Positions 1 to 64,000 of a stretch of DNA of 64,000 nucleotides are shown one piece after another. This DNA is from an uncultured bacterium (GTDB taxonomy: Bacteria; Krumholzibacteriota; Krumholzibacteriia; LZORAL124-64-63), in contig CAVSZB010000005.1 in the NCBI GenBank assembly GCA_963732385.1, forward strand, positions 96,001 through 160,000, written 5' to 3'. Each line of letters starts with the position of its first letter. Positions within the stretch are counted from its first letter, which is position 1. The notes beneath the pieces were generated by a model. That model worked only from the letters and a program-made list of their open reading frames with translations. It ran no database searches and had not been told where the DNA came from. The translations under genes and the position numbers were made by a program.

Positions 1-175
1 TGGCCAGCGGGCTCTGCAGGCGGTCGTCCGCCGTAGCTCCGGCCGCAGGATTCGGCTCCTGATCTCCAGGATCCGCCCCGGCGCCCCGCGGCAGGACAGC
101 GATGATGAGCAGGAAGAGAGACGCCACGCCTGCGAAGGTCGACAGGAGGGAGGCGCGGAAACGCACCGGCTGCAT
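1..175 (-). CDS. Secreted protein, 5' part only (runs off the window edge)
   Basis: My own translation is MQPVRFRASLLSTFAGVASLFLLIIAVLPRGAGADPG..., which looks like a signal peptide. An AAGGAG RBS lies upstream and a TGcTACACT extended -10-like motif sits at about 256-264. Not in the ORF track. Confidence 0.6.
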   Translation of the reverse strand, partial: MQPVRFRASLLSTFAGVASLFLLIIAVLPRGAGADPGDQEPNPAAGATADDRLQSPLA

Positions 176-411
176 GGCGCGACTCCTTTGCAGACGCGCG
201 TGTGGCCGAAACGCGGCCGGACGGACAGGGTCGCCGGAGGCGAGATCCAGGCACGAGTGTAGCACGGATGACGAGGGCGCGACAAATCTCCCCGCGATTT
301 GAACCCCTCCCGACCGCGACCGGCATGTGGCGGTGGCGAGGTGGCGGCCGGAGAAGATCAGGGCGGGTCGCTGACGTAGAAACGGGGGCGTCGGGCCGGA
401 AGCTTACGAAC

Positions 412-1449
412 TCATGCTCCACCCGCGCCCCCGGCGGCAGGCGGGTCGGCTTCGTCGCGGTCGGGCCGCGGCCGCAGCCTGCGGTCCGTGAACAGGACGA
501 CAACGGCCGCCAGCGCCATGAGCAGCAGGAGGATGCCAACCGACCGCAGGTAGCGGGCCGGATCGCACATCGCGAAATCGGGCACGGCGTTGAGCGTCGT
601 GTGGACGGCGATCGGCACGAGCAGGCTGCCGCCGCCGCGGATGGTGATCCAGGTGAACAGCACTGTGACCGGCAGCGTCCACGCCTGTCGCAGGATCACC
701 GCGCCGAGTCCTCCCCAGCGGGGGTCCGCCGTCAGGTCGATCGGCGCGTGCCAGAACGCCCACCAGAAGCTGATGATGAGGCTCGCCTCGAACGGACTGC
801 GCGTGCGCAGCAGGCGCGGCAGCCAGACGCCGCGCCACCCCAGCTCCTCGCCGAGCGAGCCGCCGTACAGCAGATTCACGGCGAGCGAGGTGACGATCGC
901 CCCCGCGGCCAGCGGCGACACGGCCACGCCGGCGATCGGCGCCGAGCCGGCCCCGCCGTCGGCCGCCAGCAGCCACGACAGCCAGGCGCAGCCGGCGCAG
1001 GCGAGTGCGCCGCCCGCCGCCCAGACCGCCACTGTCCGCGCCCGCGCCGATCCATCCGGCCACGGCACGAGCCGGTTGCCGCCGCGCGCGAAATGGAACA
1101 GGACCCAGGCACCGAACGCAACGAGCGCCGCCGTCCACCGCGGCCCGATCTCCGCCAGCGACGGGAATCCCCGCGTCGCGATCAGCGCGCCCAGCCCCAC
1201 GGCCGGCAGGTAGACGAGCGCCAGCGTGCGCCAGGCGCGCCGCGCTGCCCCCGCCTCGCTCCACGCGGCGACGATCAGGCCGGCGAAGGCCGGCGCGAAC
1301 ACCCCGACCTGCGCCACCAGCCAGTGGAGGTCCGGCGTCCGGATGTTCGGGCGCCCCAGCGCCCCCGACAGCAGCCAGAGAGGCCACGACAACGCGTACG
1401 TCAGCACGAGGAATACCGCCGTGCCGTGACGGGCGATCAGACGGGTCAT
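412..1449 (-). CDS. CPBP family (CAAX/Abi) intramembrane glutamic endopeptidase
   Basis: Multi-TM protein with EELGWRG, FWWAFWH and HTTLN motifs. A TATAAT lies on the minus strand at 1494-1499. Confidence 0.9.
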   Translation of the reverse strand: MTRLIARHGTAVFLVLTYALSWPLWLLSGALGRPNIRTPDLHWLVAQVGVFAPAFAGLIVAAWSEAGAARRAWRTLALVYLPAVGLGALIATRGFPSLAEIGPRWTAALVAFGAWVLFHFARGGNRLVPWPDGSARARTVAVWAAGGALACAGCAWLSWLLAADGGAGSAPIAGVAVSPLAAGAIVTSLAVNLLYGGSLGEELGWRGVWLPRLLRTRSPFEASLIISFWWAFWHAPIDLTADPRWGGLGAVILRQAWTLPVTVLFTWITIRGGGSLLVPIAVHTTLNAVPDFAMCDPARYLRSVGILLLLMALAAVVVLFTDRRLRPRPDRDEADPPAAGGAGGA

Positions 1450-1732
1450 GTCGCTTCTTTCGCGCCGGGCAACCGGGTCGGGGTCCGGAGCGGATTATAG
1501 GGCGGGACCGGCCGACAGCCGACCCCTGTCTTCAGTCGACCGCGCTCGCACAGCCCGGAATCCGTGACGCGAGCGCGATGCGACCCGTCATGCCGCGCAG
1601 GAGAACCGGCTCCTGCGCGTTGTTGTCTGATGGCACCGGTCGGGACGCTGCCGCCGACGCGCCTGGAGCGGATCACCGGGACCGGAACGACGACGCGCCG
1701 CGATCTTCGGTCCGTTCTGGGGGGAGGACGAA

Positions 1733-2080
1733 ATGCAGACCCTCAAGTTCAGAGTCCTTTTGCTGGCCGGGACCGTGCTGGTCGCCATCTGCGGGGGTTG
1801 CGCGCCCATGCCGTATTACGACGCTGAAGTCGTGGTCTTCGCGCCGGGGCCCGACGTCTATCCGTGCCCGCCGTCCCGGCCGCCCCACGGCAGACCGTCG
1901 GCCACGGGGACCTCGCAGCCGACGCAGCGGGACACCCCCCTCGCTCACGGCCAGATCACGTCCGACTCCGCAACCGGGACCCGCGAATTGCGGCCGGAAG
2001 TCCGGGTCCGGGTTCCGCGTCCCGAGCCGGAAAGCACTCCTGAACGGGTCGCCCCCAGCGGCCGCACCCGCACGCGCTGA
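1733..2080 (+). CDS. Small putative lipoprotein, Pro/Thr/Arg-rich
   Basis: GGAGG RBS, hydrophobic N-terminus ending ICGGC (lipobox-like), low-complexity tail. Confidence 0.55.
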   Translation: MQTLKFRVLLLAGTVLVAICGGCAPMPYYDAEVVVFAPGPDVYPCPPSRPPHGRPSATGTSQPTQRDTPLAHGQITSDSATGTRELRPEVRVRVPRPEPESTPERVAPSGRTRTR

Positions 2081-2109
2081 GACTCCGCCGGCCCCGGCCG
2101 GCACGTAGT

Positions 2110-3894
2110 TCAGTAGTAGTACCAGATCGAGGCGTACTCCTCCAGGTTCTCGCCGAGGGCATCCAGGCGTTCCAGATAGCCGAGGATCGGGACATCGGCG
2201 CCGACGTAGGAGTTGAACTCCGTAATGCCCTTCTCCCAGGAGTGGTACTCGTAGACGCGGGCGCCGTCGGGCAGCACCGAGATGAGATCACGATCCTGGC
2301 TGGAGCGCAGGTAGTTCTTGCCGAGGCCGGGCAGGTTGAAGACCGGCTCGTCGGTGCGGCGCAGGCCCGGCAGGAGCCGGGCCTCCTCCTTCTGTTCCTG
2401 CACGAGGCGCGCGATCGGCACGCGATACGTCCTGGTCTCCTCCTTCCCCTTGGGCGCGAACGTGTAATAGGGATCGATGCCGCAGCGGCGCAGGAGCATG
2501 CGCAGGCGGGCCGCCTCGAAACGGCGTGAGACGAAAAATGTGAACACCAGCTGATTGTAGATGCCGACCCCCTGGCGCCGCAGGCGGTCCACGGCGGCCA
2601 CCAGCTCCGGCGTGATCTCGTACGGGTGCTGCACGTGGGTCACGAGGCAGACTTCGCGCCGTCCCGGCCGCCGCGCCGAGCCGATGATCCGCGCCAGCTT
2701 GTCGGTGATCCTCAGCGGCAGGGTGACCGGAACACGGCTGCCGATCCGGATCAGATCGAGGCTCGGCACGCGATCCAGCCGCTCGAGCAGGGCCGCGATC
2801 GCCTCGTCCGGCATGGCCAGCGGGTCGCCGCCCGTCACGAGCACCTCGCGCACGGAGGGATGCGTTTCGAGCCAGCGGCAGGCCTCCTCCAGGGTCCGGG
2901 CGGACGGGAACGCGTCCGGCGCCATCGCCTCGTCGATCTCCCAGTTGCGCTGGCAATAGACGCAGATCTGCGGGCAGGTGTTGAACGGCTTGAGGATCGC
3001 CACGGCGGGATAGCGACGTGTGACGAGATCGATGGGCGAGGTGTCGCGCTCGAGCATGAAGTCGCACGCCTGATCCTGGGCGCCGCGGTGCGCGGTCATC
3101 TCGCGCACGTAATCGCGGGGCGGCAGCACCTGCGCGCGCAGGGACCGGTCGCGTCCTGCCTCCGGATCGTCGTCCAGAAGCGCGGCGTAGAAGGGGGTGA
3201 CGCCGAACGGCAATGCCGCCGCGCGGGCCGCGCGCGCGCTCGCCAGCTCCTCCGCGCTCAGGGTGGCCGCGCGCGCAAGCTGGTCCGGTTCGACGATCAC
3301 GTTGGCGAGGTGCCAGCGCCAGTCGGACCAGTCGGCCGCGCTGCCGCCGAGCGCCTGCAGCACCTTCTCACGTCGGGCGGCGCGGCGCGCGATCGCCTCC
3401 GCCGCCAGTCCGTCGGCGTACCGCGCCATCGTGGTCTCGACCCGGTCCCAGAGCAGATCGAGATCGTCGGAACGTGCGCGCGATGCCTCGCGGCCGGCCA
3501 GCGGCGGCCGCGGCTCCGGCTCGGGCGGAGCCTGGTTCAGCCAGGCCGCCAGACCACGCGCCAGGGCGAGCATCTCGGCGTAGAAGCCCGGGGTGAGATC
3601 GGGGCGCGGCCGGCCGCGCGCCAGATCCCACAGGGCCCCGGCCACGCTGAAGCCCGAGAGTTTTTCGGAGTTCTCCGTCAGCATGCCGCGCAGGGCGCGG
3701 GCGCAGTCGCGCGCCCGCACGTAGCGCAGGCTCTCGTGGCCGGCGCTCGCTTCCATGACATCATGCTGGAGTCGGGTCACCAGAACGTACAGGCGGCGGC
3801 GGGCCGTGGCCGATGTGGCGCAGTCGGCAATGCGGACGAGCAGAGGGGCGGCCTCCGCGAGGAAGGTCGCGCGGTCGGTGCCGGGGATCGGCAT
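2110..3894 (-). CDS. KamA (lysine 2,3-aminomutase) family radical SAM protein with N-terminal extension
   Basis: DWRWHL, TRRYP, CPQICVYC, TGGDPL, RIGSRVP, THVQHP and PGLGK motifs. Confidence 0.88.
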   Translation of the reverse strand: MPIPGTDRATFLAEAAPLLVRIADCATSATARRRLYVLVTRLQHDVMEASAGHESLRYVRARDCARALRGMLTENSEKLSGFSVAGALWDLARGRPRPDLTPGFYAEMLALARGLAAWLNQAPPEPEPRPPLAGREASRARSDDLDLLWDRVETTMARYADGLAAEAIARRAARREKVLQALGGSAADWSDWRWHLANVIVEPDQLARAATLSAEELASARAARAAALPFGVTPFYAALLDDDPEAGRDRSLRAQVLPPRDYVREMTAHRGAQDQACDFMLERDTSPIDLVTRRYPAVAILKPFNTCPQICVYCQRNWEIDEAMAPDAFPSARTLEEACRWLETHPSVREVLVTGGDPLAMPDEAIAALLERLDRVPSLDLIRIGSRVPVTLPLRITDKLARIIGSARRPGRREVCLVTHVQHPYEITPELVAAVDRLRRQGVGIYNQLVFTFFVSRRFEAARLRMLLRRCGIDPYYTFAPKGKEETRTYRVPIARLVQEQKEEARLLPGLRRTDEPVFNLPGLGKNYLRSSQDRDLISVLPDGARVYEYHSWEKGITEFNSYVGADVPILGYLERLDALGENLEEYASIWYYY

Positions 3895-4040
3895 CGGGCA
3901 TCTCTCCTGTGCGCTTGCCGGTGAGGAGCCGGCGACGAGGGCTCCGTTCGGAATCGCCCGGGAGAGGGCGCGACGGAGGCCGTTACGTGTAGAGTAGCGC
4001 GAACGACGGCCCGGGGCAACGCCAGCCCGGACAAACGAAC

Positions 4041-4065
4041 GGGGGCGGCGTCCGCCGCCGCCCCC
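4041..4065 (-). terminator. Probable intrinsic terminator
   Basis: 10-bp stem GGGGGCGGCG-N5-CGCCGCCCCC followed by GTTCGTTTGT on the minus strand, just after the stop at 4091. Confidence 0.55.
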
Positions 4066-4090
4066 CTCCGCACTTCGGACGGTGTCCGCC

Positions 4091-5302
4091 TCAGGGCAGC
4101 AGCGTTCCGCCCCATTCGACGACCGTCGCGCCGTTTCTCACGAACGTATTCACCGGCGGCTCCGGCAGCGTCTCGCGCGTATCGCACCCCTGGAAAACGA
4201 ACCACAGCCGCAGCAGCGAAGCGGGCGTCGGCGTGATGGCGAGTTCGACCCAGGGATCCAGGTCCGCCCCCACGAGGGGATGCACCCGATAGAAGGGCCG
4301 CTGGCCGAGCCTCTCGAGCCAGTAGACGAGGAAATCGCGCCGCTCGGCCGCGGTGAGACCGTATCGGGTCAGCAGAGCGTCCAGACCCGGCTCCAGGTCG
4401 GCCGCGGCCAGGCACCACCCCCGGGACAGGGCCGGCAGACGCGACAGGGAGGCCTCGTAGAAGAGATAGTCGTACCGGTCGTTGATGCGCCCGGTCGGCT
4501 CGACCTGCACGACCCAGCCCTGGCCGTAGTCGGGAATGCTCCTGGTCAGGCGCGTCCCCTGGTGCAGGGCGAGACAGACCTGAAAGCGGCCGGCCGTCTC
4601 CGGATAGATGTAGATGGCCGGCTTGTCGACATTGATGTCCTGCAGCCAGAGCGTGTCTAGTCCCGCGGCCGAAAGACCGTCGCAGAAGAAAACGTCGCTC
4701 TCCGCCGACACGAACGCGGGTCCGGTCTCCCCGGTCGCCAGCGTGGCCGACACACAGTAGTTGCCCGTGGCCACCGTCGTGAAGGCATACGCACCGTCAG
4801 CCGCCGCCAGCGTGCTGTCGGTGGCCACGAAACGCGCGCCGGCGAGGCGATGGAGTTTCACGCTGGCCTGCCCGGCCGGCTCTCCGGTGATCCCTTGCAT
4901 CGCCGTCCCGCCGACCTCTCCGGCCACATCGATCGCCTGCAGCCGCAGACACAGATCTCCAGCGATCTTTCCGTCGACCGTCACCGGCGCCGAGCACGGG
5001 CTGACATAGGAGGGACGCGCAGCGTAAAGCGTATAAGATCCGCCATTGAGACCGCCGAACGCAAAACGACCGCGAAAATCGGCGAGGGTGCTGTCGATAA
5101 CGGTCACGTACGGAGCGAACCACGAGATGAGCGGCAGCAGGTACACGGTCGTGCCTTCGGGAGAAGCAAGCGGAGCGGGCATCTCGATCGTGCCGGTGAT
5201 GTCGGGGGGCGTGGTTCCGGTGGGGGTGCTGTCGCAGCCTGCGGCCAGCAGAGCGCCGATGAGGACGAGGAGGACGAGGGTGAATATCGGTCGGTAATTC
5301 AT
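4091..5302 (-). CDS. Lipoprotein with two carboxypeptidase-regulatory-like beta domains and a C-terminal KP(V/A)IY(L/I)YP...VVEWGG domain
   Basis: Start MNYRPIF... at 5302 after a GAGGGAG RBS. Lipobox LAAGC, plus KPAIYIYP, YLFYEA and VVEWGG motifs. Confidence 0.75.
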   Translation of the reverse strand: MNYRPIFTLVLLVLIGALLAAGCDSTPTGTTPPDITGTIEMPAPLASPEGTTVYLLPLISWFAPYVTVIDSTLADFRGRFAFGGLNGGSYTLYAARPSYVSPCSAPVTVDGKIAGDLCLRLQAIDVAGEVGGTAMQGITGEPAGQASVKLHRLAGARFVATDSTLAAADGAYAFTTVATGNYCVSATLATGETGPAFVSAESDVFFCDGLSAAGLDTLWLQDINVDKPAIYIYPETAGRFQVCLALHQGTRLTRSIPDYGQGWVVQVEPTGRINDRYDYLFYEASLSRLPALSRGWCLAAADLEPGLDALLTRYGLTAAERRDFLVYWLERLGQRPFYRVHPLVGADLDPWVELAITPTPASLLRLWFVFQGCDTRETLPEPPVNTFVRNGATVVEWGGTLLP

Positions 5303-5457
5303 GGCATCTCCCTCTGCGATGCCGCGCACCAGGCTGGGCGACGCCCGCTCCACGGCGGTCCGGGGGACAAGGATCCCCCTGAAGATTCCCCCGCCAAAAC
5401 GTACGGGATGCCCGGCATTCGCGCCAGCCCGGGAGGGCGACCGGCGCCGGGCCGTCC

Positions 5458-5835
5458 CTATGACTCCGGTGTCGGCCGATCCGAAGTCGGCAGCTCGTGC
5501 TGCCGCAGAAAGGAAAGCTGGTCCCAATACCCGCGCTGGAAACGGATGCGACCACCAACGACGTGGAAGAATCCGCATCCCCGAAGTCCCCCGGGGTCCC
5601 GCCATTCGAGAATCGCCCAGTCGCCGTCCGCGAAGAGATTCTCCACGATGCACACCATCTCCGCCCGCGCGAATTCGCGCTGAAACATGGCCGCGATGGC
5701 GGCCCGCCCTGCGGTGGGCTCCCACATGACCTGGTGGTTGATCGCGTCATCCTCGTAGAGTGCGGCGAGGCCCGCAACATCGGCGCGATTGAAAGCATCG
5801 ACCCACGCGCGAACAACGTCTTTCGGTGCTTGCAT
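5458..5835 (-). CDS. SnoaL-like / NTF2 family protein
   Basis: 125 aa with WVDAFN..D...LAALYEDDA, LEWRDP and GCGFF..RGYWD motifs. Confidence 0.85.
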   Translation of the reverse strand: MQAPKDVVRAWVDAFNRADVAGLAALYEDDAINHQVMWEPTAGRAAIAAMFQREFARAEMVCIVENLFADGDWAILEWRDPGGLRGCGFFHVVGGRIRFQRGYWDQLSFLRQHELPTSDRPTPES

Positions 5836-5879
5836 CTCTCTCCCGGCGGCAGACTTCCATCTCCCGCGGATGGCCTGGT

Positions 5880-6118
5880 TGGTTCGCCGATGTGCTCGAG
5901 GATCCGCGCGGATTCGCCGCGATCGACCGGGAACTCATCCGCGTCTTCGCCAGCCAGTTGGCGGTGTCGCTGGAGAATCTACGTCTCAGCCACGAGATCG
6001 TCGAGCCCCAGAAGGAGGCCGTCCTCACGCTCGGCGGCGTAATCGAAACCCGCTCCAAGGAGACCGCGGGCACGTGCCGCGCATCGTGGAGTGCGCGGCC
6101 CTGCTCCGGATGGTGTGA
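5880..6118 (+). pseudogene. Remnant of a DUF3369/HD-GYP response-regulator phosphodiesterase
   Basis: One frame reads ELIRVFASQLAVSLENLRLSHEIVEPQKEAVLTLGGVIETRSKETAG. After a frameshift near 6070 it continues HVPRIVECAALL and stops. No clear start and no HD core. Confidence 0.65.
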
Positions 6119-6332
6119 CGCCGGCCGGCGGGCAGCCGCCGTTCCCGCTCCCCAGCGCACGCAACACAACGGATGACTCCGGGACCCCTCTGCTCTATAA
6201 TGATCCGTCGGTCGACCATGGTCGGCCAAAGTGTAGATGCGGGGGAAGGCATGAGCCTCGCTCGGCTGCTGCACGCCCGCAGCGCCAGACCGGGCTTCCA
6301 ATGCTGATCGTGCGGGCCGGAGGGATCGGACC

Positions 6333-9300
6333 ATGATACCGTCCCGACCCGGCATCGACCTGCGCTCCTCTCTGCTCTACGCGCTGCTCGGCGGCGCGTG
6401 GATCCTCTTCTCGGACCGCCTCTTACTCTCTATGAGCCGCGATCCCGTGGCGTTTGCGCGCGTGCATAGCTGGGAGGGCTGGGTCTTCGTGCTCGGCAGT
6501 GCGCTCTTCATCTTTGCTCTCCTGCGGGTCGAATTGATCAGGCGTCACCGCACCGAAACCGCCCTGTACGCCAGAGAGGAACGTTTCCGCCACATCGCCG
6601 AGCGGATTTCCGACGTCGTCTCCGTCTGGGACGAACGGTCGCGCATCACCTACGTCTCGCCTTCGGTCACCCGCGTGCTGGGATACGAACCGCAGGAGAT
6701 CCTCGCCTGGCGCAACCCGTCCGCTTTCATCCACGCGGAGAGCCAACCGGACTTCAAGGCCCTCCGGGAGAGGATCCTGACCGGGGCCGTCTCAGACATC
6801 GAGCGACTGGAAATCCGCTTCAAGCGCAAGGACGGGACCTGGGCCTGGCTGGATCTGGAGGCCACGCCGTTCCAGGCCGACAAACGGTTCGGGGGCCTGC
6901 AGGTCATCGCCCGCGACGTCACCGAACGCAAACTGGCGGAGGATGCGCTGCGCCAGAGCGCACGCAGCTATCGGGGCATTTTCAATGCCGCCACGGACGC
7001 CATCTTCGTGCACGACGCCGCGACCGGGACCATTCTCGACGTCAACGACGCCGCACTGCGCCTGTTCGAGGTCGACCGGGCGGAAGCTCTGAACCTGACT
7101 CCCGACGCGGCCAACCTCGGCGTCAGCCCCTATTCGGCGGTCGAGGCGAGACAGTGGATGGCCAGGGCGATCGCCGAGGGACCCCAGCTGTTCGAGTGGC
7201 TGGCCAGGAAGAAGAGCGGCGAGCTGTTCTGGGTCGAAACCGCCCTGAAATGCGCCGAACTTGACGGTCAGCAACGCGTGCTGGCGCTCGTGCGCGACAT
7301 CAGCGAGCGCAAGCGCACCGCGGAGGTGTTGCAGGAGAAGCACGAGGAACTGGAGCGCTTCTTCGGCCTCACGCTCGATCTGATGTGCATCGCCGACATG
7401 GACGGCCACCTCCTGCGCGTGAACCATTCCTGGAAACTGATGCTCGGCCATGATCTGCAGCAGATGCAGGGGCGGAAGTTCCTCGAGTTCATCCACCCCG
7501 ATGATGTCCAACCGACGCTCCAGGCGATCGCCGCCCTGTCCGCGGGCCGGGATGTTGTCGACTTCAGCAATCGATATCGCGGCCAGGACGGCAGCTACCG
7601 CTGGATCGAGTGGCGCGCGACCCCCTATCAGGGCAGGCTGATCTACGCCGTGGCCCGCGACATCACAGAGCGCAAGCGCGCGGAACACCAGTTGATCCTG
7701 CAGCGCGATCTCGGCCTCGCCCTGGGCAACTCCCGCGACCTGGCCGAAACGGTGCGGCTCTGCGCCGAGGCGGGAATCGCCACGTCCGGCCTGGAATGCG
7801 GCGGCGTCTATCTGGTGAACCGGGCCACCGGCCTGTTCGAGCTGGCCTATCACCACGGCTGTTCCGAAGCCTTTGCGCGGACCGCGCGCCACTACGAACC
7901 CGACGCAAACCAGGCCCGGCTTTTCCGGGAGGGGCAAGCATTCTATGCCAACTTCCGCGAACTCCCCCCGCCCGCGGCCGCGTCGGGGTTGCGCGAAGGT
8001 CTCAAGGCCCTCGCCATCTGTCCCATCCGGCAGCACAACCAGGTCATCGGTTCGCTCAACCTCGCCTCGCACGTCCACGAAAGCGTGCCGGAATTCTCCC
8101 GCGCCGCCCTCGAGGCCATCGCCGGCCAGGTCAGCCAGGCCATCGCCCGCGACCAGACCCTGGCGGCGCTGCAGGCCAGCGAGCGCAGCTACCGGGAGAT
8201 CTTCAACGGTGCGGACGACGCCATCTACGTGCACGACTCAGTCACCGGCGCCATCATCGACGCCAACGCCTCGATGCGCATCATGTTCGGATTCGGCGAC
8301 GGGGATATTTCGGGCTTGAACCTCGATGAAGTCAGCCTCGGCACCAGTCCCTACTCGGCGGTGGAGGGCGAGCAGTGGCTGGTGAAGGCCGCCACGGAGG
8401 GCCCGCAGCGATTCGAGTGGCTGTCCCGGAAGAAGAGCGGCGAGCTGTTCTGGGTGGAGGTGTCCCTCAAGAGCGCTCAAATCGCCGGGCAACCGCGACT
8501 GCTGGCCCTGGTGCGCGACATCACGCAGCGCAAGCAGACCGAGGAGGCGCTGGCTCGCGAGCGGCTCTTCACCAATGCGGTGCTCGACAGCGTGCCCGGC
8601 CTGCTCTACCTGTACGATGAGAAGGGTCGGCTGGTCCGCTGGAACCGGCGGCACGAGGAGATGACCGGCTACTCGGGCGAGGAACTGCGCGACCGGTACC
8701 TGCTCGACTGGTTCGAAGGCGAGGACAGGGCGCAGGTCGCGCGGGGCATTTTGCGCGGCGGACATGACAGGCACACGAGCGTCGAGGCGAACCTGAAAAC
8801 GAAAGACGGCCGGCAGGTGCCCTTCCTCTTCACTGCCGTACCCCTGGTCATCGACGGGCGGCAATACGTCACCGGCATCGGCCTCGACATCAGCGAGCGC
8901 AGGCGGACAGATGAGGAGTTGCGGCAGCTCCGGCAGGAACTGGCGCACGTGGGGCGCACGCTCACGCTCGGCGAGCTTGGCTCCTCCATCGCGCACGAAC
9001 TCAACCAGCCGCTCACGACGATCCTCAGCAATGCCCAGGCCGCCCGGAACTTTCTTGACCGCGACCCGGTCGATCTCGGGGAGGTGCGGCACGCACTGGC
9101 CGACATCGAACGCGCGGACCGCCATGCAGGCGAGGTCATCCAGCGCCTGCGCAATTACATCGGCCGCAAGGAGGCCCCGCACGAGCTGGTGGATCTGAGC
9201 CAGGCGATCCGTGACGTGCTGCGCCTCGTCCGCGCCGAGGCCGCGTCGCGCGACATCATGACGATCGCCCACCTCGCGCTCAATCTGCCGCTCGTCTGCG

Positions 9301-9650
9301 GCGACCGCGTGGCGCTGCAGCAGGTGCTGCTGAATCTGATCGTCAACGCCTTCGACGCGGTGCGCCAGGTCCCTCCGTCCGAGCGCCAGGTGACCGTGCG
9401 CAGCCAGCGCGAGGAAGGCGACACGGTCGCGGTCACCGTCAGCGACACCGGGCCGGTCCTGGCGCCGCACGTGCAGGAGATGCTGTTCGAGCCGTTCTTC
9501 ACGACCAAGCCTGACGGACTCGGCCTGGGACTGTCACTGAGCCGTTCGCTCGTCGAGGCGCACGGCGGCCAGGCGTGGGCCGCCCCTCACCCGGAAGGCG
9601 GCATGACCTTCGGCTTCCGCCTGCCGATCGCCCGGAAGAACCCGGCCTGA
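6333..9650 (+). CDS. Membrane-bound multi-PAS/PAC + GAF sensor histidine kinase
   Basis: Two N-terminal TMs, five PAS/PAC units (RDVTERK, RDISERK, RDITERK, RDITQRK, LDISERR) and a GAF domain. H-box AHELNQP, N-box QVLLNLIVNA, F-box FEPFFTTK and G2 GLGLGL. Confidence 0.93.
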   Translation: MIPSRPGIDLRSSLLYALLGGAWILFSDRLLLSMSRDPVAFARVHSWEGWVFVLGSALFIFALLRVELIRRHRTETALYAREERFRHIAERISDVVSVWDERSRITYVSPSVTRVLGYEPQEILAWRNPSAFIHAESQPDFKALRERILTGAVSDIERLEIRFKRKDGTWAWLDLEATPFQADKRFGGLQVIARDVTERKLAEDALRQSARSYRGIFNAATDAIFVHDAATGTILDVNDAALRLFEVDRAEALNLTPDAANLGVSPYSAVEARQWMARAIAEGPQLFEWLARKKSGELFWVETALKCAELDGQQRVLALVRDISERKRTAEVLQEKHEELERFFGLTLDLMCIADMDGHLLRVNHSWKLMLGHDLQQMQGRKFLEFIHPDDVQPTLQAIAALSAGRDVVDFSNRYRGQDGSYRWIEWRATPYQGRLIYAVARDITERKRAEHQLILQRDLGLALGNSRDLAETVRLCAEAGIATSGLECGGVYLVNRATGLFELAYHHGCSEAFARTARHYEPDANQARLFREGQAFYANFRELPPPAAASGLREGLKALAICPIRQHNQVIGSLNLASHVHESVPEFSRAALEAIAGQVSQAIARDQTLAALQASERSYREIFNGADDAIYVHDSVTGAIIDANASMRIMFGFGDGDISGLNLDEVSLGTSPYSAVEGEQWLVKAATEGPQRFEWLSRKKSGELFWVEVSLKSAQIAGQPRLLALVRDITQRKQTEEALARERLFTNAVLDSVPGLLYLYDEKGRLVRWNRRHEEMTGYSGEELRDRYLLDWFEGEDRAQVARGILRGGHDRHTSVEANLKTKDGRQVPFLFTAVPLVIDGRQYVTGIGLDISERRRTDEELRQLRQELAHVGRTLTLGELGSSIAHELNQPLTTILSNAQAARNFLDRDPVDLGEVRHALADIERADRHAGEVIQRLRNYIGRKEAPHELVDLSQAIRDVLRLVRAEAASRDIMTIAHLALNLPLVCGDRVALQQVLLNLIVNAFDAVRQVPPSERQVTVRSQREEGDTVAVTVSDTGPVLAPHVQEMLFEPFFTTKPDGLGLGLSLSRSLVEAHGGQAWAAPHPEGGMTFGFRLPIARKNPA

Positions 9651-9791
9651 CCGGCCACTTCCCACCGGTGGCCCAGGTGCGCTGCAGGCTGTTGCCTCGC
9701 CTGCATTGACCGACCGGGGCCGGATCGGCTAGATTCGCGCCCATACCCCGACGTCACAACGCCACCCGTTCCCGGGTGCCTGCCAAGGGAG

Positions 9792-11762
9792 ATGCCTACC
9801 ATGTCCATGCCTTCGCTTCGTGCCGGGCAGCGCGCCACGCGTGCGATCGCCGGCCTCGCGCTGTCTGTGATGTTCTGCGCCGCGCTCGTCGGCGCGTCGT
9901 CCGCCGGCGACCTGCCCGCCTGCACACCCGACGCCACGGTGCAGCGCAGCGCAGTGCCCGATGTCTACAAGTGGAACATGGCGCCATTGTTCCCATCGGA
10001 CGGGGCGTGGGACAAGGGGCGCGTGAAGCTGCTGGCGGATATCCCGGCGCTGGCCAGGTACCAGGGCAGGCTCGGCGACCCGAAGGTGCTCGCGGACTGC
10101 CTCGACCACTACTTCCGGCTCCACGGCGACGCCAACTGCGTGACGCTGTACGCCAACATGAAGCTGACGACGGCGCAGTCCGACGACAAGGCGGGCGGCA
10201 TGCGGCAGCAGGCACAGGACGCGATGAACGAGCTGATGATGGCCGCCTCGTTCATCCGCCGCGAGGTACTCGCGCTGTCGGCCGACAAGGTGTCGATGAT
10301 CTTCGACGCTCAGCCGCGCCTCGACCCGTACCGGGCGTATCTCGAGGGCCTGCGGCGTCGCGCCTCGCGCGTGCTGAGCCCCGACGCTGAGCGCGCCCTG
10401 GCGCTGCTGGGCGACAACCTCTGGGCGGAGATCGACCTGAACGAGATGCCGTCGCCGCTCGAGGAATGCTTCAACGGCATCCTCAACGACATCCCCTGGC
10501 CGATGGTGAAAGACGAGCAGGGCCGCAACGTCCAGCTCACCCTGGCCAACTACAGCGTGTTCCGCCAGTCGCCCGATCGCGCCGTGCGCGAGGGGGCCGT
10601 CAACGCGTTCCTGGCCACGCTGCGGCAGTACCAGCACGCGCTGGCGGCGTCGCTCAGCGGGCAGTTCAAGCTGGACGTGGACTACGCTCGCGCGCGCGGC
10701 TACGACACTGCGCTGGCCGCCTACACCGACAAGGACAACGTCCCGACGGCGGTGTACGACAACCTGCTCTCCACCGTGGAGGCCAACCTGCCGCTGCTGC
10801 ACCGCTACGTGGCGCTGCGCAAGCAGGCGCTCGGGCTGCCCGACGTGCGCCTGTACGACCTCTACATCCCGCTGGCGGCGGGGGTAGAGGCCGACATCCC
10901 GTTCGCGCAGGCGCGGCAGACCATCATCGAGGCGCTCAAGCCGCTCGGCCCGGCATACGGCATGGTGCTCGCCGAGGGGCTCGACCCGCGCAGCGGCTGG
11001 CTCGACCTCTATCCGCACATGGACAAGGAGAGCGGCGCCTATTCTTCGAGCGTCTACGGGAAGCATCCGTACGTGAAGATGAACTACCAGAACTCGCTCG
11101 ACGACATGTCCACCCTGGCGCACGAGTACGGCCACGCCCTGCACAGCGACCTCGCCATGAAGGCGCAGTCGTACCCTGACTACCGCTACACGAACTTCCT
11201 GGCCGAGATCGCCTCGACCTGCAACGAGGCGCTGCTGAACGACTACCTGGTGGCGCGCGCGCCGGACGACGCGCAGAAGGCCTACCTGCTGGTGGGGCGC
11301 CTCGAGGACATCCGCACGACCATCTTCCGGCAGACGATGTTCGCGCATTTCGAACGCACGGTGCACGGCTACGTGGAGCAGGGCGTACCGGTTACGGCCA
11401 CGCTGCTCGACTCCACCTACACCGACCTGGTCCGCCGCTACTACGGCCCCGACTACAGGATCGACGCCAACGACGGCATGGAATGGGCCTACATCCCGCA
11501 CTTCTATTACAAGTACTACGTCTACGTCTACGCGACGGGGCTGTGCAGCGGCATCGCCATCGCCGACCGGGTGCGCGAGCTCGGCGCTCCGGCCATCGAC
11601 GCCTATCTCGGCATGCTCAAGGGGGGCAGCTCCCAGGCGCCGCTCACGCTGCTGCAGAAGGCGGGGGTCGACCTGACGAAGCCCGACGCCATCGCCGCCG
11701 CGATGCGCACCTTCGAGCGGACCCTGTCCGAGGTGGAGAAGCTGACGGCGAAGAAGAAGTAG
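9792..11762 (+). CDS. pepF: Oligoendopeptidase F (M3B) with signal peptide
   Basis: YKWNM, KESGAYS, HPYVKMNY, TLAHEYGH (HExxH), AEIASTCNE and WAYIPHFY motifs. Confidence 0.92.
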   Translation: MPTMSMPSLRAGQRATRAIAGLALSVMFCAALVGASSAGDLPACTPDATVQRSAVPDVYKWNMAPLFPSDGAWDKGRVKLLADIPALARYQGRLGDPKVLADCLDHYFRLHGDANCVTLYANMKLTTAQSDDKAGGMRQQAQDAMNELMMAASFIRREVLALSADKVSMIFDAQPRLDPYRAYLEGLRRRASRVLSPDAERALALLGDNLWAEIDLNEMPSPLEECFNGILNDIPWPMVKDEQGRNVQLTLANYSVFRQSPDRAVREGAVNAFLATLRQYQHALAASLSGQFKLDVDYARARGYDTALAAYTDKDNVPTAVYDNLLSTVEANLPLLHRYVALRKQALGLPDVRLYDLYIPLAAGVEADIPFAQARQTIIEALKPLGPAYGMVLAEGLDPRSGWLDLYPHMDKESGAYSSSVYGKHPYVKMNYQNSLDDMSTLAHEYGHALHSDLAMKAQSYPDYRYTNFLAEIASTCNEALLNDYLVARAPDDAQKAYLLVGRLEDIRTTIFRQTMFAHFERTVHGYVEQGVPVTATLLDSTYTDLVRRYYGPDYRIDANDGMEWAYIPHFYYKYYVYVYATGLCSGIAIADRVRELGAPAIDAYLGMLKGGSSQAPLTLLQKAGVDLTKPDAIAAAMRTFERTLSEVEKLTAKKK

Positions 11763-11789
11763 CCTCTCCGGTCATCCGGCGGGACAGAA

Positions 11790-11818
11790 GAGGGCGTCCG
11801 CGCACGGCGGGCGCCCTC
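11790..11818. terminator. Hairpin between convergent pepF and MFS genes
   Basis: GAGGGCGTCCGC-N5-GCGGGCGCCCTC stem with one G:U pair, followed by GTCGTTT. Confidence 0.6.
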
Positions 11819-11882
11819 GTCGTTTGGTGCCCCTGTAAACGGCGCTTCGGCACGCCCTGCCCACGCCGTGTCGCGGCGCCGA

Positions 11883-13214
11883 TCAGTGCCCGCCGCGCCC
11901 CTTCGGGATGGCGTGCCGGATCCGGATCGCCAGCACCAGCCCGATCACGGCGAACGGAATCAGGAACGGCGGCCAGTACCCCCAGCTCCTCTCCGTCAGG
12001 AAGCCGAGGCTGAGGAACTGCGTGCCGGTGCCGAGGTAGACCAGTCCGTCGATCAACCCCACGGCCGTGCCGGCGTTCTTGCGACCGCCGAAGTCCATCG
12101 TGGCGGTGCCGCTGAGCATGCCGTGCGTGCCGATCACGCAGAACGAGATCACCATCACCGAGATGCCGAGCAGCCACATGTTGTTCAGGGAGAAGGCCAT
12201 CACGCAGACAGCCACCAGCATCAACCCGTACAGCAGTCCCGCCACCGGGGCGCGTCGCGACCCGAACAGCTTGTCCGACATCCACCCCGCGGTCAGACCG
12301 CCGGTGGCGCCGGCGATGAACAGCATCAGGCCCCAGTTGCGGGTGATGAAGAAGCTGGCGTAGTAGCCCATCTCCTTGCCGTAGATCGTGTACCAGTGCA
12401 TGACGCCGTTGCGCAGCACGCCGGTGCAGAACTCGATAGCGCCGATCGTCAGGACGATCGGATTGGTCACGACCTTCCTGAGGATCACGCGCAGCGGATC
12501 GGGGCGCTCGTCCTCGCCGCTGGAGGCGTCGGCGGTGTCGAAGTTCGTGAGCCCCACATCGCCCGGCCGATCGAAGACCAGGAAGTAGTCGACGATGGCC
12601 CAGAACAGCAGGATGAACGCCGGGATCGCGAAGACCCAGTAGGGCGGGCTGACCACCGCCTGCCCGTCGGCGCCGATCGTCGTGTGCAGCTTCTCGACGA
12701 TGAAATAGCCCCAGTCGAACGCGAAGTAGATCCCCGCCGAGATCAGCACGCCGAAGATCCCGCCGAACACGCCGCGTTCGCGCACGTGGAACCAGGAGCT
12801 GTTCACCTTGACGATGCTCACCGCGCCGAAACTCTGGAAATACATGTTGGCCGCGTAGAGCAGCGAGAAGACGAGCACCAGGTTCACGGAGGGGCGCGTG
12901 TAGGTGAAGGCCGCCAGGGCCAGGTTCATCACGGCCGCGCCCACGGCCGCGATCATGATCGTGCGGCGCCCGCCGATGCGGTCCGTCAGCGGTCCGTTGA
13001 TCAGGAAGGAGATGGCGTAGGTGATCGTCCCGGCCGCGGAGATGATGCCGAACGCCTCCTTCGGCATCAAATCGCCGAACGCGTTCTTGGCCACGGTGAG
13101 GTTGTAGCGCCCCATATAGAGAAAGGAGTAGGTCAGCCCCAGCGGCAGCCAGTTCAGGATGCGCCGGCGGCGGAACGCGGCGGTGTGGCTGAACGCCACG
13201 GCTTCCGAGGACAT
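11883..13214 (-). CDS. MFS transporter, organophosphate:Pi antiporter (GlpT/OPA)-like
   Basis: About 12 TMs. YMGRYNL, GPLTDRIGGR, WFHVRERG, GWMSDKLF and AGTAVGLIDG motifs. Confidence 0.88.
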   Translation of the reverse strand: MSSEAVAFSHTAAFRRRRILNWLPLGLTYSFLYMGRYNLTVAKNAFGDLMPKEAFGIISAAGTITYAISFLINGPLTDRIGGRRTIMIAAVGAAVMNLALAAFTYTRPSVNLVLVFSLLYAANMYFQSFGAVSIVKVNSSWFHVRERGVFGGIFGVLISAGIYFAFDWGYFIVEKLHTTIGADGQAVVSPPYWVFAIPAFILLFWAIVDYFLVFDRPGDVGLTNFDTADASSGEDERPDPLRVILRKVVTNPIVLTIGAIEFCTGVLRNGVMHWYTIYGKEMGYYASFFITRNWGLMLFIAGATGGLTAGWMSDKLFGSRRAPVAGLLYGLMLVAVCVMAFSLNNMWLLGISVMVISFCVIGTHGMLSGTATMDFGGRKNAGTAVGLIDGLVYLGTGTQFLSLGFLTERSWGYWPPFLIPFAVIGLVLAIRIRHAIPKGRGGH

Positions 13215-13333
13215 CTGGCACTCCCCAGGCCCGCCGGGCGACCGTCCGCGGAAATCGGGGACGGGCCGGCCGGGTCAGCACGAGCGGATGATAGCGCAGC
13301 CGCCGCGCCGGGAACAGCGCGAAGGGCGGGTGC

Positions 13334-15883
13334 TCAGCCGAGCCGCCTCACGACCACCAGCGTGACGTCATCGGACGGCGGCACGCCGGCGGCGTGGCGC
13401 GCCACCGCGTCGAGGATGGCGGCGCGGACCTCCCCGGCCCCCTGCCCCGCCGTGGCCCGCAGCACGGCGTGCAGCCGGTCGTCGCCGAACAGATTGACCT
13501 GGTCCTCGGCGTCGAGGTCATCGTCTTCGTCACCGTCATCGGTGCCGGACGGTTCCCGCCCGTCCCAGGTGGCATCGCCGAGCCTGCCTCGCGGCGCCGC
13601 GTCCGTCACGCCCGCCGGCAGCGGCGGCCCCTCGGCCTCGGTGATGCCGTCACTGAACAGCACCAGCAGGTCGCCCGGATCGATCGTCACGGTCTGCTGC
13701 CGGTAGGCCTGGCCCTCCAGCATGCCGATCAGCAGCCCCCCGTCCTTCAGCTCCTCGAGACGTCCGTCGGCCCGCAGCAGCAGCGGCGGGTTGTGCCCGG
13801 CGTTGGTGGAGGTGAAATTGCCGGTGGCGCTGTCGAGCGCGCCGTAGAAGAAGGTGGCGAAGCGTCCGATGTCGGTGGAACGGGTCAGCAGATCGTTCAT
13901 GTGCGCGACGACGGCCGCCACCTCCGCAAGGTGGATGACCTGCCCCTGCAACAGCGCCTGCAGGTTGGCCATCAGGAGCGCCGCCGGGATCCCCTTGCCC
14001 GACACGTCGGCGATCGCCAAACCCAGCCGCCCGTCGGGCAGGGCGAGGAAATCGAAATAGTCGCCCCCGACCTGGAGACTCGGCACGCTGACGCCGGTGA
14101 TCTCCCAGCCCGGCAGGTCCGGCATGGCGTGCGGCAGCAGCCGCTCCTGGATCTCGCGCGCGGTGCGCAGCTCGCGCTCGAGCCGCTCGCGCGCGATCGC
14201 CTGCTCCCGACCGAGCTTCACCGCTTCGGTCATTTCGTTGAACGAGGCGGCCAGGTCGCCGAATTCGTCCTCATTGGGCACTTCGATGTGCGTGTCGAGA
14301 TCGCCGCGCGCCAGGCGCACCGTCCCCTGGTGCAGCGTCCGCACCGCCGAGGTGATGCCGGTCGCGATCCGCATGCCGAGGAAGACCGCGAACGCCTCGA
14401 TCAGCAGCAGCAGGATCGCCAGCGACAGCAGAGCGAGCAGGATCACCTTGTTGAATTCGTTGCCGCTCGACCAGAACTCGCGCACGAGCTCGGAAAGGGC
14501 CGTTTCCACGCGCAGCATCACCGAGGTGCGATCCAGCCCGGCGGGCGACAGCCGCACGACGTCCAGGATGGCGGCACCGAACTTGAGCGGGCGCCTCCAG
14601 AGGTCCGCGGTGGAGTCGGCGGCGGCGTATGTGCCGCGCACGACGAACATCGCGCGGATCGAGTCGCCCGGGGCCGCGCCTCCACCGAGCGAGTCCGCGG
14701 CGCCGACGGCCCGGCCGCGGTCGCTGTACAGGTCGACCCGAACACCGGTCACCGCCGACAGGTGATCGAGCACGCCGGCGTCCACGCGGCGACCCGTGGC
14801 CGTCCAGGCCGGCGGCGTTCCCTCGCGGCGCAGGCTTACGGCCCACAGCTCGTCGTCCGTGCGCAGGAACAGGCTGCTGTCGACCGGCGCCCAACGCCGT
14901 CCGCTCCCGCCTATCTCGGTGCTATTCCCCCCGATGGTGAAGACCATGCCCCGGTCGGCCGGCGGAGTCGGCGGCGTCGACGCGCTGTCAGGCGGCGCCG
15001 CGCCGTCGGGCGTCGTCGCCGGAGCCGGGACAGGGGCGCGCAGCGCCCGCCAGAGCTCCGGCAACCAGGCCGGCGCCGTCGCGGGCGGCGGCGCGTCCTC
15101 CCGCGCCATGAACGAGGCGGGGAACAGCGCCGGGCCCGCCGCCGGGTCGCGCACCGCCAGCTCCGCCCAGTCGCGCAGCAGATCGCGCGCGACGCTGGCG
15201 CGGCCCGCGCCGATCACCGTGAGCAGGATCGTCATCCACAGGCCGATGACCAGCAGCAGCGGCACCACCGCGATGAAGACGGCGCTCGTGGCGAGCTTCG
15301 GCCTGAGCCGCATGAAGTGCAGCCGCATTCCGAACACGAGGTGCGCGCCGGTCAGGAGCCAGAAGCAGAGCAGCGAGCCGAGCGCGTAGCGCAGCGTCGC
15401 CTGGCCCAGCGCGTGGAACCCGCCGAGCTCCTCGCTGGGACGGAAGTCCCAGCCGGCCGTCGTCAGGACGGCGGCGACGATCGCCACCAGGAACAGCCAG
15501 GCGCGGCGGCGGGAGGTGAGGTGGCGCAGCGGACGGAAGCGACGCAGGAACAGGAACACCGTCGCCAGCGCCACCGACGCCGGCCACCCCTGCCCCCGGG
15601 CGCCGAGCAGCGGCACGAACAGCGCGCTCCCGGCGAGCCAGATGATCCAGAAGCGGCGCCCGCGGGTGTCGAGGAGCAGCAGCCGCACCGCCGCCAGCCA
15701 GGCCGCCAGCGCCGGCACCGCGGCGAGCCAGGCCCCGGCGGCGTGCTTCGGGCCGACCACGCGCGCGAACAGGAACGCCAGGGTGCAGCCGGCCGCGGCG
15801 CCGAGAGCCAGCCGCCAGACCGGCGCGTTGAGCGGAGAGACGGCGCGCCATTCCGGCACCGGCCGGTCCGGGAGCGGGGCCAT
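13334..15883 (-). CDS. Membrane SpoIIE/RsbU-type PP2C phosphatase with HAMP domain
   Basis: N-terminal TMs and a HAMP domain (DEFGDLAASFNEM). VGGDYFD, ADVSGKG, NAGHNPP, SDGITEA and SDDVT motifs. The start could also be TTG at 15919. Confidence 0.9.
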   Translation of the reverse strand: MAPLPDRPVPEWRAVSPLNAPVWRLALGAAAGCTLAFLFARVVGPKHAAGAWLAAVPALAAWLAAVRLLLLDTRGRRFWIIWLAGSALFVPLLGARGQGWPASVALATVFLFLRRFRPLRHLTSRRRAWLFLVAIVAAVLTTAGWDFRPSEELGGFHALGQATLRYALGSLLCFWLLTGAHLVFGMRLHFMRLRPKLATSAVFIAVVPLLLVIGLWMTILLTVIGAGRASVARDLLRDWAELAVRDPAAGPALFPASFMAREDAPPPATAPAWLPELWRALRAPVPAPATTPDGAAPPDSASTPPTPPADRGMVFTIGGNSTEIGGSGRRWAPVDSSLFLRTDDELWAVSLRREGTPPAWTATGRRVDAGVLDHLSAVTGVRVDLYSDRGRAVGAADSLGGGAAPGDSIRAMFVVRGTYAAADSTADLWRRPLKFGAAILDVVRLSPAGLDRTSVMLRVETALSELVREFWSSGNEFNKVILLALLSLAILLLLIEAFAVFLGMRIATGITSAVRTLHQGTVRLARGDLDTHIEVPNEDEFGDLAASFNEMTEAVKLGREQAIARERLERELRTAREIQERLLPHAMPDLPGWEITGVSVPSLQVGGDYFDFLALPDGRLGLAIADVSGKGIPAALLMANLQALLQGQVIHLAEVAAVVAHMNDLLTRSTDIGRFATFFYGALDSATGNFTSTNAGHNPPLLLRADGRLEELKDGGLLIGMLEGQAYRQQTVTIDPGDLLVLFSDGITEAEGPPLPAGVTDAAPRGRLGDATWDGREPSGTDDGDEDDDLDAEDQVNLFGDDRLHAVLRATAGQGAGEVRAAILDAVARHAAGVPPSDDVTLVVVRRLG

Positions 15884-15915
15884 GCGGGCGGGCCGCGATC
15901 TGCGCCGCAGCAACT

Positions 15916-16605
15916 TCAACGGACCCCGTGCTCCCGTTTGTACCGCACCCAGTTCGCCTTCAGGTCATTGAACGCATCCAGATCGGGGCAGAGCAGGAAC
16001 GGGTTGTGCGCGCGCTCGAACCCGATGGTGGAGAACGGCCGCGCTCCTTCGCCTCCCCAGTAGTCGTGCCCCGGCAGAACGACGGTCTCGTCCGGCAGCG
16101 TCAGCAGATGTCGCAACGAGGTCCACTCGGCCTCGGCCGACGAGCCCGGAAACGCCTTTCCGGTGCCACCCACCTTGCCACAGAACAGCAGGTCGCCCGT
16201 GAACAGTCGGCCGTTGCCGAGAAAGCAGAGGTGTCCCGGCGTATGGCCCGGCGTGTGGAAGGCGATCAGGCGCTGGGCGCCGAGCGCGAACACCTCCCCC
16301 TCCTCCACCGGCTGCGCTCCCGCGACCCGCTCCTGGGAACCGGCGTGGATGGCCGCCCCGGTCGCCGCCGCCAGCGCCGCGGCGCCGGCCACGTGGTCGC
16401 CGTGGCCATGCGTGACCAGCACGGACCGCAACCGTACCTTCCGCTCCCTGGCCATCGCCCCGAGGCGATCCGGGGCGAAGCCGGGATCGATCGCGACCCC
16501 CTCGCCGGTGGCGCGATCAACGAACAGGTAGCAGAAATTGCGATCGCCCCCGAGATGGATCTGCAGGCAGAGCAGTCCGGCGTCGGAGTGGTCGTGGACG
16601 ATCAT
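15916..16605 (-). CDS. MBL-fold hydrolase, glyoxalase II-like
   Basis: THGHGDH, TPGHTPG, FTGDLLF and LPGHDY motifs. AAGGAG RBS before the ATG at 16605. Confidence 0.88.
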   Translation of the reverse strand: MIVHDHSDAGLLCLQIHLGGDRNFCYLFVDRATGEGVAIDPGFAPDRLGAMARERKVRLRSVLVTHGHGDHVAGAAALAAATGAAIHAGSQERVAGAQPVEEGEVFALGAQRLIAFHTPGHTPGHLCFLGNGRLFTGDLLFCGKVGGTGKAFPGSSAEAEWTSLRHLLTLPDETVVLPGHDYWGGEGARPFSTIGFERAHNPFLLCPDLDAFNDLKANWVRYKREHGVR

Positions 16606-16631
16606 CGCCGCTCCTTGCGTCGTGACGGGCG

Positions 16632-17831
16632 CTACAGCCCCGTGAGCAGGCTCACCGAGAGGGCGATCCACCGGTCCCGTCCCACCGCTCTGAAATCGCT
16701 GTCGGCGCCGAACGGCTCGAAACTCGAGCGGGCATACTCCTCCAGGCGCAACTGGAAGTCGAGCAGCCGCTCCTTCTTCTCCTTGCCGGAGGCCGGCAGG
16801 GCGAGCTGCAGCCCCACTCTCGCCGAGCCTCCCCAGTCCTGCAACTCGAGCACGACCGTGCCACCGTACATGTAACCGTCGGAGCCGAGAAACTGCTCGC
16901 CCCCCCAGCGTAGCGACCGCATGTAGTACCCGCCGCCGAGACCGCAGTAAGCGTGGGCCCGGCGCGACACCGGCGCGCGCGCAAGCAGCCCCATCTCCAG
17001 GGCGTAGAGAGCGCTGCGTCCGTTCTCCGACACCGCCTCGAAGTCATCCTGGATGTCGCCGAACCCATACACGAACGCGGCGTAAGGCTGGAACGTGCGC
17101 CCGATCCGGTGCGTCACCGCGATCTCGATCTGCCCCATGTCGGTGAAGAATTGGTTGAAATCGGAACCGCAGTGGCGATAGCCGAGCCCGGTCGTCACCA
17201 GCCAGCGCGCGGCGACCGGGGACTTCGCGCCGGGCGGGACGATCCCCAGCCCCGGGGGCGCGGGACGCGATGCCGGCAGCGGCACCTCCGGCCAGACCCG
17301 CGGACGCGCAAACCGGGCTGGCGCCGGAGCCGACGCGGCAAGCGAGTCGGCGGCCACGGTCAGACTGTCATCGCCGGCGGGCGCCGCGCCGGCCGACGGG
17401 ACGGCTGTCGTGTCGACCGCAGCGACCGCTACGGCCACCGTCGCCGTTGCCGCCGGAGCCTCGAGCAGCCGCGTCACCCGTTCCCGCCATTCACGCAGCA
17501 CGGCGGTCGGCACGTTGCGCTCGCGCGTGACCGGTCCCGCGGGAGTATCGAGGCTGAGCCGGGCCAGATAGCCGCCCCACGGCGCCGGCAGCAGCACCGC
17601 CGCCCGCAGCCCCGGCTCGTCGGCGAACAGGCCGAAGCGGGCCGCCTCCCCGGCGTCGAGCGTGTCGCCGATGGCCGGATGGATCGCAACCAGCGCGTCG
17701 GCCTCCGCCCGACCGACCGCCGCGCCTGCCGCCAGCGCGGCGAACAGCGCCACCACACCGGCCACGACGGGCCCCGGACCCGAGACGGCCCGGCGGCGGA
17801 TTGGGCGACTGCGTGCTCCCGGACTACTCAT
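16632..17831 (-). CDS. Hypothetical exported protein with a probable C-terminal outer-membrane beta-barrel
   Basis: Hydrophobic N-terminal segment, an Ala/Pro linker, and amphipathic beta-strands (e.g. YCGLGGGYY) in the C-terminal half. Confidence 0.55.
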   Translation of the reverse strand: MSSPGARSRPIRRRAVSGPGPVVAGVVALFAALAAGAAVGRAEADALVAIHPAIGDTLDAGEAARFGLFADEPGLRAAVLLPAPWGGYLARLSLDTPAGPVTRERNVPTAVLREWRERVTRLLEAPAATATVAVAVAAVDTTAVPSAGAAPAGDDSLTVAADSLAASAPAPARFARPRVWPEVPLPASRPAPPGLGIVPPGAKSPVAARWLVTTGLGYRHCGSDFNQFFTDMGQIEIAVTHRIGRTFQPYAAFVYGFGDIQDDFEAVSENGRSALYALEMGLLARAPVSRRAHAYCGLGGGYYMRSLRWGGEQFLGSDGYMYGGTVVLELQDWGGSARVGLQLALPASGKEKKERLLDFQLRLEEYARSSFEPFGADSDFRAVGRDRWIALSVSLLTGL

Positions 17832-17981
17832 GCCGGCAATATATGACACCGCGCGCGCGGGGTCACCCGGCGAACTGCGTCGTTCCGGCGCCAGACACAT
17901 CCGCCCTCCCCGCCTTGCCCCCGGCCCCGCACTCGGCTACCCTCCCGGGCGCCGGGCGCTCCTGTCCGGCGGGGAGGCGAC

Positions 17982-18576
17982 ATGACGGAATGGGGGAGGG
18001 ACACCGGCGGCGGACTGACGGACATCTGGCCGGACGGGGCGGAGCTGGCGGAGCTCTGCGCGGGAATCGTCGCGGCGTGGCTCGCACGCGCGGCGACCCT
18101 GCCCGCCTGGGAGGCGGCCGAGCGCGCCTTCCCGCCGACGGACGCCGGCTGGCGCCCGCACGCGGCCCGCCTCCAGCTCATCAACGCGTTCCAGTGGCGG
18201 GAAGAGGACCGCAGCCGCGATCCAGCGGCGGGCGACGCCGCGCTGGCGGCGGTCAAGCGCTCGATCGACGCCTCCAACGGCCGGCGGGTGCGCGCCGTGG
18301 AGGCGCTCGACGTCCAGGTAATCGACGGGCTGGAGCGGGCCGGCCTGCTTGATCCGGCCGCGCCGCTCGCCAGCGAATCGCCCGGCAGCATCGTCGACCG
18401 CCTGACGGTGCTGGCCCTCAAGCGGGCGCACGCACGCGACGCCGACCGCCTCGCCCTGCTCGGCGAGCAGTGGCACGACCTGCTCGGCTGCCTCGACCGT
18501 CTCGGCGCCGACGTGGCCGCCGGGCGCGCCCGCGTGAAGCTCTACCGCCAGGTCAAGCTGTACGGCGCGCCGGAGG

Positions 18577-18596
<20 letters not shown>
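17982..18596 (+). CDS. DUF4254 family protein
   Basis: QWREED..RDP, KRSIDASN..R, ESPGSIVDRLTVLALK and KLYRQVKLY motifs. GGAGG RBS. Confidence 0.82.
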
Positions 18597-20532
<1,936 letters not shown>

Positions 20533-20735
20533 TTGCTCCTTGGGGCGGAGGTCCGCGGCGGCGCATCAATCAGGAGCAACTTAATAGTTGTTTTCGGCGA
20601 CGGCGGCCACCCCTGTGCCGTCCCCGCAGCCCCCCCCAGGAAAGGCGGGGCTTGTCGCCGGCCGCCGGTCGCTCAATACTGAGTCTGACCGGGCGCGCCG
20701 GCCCGTCCCGGACCCTCACGGTGGAGGCGTCGACC

Positions 20736-22472
20736 ATGCAGCACGTTTTCTCGACCGTTCGCGGTTTCGCGTGCGTTGCGCTCCTTTGCACGCTTTCGCC
20801 CGGCCCGGCCCGCGGCGCCGCCGCTCCGTCCGACAGCACCCGCTACTATGTCGAGGAGGACGGCCGCGGCACCGGCTGGTTCGCGGTGGGCCGCACCACG
20901 AATCCCCAGGGACAGCTGGTCTACCGCGGCAGCGGCGCGAAATCGGACGCCTTCAAGATCAAGCGCTTCGAGGTCGTGGTCGGGCCCGATTTCGTCCCCG
21001 TCAGTTCTTTCCTGAAGATGAGCGCGCAGGGCCAGCCGATCGAATTCACCTCCACGTACGCCGGGGGCAAGGCGGTCACGTCGGCGAAGGTCAGCGGCCA
21101 GAAGATGCCGGTCCCCGAGACGCGCCTCGAAGGAATCACCTTCGTGTTGCCAGGGAAGGTGGCCTGCGCCTTCGCCGTCCTCTCGGACTGGCTCGCCAGT
21201 CGCGACGCCGCCACCTTCAAGGGCTCCGTGAAGGGCTACATGCCGCCACTGCTGGCCGACATCGAGGTGACCGGACTGGGCCGCCAGACGGTGCAGTCGG
21301 GCGGCGGATCAACCGAGGTGCGCGCGTTCCTCCTGACGGCGAAAATCCCGGCCAGCCGTCAGTTGCCGCGGGGCGCCACCCAGGAAGTCGTCCTCTGGCA
21401 GTACCCCGACGGCCGCTTCTTCGGTATCGAGGTCGCCGCCCAGAAAATGCGGGCCTACCCCTTCCCTTCGGACGCCAGGCTGGAAGAGGCGCCCAGGGTC
21501 TTCCCTGAAGTCGCCGTGCGCTTCGTATCGGGGGCCGACACGCTGGCCGGCACGCTCATGCTGCCGGAGGTCGATCCGACGCGGACGGCAAAGCCGCCGG
21601 CGATCGTGTTCGTCTCCGGGTCAGGTCCCTCCATGCGCGACGAGTACGTGGCCGGCTTCCCTGTCTTCCGGGTGCTCGCCGAGAAGCTCGCCGCCGCGGG
21701 CTGCGCCTCGCTCCGCTACGACGACCGCGGCATCGAGGAGAGCGGCGGCGATTACGGGCTGGTGACGATGGACATCCTCGCGGCCGACGCCGCCGCGGCC
21801 ACCGCCGCCCTGCGGAGCCGCCCTGAGATCGACTCCGCGCGCGTGGGACTGCTCGGCCACAGCGAAGGGGCCCTGCTGGCGGCGCAGATCGCGGCGCTGA
21901 CCGAGCAGCAGTCGGGACAGGTGCTCTGGTGCGCGATCCTGCTGGCCGGCTCCACGGCGAACGGTCATCAGATCATCATGGAACAGTTCGAGCACGCGCT
22001 CGCGCAGCAGGGGGCCACGCCCGAAAAGGCGACCGCCCAGCGCGCGCTGCAGGAGCAGGTGCTGGCCTGGGTCGAGGGCAGGGCCGGCTGGGAAACGGTC
22101 GCCGCGCTGGCCGACAGCGAGGAGGCGCAGAACCTCGAGATGCAGAAGGCGACGCTCGAGGCGCCGTGGCTGCGCTCCTTCCTGGCCTATGAGCCCGGTC
22201 CCTGGCTGGAGAAACTCAAGGTGCCGACCCTGGTCCTGCACGGCGAACTCGATACCCAGCTCCCGCTCGCCCACGGCACGGCGGTGCGCGATCTGCTCAA
22301 GGCGAGCGGCAATCCGACCGTGTCGTTCGTGCCGGCGCGCGGCGTGAACCACCTGTTCCAGCTGGCGAAAACCGGCGAGGCGGACGAGTACGCCACGCTC
22401 AAGCCGGAGTTCGCCCCCGGCGTGGCCGAGCGGATCACGGCCTTCGTGGCGATGCGGGTGAGGATGAAGTAG
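20736..22472 (+). CDS. Secreted alpha/beta hydrolase with an N-terminal accessory domain
   Basis: Signal peptide after a GGAGG RBS. SGSGP, RYDDRG, GHSEG nucleophile, HGELD and VNHLF motifs. Confidence 0.85.
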   Translation: MQHVFSTVRGFACVALLCTLSPGPARGAAAPSDSTRYYVEEDGRGTGWFAVGRTTNPQGQLVYRGSGAKSDAFKIKRFEVVVGPDFVPVSSFLKMSAQGQPIEFTSTYAGGKAVTSAKVSGQKMPVPETRLEGITFVLPGKVACAFAVLSDWLASRDAATFKGSVKGYMPPLLADIEVTGLGRQTVQSGGGSTEVRAFLLTAKIPASRQLPRGATQEVVLWQYPDGRFFGIEVAAQKMRAYPFPSDARLEEAPRVFPEVAVRFVSGADTLAGTLMLPEVDPTRTAKPPAIVFVSGSGPSMRDEYVAGFPVFRVLAEKLAAAGCASLRYDDRGIEESGGDYGLVTMDILAADAAAATAALRSRPEIDSARVGLLGHSEGALLAAQIAALTEQQSGQVLWCAILLAGSTANGHQIIMEQFEHALAQQGATPEKATAQRALQEQVLAWVEGRAGWETVAALADSEEAQNLEMQKATLEAPWLRSFLAYEPGPWLEKLKVPTLVLHGELDTQLPLAHGTAVRDLLKASGNPTVSFVPARGVNHLFQLAKTGEADEYATLKPEFAPGVAERITAFVAMRVRMK

Positions 22473-23277
22473 CCCCGGACGGGCCGGCATCCGGCAGCCC
22501 TGTGTCCCCGGGCGGCCCGGCCCGCGCGCGCAGGAGCGCTTCGGCCCGCGCGAGATCCGCGTCGGTGGTGACTTTCCAGTTCTCCGGCTCCCCCCAGACG
22601 ATGACCGGAGCGCGCCCCTGCGCCGCCAGCAGCCCGCCATCGTCGGTGAAATCGAGACCCCGTTCGCGCGCCCAGCGATGCGCGGCGAGGAGGAGCCCCC
22701 CCCGGAAGACCTGCGGCGTCTGCAGGGCGCGCAACGCGCCACGTTCGAGGTAGCGCGCGACCGGCTGCGCGTCAGCTGCCTCCGCCTCGCGCGCGCCAAC
22801 GGACGGGACGATCTCCACGATCGTGTCCGTCACCGCCACACCCGGCACCGCGGCGCCGTGCTCCCCCGCCACGGCCGCCACGCGCGCCAGCAGCTGGCGC
22901 GATGCGAACGGGCGCGCCGCGTCGTGCACCGCGATCAGGTCGTCGTCGCTGACGGGACGACCCGCAAGCAGCGCCTCGAGCGCACACCAGGTCGAGCCGG
23001 TGCGCGTCTCGCCGCCGGGGGTCACCTGCCAGGCGCACGGGAGCAGCGCCGCCGCCAACTCGCCGCGGGCGATCGCCAGCCATGGCCCGGGCACGGACAC
23101 CGTTACGGTCACCACGCCGGGCGCCTCGGCCAGTTCGCGGATTCCCCACAGCATGAGCGAGGCTCCGCTGACCTGCCGGAACTGTTTGGGCGGCTCGGCG
23201 TCGGCGCGGCGTGCGCGCACGCCCAGGCCGCCAGCCATCACCAGCAGGTGCAGGGGACGCACGTGGGGCGCGACCAT
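22435..23277 (-). CDS. ispD: 2-C-methyl-D-erythritol 4-phosphate cytidylyltransferase
   Basis: AGGLGVR..PKQF, GGETR, VHDAARP, QTPQVF, FTDD and NWKVTT motifs. Lies downstream of radA. Confidence 0.9.
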   Translation of the reverse strand: MVAPHVRPLHLLVMAGGLGVRARRADAEPPKQFRQVSGASLMLWGIRELAEAPGVVTVTVSVPGPWLAIARGELAAALLPCAWQVTPGGETRTGSTWCALEALLAGRPVSDDDLIAVHDAARPFASRQLLARVAAVAGEHGAAVPGVAVTDTIVEIVPSVGAREAEAADAQPVARYLERGALRALQTPQVFRGGLLLAAHRWARERGLDFTDDGGLLAAQGRAPVIVWGEPENWKVTTDADLARAEALLRARAGPPGDTGLPDAGPSGATSSSPASPRRP

Positions 23278-23281
23278 CGCT

Positions 23282-24814
23282 TCATCCCTCCCGCGGGGCG
23301 GCATGGCGAACCGGCGCCGGCGCCGTCCGCGTCGGCGCCAGCGCCATGGCCACCGCCTCCTCCACGCTGACCGCCGCGTCGATGGTCAGCCCCTCTTCCC
23401 GGGTGCGGTGCCGCTTGGCCCGCGCCGTCACCACGCGGGTGAACCCGTGCCGCGCCGCCTCGCGCAGCCGGCTGGCGCGGTCGGACACGTCGCGCAGCTC
23501 GCCGGTCAGCCCCACCTCGCCAAGCACGAGCGTGTCGACCGGGATCGGCACCTCGCGCAGCGACGAGGCGAGCGCCGCCAGAATCGCCAGGTCGGCGGCC
23601 GGGTCGTCGAGCCGCGCGCCGCCCGCAACCTTCACGAAGATGTCGCAGCCGGCGATATCCATACCGGCCCGTTTTTCGAGGATGGCGGCCAGCAGGGCGA
23701 CCCGTTTCGAGTCCACCCCCTGCACCACCCGCTGCGGGGTGCCGTAACGCGTGGGCGACACCAGCGCCTGCACCTCGACCAGGAAGATGCGCGATCCGTT
23801 GCGCACGGCGCACACCGCCGCGCCCGGCTCCACGCCGCGCCGTCCGCTCAGAAACAGCGCCCCGGCCTCGTCGACCGGCTGCAGGCCGTCGCCCCGCATC
23901 TCGAGGATGGCCAGCTCGCCGGTGGCGCCGAAGCGGTTCTTGAACGCGCGCACCATGCGCACGGCGCCCCCCTCGGATCCCTCGAAGTAGAGCACCGTAT
24001 CGACCATGTGCTCGAGCAGCTTCGGCCCCGCCAGCTCGCCCGACTTGGTCACGTGCCCGACCAGGAACACCGGACAGCCGGTCTGCCGCGCGAAATCGGC
24101 CAGCACGCCGCCGCAGTAGCGGATCTGGCTGACGCTGCCGGGCCAGCCGTCGATCGCCTCGCTGTGCAGCGTCTGCACCGAATCGGCGATGACCACGCAC
24201 GGCGTGTCGGGGTGGGCGGCACGATCGTCGTAGAGGGCGTACAGCAGACGTTCGAGCTGCACGTCGTCGAGGATGAGGAATCCCGGCTCGCGTTTGCTGT
24301 CGAACCCGAGCCGCTCCCCCCTCATCCGGATCTGCGCCGGCGACTCCTCGCCGGCGATGTACAGGACCCGCACGCCGGCCCGCACCCAGCGCAGGGCGAG
24401 CCCGGTCAGCAGCGTCGACTTGCCCACGCCCGGTTCCCCGCCCAGCAGCACCACCGACCCCTCGACCAGCCCGCCGCCGAGCACCCGGGAAACCTCTTCC
24501 GGCTCCACCGCCAGGCGCTTCGCCTGCGCCGACGAGATCTCCGCCAGCGGCACCGCCCGCAGCGGCCCCTCGCCGCGGCTCGGCGCGAAGCCGGGCTGAC
24601 CGACCCCCTCGCCGGCGGCGCCCTGGCCAGGACGGCCGGAGGCGCGGTGCGAGCCATAGCCGCGCGCTCCCTTCCCCTCGCCCCCCCCCGCGGCGCCGGG
24701 GATCTTGACCTCGGTGAACGAATTCCACTCTCCGCACCCGGGGCAGCGCCCCATCCAGCGGACCTCCTCGTGGCCACAGCTCTGACAGAGGAATTTCGTC
24801 GTATCGCGCGCCAT
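23282..24814 (-). CDS. radA: DNA repair protein RadA/Sms
   Basis: CQSC..CPGC zinc finger, GEPGVGKST, KNRFG and a Lon-like C-terminus. Confidence 0.96.
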   Translation of the reverse strand: MARDTTKFLCQSCGHEEVRWMGRCPGCGEWNSFTEVKIPGAAGGGEGKGARGYGSHRASGRPGQGAAGEGVGQPGFAPSRGEGPLRAVPLAEISSAQAKRLAVEPEEVSRVLGGGLVEGSVVLLGGEPGVGKSTLLTGLALRWVRAGVRVLYIAGEESPAQIRMRGERLGFDSKREPGFLILDDVQLERLLYALYDDRAAHPDTPCVVIADSVQTLHSEAIDGWPGSVSQIRYCGGVLADFARQTGCPVFLVGHVTKSGELAGPKLLEHMVDTVLYFEGSEGGAVRMVRAFKNRFGATGELAILEMRGDGLQPVDEAGALFLSGRRGVEPGAAVCAVRNGSRIFLVEVQALVSPTRYGTPQRVVQGVDSKRVALLAAILEKRAGMDIAGCDIFVKVAGGARLDDPAADLAILAALASSLREVPIPVDTLVLGEVGLTGELRDVSDRASRLREAARHGFTRVVTARAKRHRTREEGLTIDAAVSVEEAVAMALAPTRTAPAPVRHAAPREG

Positions 24815-25102
24815 ACAGCGCTCGCTTTCCGGGAGGGAGATCGCCGTTTCGGGCCGTACACCGGCCGAGCAGCCGACATGCCACGCCAGCTTACGCGTTG
24901 TGGGCCGCAGGGTCAAAGGGCGGGGCGACTTCGCCTCAGCCTGTTGCCGCCCGGACCCACCTTCTGTTATTATTGGTATTCCAGAGGCCTATCCTGATAT
25001 TTCGATGCTGCCGCGGAATTTGCTTCCGGCCTGAATTTTCGCTGACGCCAGGGCTGGCGCGGTCGCCCCTCGCATGCCACAAGATCAAAAAGGCGGGCTC
25101 AA

Positions 25103-28100
25103 ATGAGGAAAAACAATTTATTCAGCACAAGGCACATCCTGCCCCGCGCCCTGATGGTGGCCTGTTTCGGGCTGCTGGCGCTGCAGCTCCCCCGCCTGGT
25201 CGGCATCGGCAACGACGACCCAGGCGCCCGCGACCTGGCCCGCCTCGAACGCTGGCGCGAGCATGCCCGGCCCGGCAGCGCGGAGCGTTTCAAGATCGAG
25301 CGCCGGATCGACCGGCTCGAGCGCCAGCGCGCCGGGAAACCGGCCTTCGACGAGCCGGACCAGTTCGCCCGCCTGCTCAACGAGATGCGGATCCCGGCCG
25401 ACCGCCAGGAGTCGGAGTACGACGCCGGCTACCGGGTGCGCGAGCTGAGCGTGGCGCGCCAGGCGCTCAAGGCGCTCGGCACGCCGCTGGCCTGGGAAAG
25501 CCGCGGACCGGGCAACGTGGCCGGCCGCGCCCGCGCGATCATCGTCGATCCCGACGACCCGACGAACAGCACCTGGTACATCGGCACCGCCAGCGGCGGC
25601 GTCTGGAAGACCGTCGACTCCGGCGCCGCCTGGGCGCCGCTCACCGACGGGTTCCCGGTCCTGTCGTGCCAGTCGCTGGCCATGGCCGCGAGCAACCACG
25701 ACGTGATGTACGTCGGCACGGGCGAGAGTTTCTTCAATATCGACACCATCAACGGTAACGGGATCCTCAAAACCACCGACCGCGGCCTGACCTGGACCCA
25801 CCTGGCGACGACCGTCGACGACCCGGCCTTCAACAATGTCTCGCGCCTGGTGGTCGACCCCGCCAACGCGGACATCGTGCTGGCCACGACGACCGTGGGC
25901 CGTTACAAGGCTTTGATCCTCCAGCGTTCGAGCATCTACAAGTCGACCGACGGCGGCGCCAGCTGGCTGGAGGTGTACGCGATCACCGACCTCGGCACTT
26001 CCGGAACGGCGAAGAAGATCCAGCAGATCGTGGCCGACCCGACCGACTTCAACGTGCTCTACGCCACCGTCGATGAAGCGGGCATTCTCAAGTCCACCAA
26101 CGCCGGCGCCACCTGGGCCTGGGCCAACACCGGCATCACCAACTTCACGGGCCGGTTCGAGCTGGCGATCTCGCCGGTCGATCACAACCGGTTGTACGCT
26201 TCGGCGGAGGGGGCCAGCCACGCCGAACTCTGGATCTCGACCAACGGCGGCGCCAACTGGTCGGAAACCTTCGAGAGCGGAACCGAGCCGAACTGGCTCG
26301 GCGCCCAGGGCTGGTACGACAATACGATTGTCTGCCACCCGACGAACACCAACATCGTCTACGTGGGCGGGATCCAGCTCTGGCAGATCACCCTCAGCGG
26401 CACCAGCCGCACATCGAGCCTGCTCACCACCGGACCCGTGCACGTGGACCAGCACGGCCTCGTGGTCCTGCAGGACGGCGGCGGCGCCTGGCGCCTGCTC
26501 AACACGAACGACGGCGGCATTGGCCTGTCGTCGGCCTCCGCCTCCGGCTGGACCGCGCCGATCGACGGCATGACCACCACGCAGTTCTACGGGGTCGACA
26601 AGCGCCCCGGCGCCAGCGCCTACTTCGGCGGCATGCAGGACAACGGCACCTGGTTCTCGCCGCCCGGCTCCGACGCGCTGACGCCGTGGACCTTCGCCAT
26701 CGGCGGCGACGGTTATGAGACGTCGTGGCACTTCGACGATCCGCTGAAGATGATCGGCGGCTACCAGTACAACGGGCTGCAGCGCTCGCTCGACGGCGGC
26801 GCCACCTGGAACGGCGCCACGAGCGGCCTGCTCGACCTCGGTTCGGCCCGCGCGCCGTTCGTCACCAAGATCGCCAAGAGCCGCCAGGCGCCCGAGCTGC
26901 TCTTCGCCGTCGGCCGCGACGGCGTCTGGCGCTCGACGAACTTCGGCGGCAGCTGGGCCCTCTCCGCCATCTCGTCGACCACCTGGGGCGCGGTCAGCAG
27001 CTTCCACGACGTGAAGATCTCGCGCGCCGACCCCGCCGTCGTCTGGGGCGGCTCGCGCATGGACGCCACCGTAAAGATCCACCTCTCGACCGACGGCGGC
27101 GTCACTTTCGCCCCCGTCCCCAGCTACAGCGCCGTCACCATGGGCGGCATCTCCGGCCTGGCCACCCATCCCACCGACGCCTCCACCGCCTACGTGCTGT
27201 TCAGCTTCGCCGGCCGTCCCAAGATCCTGCGCACGACCGACTTTGGCTCCACCTGGACCGACCTCACCGGCTTCGTCGGCGGCAGCCCGAGCACCAACGG
27301 CTTCCCCGACGTCGCCGTCTACGACCTGCTCGTGTTCTCGGACAACCCGAACCACCTGTGGGCCGGCACCGAGATCGGCCTGGTCGAATCGCTCGACGGC
27401 GGCGCCTCCTGGGCGCTCGCCGACAACGGACTGCCGGCGGTGGCGATCTGGAACCTGGCCGAGGTCGAAGACGAAGTGGTCGTCGGCACGCACGGCCGCG
27501 GCATCTGGAGCGTGAAGATGCCGTCGCTGGTGGCGGGTCAGACCTTCCGGCCGCTGATCGACGGTCTCTACCAGGGCCCCGACGGCCTGCTGAGCATCGC
27601 TCTCAACCTGCGCTCGGAGTACGATTCGACGACGGTTTTCCTGGACGGAGCTCCGCTGACCGTCCTGCCGGCCAACACTTTCCAGCAGAGCGCCTTCGTG
27701 CAGGCGCCCGTGCTCGCGGCCGGCACGAAGAGCGTGTTCGCGCGCGGGCACCGCGACGGCATTGCGTACGATTCGGTCACCCGCACGCTCGCCGTCTACG
27801 CGCTGCAGACACCCGTGTTCACTTACGTGAATGACTTCGAAACGCCCACCGACGACTTCGTCGGCAGCGGCTTCACGATCGGCGGGACCGCCAGGTTCAC
27901 CGGCAGCGCGATCAACTCCGCCCACGACTACCCCGACAACGTCACGTCCACTTATCTGCTCACGGTCCCGATCCGGGTGGCGCAGAGCAGCGCCTACGTT
28001 TCGTTCGACGAGGTCGCGCTGGTCGAGCCGGGCGATCCGGGCACCGTGTTCGGCGACAACAGCTTCTGGGACTACGTCATCGTGGAGGGCAGCCGCGACG

Positions 28101-28645
28101 GCGTGACCTGGCTGCCGATCGAGCCGGGCTACGACTGCCGGCGCGATCCGGACTGGGAAACCGCCTGGTACAGCAACACCCCCGGCAGCTCCGCCCTGCT
28201 GCGCCATCACGTGTTCGACCTGCAAAACGTCTTCGTCTGGAACGAGACGATCCTGCTGCGCCTGCGACTCTACGCCGACTCCTCGGTGAACGGCTGGGGC
28301 TGGATCGTCGACAACCTGGAGATCCAGGTCGGCAGCCCCACCGACGTGCCGAACGGGCCGGCTGCCCGCGTGGTCGCGCTCGCCCAGAACACCCCGAATC
28401 CCTTCAATCCCGCCACGACCATCCGGTACGCGCTGCCGCGCGACAGCGATGTGAACCTGCGCGTTTTCGACCTGCGCGGGCGTCTGGTGCAGACGCTGGT
28501 CGACGGGGTCGAGCCCGCGGGCGAGCATACGGTGCTGTGGGACGGCCGTGCGGCCGGCGGGGGCGCCGTCGCCAGCGGCGTGTACCTGTATCGTCTGCAG
28601 GCGGGCAACGAGGTGCGGCAGCGCCGCATGACGCTGGTCAGGTAG
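25103..28645 (+). CDS. Large secreted BNR/Asp-box beta-propeller (VPS10/glycosyl hydrolase-like) with FlgD-Ig C-terminal domain
   Basis: RGPGNVAGR, many S/TxDGGxxW Asp-boxes, HVDQH, GGMQDNG and GTHGRG. C-terminus NTPNPFNP..WDG..VASGVY. Confidence 0.88.
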   Translation: MRKNNLFSTRHILPRALMVACFGLLALQLPRLVGIGNDDPGARDLARLERWREHARPGSAERFKIERRIDRLERQRAGKPAFDEPDQFARLLNEMRIPADRQESEYDAGYRVRELSVARQALKALGTPLAWESRGPGNVAGRARAIIVDPDDPTNSTWYIGTASGGVWKTVDSGAAWAPLTDGFPVLSCQSLAMAASNHDVMYVGTGESFFNIDTINGNGILKTTDRGLTWTHLATTVDDPAFNNVSRLVVDPANADIVLATTTVGRYKALILQRSSIYKSTDGGASWLEVYAITDLGTSGTAKKIQQIVADPTDFNVLYATVDEAGILKSTNAGATWAWANTGITNFTGRFELAISPVDHNRLYASAEGASHAELWISTNGGANWSETFESGTEPNWLGAQGWYDNTIVCHPTNTNIVYVGGIQLWQITLSGTSRTSSLLTTGPVHVDQHGLVVLQDGGGAWRLLNTNDGGIGLSSASASGWTAPIDGMTTTQFYGVDKRPGASAYFGGMQDNGTWFSPPGSDALTPWTFAIGGDGYETSWHFDDPLKMIGGYQYNGLQRSLDGGATWNGATSGLLDLGSARAPFVTKIAKSRQAPELLFAVGRDGVWRSTNFGGSWALSAISSTTWGAVSSFHDVKISRADPAVVWGGSRMDATVKIHLSTDGGVTFAPVPSYSAVTMGGISGLATHPTDASTAYVLFSFAGRPKILRTTDFGSTWTDLTGFVGGSPSTNGFPDVAVYDLLVFSDNPNHLWAGTEIGLVESLDGGASWALADNGLPAVAIWNLAEVEDEVVVGTHGRGIWSVKMPSLVAGQTFRPLIDGLYQGPDGLLSIALNLRSEYDSTTVFLDGAPLTVLPANTFQQSAFVQAPVLAAGTKSVFARGHRDGIAYDSVTRTLAVYALQTPVFTYVNDFETPTDDFVGSGFTIGGTARFTGSAINSAHDYPDNVTSTYLLTVPIRVAQSSAYVSFDEVALVEPGDPGTVFGDNSFWDYVIVEGSRDGVTWLPIEPGYDCRRDPDWETAWYSNTPGSSALLRHHVFDLQNVFVWNETILLRLRLYADSSVNGWGWIVDNLEIQVGSPTDVPNGPAARVVALAQNTPNPFNPATTIRYALPRDSDVNLRVFDLRGRLVQTLVDGVEPAGEHTVLWDGRAAGGGAVASGVYLYRLQAGNEVRQRRMTLVR

Positions 28646-28659
28646 GAGAAGCAGCGCAG

Positions 28660-28682
28660 GCGGCGGCGCGGGCCGCCGCTTT
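28660..28682. terminator. Hairpin between convergent genes
   Basis: GCGGCGGC-N4-GCCGCCGC followed by TTT. Confidence 0.5.
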
Positions 28683-30829
28683 CAACGCACGAGGGTAAGC
28701 CGGCGCGTGTGCGTGAGCCCGTTCGTCGCGAGTCGGCAGACGTAGACACCGCTGGCGACGGGATTGCCGGCGTCGTCGCGGCCATCCCAGACGACGGCGC
28801 CCGCGCCGGCCGGCAGGTCGGCGGCGAGCAGCGTGCGGATGACGGCGCCGCGCGCATCGTGCACCCGCACGGTGGCGCGGCCCGCGCGCGCCAGAGTGTA
28901 GCGGATCTCGGCGCGCGGATTGAACGGGTTGGGCAGGATGGCCAGCAGGGCGCTGCGGGCGACGGGGAGATCGTCGGCGCCGGTCGGATCGCCCGCGACG
29001 ACGACCCGCAGCGGCGACGCGGGGCCGGTCGCCGGATGCAGGGCGGCAATGCCGGCCGTGTCGGCGGCGGCGAGATAGTACTCCAGCGTCGTGCCGTCGA
29101 CGGCCGCCGGCAGCGCGGCGAAGAACGAGTCCGGGCCGGAGGCCGCCAGGGGGAGCGCCTGCCAGGCGCCACCGTCGGCGCGCCAGTGCAGCTGCAGCGT
29201 GGCCGGGACGAGCGGCAGGCGGTCGCCGATCAGGCAGCCGACCGGATAGCCGAACGCCGGCGGCAGGGTGTCGGCCAGCGCGACATGCGTGATGTGCGGC
29301 CCGTAGTAGTCGAGCGCGGCCACCGCGTCGAGGATCCCCCAGCCGAAATCGATGTCGGGCAGCGTCGCGCGCGAAGCGGTTTCGCGCAGCGCCTCGCGGA
29401 CCTGCCACGGCGTCAGGCCGGGCGCGCGCTGCAGCAGCAGCGCCGCCACCCCCGCCGCCAGCGGGCAGGAGAGCGAAGTCCCCGAGACCGTGACATACCC
29501 GGTGTCGACGGTCGGCGATGCCGCCGGCACCGCCACGCCGAGCGCGCAGAAGTCCGGCTTGACGCGACCGTCGGCCGTGGGGCCGGGCGACGAGAAACTC
29601 GCGATGGCGCCGTCGAGACGCACGGCGCCGACCGTCAGCACGGAATCGCCGTCGGCGGGGACGAGGATGTGCCCCCAGGCAGTGGTCCGCTCGTTGCCGG
29701 CCGACGCACAGACGACGATGCCACGGGCTGCCGCCAGGTCGGCCGCTCGCGTGGTGACCGCGGTGTCGCCATCGAGATCATCGAAGGTGTACCAGTCGGA
29801 ATAGCCGAGCGAACTGGAAACGACGTCCACGCCGAAGGTGTCGAGCCACTCGATCCCGGCGACCCAGTTGTCCTCCTCGGCCGGCACCTCGACGGAGATG
29901 TCCTCGGTCTTCGCCAGCGCCACGACGGCGTCATACGCCGGCCCAGTCAGTTCTCCCGGCTCGCGCCCCATCAGCGCGGAGAGCGTGTACGTGCCGTGAT
30001 TCTGCTCCCCGATCGGATCGCCCGGCTCGTCCTGCACCACCGGATCGTTGTTGACGAAGTCCCAGCGTCCCAGCACCGGGATCTGGTCGAGCGCCTCGTG
30101 GGTCGTCCTGAAGCCGGTGTCGAGCATGCCGATGATGACGCCGGCGCCGGTATAGCCGGCGGCGTGGACGGCCGGGACGTTGATCTGGGCGAGTGCGGCG
30201 AAGCTGGCGCCGTAGGCGACAGTATCGATGACGGCGGCGCCGGCGGGCGTCACCGCGGCCGGCGCCGACTTCGCCGGCCACCCGTCGTCCGGCGGCGGCG
30301 GCGGCGGCGTGCGCCGGAACTTCGCCACCAGGTCCACGCGCGCCACCGCCGGCAACGCCGCGATGCGGCGCACCTGGTCCGGCGTGGCGTCGAAGCTGGC
30401 CGCGTTCAGCCAGCGGCTGAGCCGGCGCGGCGCGGCGCCGGTGGCCGTCACCGCGTCGATCCCGCGTGGCGCGACCGGCAGGTCGCCCACATCCACCAGG
30501 CGCGCGCGACCGTCGGCGCCGCGCCTGCCGACGCCCGCGTCGGCGGCCCGCATCTTCTCCCGTCGCCACGCCGCGTGGGCCGGGAGCGCCGCCTGCGCCT
30601 CCGTGAGCGCCGTCGCGAGCGCCTCGCCCTGCAACCCCTTGTCCCGGAAGAACACCCAGACCGCCAGCCGACCCTGTCCGTCGCGCGGGAAAGCTGCCGG
30701 ATCAACGAGCGCCCGTTCGAGGCGCGGCCCAAGATCCGCCGCAGCGCCCGCCGTCGCGGCCCCCGCGCCGCCGGCCAGTCCGAGCCACGCCGGCAGGATC
30801 ATCTTCAGCAGAGGCCCGGCGCTTCGCAT
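28682..30829 (-). CDS. S8 (subtilisin) serine peptidase with FlgD-Ig C-terminal domain
   Basis: Catalytic LDTG, NHGT and SGTSLSCP, oxyanion SAGNE, and C-terminal PNPFNP..WDGRDD..VASGVY. Confidence 0.92.
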   Translation of the reverse strand: MRSAGPLLKMILPAWLGLAGGAGAATAGAAADLGPRLERALVDPAAFPRDGQGRLAVWVFFRDKGLQGEALATALTEAQAALPAHAAWRREKMRAADAGVGRRGADGRARLVDVGDLPVAPRGIDAVTATGAAPRRLSRWLNAASFDATPDQVRRIAALPAVARVDLVAKFRRTPPPPPPDDGWPAKSAPAAVTPAGAAVIDTVAYGASFAALAQINVPAVHAAGYTGAGVIIGMLDTGFRTTHEALDQIPVLGRWDFVNNDPVVQDEPGDPIGEQNHGTYTLSALMGREPGELTGPAYDAVVALAKTEDISVEVPAEEDNWVAGIEWLDTFGVDVVSSSLGYSDWYTFDDLDGDTAVTTRAADLAAARGIVVCASAGNERTTAWGHILVPADGDSVLTVGAVRLDGAIASFSSPGPTADGRVKPDFCALGVAVPAASPTVDTGYVTVSGTSLSCPLAAGVAALLLQRAPGLTPWQVREALRETASRATLPDIDFGWGILDAVAALDYYGPHITHVALADTLPPAFGYPVGCLIGDRLPLVPATLQLHWRADGGAWQALPLAASGPDSFFAALPAAVDGTTLEYYLAAADTAGIAALHPATGPASPLRVVVAGDPTGADDLPVARSALLAILPNPFNPRAEIRYTLARAGRATVRVHDARGAVIRTLLAADLPAGAGAVVWDGRDDAGNPVASGVYVCRLATNGLTHTRRLTLVR

Positions 30830-30859
30830 GTTGACTCTCCCTGCGTGTCTGACGCGCCC

Positions 30860-31369
30860 CTACATCGGCGAAAAGCCCTGGTCGGCCCAGTAGGCGTCCT
30901 GCATGACCTTCTCGATCTCCATCAGCTGGTTCAGGTGCCCGACTTCCCACTCGGCGAGCCAGCCGAAGATCTTCTTCAGATCCGGATCCTCGGTCTTCTC
31001 CGCCCCGGCGCGATAGAAGCTGATCGCCTTGTTCTCAAGATCGCAACCAATGCCGATGACCGCCATCTCGAACGTACCGCGCTTGACCGAGGCGCGGAAC
31101 ACGTCGTCGATGATCGGCGCGGCGCCGTGGTCAACCTCGGCGGGATGCACCACCGACAGGTCCATCCGCCCGTGCTCCATCAGGCTCCGGTACTGCGCCT
31201 TGAGAATCGCCACGTGCTCCTCTTCGTCGCGGGCGAGCGCGGCGAACATCGCCTTCGCGTCCGGATCGGGGGTCTGGGTCACGGCGTGCGAATAGAGCTG
31301 CTGACCCTTGATCTCGGTCATGAGGGCGGTCTTCACCGCGTCGAGCATCCGCTGCTGCTTCGCGTCCAT
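30860..31369 (-). CDS. Rubrerythrin/ferritin-like protein
   Basis: Two E..G..Y / ExxH repeats (DEEEH, WEVGH). GGAGGA RBS. Confidence 0.85.
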   Translation of the reverse strand: MDAKQQRMLDAVKTALMTEIKGQQLYSHAVTQTPDPDAKAMFAALARDEEEHVAILKAQYRSLMEHGRMDLSVVHPAEVDHGAAPIIDDVFRASVKRGTFEMAVIGIGCDLENKAISFYRAGAEKTEDPDLKKIFGWLAEWEVGHLNQLMEIEKVMQDAYWADQGFSPM

Positions 31370-31411
31370 CCGGTCCTCCTCCGCCCCGCGCCGCGAACCG
31401 CGGCCGGCGGG

Positions 31412-32311
31412 TTAAAAGTCGATCACGTTGAAACGGAAATAACGCTTGGGATTGCGTCGGAAATCCTTGAGGAGCTCGCGCACCTCGCTCAGCGTCTGCG
31501 TCGTCTCCTCGTAGAGACGGTCGTCGGTGAGCAGCTTGCCGGCCGTTCCCTGGCCCGCCTCGAGCCGGGCCATGAGCGAGAGCAGGGAATCGGCGGTGCG
31601 CTCGACCAGGGCGAGCGTCGAGTCGGAATGCGCCAGCGTGCGGGACGCCCGGGCCAGCGTGCCGGCCGCGCCGCTGTCGGGCGCCGTAACCGCCTCGCGC
31701 AGAGCCGTGGCCGTCGTGCGCAGCTCCTGCACGAGCACCCGCAGGTCCTGGCGGTTCTCGCCCAGGGCGCCGTCCACGTTCTGCAGCGTTGACCGGGCGG
31801 CGTCGACCGTGCCCGCGAGACGTCCCTCCCGCTGCAGCTCCTGCACCAGGATGCGCAGATCGCCCATCAGGTCGTTGAGGCCGGCCATCGTCTCGCCGGC
31901 CGTGGCGGTCATCGCGGTGAGCGAAGGCTCGGCGATGCCCTGGAAGACATGCCCCGGCCTCACGGTGCTACCCTTGCCCGGCGACACCTCCACGATCTTC
32001 TCGCCGACGATGCCGACCGTGGCGAGGCGGAACTGCGCGTCGTCGCGCAGCGTGATGGTCTGGTCCAGCAGCACCGTCACGCGCACCACATCCTCCACCA
32101 TCTCGAAGCCCATCACCTTGCCCATGCGCATGCCGCGCACCTGGACCCGGTCGCTCACCTGCAGGCCGTCCACCGCGGGGAACTCCACCTGGTAGCGCAC
32201 CATGCTCCCGGCGAAGCGGAACTGCTTGAACCAGAGCAATCCGAACACGAACACCAGGGTGGAGAGCAGCACGCAGACTCCGACCTGGATCTCTTTCCGG
32301 CGCTGCATCAT
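31412..32311 (-). CDS. mlaD: MlaD/MCE family protein
   Basis: N-terminal TM, an MCE domain (GLQVSDRVQVRGMRMGKV), coiled-coil, and GTAGKLLTD..LY...NPKRY. Confidence 0.85.
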   Translation of the reverse strand: MMQRRKEIQVGVCVLLSTLVFVFGLLWFKQFRFAGSMVRYQVEFPAVDGLQVSDRVQVRGMRMGKVMGFEMVEDVVRVTVLLDQTITLRDDAQFRLATVGIVGEKIVEVSPGKGSTVRPGHVFQGIAEPSLTAMTATAGETMAGLNDLMGDLRILVQELQREGRLAGTVDAARSTLQNVDGALGENRQDLRVLVQELRTTATALREAVTAPDSGAAGTLARASRTLAHSDSTLALVERTADSLLSLMARLEAGQGTAGKLLTDDRLYEETTQTLSEVRELLKDFRRNPKRYFRFNVIDF

Positions 32312-32350
32312 GGCGGCCTCCGTGGCGGACCCGCGTCCGCGCGTCAGGGC

Positions 32351-33163
32351 TCAGAACAGTCCCAGGGGGCCCTGGGCGCTGCCTTCGATGAACTGCCGCA
32401 CCGCCGGATGGTCGGTGTGGCGGGTATTATCGACCGTGTCGGCGTGAATGATCCTCCCGCGACTCAGCATGGCGATGCGGTCGCCGATCTTGAAGGCGCT
32501 CGCCATGTCGTGCGTCACCGCGATCGAGGTCACCTTCAGCTCCCGCTGCAGCTTGAGGATCAGGTCGTTGATGGCGTCGCCCGTGATCGGATCGAGTCCC
32601 GTCGTCGGCTCGTCGTACAGGATGTACTGCGGCTGCATGGCGATCGCGCGGGCGAGCCCGGCGCGCTTGCGCATGCCGCCCGACAGCTCCGAGGGAATCT
32701 TGGCCTCCACGCCCGCCAGCCCCACCATCTCGAGACACTCGCGCACGCGGTCGCGGATCTCGCCGGGGGTCATCGCCGTGTGTTCCTTCAGACCGAAGCC
32801 GAGGTTTTCGCCAATGGTCATCGAGTCGAACAGCGCGGCGCCCTGGAACAGCATGCCGAAGCGCTTGCGCAGCTCGAACAGCTCCGGCCGCTCGGCGCCC
32901 GTGATCTCGGCGCCGTCCACCCAGACCCGGCCGGCGTCCGGCTCGAGCAGCCGGACCATGAGCTTGAGCAGGACCGACTTCCCCTCGCCGCTGCGCCCGA
33001 TGATGACCACGGTCTCGCCGCGGCGGATCAGGAAATCGAGACCGTCGACCACCTTCCGGCCGCCGAACGATTTCGTCACGCCCTGGATGGCGATGCCGGC
33101 GTGCGATGCCGGGTCGGCCAGGCGGAAATCGGGCAGCGGGCGGGTGTCGGCGGTGTTGGTCAT
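32351..33163 (-). CDS. mlaF: MlaF-type ABC transporter ATP-binding protein
   Basis: GRSGEGKS, FQGAALFDS, ELSGGMRKR and YDEPTTGLDP. The start MTNTAD overlaps the mlaE stop. Confidence 0.92.
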   Translation of the reverse strand: MTNTADTRPLPDFRLADPASHAGIAIQGVTKSFGGRKVVDGLDFLIRRGETVVIIGRSGEGKSVLLKLMVRLLEPDAGRVWVDGAEITGAERPELFELRKRFGMLFQGAALFDSMTIGENLGFGLKEHTAMTPGEIRDRVRECLEMVGLAGVEAKIPSELSGGMRKRAGLARAIAMQPQYILYDEPTTGLDPITGDAINDLILKLQRELKVTSIAVTHDMASAFKIGDRIAMLSRGRIIHADTVDNTRHTDHPAVRQFIEGSAQGPLGLF

Positions 33164-33948
33164 GTCTCGAAAATCACCTGGAAGAGGACCGTGGCCAGCA
33201 TGTAGTCGGCGACGAGAATGGACAGGCAGCTCGCCACGACCGCTTTCATGGTCGCGTCGCCCACCCCCTCGGCGCCCCCCTCCGTGTTGAACCCGTAGAA
33301 GATCCCCGACAGCGCGATGATGCCGCCGAAGAAGAAAGACTTCATCAGGCCGCTCAGCAGATCGGACGACTTGAAGAACATGAGCAGCCCTTCCCGGAAG
33401 GTGCCGCTCGTCACGTCCAGCGTCGCCACCGAGACGAGGAACGCGGCCACGACGGCGATCGCGTCCGAGAATACCGTGATCACCGGCAGCATCAGCACCG
33501 CCGCCACGAAACGCGGCATCGCCAGATAGCGCACCGGATCGACCGCCAGCATCTCCATGGCGTCGAGCTGCTCGGTGACCTTCATCGTGCCGAGTTCCGC
33601 GGCGTAGTTCGCGCAGAGCCGGCCGCCCACCACGAGCGCCGTGATCACCGGACCGAGCTCGATGAAAACCGACTTGGAGATCACCGTGCCCAAAAACTTC
33701 ATCGGGACGTAGGCCTGCATCTGGTAGACGCCCTGCACCGCCGTCACCGCGCCGACGAAGATGGACGTCGTCAGCACCAGCGGCAGCGAGCCGATGGCCA
33801 CGACGTACATCTGCGCCAGCACTTCCCGGCGCATCCGCCACACCGACGGGAGCTGCCTGATGATGTCGCGCAACAGGGTAAAGCCACGACCGGTGCCGGC
33901 CAGGGCCTCCAGGGAATGTCTGCCGACAGCGCGGGACAGGGGGAACAT
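33160..33948 (-). CDS. mlaE: MlaE-type ABC permease
   Basis: ELGPVITAL, AELGTMKVTEQLDA and GGAEGVG..T motifs. Confidence 0.92.
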   Translation of the reverse strand: MFPLSRAVGRHSLEALAGTGRGFTLLRDIIRQLPSVWRMRREVLAQMYVVAIGSLPLVLTTSIFVGAVTAVQGVYQMQAYVPMKFLGTVISKSVFIELGPVITALVVGGRLCANYAAELGTMKVTEQLDAMEMLAVDPVRYLAMPRFVAAVLMLPVITVFSDAIAVVAAFLVSVATLDVTSGTFREGLLMFFKSSDLLSGLMKSFFFGGIIALSGIFYGFNTEGGAEGVGDATMKAVVASCLSILVADYMLATVLFQVIFET

Positions 33949-34054
33949 GGTCCGCCGAATATAACCGGGGGGCGCGGGGGTGTCCACCGGGGCGGACAGG
34001 CGCGGCACGACGGTTGCGTGGGGCGCGGCCTTCCCCGGCCCGCGAGGAGGCGCC

Positions 34055-36355
34055 ATGACATCCCGCTTCGTCACCCCGCCCCGCCCCGCCACTTTGCCGG
34101 CCCGGCGCCACCCCCCGCGCGCCGCGCGTCTGGCGACCGCGGTCGTCGTCGCGCTGGCGCTCCCGGGAGCCGCGCCGCCGTCACCGTCGGACGTCGCCCA
34201 GCGCTACCAGAACACCTGGGCCAAGGACTTCGTGATGGACGCCCCCTGGCGCGTCGTCAACGCAACCACGCCGATCCCGCTCCTGGTCGTCCTCAAGGAC
34301 TGCGAGGCGGACGAGATCGCCGCCCTGCGCTGGCTGCGCTGCCGCGACCTGACCGGCGGCGCCGCCGTCACCCTCTGGCTGCACGACGGGGAAGACGAGC
34401 GGATCGGCGACGACCCGCCCGAGCGTGACTGCTGCGCCTGGCTCACCACGGTCACCGAGGGCCATCCGGCGCTGCCCGACGGCACGCCGCTCACGCCGGC
34501 GAATCTCGGCTACCGGGCGGGCGACACCATCACCCTGGAGATGTCGATCCGCTTCCGCGACAACCTTTTGTGGGACGAGACCGCCACTCGCATCCTGCGC
34601 GTGCGCGTGGGCGACGGCCCGTTCCCCTGGCCGTCCGGCTGGCACGGCGGCGATCTCCACACCCATTCCATGTTCACGAACAACATCGCCGAATGGGGCG
34701 CCCCGCTGCCGGCGTTGCGCGCCGCGGCGACGGCGATCGGCCTGGGCTGGGTCGCCGTCACCGACCACTCCTGCGACCTGGACCAGACGGTTGACGGCCC
34801 GTGGTCCTATGTCACTCGGGAGTGGCAGTACACCGTGCAGACGCCGGCCGGCGAGCAGACTTTCACGCGCGACGTGTTCGCCAACGACGGCACGACCTGG
34901 GGCGGCCTCACCGCGGAGATCGCGTTGGCGGACGGCCCCGGGCTGCGGCTGCTGCGCGGGGTGGAGTTCAACCTCGCCTCGGTCGATCCCGCCACCGTCG
35001 GCCGTACGCTGCACGCCCTGTTCCTCGACGCCGGCTACCTCGCCTCGCCGTTGAGCGGTGCGCCGGGCGAGCGCCCCGTCTTCCCCACGGTGCCGGCCGG
35101 CCTCGACGCCCTCGCCGCCGCCGGCGGCTTCGCCTTCGCCGCCCATCCGTGGGACGACCTCGCCAGCGAATGGGCAGGCGTCGACCTCGGCGTCAACGGC
35201 GCCGTCTGGGGCGCCGGCGATTTCGCCGCCGCCCTGCCGCGCGACTGTCTTCCGCGGCGTGGAGCTGTTCAACACCCGCACCCTCGTCCGCTCGGACGAC
35301 GAAAACGATCCCTGGGCCGACTTCGGCGCCGGCCTCCCCGCCGCGAACCCCTACCCCGCCCCACTGCTGGCCGGCCTCGCGCTCTACGACGCCCTGCGTG
35401 CGCACCGGCCTTACCGGCTGGCCGCAGCGCCGCCTGTTCCTCGCCGCCGGCAGCGACGCCCACGGCGACTTCGACTACGCCACCCACCTCGGCCTCGACG
35501 ACTGGGCCGACGACAACGCCCTCGGCAGGGTCCAGACCGTGCTGCGCGTTCCTGGCCCCTGGGGCCCCGGCAACGCCCCCCCCGCCGCCGACCTCCTCGC
35601 CGCCCTGCGCGACGGCCATTCGCTCGTCACCGACGGACCGTTCCTCGAACTCGCCCTCGACACCGACCGCGACAACTCCCCCGACGGCCCCACCGACCTC
35701 CACCCCGGCGACGCCACCCGCGTCAACCCCGCCACCTGCCCCCCGCTCCTGCTGCGCTGGGCCTCCCTGCCGGAGTTCGGCCCCGTCGCCCTGGTCCGCC
35801 TCCTCGCCATCACCCCTACCGGCCTGTGCGAACTCGACACCCGCGACCCCCGCCTCACCGGCCAGGCCTGCGCCGGCTCCGCCACCGTCCTGCTGACGTC
35901 CCGCGGCCTGACCGGCCCGGTCGCCCTGCGCGCCGAACTGACCACCGCCGACAACGCCGCCGGCCACCGCGCCTTCACCAACCCGCTCTGGCTCGACTTC
36001 AACCCCATCATCGCCATCGACCCCACAGACCCCGCCGATCCCGGCGACCCCGCCAACGCCCCCCGCCCCGACGCCGTCCTGATCCTGGCCCCCGCCGCCC
36101 CCAACCCCGCCGTCGCCACCACCACGATCCGCTTCACCCTCGGCAAACCCGCCCCGGTCACGCTGACCATCCACGACCTCGCCGGCCGCCGCGTCCGCCG
36201 CCTGCTCGACGGCCGCCCGCTGCCTGCCGGTCCGCACACCGCCACCTGGGACGGGCGCAACGACACCGGCGCCCCGGTCGCCGCCGGCGTCTACGCTCGT
36301 CCGTCTCACTGCGGGTGGTCATCGGCGCGGAGGCTTGGTGCAGATATCGCGGTAA
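34055..36355 (+). pseudogene. PHP-fold (CehA/McbA-like) metallohydrolase with FlgD-Ig C-terminus, three frameshifts
   Basis: GDLHTHS, VTDHS, GVEFN and AAHP lie in the first frame. Shifts occur near 35245 (to FRGVELFN), near 35410 (to AGSDAH...PNPA..WDGRND..AAGVY) and near 36295 (to LVRLTAGG..VQISR*). Pseudogene or assembly indels. Confidence 0.75.
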
Positions 36356-36632
36356 TGGCGCCGCCCGGCGCGACCGTCTCCGCCGGCAGAAGAGCCCGGG
36401 TGCAGGGGACCCCTGGAGAGCGCGGCGCTGCGTCGCGGTTGACACGCTGGCCCGATTCCGCGACGATCACGACAGCCTGCCCCTCAATATCGACCTCGCG
36501 GTTGAGGGCGCGCTTTGCGCAGACAGTGCCAATGAGTTCGGCTGACATCGATGCCGCAGCGGGACAACCAGCCGTAATATTCTCCCGATACGCGTGTCGG
36601 CAGACCGGATCTCGGCGCGAGGTGACATCGCC

Positions 36633-37460
36633 TTGGCGGCTGAAGAGACCACAGATTCGGAAAACATCTTCCGCACCGAAGCCCTCGCGCACCGACGCCT
36701 GGGCGGCCGGCGGCAGGGCGATCTTTTGCGTCTGTCACCCGGCTGGATGGGCTGGACCTACCGCCTCATGCTGGGCTTCTTCGTGGCGGCCGTGCTGTTC
36801 CTCTGTCTGGGTCGAATGGACGAGTACGCCACCGGTCCCGCCGTCGTCCGGTGCAGGTTCATGACCGAAGTGACCAGCCCGGTTTCGGCCCTCGTGCAGG
36901 AAGTCCCGGTGATTCCGGGGACAAGAGTCAGGGCCGGACAACTCCTGGTGCGCCTGGGTGACGCAGGGCAGGTCACGGCCCCGACGGACGGTGTGATCCG
37001 GGACGTGCGCGTCCGCCCCGGCCAGTCGGTCACGTCAGGCCAGCCGCTGGTGACCCTCTCGGGGCCGGACAGCCAGCTGACCCTGATCGTCATGCTGCCC
37101 GGGGATTTCCGGCCGCAGCTGGCGATCGGCCAGCCGGGACGGTTCGAGGTTGCCGGCTACACCCGCCTGTACCAGTCCGTGGTTCTGAGCGGGATCGCCG
37201 ATGATCTTGTCGGCCCGACCGCGGCCGCCCGCTATCTGGGCCGGGACATGGCGAACGCCACCACGGCCGGCGGCCCGGTCGTGCTGGCGGAGGCCTCACT
37301 CGATGCGGAATCATTCACCGTCGACGGACAACGATACAATTTCGCGGACGGCATGCAGGGCCAGGCGCAGTTCCGGGTCCGCTCCATCCCCATCATCCTG
37401 AATCTTGTCCCGGGTCTGCGCGGCTTCTGGGAGGTGGGCAACCGTGGCGTCGCCGAATGA
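36633..37460 (+). CDS. HlyD-family periplasmic adaptor (membrane fusion protein), apparently lacking the alpha-hairpin
   Basis: TTG start after GAGGTG, IFRTEAL motif, one TM, two lipoyl half-motifs, a beta-barrel and GMQGQA. Overlaps the PCAT gene. Confidence 0.82.
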   Translation: MAAEETTDSENIFRTEALAHRRLGGRRQGDLLRLSPGWMGWTYRLMLGFFVAAVLFLCLGRMDEYATGPAVVRCRFMTEVTSPVSALVQEVPVIPGTRVRAGQLLVRLGDAGQVTAPTDGVIRDVRVRPGQSVTSGQPLVTLSGPDSQLTLIVMLPGDFRPQLAIGQPGRFEVAGYTRLYQSVVLSGIADDLVGPTAAARYLGRDMANATTAGGPVVLAEASLDAESFTVDGQRYNFADGMQGQAQFRVRSIPIILNLVPGLRGFWEVGNRGVAE

Positions 37461-39684
37461 AACGCCCCCACGCCGCCGGCGCCGCCTGCCGGGGCGTTTT
37501 CCGGCCCTGCTGCGTCTGCCGCGCGGCAGGAACCGCGGCAGGATTCCCTACATCCAGCAGAACACCGCCGCCGATTGCGGATCGGCCTGCCTGGCGATGG
37601 TGCTGGCCTACCACGGGCGAAAGGTGCGGCTCGACGTGGTGCGCGACAGCGTGGGCGCCGGGCGTGACGGCGCCAACGCGCTGGACCTGGTCCGGGCCGC
37701 GCGTCGTTACGACCTGCGGGGCCGCGGCGTCACGTTGGATCTCGCGGATCTGGACCGAGTGCCTCCCGCGTCGATCCTGCACTGGAGCTTCGATCATTTC
37801 GTCGTCTACGAAGGCCGCGACAAGCAGGGCATCCGGCTGGTGGACCCCGCCCTGGGACCTCGCCGCGTCTCCTACGAGGAATTCGGCCAGGACTTCACCG
37901 GCGTGGCATTGATATTCGAGCCGCTGGAGACCTTTGCCACCGGTCGGGACGCCGAACGCCCGGTCTGGGGTTATGTGCGCCGCGTGCTGACGCGCTCGGG
38001 ACTGTTGACCAGAATCGTCCTTCTGACCGCCATGGCCCAGATCATAGGGCTGGGGCTGCCCATCCTGACCGGCACGCTGGTGGACAGGGTCATCCCCCGG
38101 GGAGACCTCGGGCTGATGCAGATCCTGGCGGCCGGGTTCGCCGGACTGCTGGTCTTCAATTTCCTACTGTCCTGCCTGCGCGCCTTCCTCCTGCTGCAGC
38201 TGCGCACCGAACTCGATGCGCGCATGACGCTCGATTTCCTCGATCACATGTTCGACCTGCCCTATCCCTTCTTCCAGACGCGGTCCGCGGGCGACCTGAT
38301 CATGCGCCTGAACAGCAACTCCGTGGTGCGGGAGATCATCACCTCCAGCGCTCTGTCGGGAGCCCTGGACAGTGTCCTGCTCCTGTCCTACCTGGTGCTG
38401 CTGCTGCTGATCTGCCCGCTGCTGGGCGGACTCGTGCTGCTGCTGGGCTCCCTGAGAGTGGCGGTCTTCCTGGCCACCCGCCACAGGATCAGGAATCTGA
38501 TGACCGAGAACCTGGCCAAGGAGGCCCGGTCCCACGGCTACCAGGTGCAGATGTTCATGGGGATCGAGACGCTCAAGGCGGCTGGCGCGGAGCCCCGCGC
38601 GCTGAATCATTGGTCGCATCTGTTCGTCGACGTTCTCAACGTCAACATCAAACGCGGACGCCTCGACGCGCTGGTCCAGTCCGTCGTCGGCAGCCTGGGC
38701 TTTGCGTCGCCGCTCGTGATCATGCTCACGGGTGGCTGGCTGGTGATTCGGGGAGATTTGAGCCTGGGGACCATGCTGGCCCTCAACGCCCTCGCCCTGG
38801 GCTTCCTGACCCCTCTTTCCTCGCTGGTCAGCACCGCCTTGTCCTTCCAGCAGCTGGGCAGCTACGTCGACCGTCTCGACGACGTCCTGGCTACGCCCAG
38901 GGAGCAGGATCCCGACAAGGTCGTGAGCGCGCCACGGATCCGGGGCGGTATCCGTTGCGAGAATGTGATCTTCAAGTACGCGGTCAACAGCCCGCTCGCC
39001 ATCGACGACATCTCGCTGGAGGTGGCGCCGGGGCAAATGGTCGCCATCGTCGGGCGCTCCGCGGCGGGCAAGACCACTCTTGCCAATCTCATGCTCGGGC
39101 TGTACCGGCCGACCCAGGGACGCGTCCTCTACGATGGCATTGATCTGACCGGCCTGGAGGCCCGCAGTGTCCGATCGCAGCTGGGCGTCGTCACGCAGCA
39201 CACACACCTGTTCGGCGGATCCATCCAGGAGAACATCGCCCTGGCGGATCCGGAACTTTCCCGCGATGAGATTGAGGCCGCCGCCAGACTGGCCCACATC
39301 CATGAGGAAATCATGGCCATGCCGCTGGGCTACGACACGATCCTCTCCGAGGGAGGGCTGTCGCTGTCGGGCGGCCAGCGCCAGCGGATCGCCCTGGCGC
39401 GGGCGCTGGCCCGCAATCCGGCCATTTTGTTCCTGGATGAAGCCACGAGTTCTCTCGACGCCCAGATCGAGGCGAAGATCCAGGCCTCCCTGGCCGGGGC
39501 GGGCTGCACCCGCATCGTGGTGGCGCATCGTCTCAGCACGGTGCGGGACGCGAGCCTCATCCTCGTACTGGAAAAGGGCCAGCTCGTCGAACAGGGCACG
39601 CACGCCGAACTGATGCGAGCGAACGGCCTGTACGCCCAGCTCGTGCTGGCTCAGTCGTCGGGAGAGACGATCAGCAGGGCCTGA
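37444..39684 (+). CDS. Peptidase-containing ABC transporter (C39 PCAT, SunT/LagD type)
   Basis: C39 motifs QQNTAADCGSACLAM, HWSFDHFVV and VDPA. TMD followed by GRSAAGKTT, LSGGQRQR, LDEATSSLD and AHRL. GTG start after GGAGG. Confidence 0.94.
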   Translation: MASPNETPPRRRRRLPGRFPALLRLPRGRNRGRIPYIQQNTAADCGSACLAMVLAYHGRKVRLDVVRDSVGAGRDGANALDLVRAARRYDLRGRGVTLDLADLDRVPPASILHWSFDHFVVYEGRDKQGIRLVDPALGPRRVSYEEFGQDFTGVALIFEPLETFATGRDAERPVWGYVRRVLTRSGLLTRIVLLTAMAQIIGLGLPILTGTLVDRVIPRGDLGLMQILAAGFAGLLVFNFLLSCLRAFLLLQLRTELDARMTLDFLDHMFDLPYPFFQTRSAGDLIMRLNSNSVVREIITSSALSGALDSVLLLSYLVLLLLICPLLGGLVLLLGSLRVAVFLATRHRIRNLMTENLAKEARSHGYQVQMFMGIETLKAAGAEPRALNHWSHLFVDVLNVNIKRGRLDALVQSVVGSLGFASPLVIMLTGGWLVIRGDLSLGTMLALNALALGFLTPLSSLVSTALSFQQLGSYVDRLDDVLATPREQDPDKVVSAPRIRGGIRCENVIFKYAVNSPLAIDDISLEVAPGQMVAIVGRSAAGKTTLANLMLGLYRPTQGRVLYDGIDLTGLEARSVRSQLGVVTQHTHLFGGSIQENIALADPELSRDEIEAAARLAHIHEEIMAMPLGYDTILSEGGLSLSGGQRQRIALARALARNPAILFLDEATSSLDAQIEAKIQASLAGAGCTRIVVAHRLSTVRDASLILVLEKGQLVEQGTHAELMRANGLYAQLVLAQSSGETISRA

Positions 39685-39703
39685 CCCGCCGCCATGACCC
39701 CTG

Positions 39704-41215
39704 TCAAACCAATTGCATATTCCTGAGCCAGTCCAGGCCCTCGGGGCCGGCGTTTTTCATGGTCAGGTAATCCTTGAAGACCTGGTCCATTCTCGCGCGG
39801 GTCTGTTCGCACATCTGTTCGGAGATAACGATATCGGCGGTTCCATCGGCCTGCCAGTGGTCGGCCATGTGCACGAAGCAAAGACCGCAATGGCGAACGG
39901 CCCAGCACTTCCTGCAGCGTTCGGCCAGCGAGTCCACGAGCTTCTCGTAGAGATTGTGGATCATCGGCATGTCGAACCCGGAATCGAGATGGCCGATAAT
40001 CATGTTGTCGCCACAGCGCTCGCACGGCATCAGGGAGCCATCGACCTTGACGTGCACCTTCCGCTGGCCGGGGCGGCAGCATCCCGTGGGGAAAACCTCG
40101 TCGGGCAGCAATGTGCGCGACCGGTTATGATACAGCGTGAGTTCCTTATCGAACATGGCCCGCACGGGCCGGGTCAGCTTTTGGTGCTTGCCGGCGATGG
40201 AGGCATTCAGATACTGACGGCGAAGCTCCGCGAATTCGGTCTGGAATTTGTGATTGCTGTTTTCGTCCATATCCCTGGGCTTGAAATCAATCCCCGCAAC
40301 GTCGGCAAACTGCAAGCCGACGGCAGGCGGCTCCGTAATGTTCCATTTCTTGTAGACGGGAAAGTCCGCGAAGAAGGCCACGGTTTCCTTCACCTCATAA
40401 GGAGGCGCCATCACGGCGTTGAAGCGAATCCGCCTGTGGAAACCGGGATCCTGGCCGAGCAGCCGCTCCAGGCCGGCGATCACCTGATCGAAGCTGTCCT
40501 GGCCGCCCCGGGTCCTGCGGTACCGGTCATGGATATGCCGGGGGCCGTCCAGGCTGATCTGAACATAGAATTTTTCCTCGGCAAGGTAGGCCGCGACCGC
40601 GTCGTCGATCAGCACGCCATTGGTGTCCAGGTGGAGCTGAACCTCCCGATCCCCCTGCAGTGAACGCAGGCGAGCCACGATTTCCCGGATGAGGTCAAAG
40701 CGCAGAAGCGGCTCCCCGCCGTAGAAGGACACGACCGGGACTTTCTTCTCTCCATTGCGGGCCATGAAGAACTCGATGGCGTCCAGGGCCGTTTCCTGCG
40801 TCATGCTGGCGTCGTTATGGGCTCTGGTTCCGGTCTTGTTCCTGGTGTAGGGGCAGTATTCACAGCGGAGATTGCACTGCTCGGTGAGAGTCATCTGCAG
40901 GTGCTCGATGGCGGACTCGTAAAGACCGGAACCGCTGCAGCAGGCACATTCGTGGATGATTGTCAGATCCCTGGGCGCAAGCGCCTGTTCGGCGGCGTTC
41001 AGCTCCCTGATCTCCTCGAGCGCGGCCTGCACCCGCTCACGGCCCCATTTCCGGTCAGCTGCCTGGCGCTCGGGTCCATCGGTGACCTTGTTCCAGACAG
41101 GAGCCAGATCGGCCGACACTTCATCGCATTCATAGATGTGGCTGGTCGCGGTGTCGAAGCAGAACCACCGGCCGTCGTGTTCGAAGGTGTGGCACAATAC
41201 GGTCTCATGTCCCAT
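39704..41215 (-). CDS. Radical SAM/SPASM peptide maturase (Cys-rich-peptide CcpM-like)
   Basis: CNLRCEYC, SFYGGEPLL, DTNG and ISLDGP..HDRYR. SPASM region CCRPG.RK..V..DG..MPCERC..CRKCWAVRHCGLC..C. N-terminal RRE-like beta3-alpha3 segment. Confidence 0.9.
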   Translation of the reverse strand: MGHETVLCHTFEHDGRWFCFDTATSHIYECDEVSADLAPVWNKVTDGPERQAADRKWGRERVQAALEEIRELNAAEQALAPRDLTIIHECACCSGSGLYESAIEHLQMTLTEQCNLRCEYCPYTRNKTGTRAHNDASMTQETALDAIEFFMARNGEKKVPVVSFYGGEPLLRFDLIREIVARLRSLQGDREVQLHLDTNGVLIDDAVAAYLAEEKFYVQISLDGPRHIHDRYRRTRGGQDSFDQVIAGLERLLGQDPGFHRRIRFNAVMAPPYEVKETVAFFADFPVYKKWNITEPPAVGLQFADVAGIDFKPRDMDENSNHKFQTEFAELRRQYLNASIAGKHQKLTRPVRAMFDKELTLYHNRSRTLLPDEVFPTGCCRPGQRKVHVKVDGSLMPCERCGDNMIIGHLDSGFDMPMIHNLYEKLVDSLAERCRKCWAVRHCGLCFVHMADHWQADGTADIVISEQMCEQTRARMDQVFKDYLTMKNAGPEGLDWLRNMQLV

Positions 41216-41375
41216 CGTTGCTCCGCTTCTTCGGTGGCGACCGCATGATCGCCATCCTGCTGCATGTGGATTGATCCGTGTCAGGGCTCGCCCATTGTCC
41301 CGAGATGTCTGCGCCCTTCACCGTCCGCAGGGGGATTCCGCGGTATGGATGTGTCAGTTTTGCGTCAGGCAGCCA

Positions 41376-41403
41376 GCCGGCCCGGCGTGAACGCCGGGCC
41401 GGC
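41376..41403 (-). promoter_or_regulatory. Perfect GC-rich stem-loop between precursor and maturase
   Basis: GCCGGCCCGGCG-TGAA-CGCCGGGCCGGC forms a 12-bp perfect stem with no clear U-tract. Confidence 0.7.
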
Positions 41404-41483
41404 AGCGTCTGCGCACCTGCCTGGTCACCCTCGTGGCCGCAAGTGCGCGTCAGGACTTACACCTAGCGATTCACGAGGTTCGA

Positions 41484-41666
41484 CTAGGCATGGAAGTTGG
41501 TGGCGCTGACCGTGGCGGCAGCCTGATCCACCATAACGACGTAGTTTGTCGCGCCGTTGTTGAGTTCTGCGTCACAAGCGCAGATCTCGGGGCACACGCA
41601 CTTGCACCGAGTGTTGCCGGCGCCGGAAACTTCATTCAGTCTTTCGTCAGGAATCCGCTTGAACAT
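41484..41666 (-). CDS. RiPP precursor peptide, double-glycine-type leader with Cys-rich core (60 aa)
   Basis: GGAGG-N5-ATG start. Sequence MFKRIPDERLNEVSGA|GNTRCKCVCPEICACDAELNNGATNYVVMVDQAAATVSATNFHA. Co-oriented directly upstream of the rSAM gene. Confidence 0.85.
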   Translation of the reverse strand: MFKRIPDERLNEVSGAGNTRCKCVCPEICACDAELNNGATNYVVMVDQAAATVSATNFHA

Positions 41667-41729
41667 GATGTCCTCCATACTATCAGTGGGAAACACTATT
41701 GCCTCGAGAACCATTCCCGAGGCACGCAT

Positions 41730-41855
41730 GTTACTTTTTCAAATCGACTGCGGTCAGTCAAGAATGTATTCTCGATTATATTTATGTTGCCGTGTGCGAG
41801 AAATGTTGACTCGAATGCATTAATATATCCGGTCAAATCAATTGCGCTATAAACA
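41730..41855. promoter_or_regulatory. AT-rich divergent promoter region
   Basis: Perfect TATAAT on the minus strand at 41775-41780. Imperfect palindrome TCAAGAATGTATTCTCGA at 41758-41775. Inverted TTGAC..GTCAA at 41806-41836. Confidence 0.5.
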
Positions 41856-42031
41856 TGATCGTGTTGGCCGAGGCCATGCCATGTGGTAATATTTCTCCGT
41901 TGTCAGCGAGGCTCAGTTTAGAAATAATGCGGTTCGCGAGCGGCTCTCAGGGTGCATGGCTACAGACTGTCCGATTGCGGCGCGCCTGTCAGGCGCGCAG
42001 GGTCTCTGTGATGAATGCAGGAGGTTCATTC

Positions 42032-42958
42032 ATGTGGAAGTCGGCCGGCCTGATTCTCGCGTTCGCCCTGTGCGCCGGCTCGCCGGCTGATGCCGGGGCG
42101 GCTGACGGCGTCACGGTCACGCCCGATGTGGTCTACGGGCACAAGGCGGGGATGGCTCTCACCTTTGACCTCTTCCGTCCGGCGACGGCCAACGGCGCCG
42201 CGGTGATCTTCATCAACAGCGGGGGGTTCGTGTCGGGACAGCTCCGCCAGTGCGAGAGCACGGGGTGGGGCGTATGGCGCTTCGTGCCGGCCGCCGAGCT
42301 GCGCATCGCAGGCGTACCGGTGGCCCTGCCCGTGCTGGCGCAGTTCAGCTTCGGCCCCCTGCTCGACGCGGGGTTCACCGTGTTCGACGTCCGGCACGGC
42401 TACAGTTCAAGCTTCAAGCTCCCGGACATCGTCAGCGACGTTCGCCAGGCGGTCCGTTTCATCCGGGACAACGCCACGCATCTGGACATCGACGCCGACC
42501 GGATCGGTCTGTGGGGCGCGAGCGCCGGAGGATACCTCGCGCTCGAGGCCGCCCTCGCCGACGATGCCGGCCCCGGCCGGGTCCGCGCGGTGGCCGTGTA
42601 CTACCCGGCCGGCTTCGACCTGGCGGGCGACACGGTGCGCTTCCCGGAGCTGCTCGCCAACCTGCCCGCCCTGCAGATCGGCGCGGCGGTCCTCGATTCG
42701 CTGTCGCTGCGCCACTACGTCTCGCCCGACGATCCGCCCTGTCTGATCATCTTCGGAACCACCGACGCCCCGTTCATTACCGAGCCCAGCGACTCGCTGT
42801 GCGCCTCCCTGACCCGGGCCGGCGTCGCCTGCCGCCGCATCGCGATCCCCGGCACCGGACACGAATTCCGCGGCCCCGCCGGGTATCAGCCGGAGAACGG
42901 GGAACGGGCCGCGCGCGAAGTGGTGGCCTGGTTCAGGGAGCAGCTGACCGTCCGCTAG
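42032..42958 (+). CDS. Secreted alpha/beta hydrolase (esterase/lipase, BD-FAE-like)
   Basis: AGGAGG RBS, signal peptide, and SGGF, GASAGG, D and GHEF motifs. Confidence 0.85.
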   Translation: MWKSAGLILAFALCAGSPADAGAADGVTVTPDVVYGHKAGMALTFDLFRPATANGAAVIFINSGGFVSGQLRQCESTGWGVWRFVPAAELRIAGVPVALPVLAQFSFGPLLDAGFTVFDVRHGYSSSFKLPDIVSDVRQAVRFIRDNATHLDIDADRIGLWGASAGGYLALEAALADDAGPGRVRAVAVYYPAGFDLAGDTVRFPELLANLPALQIGAAVLDSLSLRHYVSPDDPPCLIIFGTTDAPFITEPSDSLCASLTRAGVACRRIAIPGTGHEFRGPAGYQPENGERAAREVVAWFREQLTVR

Positions 42959-43100
42959 ACGGACACAGCCGGTGCGGAATCGACATTGAATCCATTTTCA
43001 TATCGGCCTATCCTCCGCTCCGGAGGGTCCAGCGAGACATGTCCGCCTCCCTGCCGCTCCCGGAGGCGGACGGAATCGACCGGGAAGCAAGGGTGGCCCG

Positions 43101-44693
43101 ATGAAGATATTCCAGGTTGCCCCTCTCCTGCTGCTTGGCCTCGTTCTGGCAGACCCGGCCGCCGGGTCGGACGCCGCGACGGCCGAGCCCCAGTTCCTGG
43201 GCCGCTACCTCGTCACCACCGAGCAACTCCACGATGCAGACCGGGGCTACAAACTTGAGACCGTCTACCCCAGTCCGGACCGCAGGCGGGTCGCCGCCGT
43301 TTTCGTCGGCAACAACGCCCAGGGCTACGTCTGGGTCGAGGGGCAGGGCCAGAGCCCGCTGTGGGATTACGTGATCGCCGTCGAATGGAGCCCCGACAGC
43401 CGCCGCCTCGCCTACCTCGCGACCAGCGGCGGCAAGGTGCATGTCGTGGTCGATGGGGTCGACACCGGGAAGTACGACTCTGTGCCAGGAAAAACCGTTC
43501 CTTTCAGCTCCGACGGCAGCCGTTACGGTTTTCTGGCGGCCGAACTCAAGAAGAACCAGATCAAGTCCGTGCGGGCGGTCATCGACGGTACCGCAGGCGA
43601 GTCCTTCGACAATGTGACCGGCCCCAAGCAGGGGCCCCTGCTCCGCTTCAGCCCTGGCGGGGCTCACTGGTTGATGTTCGCCAGGAGGGGTGATCAGTAT
43701 TTTGCGGTCGTCGACGGCCGCATCGGCCCCTCTTTCGACCACACCGCCGGAGATCCGGTCTGGTCGGCCGACGGCGAGCACCTGGCCTACGTCGGGGTCC
43801 GCGGGGAGGACTGGTACCTGGCCCACGACGATTCCCTGCACGGCCCCTTCCCCTGGGTCTGCGACCCGGTCTTCTCGCCCGTCTCGAACGACCTGGCCTA
43901 CTGCGTGAACGAAGACGAGCAGGGCTACGTCGCTTTCAACCACCGGCCGTTGGGCCGGCGGTATTACAGGGTTCGCGGGCCGGTCTTCAGCCCCGATGGC
44001 CGCCGTCTGGCCTATTGGGCCAGCCGGCCGCCCGAAGGGTCCTGCGTGGTCGTCGACTCGACGGCCGGACCGATTCTGCCCTCGGCGGCCGGGCCCAGGT
44101 TTACCGAGCACGGCCTGCTCTTCTACGACGCCTACCTCGACTCCACCGGCACCCGGCGCGTGTTCTTCGTCGAGAACCGCCGGCTGCCGGAGATGTCAGG
44201 CAGCTTCGCCTCCCTCCCCCTGGCCAAAGGGACGGGCTCGGTGTCCGGGCTCTGGCTGAACACCCCGCCCGACGGCAGCCGCATGGCCTACGGCTGGCGG
44301 GTGGACGAGTGGACCTTCAACGTGGTGGTCGAAGGGGAGCAGTGGTCGGGATTCCTGGCCGATCCGGTCGAATGGGGCAACGACGGCGAGCACTACGCCT
44401 TCCGCCTCATCGTCCCCAAAAAAGGCGACCGCGTCATCATCGACGGCGACGAGGGGCCGCTCTACAAGAGCGCCCTGGGAGTTCGCCTCAGCCCCGACGG
44501 CAACGAGGTCGCGTACATCGCGTCGCACAAGGACAAGGGCGATGAGAGACTGGTGATGAACCGCGAGGAGGGCCCGCCCTGGGACGGCATCGTACCCGGG
44601 ACGGTGCACTTCCAGCCCGACGGTTCGCTGATCCACTACGCGATCGATGCGCCGGACAAGCTGTTTCGGGTCGTGTTGACTCCGCGCGAGTGA
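43101..44693 (+). CDS. Secreted TolB/WD40-like beta-propeller repeat protein
   Basis: Signal peptide and repeated (W/F)SPDG..LAY....VVVDG..G..YD units. Confidence 0.8.
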   Translation: MKIFQVAPLLLLGLVLADPAAGSDAATAEPQFLGRYLVTTEQLHDADRGYKLETVYPSPDRRRVAAVFVGNNAQGYVWVEGQGQSPLWDYVIAVEWSPDSRRLAYLATSGGKVHVVVDGVDTGKYDSVPGKTVPFSSDGSRYGFLAAELKKNQIKSVRAVIDGTAGESFDNVTGPKQGPLLRFSPGGAHWLMFARRGDQYFAVVDGRIGPSFDHTAGDPVWSADGEHLAYVGVRGEDWYLAHDDSLHGPFPWVCDPVFSPVSNDLAYCVNEDEQGYVAFNHRPLGRRYYRVRGPVFSPDGRRLAYWASRPPEGSCVVVDSTAGPILPSAAGPRFTEHGLLFYDAYLDSTGTRRVFFVENRRLPEMSGSFASLPLAKGTGSVSGLWLNTPPDGSRMAYGWRVDEWTFNVVVEGEQWSGFLADPVEWGNDGEHYAFRLIVPKKGDRVIIDGDEGPLYKSALGVRLSPDGNEVAYIASHKDKGDERLVMNREEGPPWDGIVPGTVHFQPDGSLIHYAIDAPDKLFRVVLTPRE

Positions 44694-44712
44694 CCGGATT
44701 CCGGCCGGGGCA

Positions 44713-45645
44713 TCACGCCCGGCTGTCGCCGTCGAGGAACCCCAGCATCCCCGTCAACGACTGACGCGTGAAGGCCAGTTCCCGCGCGCGGATGTCGTGC
44801 GACAACTCCGTCCATCTGGCGTAGCAAGGGTCCTCGGCCAGCAGACGCTGCTGCACGCGGGCCAGCAGGCTGCCGGGGTCGCCGTCGCCCAGCTGCTCTT
44901 CCGGCCGCCGCTCGTGGCGCAGGACATTCAGCCAGCGTTCGAGCTGGTGGCGGGCGTCGTTGAGCAGTTCGCGGGTCCGCCCTTTGGCCAGACCGTGGTG
45001 GGCGAACGCGAGCCGGGCCGGCGACGGGTTGAGCGCGAGCAGACGGTCGAGCGAATCCAGCGCCACTCCAAGATAGAATCGCGGCGGCGTGGCCGGACGC
45101 AGATAGCGACCGCCGTCGGGCAGGGCGGCGTAGGTGCCGGCGGCCTCGCCGACGAACAGGGTGCCGTCGTGGCGGAAGCAGAGATGGTGCGGGGCGTGGC
45201 CGGGGGTCGGGATGATCGTGATGGCGGCGCGAGCGAACGCTACTCCGGTCAGTTCCATGCGGGCGGCGAAGCGGTCGGCCGGCACTGGTGACGGCTCGCC
45301 GTAGACTTCGGCGGCGGCACCGAGCACCGTGCGCGAGCCCTCCCACAACCGCTCCGGCTCGACCAGGTGTCCACGGCCATTTTCGTGGCAGACTATTCTC
45401 GCCTCGGGGAAGGCGGCCGCCACCTCGGCGGCGCCGCCGGCGTGATCGAGATGGATGTGCGTGAGCAGGATCCAGTCGAGCCGCGTCACGCGGCGCGCGC
45501 GCAGCTGCGCCACGAGCTGCTGCGCGGTGGAGCGCGGCCCCGGGTCGACAATGAACGTGAGCCCCGGGCGTTGCTCCAGCCAACAACTGATGAATTCCCG
45601 CTGGCCTGGCAGGCGCTGGTCGAGGTCGATCAGGTCGAGGGCCAT
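44713..45645 (-). CDS. MBL-fold metallo-hydrolase
   Basis: VDPGP, THIHLDHAGG, TPGHAPHH, GEAAG and FAHHG motifs. Confidence 0.88.
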   Translation of the reverse strand: MALDLIDLDQRLPGQREFISCWLEQRPGLTFIVDPGPRSTAQQLVAQLRARRVTRLDWILLTHIHLDHAGGAAEVAAAFPEARIVCHENGRGHLVEPERLWEGSRTVLGAAAEVYGEPSPVPADRFAARMELTGVAFARAAITIIPTPGHAPHHLCFRHDGTLFVGEAAGTYAALPDGGRYLRPATPPRFYLGVALDSLDRLLALNPSPARLAFAHHGLAKGRTRELLNDARHQLERWLNVLRHERRPEEQLGDGDPGSLLARVQQRLLAEDPCYARWTELSHDIRARELAFTRQSLTGMLGFLDGDSRA

Positions 45646-45670
45646 GCGTGGCTCCGGGCGGCCGGTCGGC

Positions 45671-47056
45671 CTAGTTCTGCTGTTGTTGCTGGCGCTGCAG
45701 GTTGTCGAAGCGGGTGAAGTTCTTGTTGAACATCAGGTCGAACTGGCCGGTCGGGCCGTTGCGCTGCTTGCCGATGATCACGGTGGCGAGGTTGCGCACC
45801 GATTCGTCCTCGGGGTTGTACATCTCCTCGCGGTAGATGAAGAGGACCAGGTCGGCGTCCTGCTCGATCGCGCCCGACTCCCTCAGGTCCGACAACTTCG
45901 GCTTGTTGTCGCCGCGCGATTCGACGGCGCGCGAAAGCTGGCTCAGCGCCAGCACCGGCACGCCGAGATCCTTGGCGAGCGCCTTCAGGTTGCGGCTGAT
46001 GTCGGAGATCTCCTGCTGGCGGTTCTCGCTGCGGCCCTGGCCGGTCATCAGCTGCAGGTAGTCGACCACCACCAGGCCGATGTTCGCCTGTTTTTTCAGC
46101 AGGCGCGCCTTGGCTTTCATCTCGAGCGCCGACAGGCTGCTCGTGTCGTCGATGTAGATCGGCGCGGCGGCGAGACGTTCGCAGGCGGCGGTCAGCCGCG
46201 GCCAGTCCTGCGGCTGGATCTGGCCCCGCCGGATGTCGTGGTTGTTGAAGCCGCCGCTGGCGCAGAGCATGCGCATGACGAGCTGCTCCTTGGCCATCTC
46301 CAGGCTGAAGACCGCCACCGGCACCTGTTCCTTCACCGCGGCGTTGTAGGCGAGATTCAGCGCCAGCGCGGTCTTGCCCATCGACGGGCGGGCCGCCAGG
46401 ATGATCAGGTCGGATTTCTGCAACCCGGCGGTCAGGCGGTCGAAGTCGGCGAAACCGGTGCGCAGGCCGGTCACGTCGCTCTTGTTTCGGAAGGCCTCCT
46501 CGATCGTGCGGAAGGTGACCGGCACGACCGACTTGACCAGCTCGAAGCCGCCCTTGCGCGTGCTCTCGGCGATCTTGTAGATGTTCGACTGCGCGCGATC
46601 GAGGATGGTGGCGGCCGACTCCGCCCCCTCGTACCCCTCGCCGGCGATGGCCGTGGCGGTGCTGATCAGCGCGCGCAGCATCGCCTTTTCCTGCACGATG
46701 CCGGCGTGATAAGTCACGTTCGCGGCGGTGGCGACGGTCGCGAGAAGGTAGGCGAGATAATCGGTGCCGCCCACCGTCTCGAGATCGTTGCGCCGCTGCA
46801 GGATCTCCGCCACGGTCACGGTATCGATGGCCTGATCGCGGTCATAAAGCTCGCGCATCGCGGCGAAGATGAGCCGGTGCTCCTTGCGATAGAAGTCGTC
46901 GGCCGACACCTTTTCGATCGCCAGGCCGAGGGCATCGCGCTCGAGCATGATGGCGCCGAGGATGGCGCGCTCGGCGTCCCCGTTCTGGGGCGGCAGCCGT
47001 TCAGCGCTTCCGGCGCCGGCGGCGCCCGGGTGGACGGGGGCAGAGGAGGAATCCAC
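45671..47056 (-). CDS. dnaB: Replicative DNA helicase
   Basis: PPQN.DAE, ARPSMGKT, FSLEM, VDYLQL and SDLRESGAIEQDAD. Probable GTG start at 47056. No intein. Confidence 0.97.
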   Translation of the reverse strand: MDSSSAPVHPGAAGAGSAERLPPQNGDAERAILGAIMLERDALGLAIEKVSADDFYRKEHRLIFAAMRELYDRDQAIDTVTVAEILQRRNDLETVGGTDYLAYLLATVATAANVTYHAGIVQEKAMLRALISTATAIAGEGYEGAESAATILDRAQSNIYKIAESTRKGGFELVKSVVPVTFRTIEEAFRNKSDVTGLRTGFADFDRLTAGLQKSDLIILAARPSMGKTALALNLAYNAAVKEQVPVAVFSLEMAKEQLVMRMLCASGGFNNHDIRRGQIQPQDWPRLTAACERLAAAPIYIDDTSSLSALEMKAKARLLKKQANIGLVVVDYLQLMTGQGRSENRQQEISDISRNLKALAKDLGVPVLALSQLSRAVESRGDNKPKLSDLRESGAIEQDADLVLFIYREEMYNPEDESVRNLATVIIGKQRNGPTGQFDLMFNKNFTRFDNLQRQQQQQN

Positions 47057-47160
47057 GGCGACCTCGCGGGGGATGGGGAACGGGAGCGGTACGGCCCGAC
47101 GGAATGTAGCACACGACCCGCGCAGCCGCGGCGGGGAAGCGCGCCGGCGCGCAAAATAGC

Positions 47161-47346
47161 TGGTGACAACAGGTGCGCAACCTGTGGACAACCGCCTCCG
47201 GACCGGGGGACAATCCGTGGACAAGCGGACCCTGTCAGTGGACAACGACGATATCCCGTGGACAACTTCCGGCCCGTGCCGGCTCCGGCGGCCCAAGTGG
47301 CCGCTCCACCCCGTCTCCCGCGAGGCGCAACCTGTGGACAACCGCC
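47161..47346. promoter_or_regulatory. Cluster of co-oriented DnaA boxes (TTGTCCACA type)
   Basis: TGTGGACAA is perfect at 47183 and 47333, has one mismatch at 47216, 47237 and 47257, and two mismatches at 47161 and 47205. Confidence 0.8.
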
Positions 47347-48231
47347 ATGCCGCCTGACCAGCTGCGCGCCACCCTCGCCGCCATCGCCGCGGCCCCCCAC
47401 CCCCCCGTGCCATGGCGCGACGGCGCGCAGATCCCGTGGCACGATCCCGCCTTCAGCGAGCGGATGCTCGACATCCACCTCGATCAGTCCACGCACATGG
47501 CCAGCCGTTCGCGCGAGGTGATCGCGCGGCATGTGGCGTGGCTGCGCGAGCGCATGCGTGAAACGCCCGGCGCGGCGGCGCCGACGGCGCGCGTCCTCGA
47601 CGTGGCGTGCGGCCCCGGCCTCTACTGCCACGAACTGGCGCGGCTGGGGCACCCCGCGACCGGTTTCGATTTCGCCCCCGCGCCGCTCGCCTGGGCGCGC
47701 GAGGTCGCCGCGCGCGAGGGACTCGCCTGCCGCTTCCTCGCGGCCGACCTCACGCGGCTCGACGACGCACAGCTGGCCGAGATCGGCCCCGTGGAGGTCA
47801 TCACCTTCTGGTTCGGCGAGTTCCACTCGTTCCCGCCCGAGGTCGCGCGCCGCTTCCTGGCGCAGCTCGCCTCACTGCTCGTGCCGGGCGGACTGTTCGT
47901 GCTGGAGTACCAGCCGTACGAGCTGTATCCGCGGGAGGACCTGCAGGAATGGCGCGCCTGCGACCGCTCGCCGCTCAGCGACCGCCCCCACCTCTGGCTG
48001 CAGGAGTACCACTGGGACGAGCGGCAGCAGTCGGAAATCAACGTCCACTGGGTGATCGACGCTGAATCGGGCGCCCTGACCCGCTACGCCCAGTCAGGGC
48101 GGGCCTGGCGCGACCGCGAACTGGTGGCGGCCTGCCGCGCGGCCGGTCTCGAGCGCCCGGTCTTCCACCCGCCGATCACCGGCGTGAGTGAGCGGTTCGA
48201 ATTCGCCATGCTGACCGCCCGGCGCCCCTGA
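47347..48231 (+). CDS. Class I SAM-dependent methyltransferase
   Basis: WHDPAFSERML..HL and VLDVACGPGLY (motif I), plus GFDFA. Confidence 0.88.
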   Translation: MPPDQLRATLAAIAAAPHPPVPWRDGAQIPWHDPAFSERMLDIHLDQSTHMASRSREVIARHVAWLRERMRETPGAAAPTARVLDVACGPGLYCHELARLGHPATGFDFAPAPLAWAREVAAREGLACRFLAADLTRLDDAQLAEIGPVEVITFWFGEFHSFPPEVARRFLAQLASLLVPGGLFVLEYQPYELYPREDLQEWRACDRSPLSDRPHLWLQEYHWDERQQSEINVHWVIDAESGALTRYAQSGRAWRDRELVAACRAAGLERPVFHPPITGVSERFEFAMLTARRP

Positions 48232-48305
48232 CGCGCCCCCGCGACCGGCGCCGGCGGGCCCCTCTCGCGGGGGTGTCATGGCGGGGCGCGGCTGGCTCTT
48301 GTGGG

Positions 48306-48404
48306 GACTGCTACACGTGCAAAAAGTGCGCAGCCCGAAAGGGCGCCGCGCGGACCGTTCCGCCCACGGGACCGGTCCGCGCACTTTTTGCACGTGTAGC
48401 AGTC
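48306..48404. repeat. 99-bp MITE/REP-like element with perfect 26-bp terminal inverted repeats
   Basis: GACTGCTACACGTGCAAAAAGTGCGC (48306-48331) and its exact reverse complement (48379-48404), with internal hairpins. Confidence 0.75.
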
Positions 48405-48466
48405 TCTGTAAGGAAGCACGCAAAGGGACCACCGACGGGCCACCCGCCCGCGCGCCCCGGCCGTAC

Positions 48467-49867
48467 TCACCGCGCCAGGAGCGCCCCCAGATCGGCGGAG
48501 TCGCCCAGCGCCGGTATGATCGGCGTCACGCCCCAGCCTGCCTGCAGCTCCCCCGCCAAAGCGCGCGCCGACTCCGGCTCGCCGTGCGTGACGAAAACGA
48601 CGCGCGGCGCCGCGGCCGTGCGCGCCCAGCGCAGCAGCTCGCTCCGCCCGGCGTGCCCCGACAGCCCGTGCACCGCCAGCACCCGCGCGCGCACTGGAAT
48701 GTCCTGGCCGTGCAGTCGCACCGAGGCGGCCCCCTCGAGCAGCACGCGCCCGCGGGTGCCGGCGGCCTGGTAACCCATCAGGCAGATCAGGCAGTCGGGA
48801 TCGGGCGCCTTGCGTTCAAGGTGATGCAGCACGCGTCCGCCGGTGAGCATGCCGCTGGCCGAGATGATCACGCGCGGTCCCGGCAGGTCGTTCAGGTGCT
48901 TCGACTCGTCGGTCGTGCGATGGAACTTCACCTTGCGCGGGAACAGGTGCGTGCCGTCCTCGGAGATCCCCTCGTCGAGATTGCCGTCGTGCAGGTGGCG
49001 CCCGTAGATGCGCGTCGCCTCGGCAGCCATCGGGCTGTCCACGTGGATCGGCGTGTTCGGCAGTTCGCCGGAGCGCATCAGGTCGCGCAGGATCAGCGCC
49101 ACCTGCTGCGTGCGCCCGAGCGCGAAGGCCGGGATCAGCACGGTGCCGCGCCGCGCAAAGGTCTCGCGGAACGCCGTCCGGATCTGGTCGATCATCGACT
49201 CGGGGTCGTGCTCGCGGTCGCCGTACGTGGACTCGATGACGAGCGCGTCGCTGACCGGCCGCGCCTCCGGGTCGACGTGCAGCGGCGCGTCGTACCGCCC
49301 GACATCGCCACTGAACAGGATGCCCGCCTCGCGCCCGTCCAGCGGAAAGCGCACCTCCGCCGAGGCTGAGCCGAGGATGTGCCCGGCGTTGTGGAAGCGG
49401 GCCCGCGCGCCGCCGCCAAGGTCGAGCCAGGCGCCGTAGTCCACGGCGTGCAGCAGCGCCAGCGCCCGCCGCGCGTCCGCCTCGTCGAACAGCGGCAGCG
49501 CCGTCTCGTGCTTGCTGAAGCCCCGCCGGTTCGCGTACGCGGCGTCCTCTTCCTGCAGCTTCGCGGCGTCGAGCAGCATCAGCGGCGCCAGGTCGGCGCT
49601 GGCCGGCGTGCAGTGCACCGGCCCGGCGTACCCCTCCCGCACGAGGCGCGGCAGATAGCCGAGGTGGTCGATGTGCACGTGCGTCAGCAGCACGTGGTCC
49701 ACCGACGCAGGGTCGAACGCCGGCTTCTTCCAGTTGAGTTCGCGCAGCGCCTTCAGCCCCTGGAACATCCCGCAGTCGATGAGGATGCGCCGCCCGGCGA
49801 CCTCGAGCAGGTACTTCGAGCCGGTCACCGTGCCGGCGGCTCCGTGGAAGGTCAGGGTGGCGGTCAT
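48467..49867 (-). CDS. MBL/beta-CASP RNA-specific hydrolase
   Basis: GAAGTVTGS, THVHIDH, AGHILGS, ESTYGDR, SASGM..GGRV and LSGHA motifs. Confidence 0.92.
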   Translation of the reverse strand: MTATLTFHGAAGTVTGSKYLLEVAGRRILIDCGMFQGLKALRELNWKKPAFDPASVDHVLLTHVHIDHLGYLPRLVREGYAGPVHCTPASADLAPLMLLDAAKLQEEDAAYANRRGFSKHETALPLFDEADARRALALLHAVDYGAWLDLGGGARARFHNAGHILGSASAEVRFPLDGREAGILFSGDVGRYDAPLHVDPEARPVSDALVIESTYGDREHDPESMIDQIRTAFRETFARRGTVLIPAFALGRTQQVALILRDLMRSGELPNTPIHVDSPMAAEATRIYGRHLHDGNLDEGISEDGTHLFPRKVKFHRTTDESKHLNDLPGPRVIISASGMLTGGRVLHHLERKAPDPDCLICLMGYQAAGTRGRVLLEGAASVRLHGQDIPVRARVLAVHGLSGHAGRSELLRWARTAAAPRVVFVTHGEPESARALAGELQAGWGVTPIIPALGDSADLGALLAR

Positions 49868-49886
49868 GCACAGCTCCCTGGGCGTG

Positions 49887-50366
49887 TCAGTTCCCCATCC
49901 CAGCCAGCTGGATCGTCCACGAGGCTAAGACGATCATCAACGCGATCGAGACTATCCCCAGGCCCATCAGAACCGTCTGTGTAGGGTTGGGGTACGGTCG
50001 TTGGACCGCGACGATGTCGGCCACGGCGACCGTGACGGCGCGGCCGGCGGACAGCAGGCACGGCGCTCGGTCCGTGTCCGACACGAACTCCGTGTCCCGC
50101 AGCGGCAGTTCGCGCACGGCGGTCACGACGAGCGAATCCTGCCCCACTTGCGCCAGGCGCCCCTCGAACTCGCACCCGTCGCGCAATCGGATCAGCACGC
50201 GATCGCCCGGAGCGAGGGCGCCGTCCGCCGCGCGCGACGGCTCCTCCGCCTTGCCGACCTCCCCCCACTGGCGTGCCGGCACCTCCCGGTACGTCGCGCA
50301 GCCGGACGCAAGCGCCAGAAGAGTCAGCGCGAGGAGAGGGGCCTGGCAACGTTGCCGCGATGTCAT
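49887..50366 (-). CDS. Hypothetical lipoprotein with C-terminal TM
   Basis: Lipobox LASGC and a hydrophobic C-terminus. Fits tightly between udg and the beta-CASP gene. Confidence 0.65.
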   Translation of the reverse strand: MTSRQRCQAPLLALTLLALASGCATYREVPARQWGEVGKAEEPSRAADGALAPGDRVLIRLRDGCEFEGRLAQVGQDSLVVTAVRELPLRDTEFVSDTDRAPCLLSAGRAVTVAVADIVAVQRPYPNPTQTVLMGLGIVSIALMIVLASWTIQLAGMGN

Positions 50367-50369
50367 CGC

Positions 50370-51308
50370 TCACCTTCCCGCCTGCAGGGCGTCGTAGAGC
50401 GAGCGCAGCTTGCGCACGTCGTCCCAGGCGGGGCGTTTCCAGTGCGGGTTGCGCAGGAGCGCGGCAGGGTGGTAGGTCACGACGACCGGGACATTGCCAT
50501 AGAAATGGACATGCTCGCGCAGCGCGCCGAGGGTGGCGTTGGTGCGCAACAGGGTGTGCGCGGCGTGGCGGCCGAGACAGCAGATCACGGACGGGTCGAT
50601 GATCTCGAGCTGCCGTTTCAGGTACGGCTCGCACGCCTCGACCTCATCCCCCTCCGGATCGCGGTTCTCGGGGGGACGGCACTTGAGGATGTTGCAGATG
50701 TAGACGTCTTCGCGCCGCAGCCCGATCGCCTTCAGGATGTCGTTGAGCAGCTGCCCCGCGCGTCCGACGAACGGCTCGCCCCGCTCGTCCTCCTCGCGGC
50801 CCGGCGCCTCCCCCACGAACACCACGCCGGCATCGGGACTGCCCGTGCCAAAAACGGTCTGAGTGCGGGTGCGCGCCAGCTTGCACTGCGTGCACGGCGC
50901 GACTTCGCGGGCGATCGCGTCGAGCGCTTCGCCCTTCTGCGCCGGCGTGAGCCGGACCGGAGCAGCCGCCGGGACGTTGAAGATATCGGCCGGCGGCGTC
51001 GCCTCGCGGCGACGGGCCAGCAGTTCGAGCGTGTCTTTAACGAAGGCGGCGCGGGCGGCGGCGGAGGGGTCGTCCTTCGGCGCTGCGGGCGCAGGGGGCG
51101 CAACGGCCCGCGACGGTTTCTCCGGCCTCGCGGCCGCGGGCTTCACGGTCACCGGAGGGGCCCCCGCCGGTTCGGGCGCGGCAACGGCCGCGGAAGCCTC
51201 CTCGGCGACCGGATCGATGAACCAATCCACGCCGGAGTCCCGCTGCTGGCGCACGTAGAGGCGAAGGTCGGCGGCGAGGCGGCCCAGATCATCGGCGGAA
51301 GAACTCAT
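50370..51308 (-). CDS. Uracil-DNA glycosylase family 4
   Basis: CTQCKL, GEAPG..ED, PFVGRAG, KCRPP.NR and TYHPAALLR motifs. Confidence 0.93.
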
Positions 51309-52597
51309 GCCCGAGCCGCGGCCACGTCGCCGAGGTGATCGAGCAGTCCGCGCGCAAGGTCGCGCTTGGTATGGGAGCCGCTGTCCCAGATCAGGCCGTC
51401 CGGCCCGAGCAGGAAGACCCGGTGCAGGCCGTCGCCGAATCCGGATCCGGGAGCGGTCGGGTCGTTGGCCACGATGAAATCCATCCCCTTGGCGCGCAGT
51501 TTCTTCGCGGCGCGCGCGAGCAGGTCGCCCGTCTCGAGGGCGAAGCCGACGACCCGCAGCCGCGATTCACGCGCTGGCGCGACCACCTCACCGAGGATGT
51601 CATCCGTGCGGCGCAGGGCCAGATTCCAGGAGGTGCCGAGGCTCTCCTTCGGCAGTTTCCCGCCCTCCACCTGCTCCGGCGTGAAGTCGGCCACGGCCGC
51701 GGCCATGAAGAGCCAGTCGGCGCCGGCGGCGAGCGCATCGCGCACCGCGACCGCCATCTGCGCACAGGTCTCGACGCGCACGGAACCGGCCACCGCCGGC
51801 GGGACCGGCAGGGTCGTCGGCCCGGCGATCAGGGTCACCGCCGCGCCACGCGCCGCCGCCTCCGCCGCCACCGCGAAGCCGAACACGCCCGACGAACGGT
51901 TCGCGATGAAACGCACCGCGTCGATCGGCTCCCAGGTCGGTCCGGCCGTGACGACCACGCGCCGCCCCGCCCACGCGGGATCGGGCCGGGCGGACCGCGC
52001 CCCCGCGGCGACCACCGCGGGAGCCGCCACCGGTGCGTCCGCCGGGCGTGGCGGCAGAACGGCCAGCAGCGCCGACACCGCCGCCGCGATCTCCTCCGGC
52101 TCCGCCATCCGGCCGACCGCCTCCACGCCGCAGGCCAAAAAACCGCTCCCCGGTTCGATCACCCGGGCGCCGCGTTCGCGCAGCAGAGCGAGATTCGCCT
52201 GCGTCGCCGGCTGGCCCCACATGACGTCGTTCATCGCCGGGGCTAGCAAAAGCGGCCGATCCGAAGCGAGCAGCAGGGTCGACACGAGGTCGTCGGCCAG
52301 GCCGTGGGCCGCCTTCGCCAGGATGTTCGCGGTGGCCGGCGCCACCACGACGACGTCGGCCGCCCGCACCAGTTCGATGTGGTCGAGAGGATCGGTGTCG
52401 CCGTCGCCCCAGAGATCGGTCGCCACCGGTTGCTGCGACAGGACCTGGAAGGTCATCGGGGTGACGAAGCGCCGGGCGGCGGCGGTCATCCCCACCCGGA
52501 CGGAAGAACCCGCCTGCACGAGCAGGCGGGTCAGGGAACAGGCCTTGTAGGCGGCGATGCCGCCGGTCACGAGCAGCAGGACACGGCCGCCGGCCAT
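51305..52597 (-). CDS. coaBC: Phosphopantothenoylcysteine decarboxylase/ligase
   Basis: TGGIAAYK, APATAN, PAMN, TAGPT.E.ID.VR, AAAVADF and GFALET motifs. Confidence 0.95.
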   Translation of the reverse strand: MAGGRVLLLVTGGIAAYKACSLTRLLVQAGSSVRVGMTAAARRFVTPMTFQVLSQQPVATDLWGDGDTDPLDHIELVRAADVVVVAPATANILAKAAHGLADDLVSTLLLASDRPLLLAPAMNDVMWGQPATQANLALLRERGARVIEPGSGFLACGVEAVGRMAEPEEIAAAVSALLAVLPPRPADAPVAAPAVVAAGARSARPDPAWAGRRVVVTAGPTWEPIDAVRFIANRSSGVFGFAVAAEAAARGAAVTLIAGPTTLPVPPAVAGSVRVETCAQMAVAVRDALAAGADWLFMAAAVADFTPEQVEGGKLPKESLGTSWNLALRRTDDILGEVVAPARESRLRVVGFALETGDLLARAAKKLRAKGMDFIVANDPTAPGSGFGDGLHRVFLLGPDGLIWDSGSHTKRDLARGLLDHLGDVAAARA

Positions 52598-52602
52598 CGC
52601 GC

Positions 52603-52851
52603 CTACTCCTCCGCGGCCTTGGCCGCCTCGCGCTCCCGCTGGAGCTGGGCCCAGCGCTCCTTCTCGTCGTAGTACTGCACCTGCCCGCCGAGCAGCCGCC
52701 GGATGGCGATGCTGGTGATCTTCCCCGGCAGACTCAGGCCGAGGTTGTGTGCCCGCCCGTTGAGCCGGCGCGCTTCAAGCGCCGCCACTTTGATCGCCTG
52801 AAACTTGTTCGGGATCAGATCGGTCACCCGGTGGCGCGGAATGTAAGTCAT
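52603..52851 (-). CDS. rpoZ: RNA polymerase omega subunit
   Basis: 82 aa with NKF..I.VAA..ARRL and K..SIA motifs, in gmk-rpoZ-coaBC synteny. Confidence 0.8.
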   Translation of the reverse strand: MTYIPRHRVTDLIPNKFQAIKVAALEARRLNGRAHNLGLSLPGKITSIAIRRLLGGQVQYYDEKERWAQLQREREAAKAAEE

Positions 52852-52937
52852 CGGTTACCGCCTCGGACAAAGGGGCAGGAGACAGCGGAGGGCCGTGCCG
52901 CCAGCGGCGACCCGACGAACCGTTCTGCAAACCGTTT

Positions 52938-52965
52938 AATATAGCACACTTTGCCGTATTTTCAA
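52938..52965 (-). promoter_or_regulatory. Sigma70-type promoter for rpoZ-coaBC
   Basis: TTGAAA-N16-TATATT with an extended TG, in an AT-rich gap between gmk and rpoZ. Confidence 0.65.
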
Positions 52966-53073
52966 CCGCAGCCCCTCCCGCTTCGGCCGTCGCCGTCGAG
53001 ATCGTGCGTTATCTGTTGCCATCAAATAACTTGGCTTCGCCCTGGCGCCTCGGGCCCATCCGCGATCCGGACA

Positions 53074-53664
53074 TCATTCGGCGGCCAGCGGCGGCGCGGC
53101 CCGGCGGACGCGGCGGCAGCGTTCCGCGGTGACGATGGCCCTCATGCGGGCGAGCGCGTCGGCAAGCGTGTCGTTCACGATGTAGTAGTCGTAGCGCGCC
53201 GCGAAGCCGATCTCCCAGCGGGCGTTGGCCAGACGCGTGCGGATGACCGCATCGTCGTCAGTGGCCCGGGAACGCAGGCGAGCCTCGAGGGCCTCCCAGG
53301 ACGGGGGGAAAACGAACACCGAAACCACTTCCGGCCCGAACAGATCGATCACGCGCAAGCCCCCCTGCACGTCGAGATCGAGCAACGGAGTCAGGCCGCG
53401 GTCGAGCATCGCCCGGATGTGTTCGCGGCGGGTGCCGTAGCGGCGTTGGTGCACCTCCGCCCACTCCACGAAGGCGTCGGCGGCGATGAGGCGGTCGAAT
53501 TCGGCGTCGTCCACGAAGTGGTACTGCACGCCGTCGGTTTCGCCGCGGCGGGACGGCCGGGTCGTCGTGGACACCGAGAAGCTGAGCCCCGGCTCGGCGG
53601 CAAGCAGGGCCTGCACGAACGTGCTCTTGCCGGCGCCGGAAGGCCCCGAGATCAGGACCAGCAT
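53074..53664 (-). CDS. gmk: Guanylate kinase
   Basis: SGPSGAGKST, SVSTTTR..R.GE.DG..YHF, EWAEVH..YGT and DVQG motifs. Confidence 0.96.
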   Translation of the reverse strand: MLVLISGPSGAGKSTFVQALLAAEPGLSFSVSTTTRPSRRGETDGVQYHFVDDAEFDRLIAADAFVEWAEVHQRRYGTRREHIRAMLDRGLTPLLDLDVQGGLRVIDLFGPEVVSVFVFPPSWEALEARLRSRATDDDAVIRTRLANARWEIGFAARYDYYIVNDTLADALARMRAIVTAERCRRVRRAAPPLAAE

Positions 53665-53667
53665 CGG

Positions 53668-54549
53668 CTACTCCAGATTCTGCACCTGCTCGCGCAGGTT
53701 CTCGATCTCTTCCTTCATCCCGATCACGAGCTGGGTGAGCGTCAGCAGGCTGGTCTTGGCCCCCATGGTGTTGACCTCGCGGTGCATCTCCTGCAGGAGA
53801 AAATTGAGCCGCTTGGCCACCTGCCCCGTCTCGGCCAGCGTCTGCTCGAACTGCTCGAGATGGCTGGCGAGTCGTTCGCACTCCTCACCGATGCTGGCGC
53901 GATCGGCCAGGATGGCGGCCTCCTGGGCCAGCCGCTGCGGGTCGATGCCGTCGGTGACGAGCTGTGTCAGGCGCGCATTCAGACGGTCGAGCGTTTCGCG
54001 CGCCACGGTCGGCGTGAGCCGCTCCACCTCCGCCAGCTGAGACCGCAGCCGGGCGGCGCGCCCCGCCAGTTCGGCCGCCAGCTCGGCCCCCTCCCGGTCG
54101 CGCATGATCTGCAGGGCGGTGGTGGCCGCCTCGAGGGCCGCGCGCAATGCGCCGAGCACCGACTCCTGATCGACCCCGGCCTCCGCGCCGCCGAACAGGT
54201 CGGGAATGGCCAGCACATGCGACAACTCGAGCGTCGGCCGGCGTCGTGTCTCGCGCTCCACCCGATCGGCCAGCAGCTGCAGCAGAGCCAGCCCCTGCTC
54301 CAGGCGCTCCTGGTCGATACCGGCCGCGCCGACCGCCAGGTCCCCCAAAAACTGCGCGGAGCAGGTGACCCGGCCGCGCGCCACGCGCTCCCGGAGCAGG
54401 TTGCGGATTTCGAACTCGTAGGGCGCCAGGGCGTTGGGCAGCTTGAGCGCCACGTCGAGAAAACGGTGGTTTACGGAGCGCAGCTCGACCGCGATGGTCA
54501 CGCCGCCGACCGTCCCCTCCCCCGCGCCGAAACCTGTCATGCTGCGCAC
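53668..54549 (-). CDS. yicC: YicC/YloC family endoribonuclease
   Basis: RSMTGFG, RSVNHRFLD, FLLQEMHREVNT and REQVQNLE motifs. Confidence 0.94.
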   Translation of the reverse strand: MRSMTGFGAGEGTVGGVTIAVELRSVNHRFLDVALKLPNALAPYEFEIRNLLRERVARGRVTCSAQFLGDLAVGAAGIDQERLEQGLALLQLLADRVERETRRRPTLELSHVLAIPDLFGGAEAGVDQESVLGALRAALEAATTALQIMRDREGAELAAELAGRAARLRSQLAEVERLTPTVARETLDRLNARLTQLVTDGIDPQRLAQEAAILADRASIGEECERLASHLEQFEQTLAETGQVAKRLNFLLQEMHREVNTMGAKTSLLTLTQLVIGMKEEIENLREQVQNLE

Positions 54550-54727
54550 GCGCGATCCCCTTCCCGGCTGTGAGCGGCCCGTCCGGCCGATCGGCCGAAG
54601 CGTGCAAGCATAGGCCGCAAGCGTCGGAGCGGCAAGGTCGATATGGCTGTTCAGGCCATGGTTGTCGGCGCGACCGCCAGCGATTACCATCACTGCTCCC
54701 CTGCGCCACCCACGCCAAGGAGGCCCG

Positions 54728-55210
54728 ATGAAGCGCCTGACCGCGTTCGCCGCCGCAGCCCTGCTCGCAGTCGCCACGCCCACCCTCGCCCTGCCCAATT
54801 TCGGCGCCCGCGCCGGCTTTACGAGCGGCCCGGATCAGATCCATCTCGGAGCGCACGCCGAGGTGCTCGAACTCAGTCCCGGCCTGGTTTTCCTGCCCAA
54901 TGTCGAAGTGGGCTTTGGCGACGACCAGACCGTCTGGGCCCTGAACGGCGAGCTGACCTGGGCCATCGACCGCGGCGACTGGCGCGGGTGGCGCCCCTAC
55001 GTCGGCGGGGGGCTCGGCATCTTCATCGTCAGCTTCGACCGGCCCGATGCCCCGGCCGACTTCGACGACAGCCGCTCCGACGTCGGCCTGAGCGCGCTCG
55101 TCGGCATTTCGAAGCTGCTGAAACTCGGGCACAAGTTCTTCGCCGAGGTCAAGGTCGGCCTCGAAGACACCCCCGACGTGAAAGTCACCGCCGGCCTGAC
55201 TTTCTTCTAG
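54728..55210 (+). CDS. Small outer-membrane beta-barrel protein
   Basis: AAGGAGG RBS, signal peptide, PYVGGGLG motif and a C-terminal Phe. Confidence 0.8.
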   Translation: MKRLTAFAAAALLAVATPTLALPNFGARAGFTSGPDQIHLGAHAEVLELSPGLVFLPNVEVGFGDDQTVWALNGELTWAIDRGDWRGWRPYVGGGLGIFIVSFDRPDAPADFDDSRSDVGLSALVGISKLLKLGHKFFAEVKVGLEDTPDVKVTAGLTFF

Positions 55211-55218
55211 GGGGCATC

Positions 55219-56694
55219 GTGACCGACCTGCCGCCCTGGCGGCGTCCGGACGCCCTGCAAGCCCTGCTTACCGCCTGGCGGCGCGATTTCACGGGGCGGA
55301 CGGTGGCGCGCGCCGTCGCGGGAACCGGCTGGCTGCGACTCACCCTGATCGCTCCCGGCGCGCCGGCCGCCTATCTCTTCCTGTGCGCCCGGCCCGGCGC
55401 GGTGCTGCTGTGCGACGAAGAAGCGCCGCCCGACCCGGCGCTGCGCGAGGCGCTGGGCGAGGCGCGACGCGGCCCGCCGGCGGATCGCCTCGCCGGCGCC
55501 CGGCTGCTCGACGCACGCCCGTTCCCCGCCGATCTGGCGATCGCCCTCTTCTTCGCGCCACGCGGCGGAGGCGCGCCGCTGCGCGTCGTGCTCCAGCTCC
55601 ACGGCAGCCGCGGCAACCTGCTGCTGGTGGACGCCGCCGGGAGCCTCGTCTGGGCGCTCTACCCCGGCGCCACGCTGGCGCTGCTGGCCGATCCGACGGC
55701 CGGCACGGCGGGCCATGCCACGGCGCCCGAACTCACCGCGGCCGACGCCACAACGCCCGCTGCCGCCGTCGGCGCGGACTTCCGTGCCGCCGCGCGTCTC
55801 CGGCTGGACACCCAGCTCGCCGCCGACCTCGCCGGCGGCAGCGCCCGCGCCCTGAGGACCGCCGCCGAGGCGACCGATCGCCTTCGCATGAACCTGGCGC
55901 GCGACCTGGCCGAGGCGGCGCGGGGCGACGACCTGCGGCGCGCCGCCGAAGCGCTCGCCGTCGCGCTGCCGACCGTGCCACGCGGCGTCTCTTGCGTGGA
56001 GGTGGCCGATCCCGCCGGCGGACCCCCGCTCGCGGTGCCGATGGATCCCGCGCGCTCACCGTCCGGGAACATGGAGGAATACTTCCGCCGCGCCCGGAAG
56101 GCGGAGCGGGGCCGCGCGCTGATCGCCGAACGTCTCGCGGAAGCGGACCGCCGCGCCGTCGCCCTGGACGCGGCGCGCGCGGAACTGGCGGCGACCACGG
56201 CGCTGACCGACGGGATGATCGCGGCCTGCCTCGCCTGGCGCCGCGCGCACGCCTCCCTGCTCGGCCTGCGCACGACGACCGGCGGCGGCGTCACGCGCGA
56301 GGCGCCCGTTCCAGCGCGATCGTTCCGCCGCTACCTGATCGAAGGGCGCTGGGAGTTGTGGGTCGGGCGCAACAACGTCGAGAACGACCTGCTCACGCAC
56401 GACACGGCCGCGCCGGACGACATCTGGCTGCACGCGCAGGGAGTGACGGGCAGCCATGCCGTGCTGCGCACGGGCGGCCGTCCCGAAACGGTGCCGCGTC
56501 AGGTCCTCGAGAAGGCCGCCGCGCTGACCGCCCTCCACAGTCGCGCGCGGCACAGCGCGCTCGTGCCGGTGATCCACACCCTGCGCAAGTACGTGCGCAA
56601 GCCGCGCCGCTCGCCGCCCGGCACGGCGACGTGCCAGCGCGAGAAGACGCTGTTCGCCCCGCCGGGGGTGCCGGAGGGGGTCGAGCCGGCGTGA
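55219..56694 (+). CDS. NFACT/RqcH (FbpA-like) ribosome quality-control protein
   Basis: GNLLLVD, N.EEYF..ARK, VGRNNVEND.LT, DIWLHA..V.GSH and KYVRKP motifs. Confidence 0.85.
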   Translation: MTDLPPWRRPDALQALLTAWRRDFTGRTVARAVAGTGWLRLTLIAPGAPAAYLFLCARPGAVLLCDEEAPPDPALREALGEARRGPPADRLAGARLLDARPFPADLAIALFFAPRGGGAPLRVVLQLHGSRGNLLLVDAAGSLVWALYPGATLALLADPTAGTAGHATAPELTAADATTPAAAVGADFRAAARLRLDTQLAADLAGGSARALRTAAEATDRLRMNLARDLAEAARGDDLRRAAEALAVALPTVPRGVSCVEVADPAGGPPLAVPMDPARSPSGNMEEYFRRARKAERGRALIAERLAEADRRAVALDAARAELAATTALTDGMIAACLAWRRAHASLLGLRTTTGGGVTREAPVPARSFRRYLIEGRWELWVGRNNVENDLLTHDTAAPDDIWLHAQGVTGSHAVLRTGGRPETVPRQVLEKAAALTALHSRARHSALVPVIHTLRKYVRKPRRSPPGTATCQREKTLFAPPGVPEGVEPA

Positions 56695-56703
56695 ACGCGC
56701 CGC

Positions 56704-57975
56704 TCAGTTGCGATGTCGGTGGTGGATGCGCCGGAACTCGGACGTCAGACGGGCGAACAGGAACACGATCCGCGGGTCGAAGTGGGTGCCCGCGTCTCCG
56801 AACACGATCCCGCTCGCCTTGTCGTGCGCGATGGCGGCCTTGTAGATGCGTTGTGACGTGAGGGCATCGTAGACGTCGCAGATCGCGACGATGCGCGCCG
56901 ACAGCGGAATGGTCTCCCCGGCGAGACCGCGCGGATAGCCGCCGCCGTCCCAGCGCTCGTGATGCGACCAGGCGATGTCGGCCCCCATCTTCAGCATGAA
57001 GAGTGATCCGTGGCGCTGGATCATCTCCTCGATCGTGCCGCCCCCGATGCCGGCGTGCGTCTTCATGACGTCGAATTCGTCCCGCGTGAGTCGCCCCGGC
57101 TTGAGCAGGATGCTGTCGGGGATGCCCACCTTGCCGATGTCGTGCAGCGCGGACGAGCGGGTGAGCGTTTCGATGTACTCCTCGTCGATGAGACCGGCGT
57201 AACGTTCGTCGCGCGAGAGCTCGCCCGCCAAAAGACGCGCGTAGGCGCAGATCCGGTCGAGGTGGCCGGCCATGGCGCCGTCGCGCGACTCGGCCAGGCG
57301 CGCCATGCCGAGAATGATGGCGTCGCGCGTGGCCGCCAGTTCGTCGAACAGCCTGATGTTCTCGAGGCAGGTCGCCATCTGGTCGACGAGCATGCAGCAG
57401 AGCCGGACGTCCTCGTCGGCGAAGGCGCTGAGTTGACGGCTCGCGAAATCGAACACGCCCAGCGGGCCGCTGCGCGTGCGGATCGGGATCACCAGCTCAC
57501 TGCGTAGTTCCGGATCGGCAAGAAAATAGTTGTGATCGGCAAGCACATCGGGCGCGTAGATCGGCCGCTCCTCATGGAACGCCAGGCGGCACAGCCCCAG
57601 TTCCCGGTCGAGCGGCACGGCCACTCCCTCGACGGAATCCGCGTACCCCCGCCAGGCCCGGATGCGCAGCGTGCGATCGCGCGGTTCGTGGATCAGCACG
57701 GCGCAGATGTCGTAGCCGAGGATGCTCAGCGCGGCGGTCATGACCTCCTGGAACACGCTGTCAGCCTCGCGCATGAAGGTCAGGCGACCATTCAGCTCCT
57801 GCATGGCGGCGAGCTTCGCGGCGAAGCCGCTCGGCGGTTCGGGCCGTTCGGCCACCGGCGTGGCGCCGGGTCGCTGGCCGGCGAGCGGGCGGCCCGCGGC
57901 GCGGCGGGGGCGCGCTTCCTCCACGGGCACGGACAAGTCGGCCTGATCGGGGAGCTGCGTCAGTAACTGGTTCAT
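56704..57975 (-). CDS. GAF + HD-GYP cyclic dinucleotide phosphodiesterase
   Basis: GAF domain followed by LAESRD..GH, LHDIGK, HHERWDGGGYP, DVYDAL and HFDP. Confidence 0.92.
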   Translation of the reverse strand: MNQLLTQLPDQADLSVPVEEARPRRAAGRPLAGQRPGATPVAERPEPPSGFAAKLAAMQELNGRLTFMREADSVFQEVMTAALSILGYDICAVLIHEPRDRTLRIRAWRGYADSVEGVAVPLDRELGLCRLAFHEERPIYAPDVLADHNYFLADPELRSELVIPIRTRSGPLGVFDFASRQLSAFADEDVRLCCMLVDQMATCLENIRLFDELAATRDAIILGMARLAESRDGAMAGHLDRICAYARLLAGELSRDERYAGLIDEEYIETLTRSSALHDIGKVGIPDSILLKPGRLTRDEFDVMKTHAGIGGGTIEEMIQRHGSLFMLKMGADIAWSHHERWDGGGYPRGLAGETIPLSARIVAICDVYDALTSQRIYKAAIAHDKASGIVFGDAGTHFDPRIVFLFARLTSEFRRIHHRHRN

Positions 57976-58113
57976 CGGCTTGCGACCACTCCGCCGCACC
58001 GCCCGGACCCCATTGACCGCGCCGGCGACGACTTGATCGAATGTCAGGATCGGCGGCCGGCGGATGAACTTGACCACTAAGGCAGTCGCCCGCGGGGCGG
58101 CGCGGCCGGCGCC

Positions 58114-59196
58114 CTAGCGCAGACGCTCGATCTCCTCGCTGAGCGCCTGCTCCAGATCCTCCCTGGCCACGTTGCGCGCGATCCGGCCGTGACGATAGAT
58201 CGCGACCTTGCTCCGACCGGCGGCGATGCCCAGGTCGGCCGCCTTCGCTTCGCCCGGACCGTTCACAATACAGCCCATGACGGCGATCACCCGGTCGGCC
58301 GGGAGATCACGCGCCAGTTCCTCGACGCGGGCGGCCAGGGCCATGACGTCCACCTCGACGCGGCCGCAGGTCGGACACGCCACCACGCGCGCGTAGCGCT
58401 GGCGCAGGCCGAGCGCGGCGAGCATGTGCCATGCCGCGATGACCTCCTCGACCGGATCCGCGGCGAGCGAGATGCGCAGGGTGTCGCCGATCCCCTCGGC
58501 GAGCAGGACCGACAGCGCCGCCACCGAACGCACCGTCCCCGCCCTCAGGGTACCGGCCTCCGTCACGCCGAGATGCAGCGGCACATCACAGACCTGCGCG
58601 AACCGCCGGCAGGCCTCGATCACCTCGCCGCAGTCGCTGCTCTTGACGCTGACCACGACGTCGTGGAAGCCAACCGCCGCCAGGGCCTCGACCTCGTCCA
58701 GACCGCTCTGCACGAGGGCGCCGGCAGGATCGCGCTTCGCCAGCTCCTGGTAACGGGTGTGCAGGCTGCCGCGGTTCACGCCGATGCGGATCGGCACGCC
58801 GCGATCGGCGGCCGCCGCGGCCACCTCGCGCACCTTGTCGGCCGAGCCGATGTTGCCGGGGTTGATGCGCAGCTTGGCGATGCCGGCCTTCACCGCCGCC
58901 AGCGCCAGAGTGTGCTGGAAGTGGATGTCGGCCACCAGCGGCATCCGCGCCTCGGACACGATGCGCGGCAGGGCGGCGGCCGCCGCTTCGTCATTCACCG
59001 TGACCCGCACGAGCTCCGCTCCGGCCGTGGCCAGTTCGCGGATCTGCGCGAGCGTGGCGTCGGCATCGCCGGTGCGGGTGGTGGTCATCGACTGCACCCG
59101 CACGGGAGCGCCGCCGCCGATCGTCACATCGCCGACCCGCACCTGCCGCGTCGGGCGGCGGGGGGCGGTCACGCCGGTCTGAGCGTCAGTCGTCAT
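58114..59196 (-). CDS. ispG: (E)-4-hydroxy-3-methylbut-2-enyl diphosphate synthase
   Basis: VQSMT, ADIHF, RINPGN, HLGVTEAG, CPTCGR and MGCIVNGPGE motifs. Confidence 0.96.
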   Translation of the reverse strand: MTTDAQTGVTAPRRPTRQVRVGDVTIGGGAPVRVQSMTTTRTGDADATLAQIRELATAGAELVRVTVNDEAAAAALPRIVSEARMPLVADIHFQHTLALAAVKAGIAKLRINPGNIGSADKVREVAAAAADRGVPIRIGVNRGSLHTRYQELAKRDPAGALVQSGLDEVEALAAVGFHDVVVSVKSSDCGEVIEACRRFAQVCDVPLHLGVTEAGTLRAGTVRSVAALSVLLAEGIGDTLRISLAADPVEEVIAAWHMLAALGLRQRYARVVACPTCGRVEVDVMALAARVEELARDLPADRVIAVMGCIVNGPGEAKAADLGIAAGRSKVAIYRHGRIARNVAREDLEQALSEEIERLR

Positions 59197-61107
59197 TCAG
59201 ATCTCCGTGTCCATGGCCGGACCGGCGCGGCGGTTGTCGCCAATGCGAACGGTCAGCCCGACCTGGTCGAGGTGCTCCAGCATGGGGATGCCCAGCTTGC
59301 GCGACAACCCGCTCAGTTCCCGGAACCGGGCAAAGGTCAATTCCGGCTCGGCGCCGAAGTGAGCCCGCAACGCCGTCATCAGTTCCGCGTACGGGCGCGC
59401 CGCGACATAGTAGTCGGACCCCGCCTGCACGGCACGGTCATGGTCGACGAGATGTTTGAGGAACTCCTCCTCGGACAACCCCGGCACCGCTTCCGCCGCG
59501 AGCGCCTCCCGGAACCCCTCCAGCCCGGGCCACTGCAGACCGAACGCGCGCAGCGCCTCCTCGCGCCGGATCGCGGCCCGGGCGAGCTGAGATGCCAGCG
59601 GCGGCCCCTCCGCGGTCGGAGCGATACGATCCCCCGCCACCACCCAGCCGCCCAACGGCGCCAGCACCTCGCACAGGGCGACCCACTCGGCCCGTCCGCC
59701 GGGGAAATCGACCCGCCGGCGCGCCTCCTCCTTCGGAATGCCCAGTCGCAGAGGAAAGCGCCGGTTGTAATCGGCCACGAGGGCGGCAATGCGAGCCGCG
59801 AGGTCCGCCAGCACGTCGCGGTGGTAGAGACGATCGACCACGACCACCGCCTCGTCGTCACCGGCGTGCGCCGCCACCGTTTCGCGCGCCAGACCGGCCG
59901 CGCCGGCATCGCGCAGCGCCTGCCGGAAGACGGCCTCCGGTTCGCCCCGCTCACGCACCGAAAGCGCGTCGATCGCGCCGGGATCGTGCCGGCGCCGGGG
60001 GGGGGCGTCGACACCCAGAATCCGGCCGCCCGCCACGGTCGTCACCGGCGAATAGAAACGCAGCACGAAACGATCGTCCGGCAGAGCCACGAGCGGCGCC
60101 TCCAGCACGAGTTGGACGAGTCCCGCGCGCGGCGCGGCCGTGTCGTCCCCGCCGAGTTCGTCGCTGTCGAGCAGCAGCACGCGACCGAGCACCTCGCGGC
60201 CGGCGTGATGCACGTGCAACCGCTGCCGGTTGCGCAGCGCGCCCCGCCAGTGGGGCACCAGCGTCACGCGGGCGTCGAGCCGCGAGCCCGGCATCACCGC
60301 CTGCGGGGTGACGATCTGGTCGCCGCGCGTCAGGTCGTCCTTCTTGACGCCGTGCAGCGCCAGCGCCAGCCGCTGGCCGGAACCGCCCTCGGGCACCACC
60401 GCGCCGTGCGCCTGCACCTCGCGCACGCGCACCTTCAGGCCTCCCGGCTCGGCGGCCAGGATGTCGCCCGGCGCAACCGCCCCGCTCCAGCAGGTGCCGG
60501 TGACCACCACCCCCACCCCCGGCAGGGTGAACACGCGATCGACCGGCAGGCGGAACGGCCCGGTCCGCAGGCGCGGCGGCAATCGCTTCGCTTCCTCGCG
60601 CAGGACACGCCGCAGCTCTTCCAGGCCGGCCCCGGTCACGCTCGACACGGCCACGGACGGCGCCGTCTCCAGGAACGTGCCGCGCGCGAGGTCGCGCACC
60701 TCCTCCGCCACCACCGCGGCGATCACCTCGTCCACGAGGTCGGCCTTGGTGAGGACGATCACCCCCCCCTTCACGCCCAGCGAGGCGAGGATCTCCAGGT
60801 GCTCCACCGTCTGCGGCATCACCCCTTCGTCCGCCGCCACGATGAGCGCGGCCAGGTCGACCCCCCCGGCTCCCGCCACCATCTGCCGGACGAATCGCTC
60901 ATGCCCCGGCACATCGACGACCCCCAGCACGATGTCGTCGCCCAGGCGCAGCTCCGCGAAGCCCAGCTCGATGCTGATGCCGCGCAGCTGCTCCTCCTTC
61001 AACCGGTCCGTGTCGATGCCGGTAAGGGCCTTCACGAGCGCCGTCTTGCCGTGATCGACATGACCGGCCGTGCCCAGGACGAGATGGCGGGGGGCCTGCG
61101 CACTCAT
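59197..61107 (-). CDS. selB: Selenocysteine-specific elongation factor
   Basis: GTAGHVDHGKT, RGISIELGFA, DVPGHERF, and a C-terminal winged helix with LSRK..IP.LEHLD. Confidence 0.93.
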   Translation of the reverse strand: MSAQAPRHLVLGTAGHVDHGKTALVKALTGIDTDRLKEEQLRGISIELGFAELRLGDDIVLGVVDVPGHERFVRQMVAGAGGVDLAALIVAADEGVMPQTVEHLEILASLGVKGGVIVLTKADLVDEVIAAVVAEEVRDLARGTFLETAPSVAVSSVTGAGLEELRRVLREEAKRLPPRLRTGPFRLPVDRVFTLPGVGVVVTGTCWSGAVAPGDILAAEPGGLKVRVREVQAHGAVVPEGGSGQRLALALHGVKKDDLTRGDQIVTPQAVMPGSRLDARVTLVPHWRGALRNRQRLHVHHAGREVLGRVLLLDSDELGGDDTAAPRAGLVQLVLEAPLVALPDDRFVLRFYSPVTTVAGGRILGVDAPPRRRHDPGAIDALSVRERGEPEAVFRQALRDAGAAGLARETVAAHAGDDEAVVVVDRLYHRDVLADLAARIAALVADYNRRFPLRLGIPKEEARRRVDFPGGRAEWVALCEVLAPLGGWVVAGDRIAPTAEGPPLASQLARAAIRREEALRAFGLQWPGLEGFREALAAEAVPGLSEEEFLKHLVDHDRAVQAGSDYYVAARPYAELMTALRAHFGAEPELTFARFRELSGLSRKLGIPMLEHLDQVGLTVRIGDNRRAGPAMDTEI

Positions 61108-62369
61108 TTCGCCACCCGCCGGATGCGGGCGCCGAGCGCCGCCAGCTTCTGCTCGATCCGCTCGTAACCCCGGTCGATGTGGTAGATCCGATCGACGGTC
61201 GTCGTGCCGATCGCCGCCACCCCGGCCAGGATCAGCGCCGCCGACGCCCGCAGGTCCGTGGCCATCACCGGCGCCCCCTGCAGCCGATCCACGCCGAAAA
61301 CGATCGCGCTGGCGCCGTCGAGCCGGATGTCGGCGCCGAGCCGCCGCAATTCCGCCACGTGCGTGAAACGATCGGGGTAGATCGTGTCTGTGATGAAGCT
61401 GGTGCCGGAGGCGAGCGTCGCCACCATCATTACCTGCGCCTGCATGTCGGTCGGGAAACCGGGGTAGGGACGCGTCACCACCTCAACCGCCCGCGGACGC
61501 TCGCCCGCCTCGACGGTCAGGGCGCCAGCGCCGGCAGGAGTCACCGCGCAGCCCATCGCCTTGAGCGCCGCGGTGCAAGCGTCGAGATGATCCGGACGGC
61601 AGTGCGTGAGCGTGATCCGCCCCCCCGTGACGGCGGCCGCCGCCATGAAGGTCCCGGCCTCGATCCGATCGGGAATGACCTGGTGACGCAGCGGCGCCAG
61701 CGCGGAAACGCCGCGCACGAGCAGCGTCGGCGTGCCGATCCCCTCGATGCCCGCTCCGGCCCCGGCCAGCGCCTCCGCCAGCAGGGTCACCTCCGGCTCG
61801 CAGGCGCAATTGAGCAGCTCGCTCGTGCCGTCGGCCAGGACGGCCGCCATCAGCACGTTCGCGGTCGCGCCGACCGAGGAGGGCTCGAACCGGAAACGCC
61901 CGCCACGCAGGCCGGCCGGCGCGCGGCCGACGATGTAACCCCCTTCGAGGTCCAGCTCCGCGCCCAGCGCGCGCAGGCCATCGAGGTGCAGGTTGACCGG
62001 ACGCGGCCCCCAGGCGCATCCGCCCGGCAGCGAGACCCGGGCCTGTCCGTGCGCCGCGAGCAACGGACCGAGCACGTACACGCTCGCGCGCATCGTCTTG
62101 ACCAGCTCGTAGGGAGCCTCCACGCCAGCGGCCGCCGAGGTGTCGATGCGCAGTGCGTCGCCGACCAGTTCGCAGCGCGCGCCAAGCATTTCGAGCAGAC
62201 GCATGAAGGTGCGCACGTCGCGCAGATCGGGCACGTTCCCGATCAGAGACTCGCCGCGGGCAAGCAGCGCCGCGGCCATCAGCGGCAGCACCGCGTTCTT
62301 CGCCCCACCGATCCTGACCTCGCCTTCGAGCCGGGTCGGTCCTTCGATCACGAAGCGGTCCATGCTCAC
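61104..62369 (-). CDS. murA: UDP-N-acetylglucosamine 1-carboxyvinyltransferase
   Basis: GAKNA, LPGGCAWG.RP, PDRIEAGT, PGFPTDMQ and DLRAS motifs. The start may be ATG at 62363. Confidence 0.97.
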   Translation of the reverse strand: MSMDRFVIEGPTRLEGEVRIGGAKNAVLPLMAAALLARGESLIGNVPDLRDVRTFMRLLEMLGARCELVGDALRIDTSAAAGVEAPYELVKTMRASVYVLGPLLAAHGQARVSLPGGCAWGPRPVNLHLDGLRALGAELDLEGGYIVGRAPAGLRGGRFRFEPSSVGATANVLMAAVLADGTSELLNCACEPEVTLLAEALAGAGAGIEGIGTPTLLVRGVSALAPLRHQVIPDRIEAGTFMAAAAVTGGRITLTHCRPDHLDACTAALKAMGCAVTPAGAGALTVEAGERPRAVEVVTRPYPGFPTDMQAQVMMVATLASGTSFITDTIYPDRFTHVAELRRLGADIRLDGASAIVFGVDRLQGAPVMATDLRASAALILAGVAAIGTTTVDRIYHIDRGYERIEQKLAALGARIRRVAK

Positions 62370-63298
62370 CTTCCCGGAACAGGGGTATCGTCACCCGGCG
62401 GCGGCGGGCCATCCTCCGGCGCGCGACGCGCCGTCACCACGCGCGGGCGTCCGGCGAGGTCGCGCGTCATCGCCGCTCCCACCCAGCCGCCGCGGTCCAG
62501 AATCCCGCACACGTCAGCGTCCTGGTCCGCCCCGATCTCCATCGCCAGCCAGCCCCCCGGCCGCAGCCAGCGCCGGCCCAGGGCGCCCAGGGCCCGGTAG
62601 AAGCTCAGCCCGTCCGGTCCGCCGTCGAGCGCCTCCCGCGGATCGTGGCGCGACACCTCCACCGGCAGGCTGTCGATCTCGTCCCGCCTGACGTAGGGCG
62701 GATTGCTGACCAGCAGGTCGACCTGCCCCACCAGACGCGACGGCAGCGGATCGGCCAGGTGGCCGGCCAGGCAGACGACGCGCGGCGCCACCCCCAGCCG
62801 GTGCGCGTTCGCCTCGGTCAGGCGCACCGCCGCCGGATTGATGTCGGTCGCCCAGACGCTCAACGCCGGGATCTCGGCGGCCAGGGAGAGGCCGACCACC
62901 CCGCTGCCGCAGCACAGGTCAAGCGCCACCGGCGCGATCAACCGGCTCGTCCCCTCCGTCAGCAGGGCCACGCACCGCTCGACCAGCGCTTCCGTTTCCG
63001 GGCGTGGAATGAACACTCCCGGCTCGACGCGGAACGGGCGCGAATAGAATTCCTGCTCGCCGATCAGGGTCTGCAGCGGCTCGCCCGCGCCGCGGCGACG
63101 CAGCAGCTCCCGGAAACGTTCCAGCTCACCGCTGGTCAGCGGCCGGTCATGGTGCAGGTACAGCTCAAGCCGCGAGAGCCCGAGCACATGCCCGAGCAGG
63201 CGTTCGGCATTCAGCCGGGCGGAGGGCACACCCTTCCCCTCCAGCCAGCCGGCGGCGGCCGGCATCAGATCGCGGACGCTCTTGAGGGCTTCGGGCAT
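62366..63298 (-). CDS. prmC: Release factor glutamine methyltransferase
   Basis: IPRPETE, DLCCGSG, SNPPY and ALDGG.DGL motifs. Lies downstream of prfA. Confidence 0.95.
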   Translation of the reverse strand: MPEALKSVRDLMPAAAGWLEGKGVPSARLNAERLLGHVLGLSRLELYLHHDRPLTSGELERFRELLRRRGAGEPLQTLIGEQEFYSRPFRVEPGVFIPRPETEALVERCVALLTEGTSRLIAPVALDLCCGSGVVGLSLAAEIPALSVWATDINPAAVRLTEANAHRLGVAPRVVCLAGHLADPLPSRLVGQVDLLVSNPPYVRRDEIDSLPVEVSRHDPREALDGGPDGLSFYRALGALGRRWLRPGGWLAMEIGADQDADVCGILDRGGWVGAAMTRDLAGRPRVVTARRAPEDGPPPPGDDTPVPGR

Positions 63299-63378
63299 TG
63301 GCGAACGGGGCGGGCCGCGGGCCGGGACCGCCGGACCGCCGGACCGCGGGAAAAGGAGCGCCGCCGGGGCGGCCCCGG

Positions 63379-64000
<622 letters not shown>

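Follow-up and report, generated by a model that had tools for sequence, protein, structure and literature searches.

A candidate double-glycine-leader RiPP cassette with a radical SAM/SPASM maturase and a lanthipeptide-type exporter in Krumholzibacteriota

Introduction

Does a compact group of four genes in an uncultured member of the Krumholzibacteriota encode a pathway for an exported, thioether-crosslinked peptide, and how new would such a pathway be? Characterised thioether RiPPs come mainly from Gram-positive bacteria. The genes lie in a stretch of 64,000 nucleotides (the window; contig CAVSZB010000005.1, positions 96,001 to 160,000), for which a preliminary description had proposed a complete, self-contained and undescribed RiPP system. 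Here, the genome holding the window cassette is labelled G000, and the two other genomes with GG-type precursors G008 and G087.

Results

Organisation of the cassette

What the sequences establish is the gene anatomy, conservation and linkage of the cassette. As described earlier, four ORFs form two converging pairs, with the C39 catalytic residues and a leader ending in LNEVSGA all visible in the sequence; by the ORF calls, 19 nt separate the PCAT and maturase stop codons. The features are listed in Table 1.

Table 1 Features of the cassette region, with positions counted from the first nucleotide of the window
Feature	Position	Strand	Remarks
Second-adaptor remnant (stub)	36432..36545	-	Truncated; intact gene in related lanthipeptide loci
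HlyD-type adaptor gene, 275 aa	36633-37460	+	TTG start; Pfam HlyD_3 above cut-off
PCAT gene, 746 aa (C39 peptidase, ABC membrane and ATPase domains)	37444-39684	+	GTG start after GGAGG
Radical SAM/SPASM maturase gene, 503 aa	39704-41215	-	Profile matches and AF2 model
12-bp perfect GC stem-loop in the precursor-maturase gap	41376..41403	-	z -4.7; 0/200 shuffles
Precursor gene, 60 aa	41484-41666	-	ATG 5 nt downstream of GGAGG
Predicted 44-aa core	41487..41618	-	Cys block C21-x-C23-x-C25-xxx-C29-x-C31
16-aa leader	41619..41666	-	M-F-K-R-I-x-D stretch at N-terminus, then GG-type positions
Stem-loop in presumed precursor 5′ untranslated region	41700..41724	-	z -5.5

The cassette genes include no TolC, immunity or regulator gene. 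Sigma-70-like sites (one seen, 0.9 expected) were not significant, and searches for repeats and terminal repeats gave nothing meaningful. The stem-loop between precursor and maturase is probably a transcript stabiliser or attenuator; similar hairpins also lie 3′ of the precursors in G008 and G087.

The precursor peptide

Recognition by C39 peptidases involves hydrophobic residues at −4, −7 and −12 followed by Gly-Gly/Ala/Ser (PMC6363468). The precursor leader has Ile5 (−12), Leu10 (−7), Val13 (−4), Gly15 (−2) and Ala16 (−1) at these positions, and thus carries the double-glycine substrate motif with its predicted cleavage site. The core is acidic (net −2), with five cysteines and two ATN(Y/F) stretches; its calculated monoisotopic mass before modification is 4574.02 Da. 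Among 1159 small ORFs of 30–100 aa with a Shine-Dalgarno sequence and ATG start genome-wide, four have the GG-type motif and one has CxCxxxCxC; only the precursor ORF has both, and chance is excluded as the source of this combination. It was also the sole match when the genome was searched with a precursor profile. A longer, 81-aa reading from 41729 was dropped, as it lacks a Shine-Dalgarno sequence and homologues begin at the second Met.

In a set of 11 precursor representatives, three of which are the query sequences themselves, the 16-aa leader is universal (11/11), while CxCxxxCxC and Gly at −2 are each present in 10. The preliminary description had not recognised the core as any characterised RiPP, and this holds: NCBIfam HMMs of characterised families matched none of the 13 aligned precursors. 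The top precursor match in the ESM Atlas, a TIGR04149 cluster at 0.87, is a lead only. A scan of JGI metagenomes with a degenerate precursor pattern gave no matches.

The maturase

The maturase has the hallmarks of radical SAM/SPASM RiPP maturases: an N-terminal RRE (residues about 8–76), a radical SAM domain with CxxxCxxC (Cys114/118/121) and a 7-Cys SPASM domain (Cys380/398/434/437/443/446/469) with spacing C-X12-G-X4-C-X35-C-X2-C-X5-C-X2-C-X22-C. All seven SPASM cysteines are conserved in 78/78 clade members. In the AF2 model (pLDDT 96), residues 8–76 form three strands and three helices, a wHTH RRE. CteB (5WHY/5WGG) is both the closest fold and the closest solved sequence.

The maturase scored under all NCBIfam cut-offs. 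CcpM (TIGR04068) gave the best full-length match, 266.5 bits or about half the cut-off of 500, followed by RumMC (NF035951) at 241.8 against 720; TIGR04148, which had been suggested for checking along with TIGR04068, gave 180.1 against 300. The top-scoring HMMs are all for maturases of Cys-rich peptides. Identity is about 26% to an annotated CcpM and 19% to CteB, and assignment of thioether chemistry is thus a long-distance transfer, made by family likeness.

Over such a distance, another radical chemistry has to be weighed: epimerisation, or C-C or ether links, with the CxC cysteines left free or binding metal, as CxCxC runs can do. The sub-threshold scores would fit this reading, as would the candidate acceptor residues, which with the exception of Ala39 show little conservation among the 13 aligned precursors. 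However, the best HMM and fold matches are thioether-forming or Cys-rich-peptide enzymes, and the best-conserved core trait in both sub-clades is the spacing of the cysteines. We consider a different chemistry improbable and retain thioether formation as the predicted reaction.

Homologous maturases without a similar adjacent peptide had been named beforehand as counter-evidence to the proposal. Instead, a CxC peptide adjoins the maturase in 52/56 homologous loci, and two of the four exceptions are contigs under 4.3 kb. A scan of the genome contigs gave, among the matches listed (at least 600), mostly distant radical SAM genes, and a SPASM alignment scan of JGI metagenomes gave no matches.

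The exporter and its descent

The PCAT matches PF03412, PF00664 and PF00005 above cut-off and is the single PF03412 match in the genome. The C39 domain, about residues 1–170, has its catalytic residues (Gln39/Cys45/His118/Asp134), and the ABC motifs (Walker A, signature, Walker B/D-loop, H-loop) are all intact. The adaptor comprises one TM segment with lipoyl and beta-barrel parts. Alignment with its G008 and G022 orthologues reveals an in-frame loss of the alpha-hairpin, the stretch of about 49 aa that separates the lipoyl halves, leaving it without the TolC-docking element of canonical tripartite (ColV-type) exporters. BesA is a known adaptor without a hairpin (PMC3807786). TolC-family genes are present in the genome (18 PF02321 matches in 9 ORFs), none of them within the cassette. 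The claim of self-contained export was overstated, since the adaptor hairpin is lost and the TolC-family genes lie elsewhere.

The PCATs of the three GG-type genomes form one clade (support 100) placed among PCATs of loci with LanB and LanC (7/7 checked). Class I lanthipeptide loci of the same bacterial class, which have a GG leader, a PCAT and two adaptors, are the source clade for the window PCAT and adaptor. G000, unlike these loci, lacks LanB, LanC and LanA: tblastn with the G008 proteins found no matches. Identity to G008 is 84% for the PCAT and 70% for the adaptor, and the stub resembles an intact G008 gene (63% over 38 aa; 73% at the DNA level). Together, the sequences suggest that the exporter was captured from a class I lanthipeptide locus. 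Origin by simple deletion from a G008-type island was rejected, as maturase orientation and precursor side differ, and the maturases are 49% identical against 84% for the PCATs.

Capture could also have left a decaying remnant that does not export the modified peptide, or the cassette could be silent as a whole. The truncated second adaptor, the deleted hairpin, a region upstream of the adaptor far shorter than in G008 and a single precursor copy (two at the closest G008 locus, at least five in G087) all point that way. Yet the PCAT and adaptor ORFs are intact with dN/dS of 0.15 and 0.32 against G008, the GG leader is conserved across precursors, and the hairpin deletion is clean and keeps the reading frame, with an even shorter adaptor in G087. 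The stub/adaptor junction is spanned by contigs from run X1 with about 90% similarity, which also cross the site of hairpin loss, if narrowly. A functional exporter is thus preferred, and we give the remnant reading little credence.

Recurrence of the cassette

GG-leader CxCxxxCxC precursors were found in 3/208 genomes of the phylum, all three of which also have a maturase of the window clade and a PCAT closely related to the window one; these are the genomes with the closest PCATs. Any match to the window C39 domain was present in only 12/91 genomes of the family. Maturase, GG precursor, adaptor and PCAT occur together again in two other genera. In G087, the contig with the maturase ends in precursor copies, and the contig with adaptor and PCAT begins with further copies and is free of lanthipeptide genes; linkage here crosses a contig break. 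In G008, the PCAT is about 12 kb from the maturase and within a lanthipeptide locus, and for that reason need not serve the GG-type peptide. A further maturase of G008 (C17) is paired with a GG precursor of only two Cys, and the 13.6 kb covered at this locus contain no PCAT. The cassette site is empty in the same-genus genomes G001 and G002. We propose that the window genes are a mobile or patchy RiPP cassette.

A sister clade beside an ECF sigma factor

The tree places the GG-type maturases as sister to a far commoner, family-wide clade, present in over half the genomes of the family; nesting of the GG clade inside it was rejected. Sister loci adjoin an ECF sigma gene and a membrane anti-sigma-like gene in 49/53 cases. 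The sister CxC peptides lack the GG motif (0/48), and no export signal was found on them. The anti-sigma-like protein, encoded next to the sigma gene, has N-terminal helices and one hydrophobic segment (one TM); only 1/16 gave a weak CnrY match (E 0.007), and fold searches returned generic helix matches only (best Z 5.5). A word count aimed at a shared promoter, made on the sequences 5′ of 25 ECF-type peptide genes, was swamped by relatedness. Neither this sister system nor the exporter's lanthipeptide origin featured in the preliminary description.

Given these neighbours, the chemistry and export could be as proposed for the cassette while the product is a periplasmic or kin-cell signal, inherited from an ECF-signalling role. 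The sigma factor and one-TM partner at sister loci, the hairpin-less adaptor, the acidic core and the lack of an immunity gene among the cassette genes suit such a signal. Against it, the anti-sigma-like gene was found in none of the three GG-type genomes, so that no cognate receptor is evident; the ECF-type peptides have no export signal; and patchy occurrence with diversifying precursor arrays suits competition peptides. An inherited signal is possible, if on the unlikely side.

A broader scheme, which we judge doubtful, would make radical SAM maturase, CxC peptide, ECF sigma and membrane anti-sigma a lineage-wide, undescribed signalling circuit, the crosslinked peptide controlling or controlled by the ECF pair. 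The window cassette would be a sister branch that gave up the regulator and gained a lanthipeptide exporter, through addition of a double-glycine site to the short RRE-binding N-terminus that both branches share; two enzymes would read the 16-residue leader, and delivery would be to the periplasm via the hairpin-less adaptor.

Discussion

Proposed pathway

The genes probably constitute a RiPP cassette making a thioether-crosslinked 44-aa peptide that is cut after Ala16 and pumped over the inner membrane. The precursor would be overproduced from a precursor-maturase transcript, and the first residues of its leader bound by the maturase RRE. Sulfurs of the CxCxxxCxC block would then be joined to carbons of later core residues, with G38-Y42 and S54-F58 as candidate acceptor zones, giving a nested thioether hairpin of up to 4–5 bridges, each at −2 Da. 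C-alpha linkage is slightly favoured over C-beta/gamma. On the basis of the leader motif, the PCAT may cleave after Gly15-Ala16 and move the core over the inner membrane. The peptide would reach at least the periplasm with the hairpin-less adaptor; passage through TolC is uncertain. As to its role, a competition or antimicrobial peptide leads at slightly under even chances, ahead of signalling, which is quite possible.

The analysis defines one maturase clade and two precursor families, all new, in a mostly uncultured diderm lineage. With thioether RiPPs characterised mainly from Gram-positives, solving the product would broaden the known chemistry and aid prediction of alpha versus non-alpha linkage near CcpM and RumMC. 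The two sub-clades offer a natural example of how a leader is re-fitted and an exporter captured, and the prevalence of the sister locus in the family points to a regulatory, not antibiotic, role of such peptides.

Comparison with known systems

CteB (SCIFF) is also an RRE-TIM-SPASM thioether former; its HMM and that of PapB score 139/425 and 148/340 with the window maturase. Freyrasin has a regular CX3D pattern in its core, which the window core lacks.

The CcpM/CLI_3235 system (Clo7bot) shares a Cys-rich precursor upstream of the maturase. Unlike the CcpM reference locus (L235), the window cassette is without a TIGR04066 protein and an S8 protease; it has instead a GG leader, PCAT and adaptor, and no match to the CLI_3235-family precursor. 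An ECF sigma, as at the sister loci, is listed in the SacP23 cluster too (PMC10731318).

RumMC and the window maturase have in common the RRE, radical SAM and 7-Cys SPASM domains, with a SPASM spacing that is similar yet not identical; in both systems a CxC donor pair lies early in the core. In RumC, a CxC pair is bridged to acceptors four residues apart (PMC8188230). Unlike Ruminococcin C, the window core groups its cysteines in a single block instead of two hairpins, and the leader is of GG type; C-alpha linkage, a feature of Ruminococcin C, is no more than a slightly favoured candidate for the window peptide.

Closest in layout are the GG-Bacteroidales systems (TIGR04148/TIGR04149), which share the diderm arrangement of radical SAM enzyme, GG precursor and PCAT, with or without an adaptor. 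This arrangement, adaptor included, has been described in silico for Bacteroidales BGC1-2 (PMC10352776) and is modelled as TIGR04148. The TIGR04149 precursor HMM matches none of the 13 aligned precursors, and core motif and lineage differ. The architecture being known from Bacteroidales, the window cassette is not a new category, and the earlier claim of an undescribed system holds for its maturase and precursor, which match no family: the peptide family of the GG-type cassette appears undescribed.

A convergent cassette of precursor, maturase and exporter

The preliminary description proposed a four-gene radical SAM peptide cluster, and all four open reading frames (ORFs) were found in the window, where the stop codons of the maturase and of PCAT (C39 peptidase, ABC membrane and ATPase exporter) converge across a 19-nt gap. 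The catalytic residues claimed for the C39 domain are in place (Gln39, Cys45, His118 and Asp134), as are all ABC motifs. GC content is lower in the maturase (0.60) and precursor (0.57) genes than in the contigs (0.67-0.69). The anatomy, conservation and recurrent linkage of the cassette genes are directly observed.

Features of the cassette in the window
Feature	Position	Strand	Basis
HlyD-type adaptor gene	36633-37460	+	ORF reading of window
PCAT gene	37444-39684	+	ORF reading; C39, ABC membrane and ATPase above Pfam cut-offs
Maturase gene	39704-41215	-	ORF reading of window
Precursor gene	41484-41666	-	ORF reading of window
Second-adaptor stub	36432-36545		Remnant of gene found in lanthipeptide loci

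The precursor gene follows a strong ribosome-binding sequence (SD) and encodes a 16-aa leader and a 44-aa core with five cysteines. The leader has Ile at -12, Leu at -7, Val at -4 and a terminal Gly-Ala, fitting the C39 recognition pattern in the accessible text of PMC6363468. Among 1159 small SD+ATG ORFs of the source genome (G000), this one alone combines a double-glycine (GG)-type motif with CxCxxxCxC, and the window's PCAT is the single PF03412 match in that genome. A library search yielded 11 precursor representatives, three of them queries; the leader is 16 aa long in all 11, while Gly at -2 and CxCxxxCxC each occur in 10/11. Homologous precursors, which the preliminary description proposed to look for, were found in three of 208 phylum genomes, G000 (one copy) and, from other genera, G008 (three) and G087 (five, two cut by contig ends), by a profile built partly from these same genomes. 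A strong hairpin lies 3′ of the window's precursor (z -4.7), and likewise at the G008 and G087 loci.

The maturase falls in one of two sister clades

Every NCBIfam score of the maturase fell below the curated cut-off (bits/cut-off: CcpM 266.5/500, RumMC 241.8/720, lachnocin 195/550, TIGR04148 180/300, PapB 148/340, SCIFF 139/425), so that no model was matched, and its nearest large-database proteins, which are unnamed, share 45-49% identity with it. The AF2 model (93-sequence alignment, pLDDT 96) predicts an N-terminal leader-binding domain (RRE) of three strands and three helices, with CteB as the closest solved fold (E 1e-21, 19% identity).

The maturase occurs in 55 of 91 family genomes, and the SPASM part as query matched 2/117 genomes of other families. 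A FastTree phylogeny of 157 maturase sequences (14 duplicates and short fragments excluded) recovered a GG clade of seven (support 1.0) and, as its sister group, a clade of 71 (0.98), the two grouping with one further protein at 0.998; being sisters, they give no direction of change between them. All 78 members keep seven SPASM cysteines, a motif also given for RumMC in the available part of PMC8188230. In the window's maturase, an extra Cys cluster, CACC, occupies residues 90-93 (about 40937-40948, minus strand) in the RRE-to-barrel linker, where 16/78 members have at least two cysteines.

Across the locus set, all 56 other maturase matches from family genomes, an anti-sigma-like gene lies within 3 kb in 49 of the 53 non-GG loci of the large clade; the other four comprise three contigs below 4.3 kb and one outlying CcpM-like enzyme. 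An ECF sigma gene adjoins it in most sister-clade loci, and the anti-sigma label is putative, drawn from position and topology. A profile of this protein matched 62/91 family genomes (51/52 with non-GG maturases, 0/3 GG genomes and 11/36 lacking a maturase match over the full length, although two of these 11 did match the SPASM query); as it was built from maturase neighbours in related genomes, the co-occurrence is no independent statistic. At 48 loci, one adjacent CxC peptide was chosen by eye from regex candidates. None of the 48 has a GG motif before the first Cys, many end in a DING-like motif, and 0/30 matched NCBIfam.

From the look of their ORFs, the ECF-type loci L031-L034, L040 and L098 adjoin what we take to be a PrkA/YeaH/SpoVR-like operon, and L027, L029, L036-L039 and L100 presumably UbiD/UbiE/UbiX/UbiA-like genes; two recurring neighbourhoods suggest vertical inheritance. 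Locus L180 (G082) has two tandem anti-sigma-like genes between peptide and ECF sigma. In L237 (G142, another family), a single contig combines the maturase with a CxCxC peptide, an ECF sigma and an anti-sigma-like gene.

An exporter apparently captured from a lanthipeptide locus

The PCATs closest to the window's occur in all three GG genomes (C39 domain 81% and 68% identical); only 12/91 family genomes have any match to this domain. The three form one clade (support 100) among PCATs of class I lanthipeptide loci: LanB and LanC were both present in 7/7 checked loci of surrounding PCATs, G008 included, and neither was found in G000. In G008, about 12 kb separate adaptor and PCAT from the maturase, and this interval contains a LanB/LanC/LanA locus. 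In G087, the maturase contig ends in precursor copies linked downstream to the maturase, and a 5.8-kb contig, with no lanthipeptide genes, opens with further copies, after which come a short, divergent adaptor and PCAT; the two contigs are likely adjacent. The exporter appears to have been captured from a lanthipeptide locus.

The window's adaptor lacks, in frame, a hairpin of about 49 aa; more has been lost from the adaptor of G087 and from one lanthipeptide-linked adaptor in G062. A single sediment run gave contigs (about 90% alike) that span the junction at the stub and also the site of hairpin loss, the latter with little more than 30 letters on the shorter side; this argues against assembly error. 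Values of dN/dS against G008 are 0.15 (PCAT) and 0.32 (adaptor), and BesA offers a precedent for hairpin-less adaptors (accessible part of PMC3807786). TolC-family genes of G000 lie elsewhere in the genome.

Locus L088 (G008 C4 250000-269500), a class I lanthipeptide locus adjoining the GG-clade maturase, encodes LanB, several LanC-like proteins and 8 LanA-like precursors with GG leaders. In locus L041 (G012 C5), a separate maturase of the CcpM-like type (327/500 bits) is accompanied by four Cys-rich precursors and by an ABC transporter that lacks a C39 domain.

The cassette occupies a variable site

Two genomes of the same genus, G001 and G002 (62% complete, compared flanks on single contigs), are collinear with the window on both flanks and carry unrelated genes at the cassette site, over about 1 kb (G001 C25, G002 C11) or 2.9 kb (G002 C17). 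PCAT is 84% identical to that of G008 against 65-83% for four neighbouring core genes, consistent with exchange.

Compared with L090, L091 and L092, window 36358-44712 is a variable hot spot, where the genes of relatives, judging from ORF starts, are presumably a HicAB-like pair, genes of the MBOAT type or one for a secreted protein. Two of the three relative sites also lack the esterase (42011-42958) and the PD40 protein (43101-44693). Contigs C11 and C17 of G002 carry two divergent copies of the flanking region (93% and 87-89%), and this bin is possibly mixed. Upstream, at 34055-36356, small indels split over at least three frames an ORF whose G002 orthologue is a single 765-aa ORF, through either sequencing error or recent decay.

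Proposed mechanism and role

Peptides of the two sub-clades begin alike over the first five to seven residues: Met, a hydrophobic residue or His, a charged residue, one that is mostly Lys/Arg, a hydrophobic residue, and an acidic one at position 6 or 7. These residues may form the RRE-binding strand, residue 5 doubling as C39 position -12. The RRE would bind the leader N-terminus, Cys-to-carbon thioethers would form a nested hairpin in the core, and PCAT would cleave after Ala16 and drive ATP-dependent transport of the core across the inner membrane.

In RumC, a CxC pair is bridged to residues four apart (Glu31-Cys24 and Asn35-Cys22). If the analogy holds, C31/C29 could be bridged to G38-Y42, a zone in which 8/13 aligned precursors retain a (G/D)-A-x-(N/S)-(Y/F) stretch behind a loop of varying length, and C25/C23/C21 to later core residues. 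Asn is also a beta-thioether acceptor (NxxcA; available text of PMC8326336), so the linkage may be either alpha or beta. Two features, patchy occurrence and arrays of diversified precursors, speak for a competition peptide; the acidic core, a cassette without an immunity gene and the ECF-linked sister system speak for signalling.

Comparison with known systems

The greatest surprise lies outside the region first described: an ECF-linked sister system that is family-wide, and what looks like the capture of a lanthipeptide exporter. The literature searched, covering few subscription journals, held no paper on this maturase clade or the ECF-linked module, nor did the accessible portions of PMC11361885, PMC9902471 and PMC10885120; supplements of the radical SAM RiPP atlases of Hudson 2019 and Clark and Seyedsayamdost 2022 may list these loci. 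An ECF sigma is listed for the CcpM-type SacP23 cluster (available part of PMC10731318). By analogy, the window's system would work as thioether RiPP systems of the CcpM/RumMC type do, combined with GG/PCAT processing, yet it belongs to none of the curated families. The claim of an undescribed system holds at family level for a real cassette but not for its ordinary architecture: GG leaders, PCAT and adaptor already occur in the same layout in radical-SAM-only clusters of Bacteroidales, as far as the accessible text of PMC10352776 describes them.
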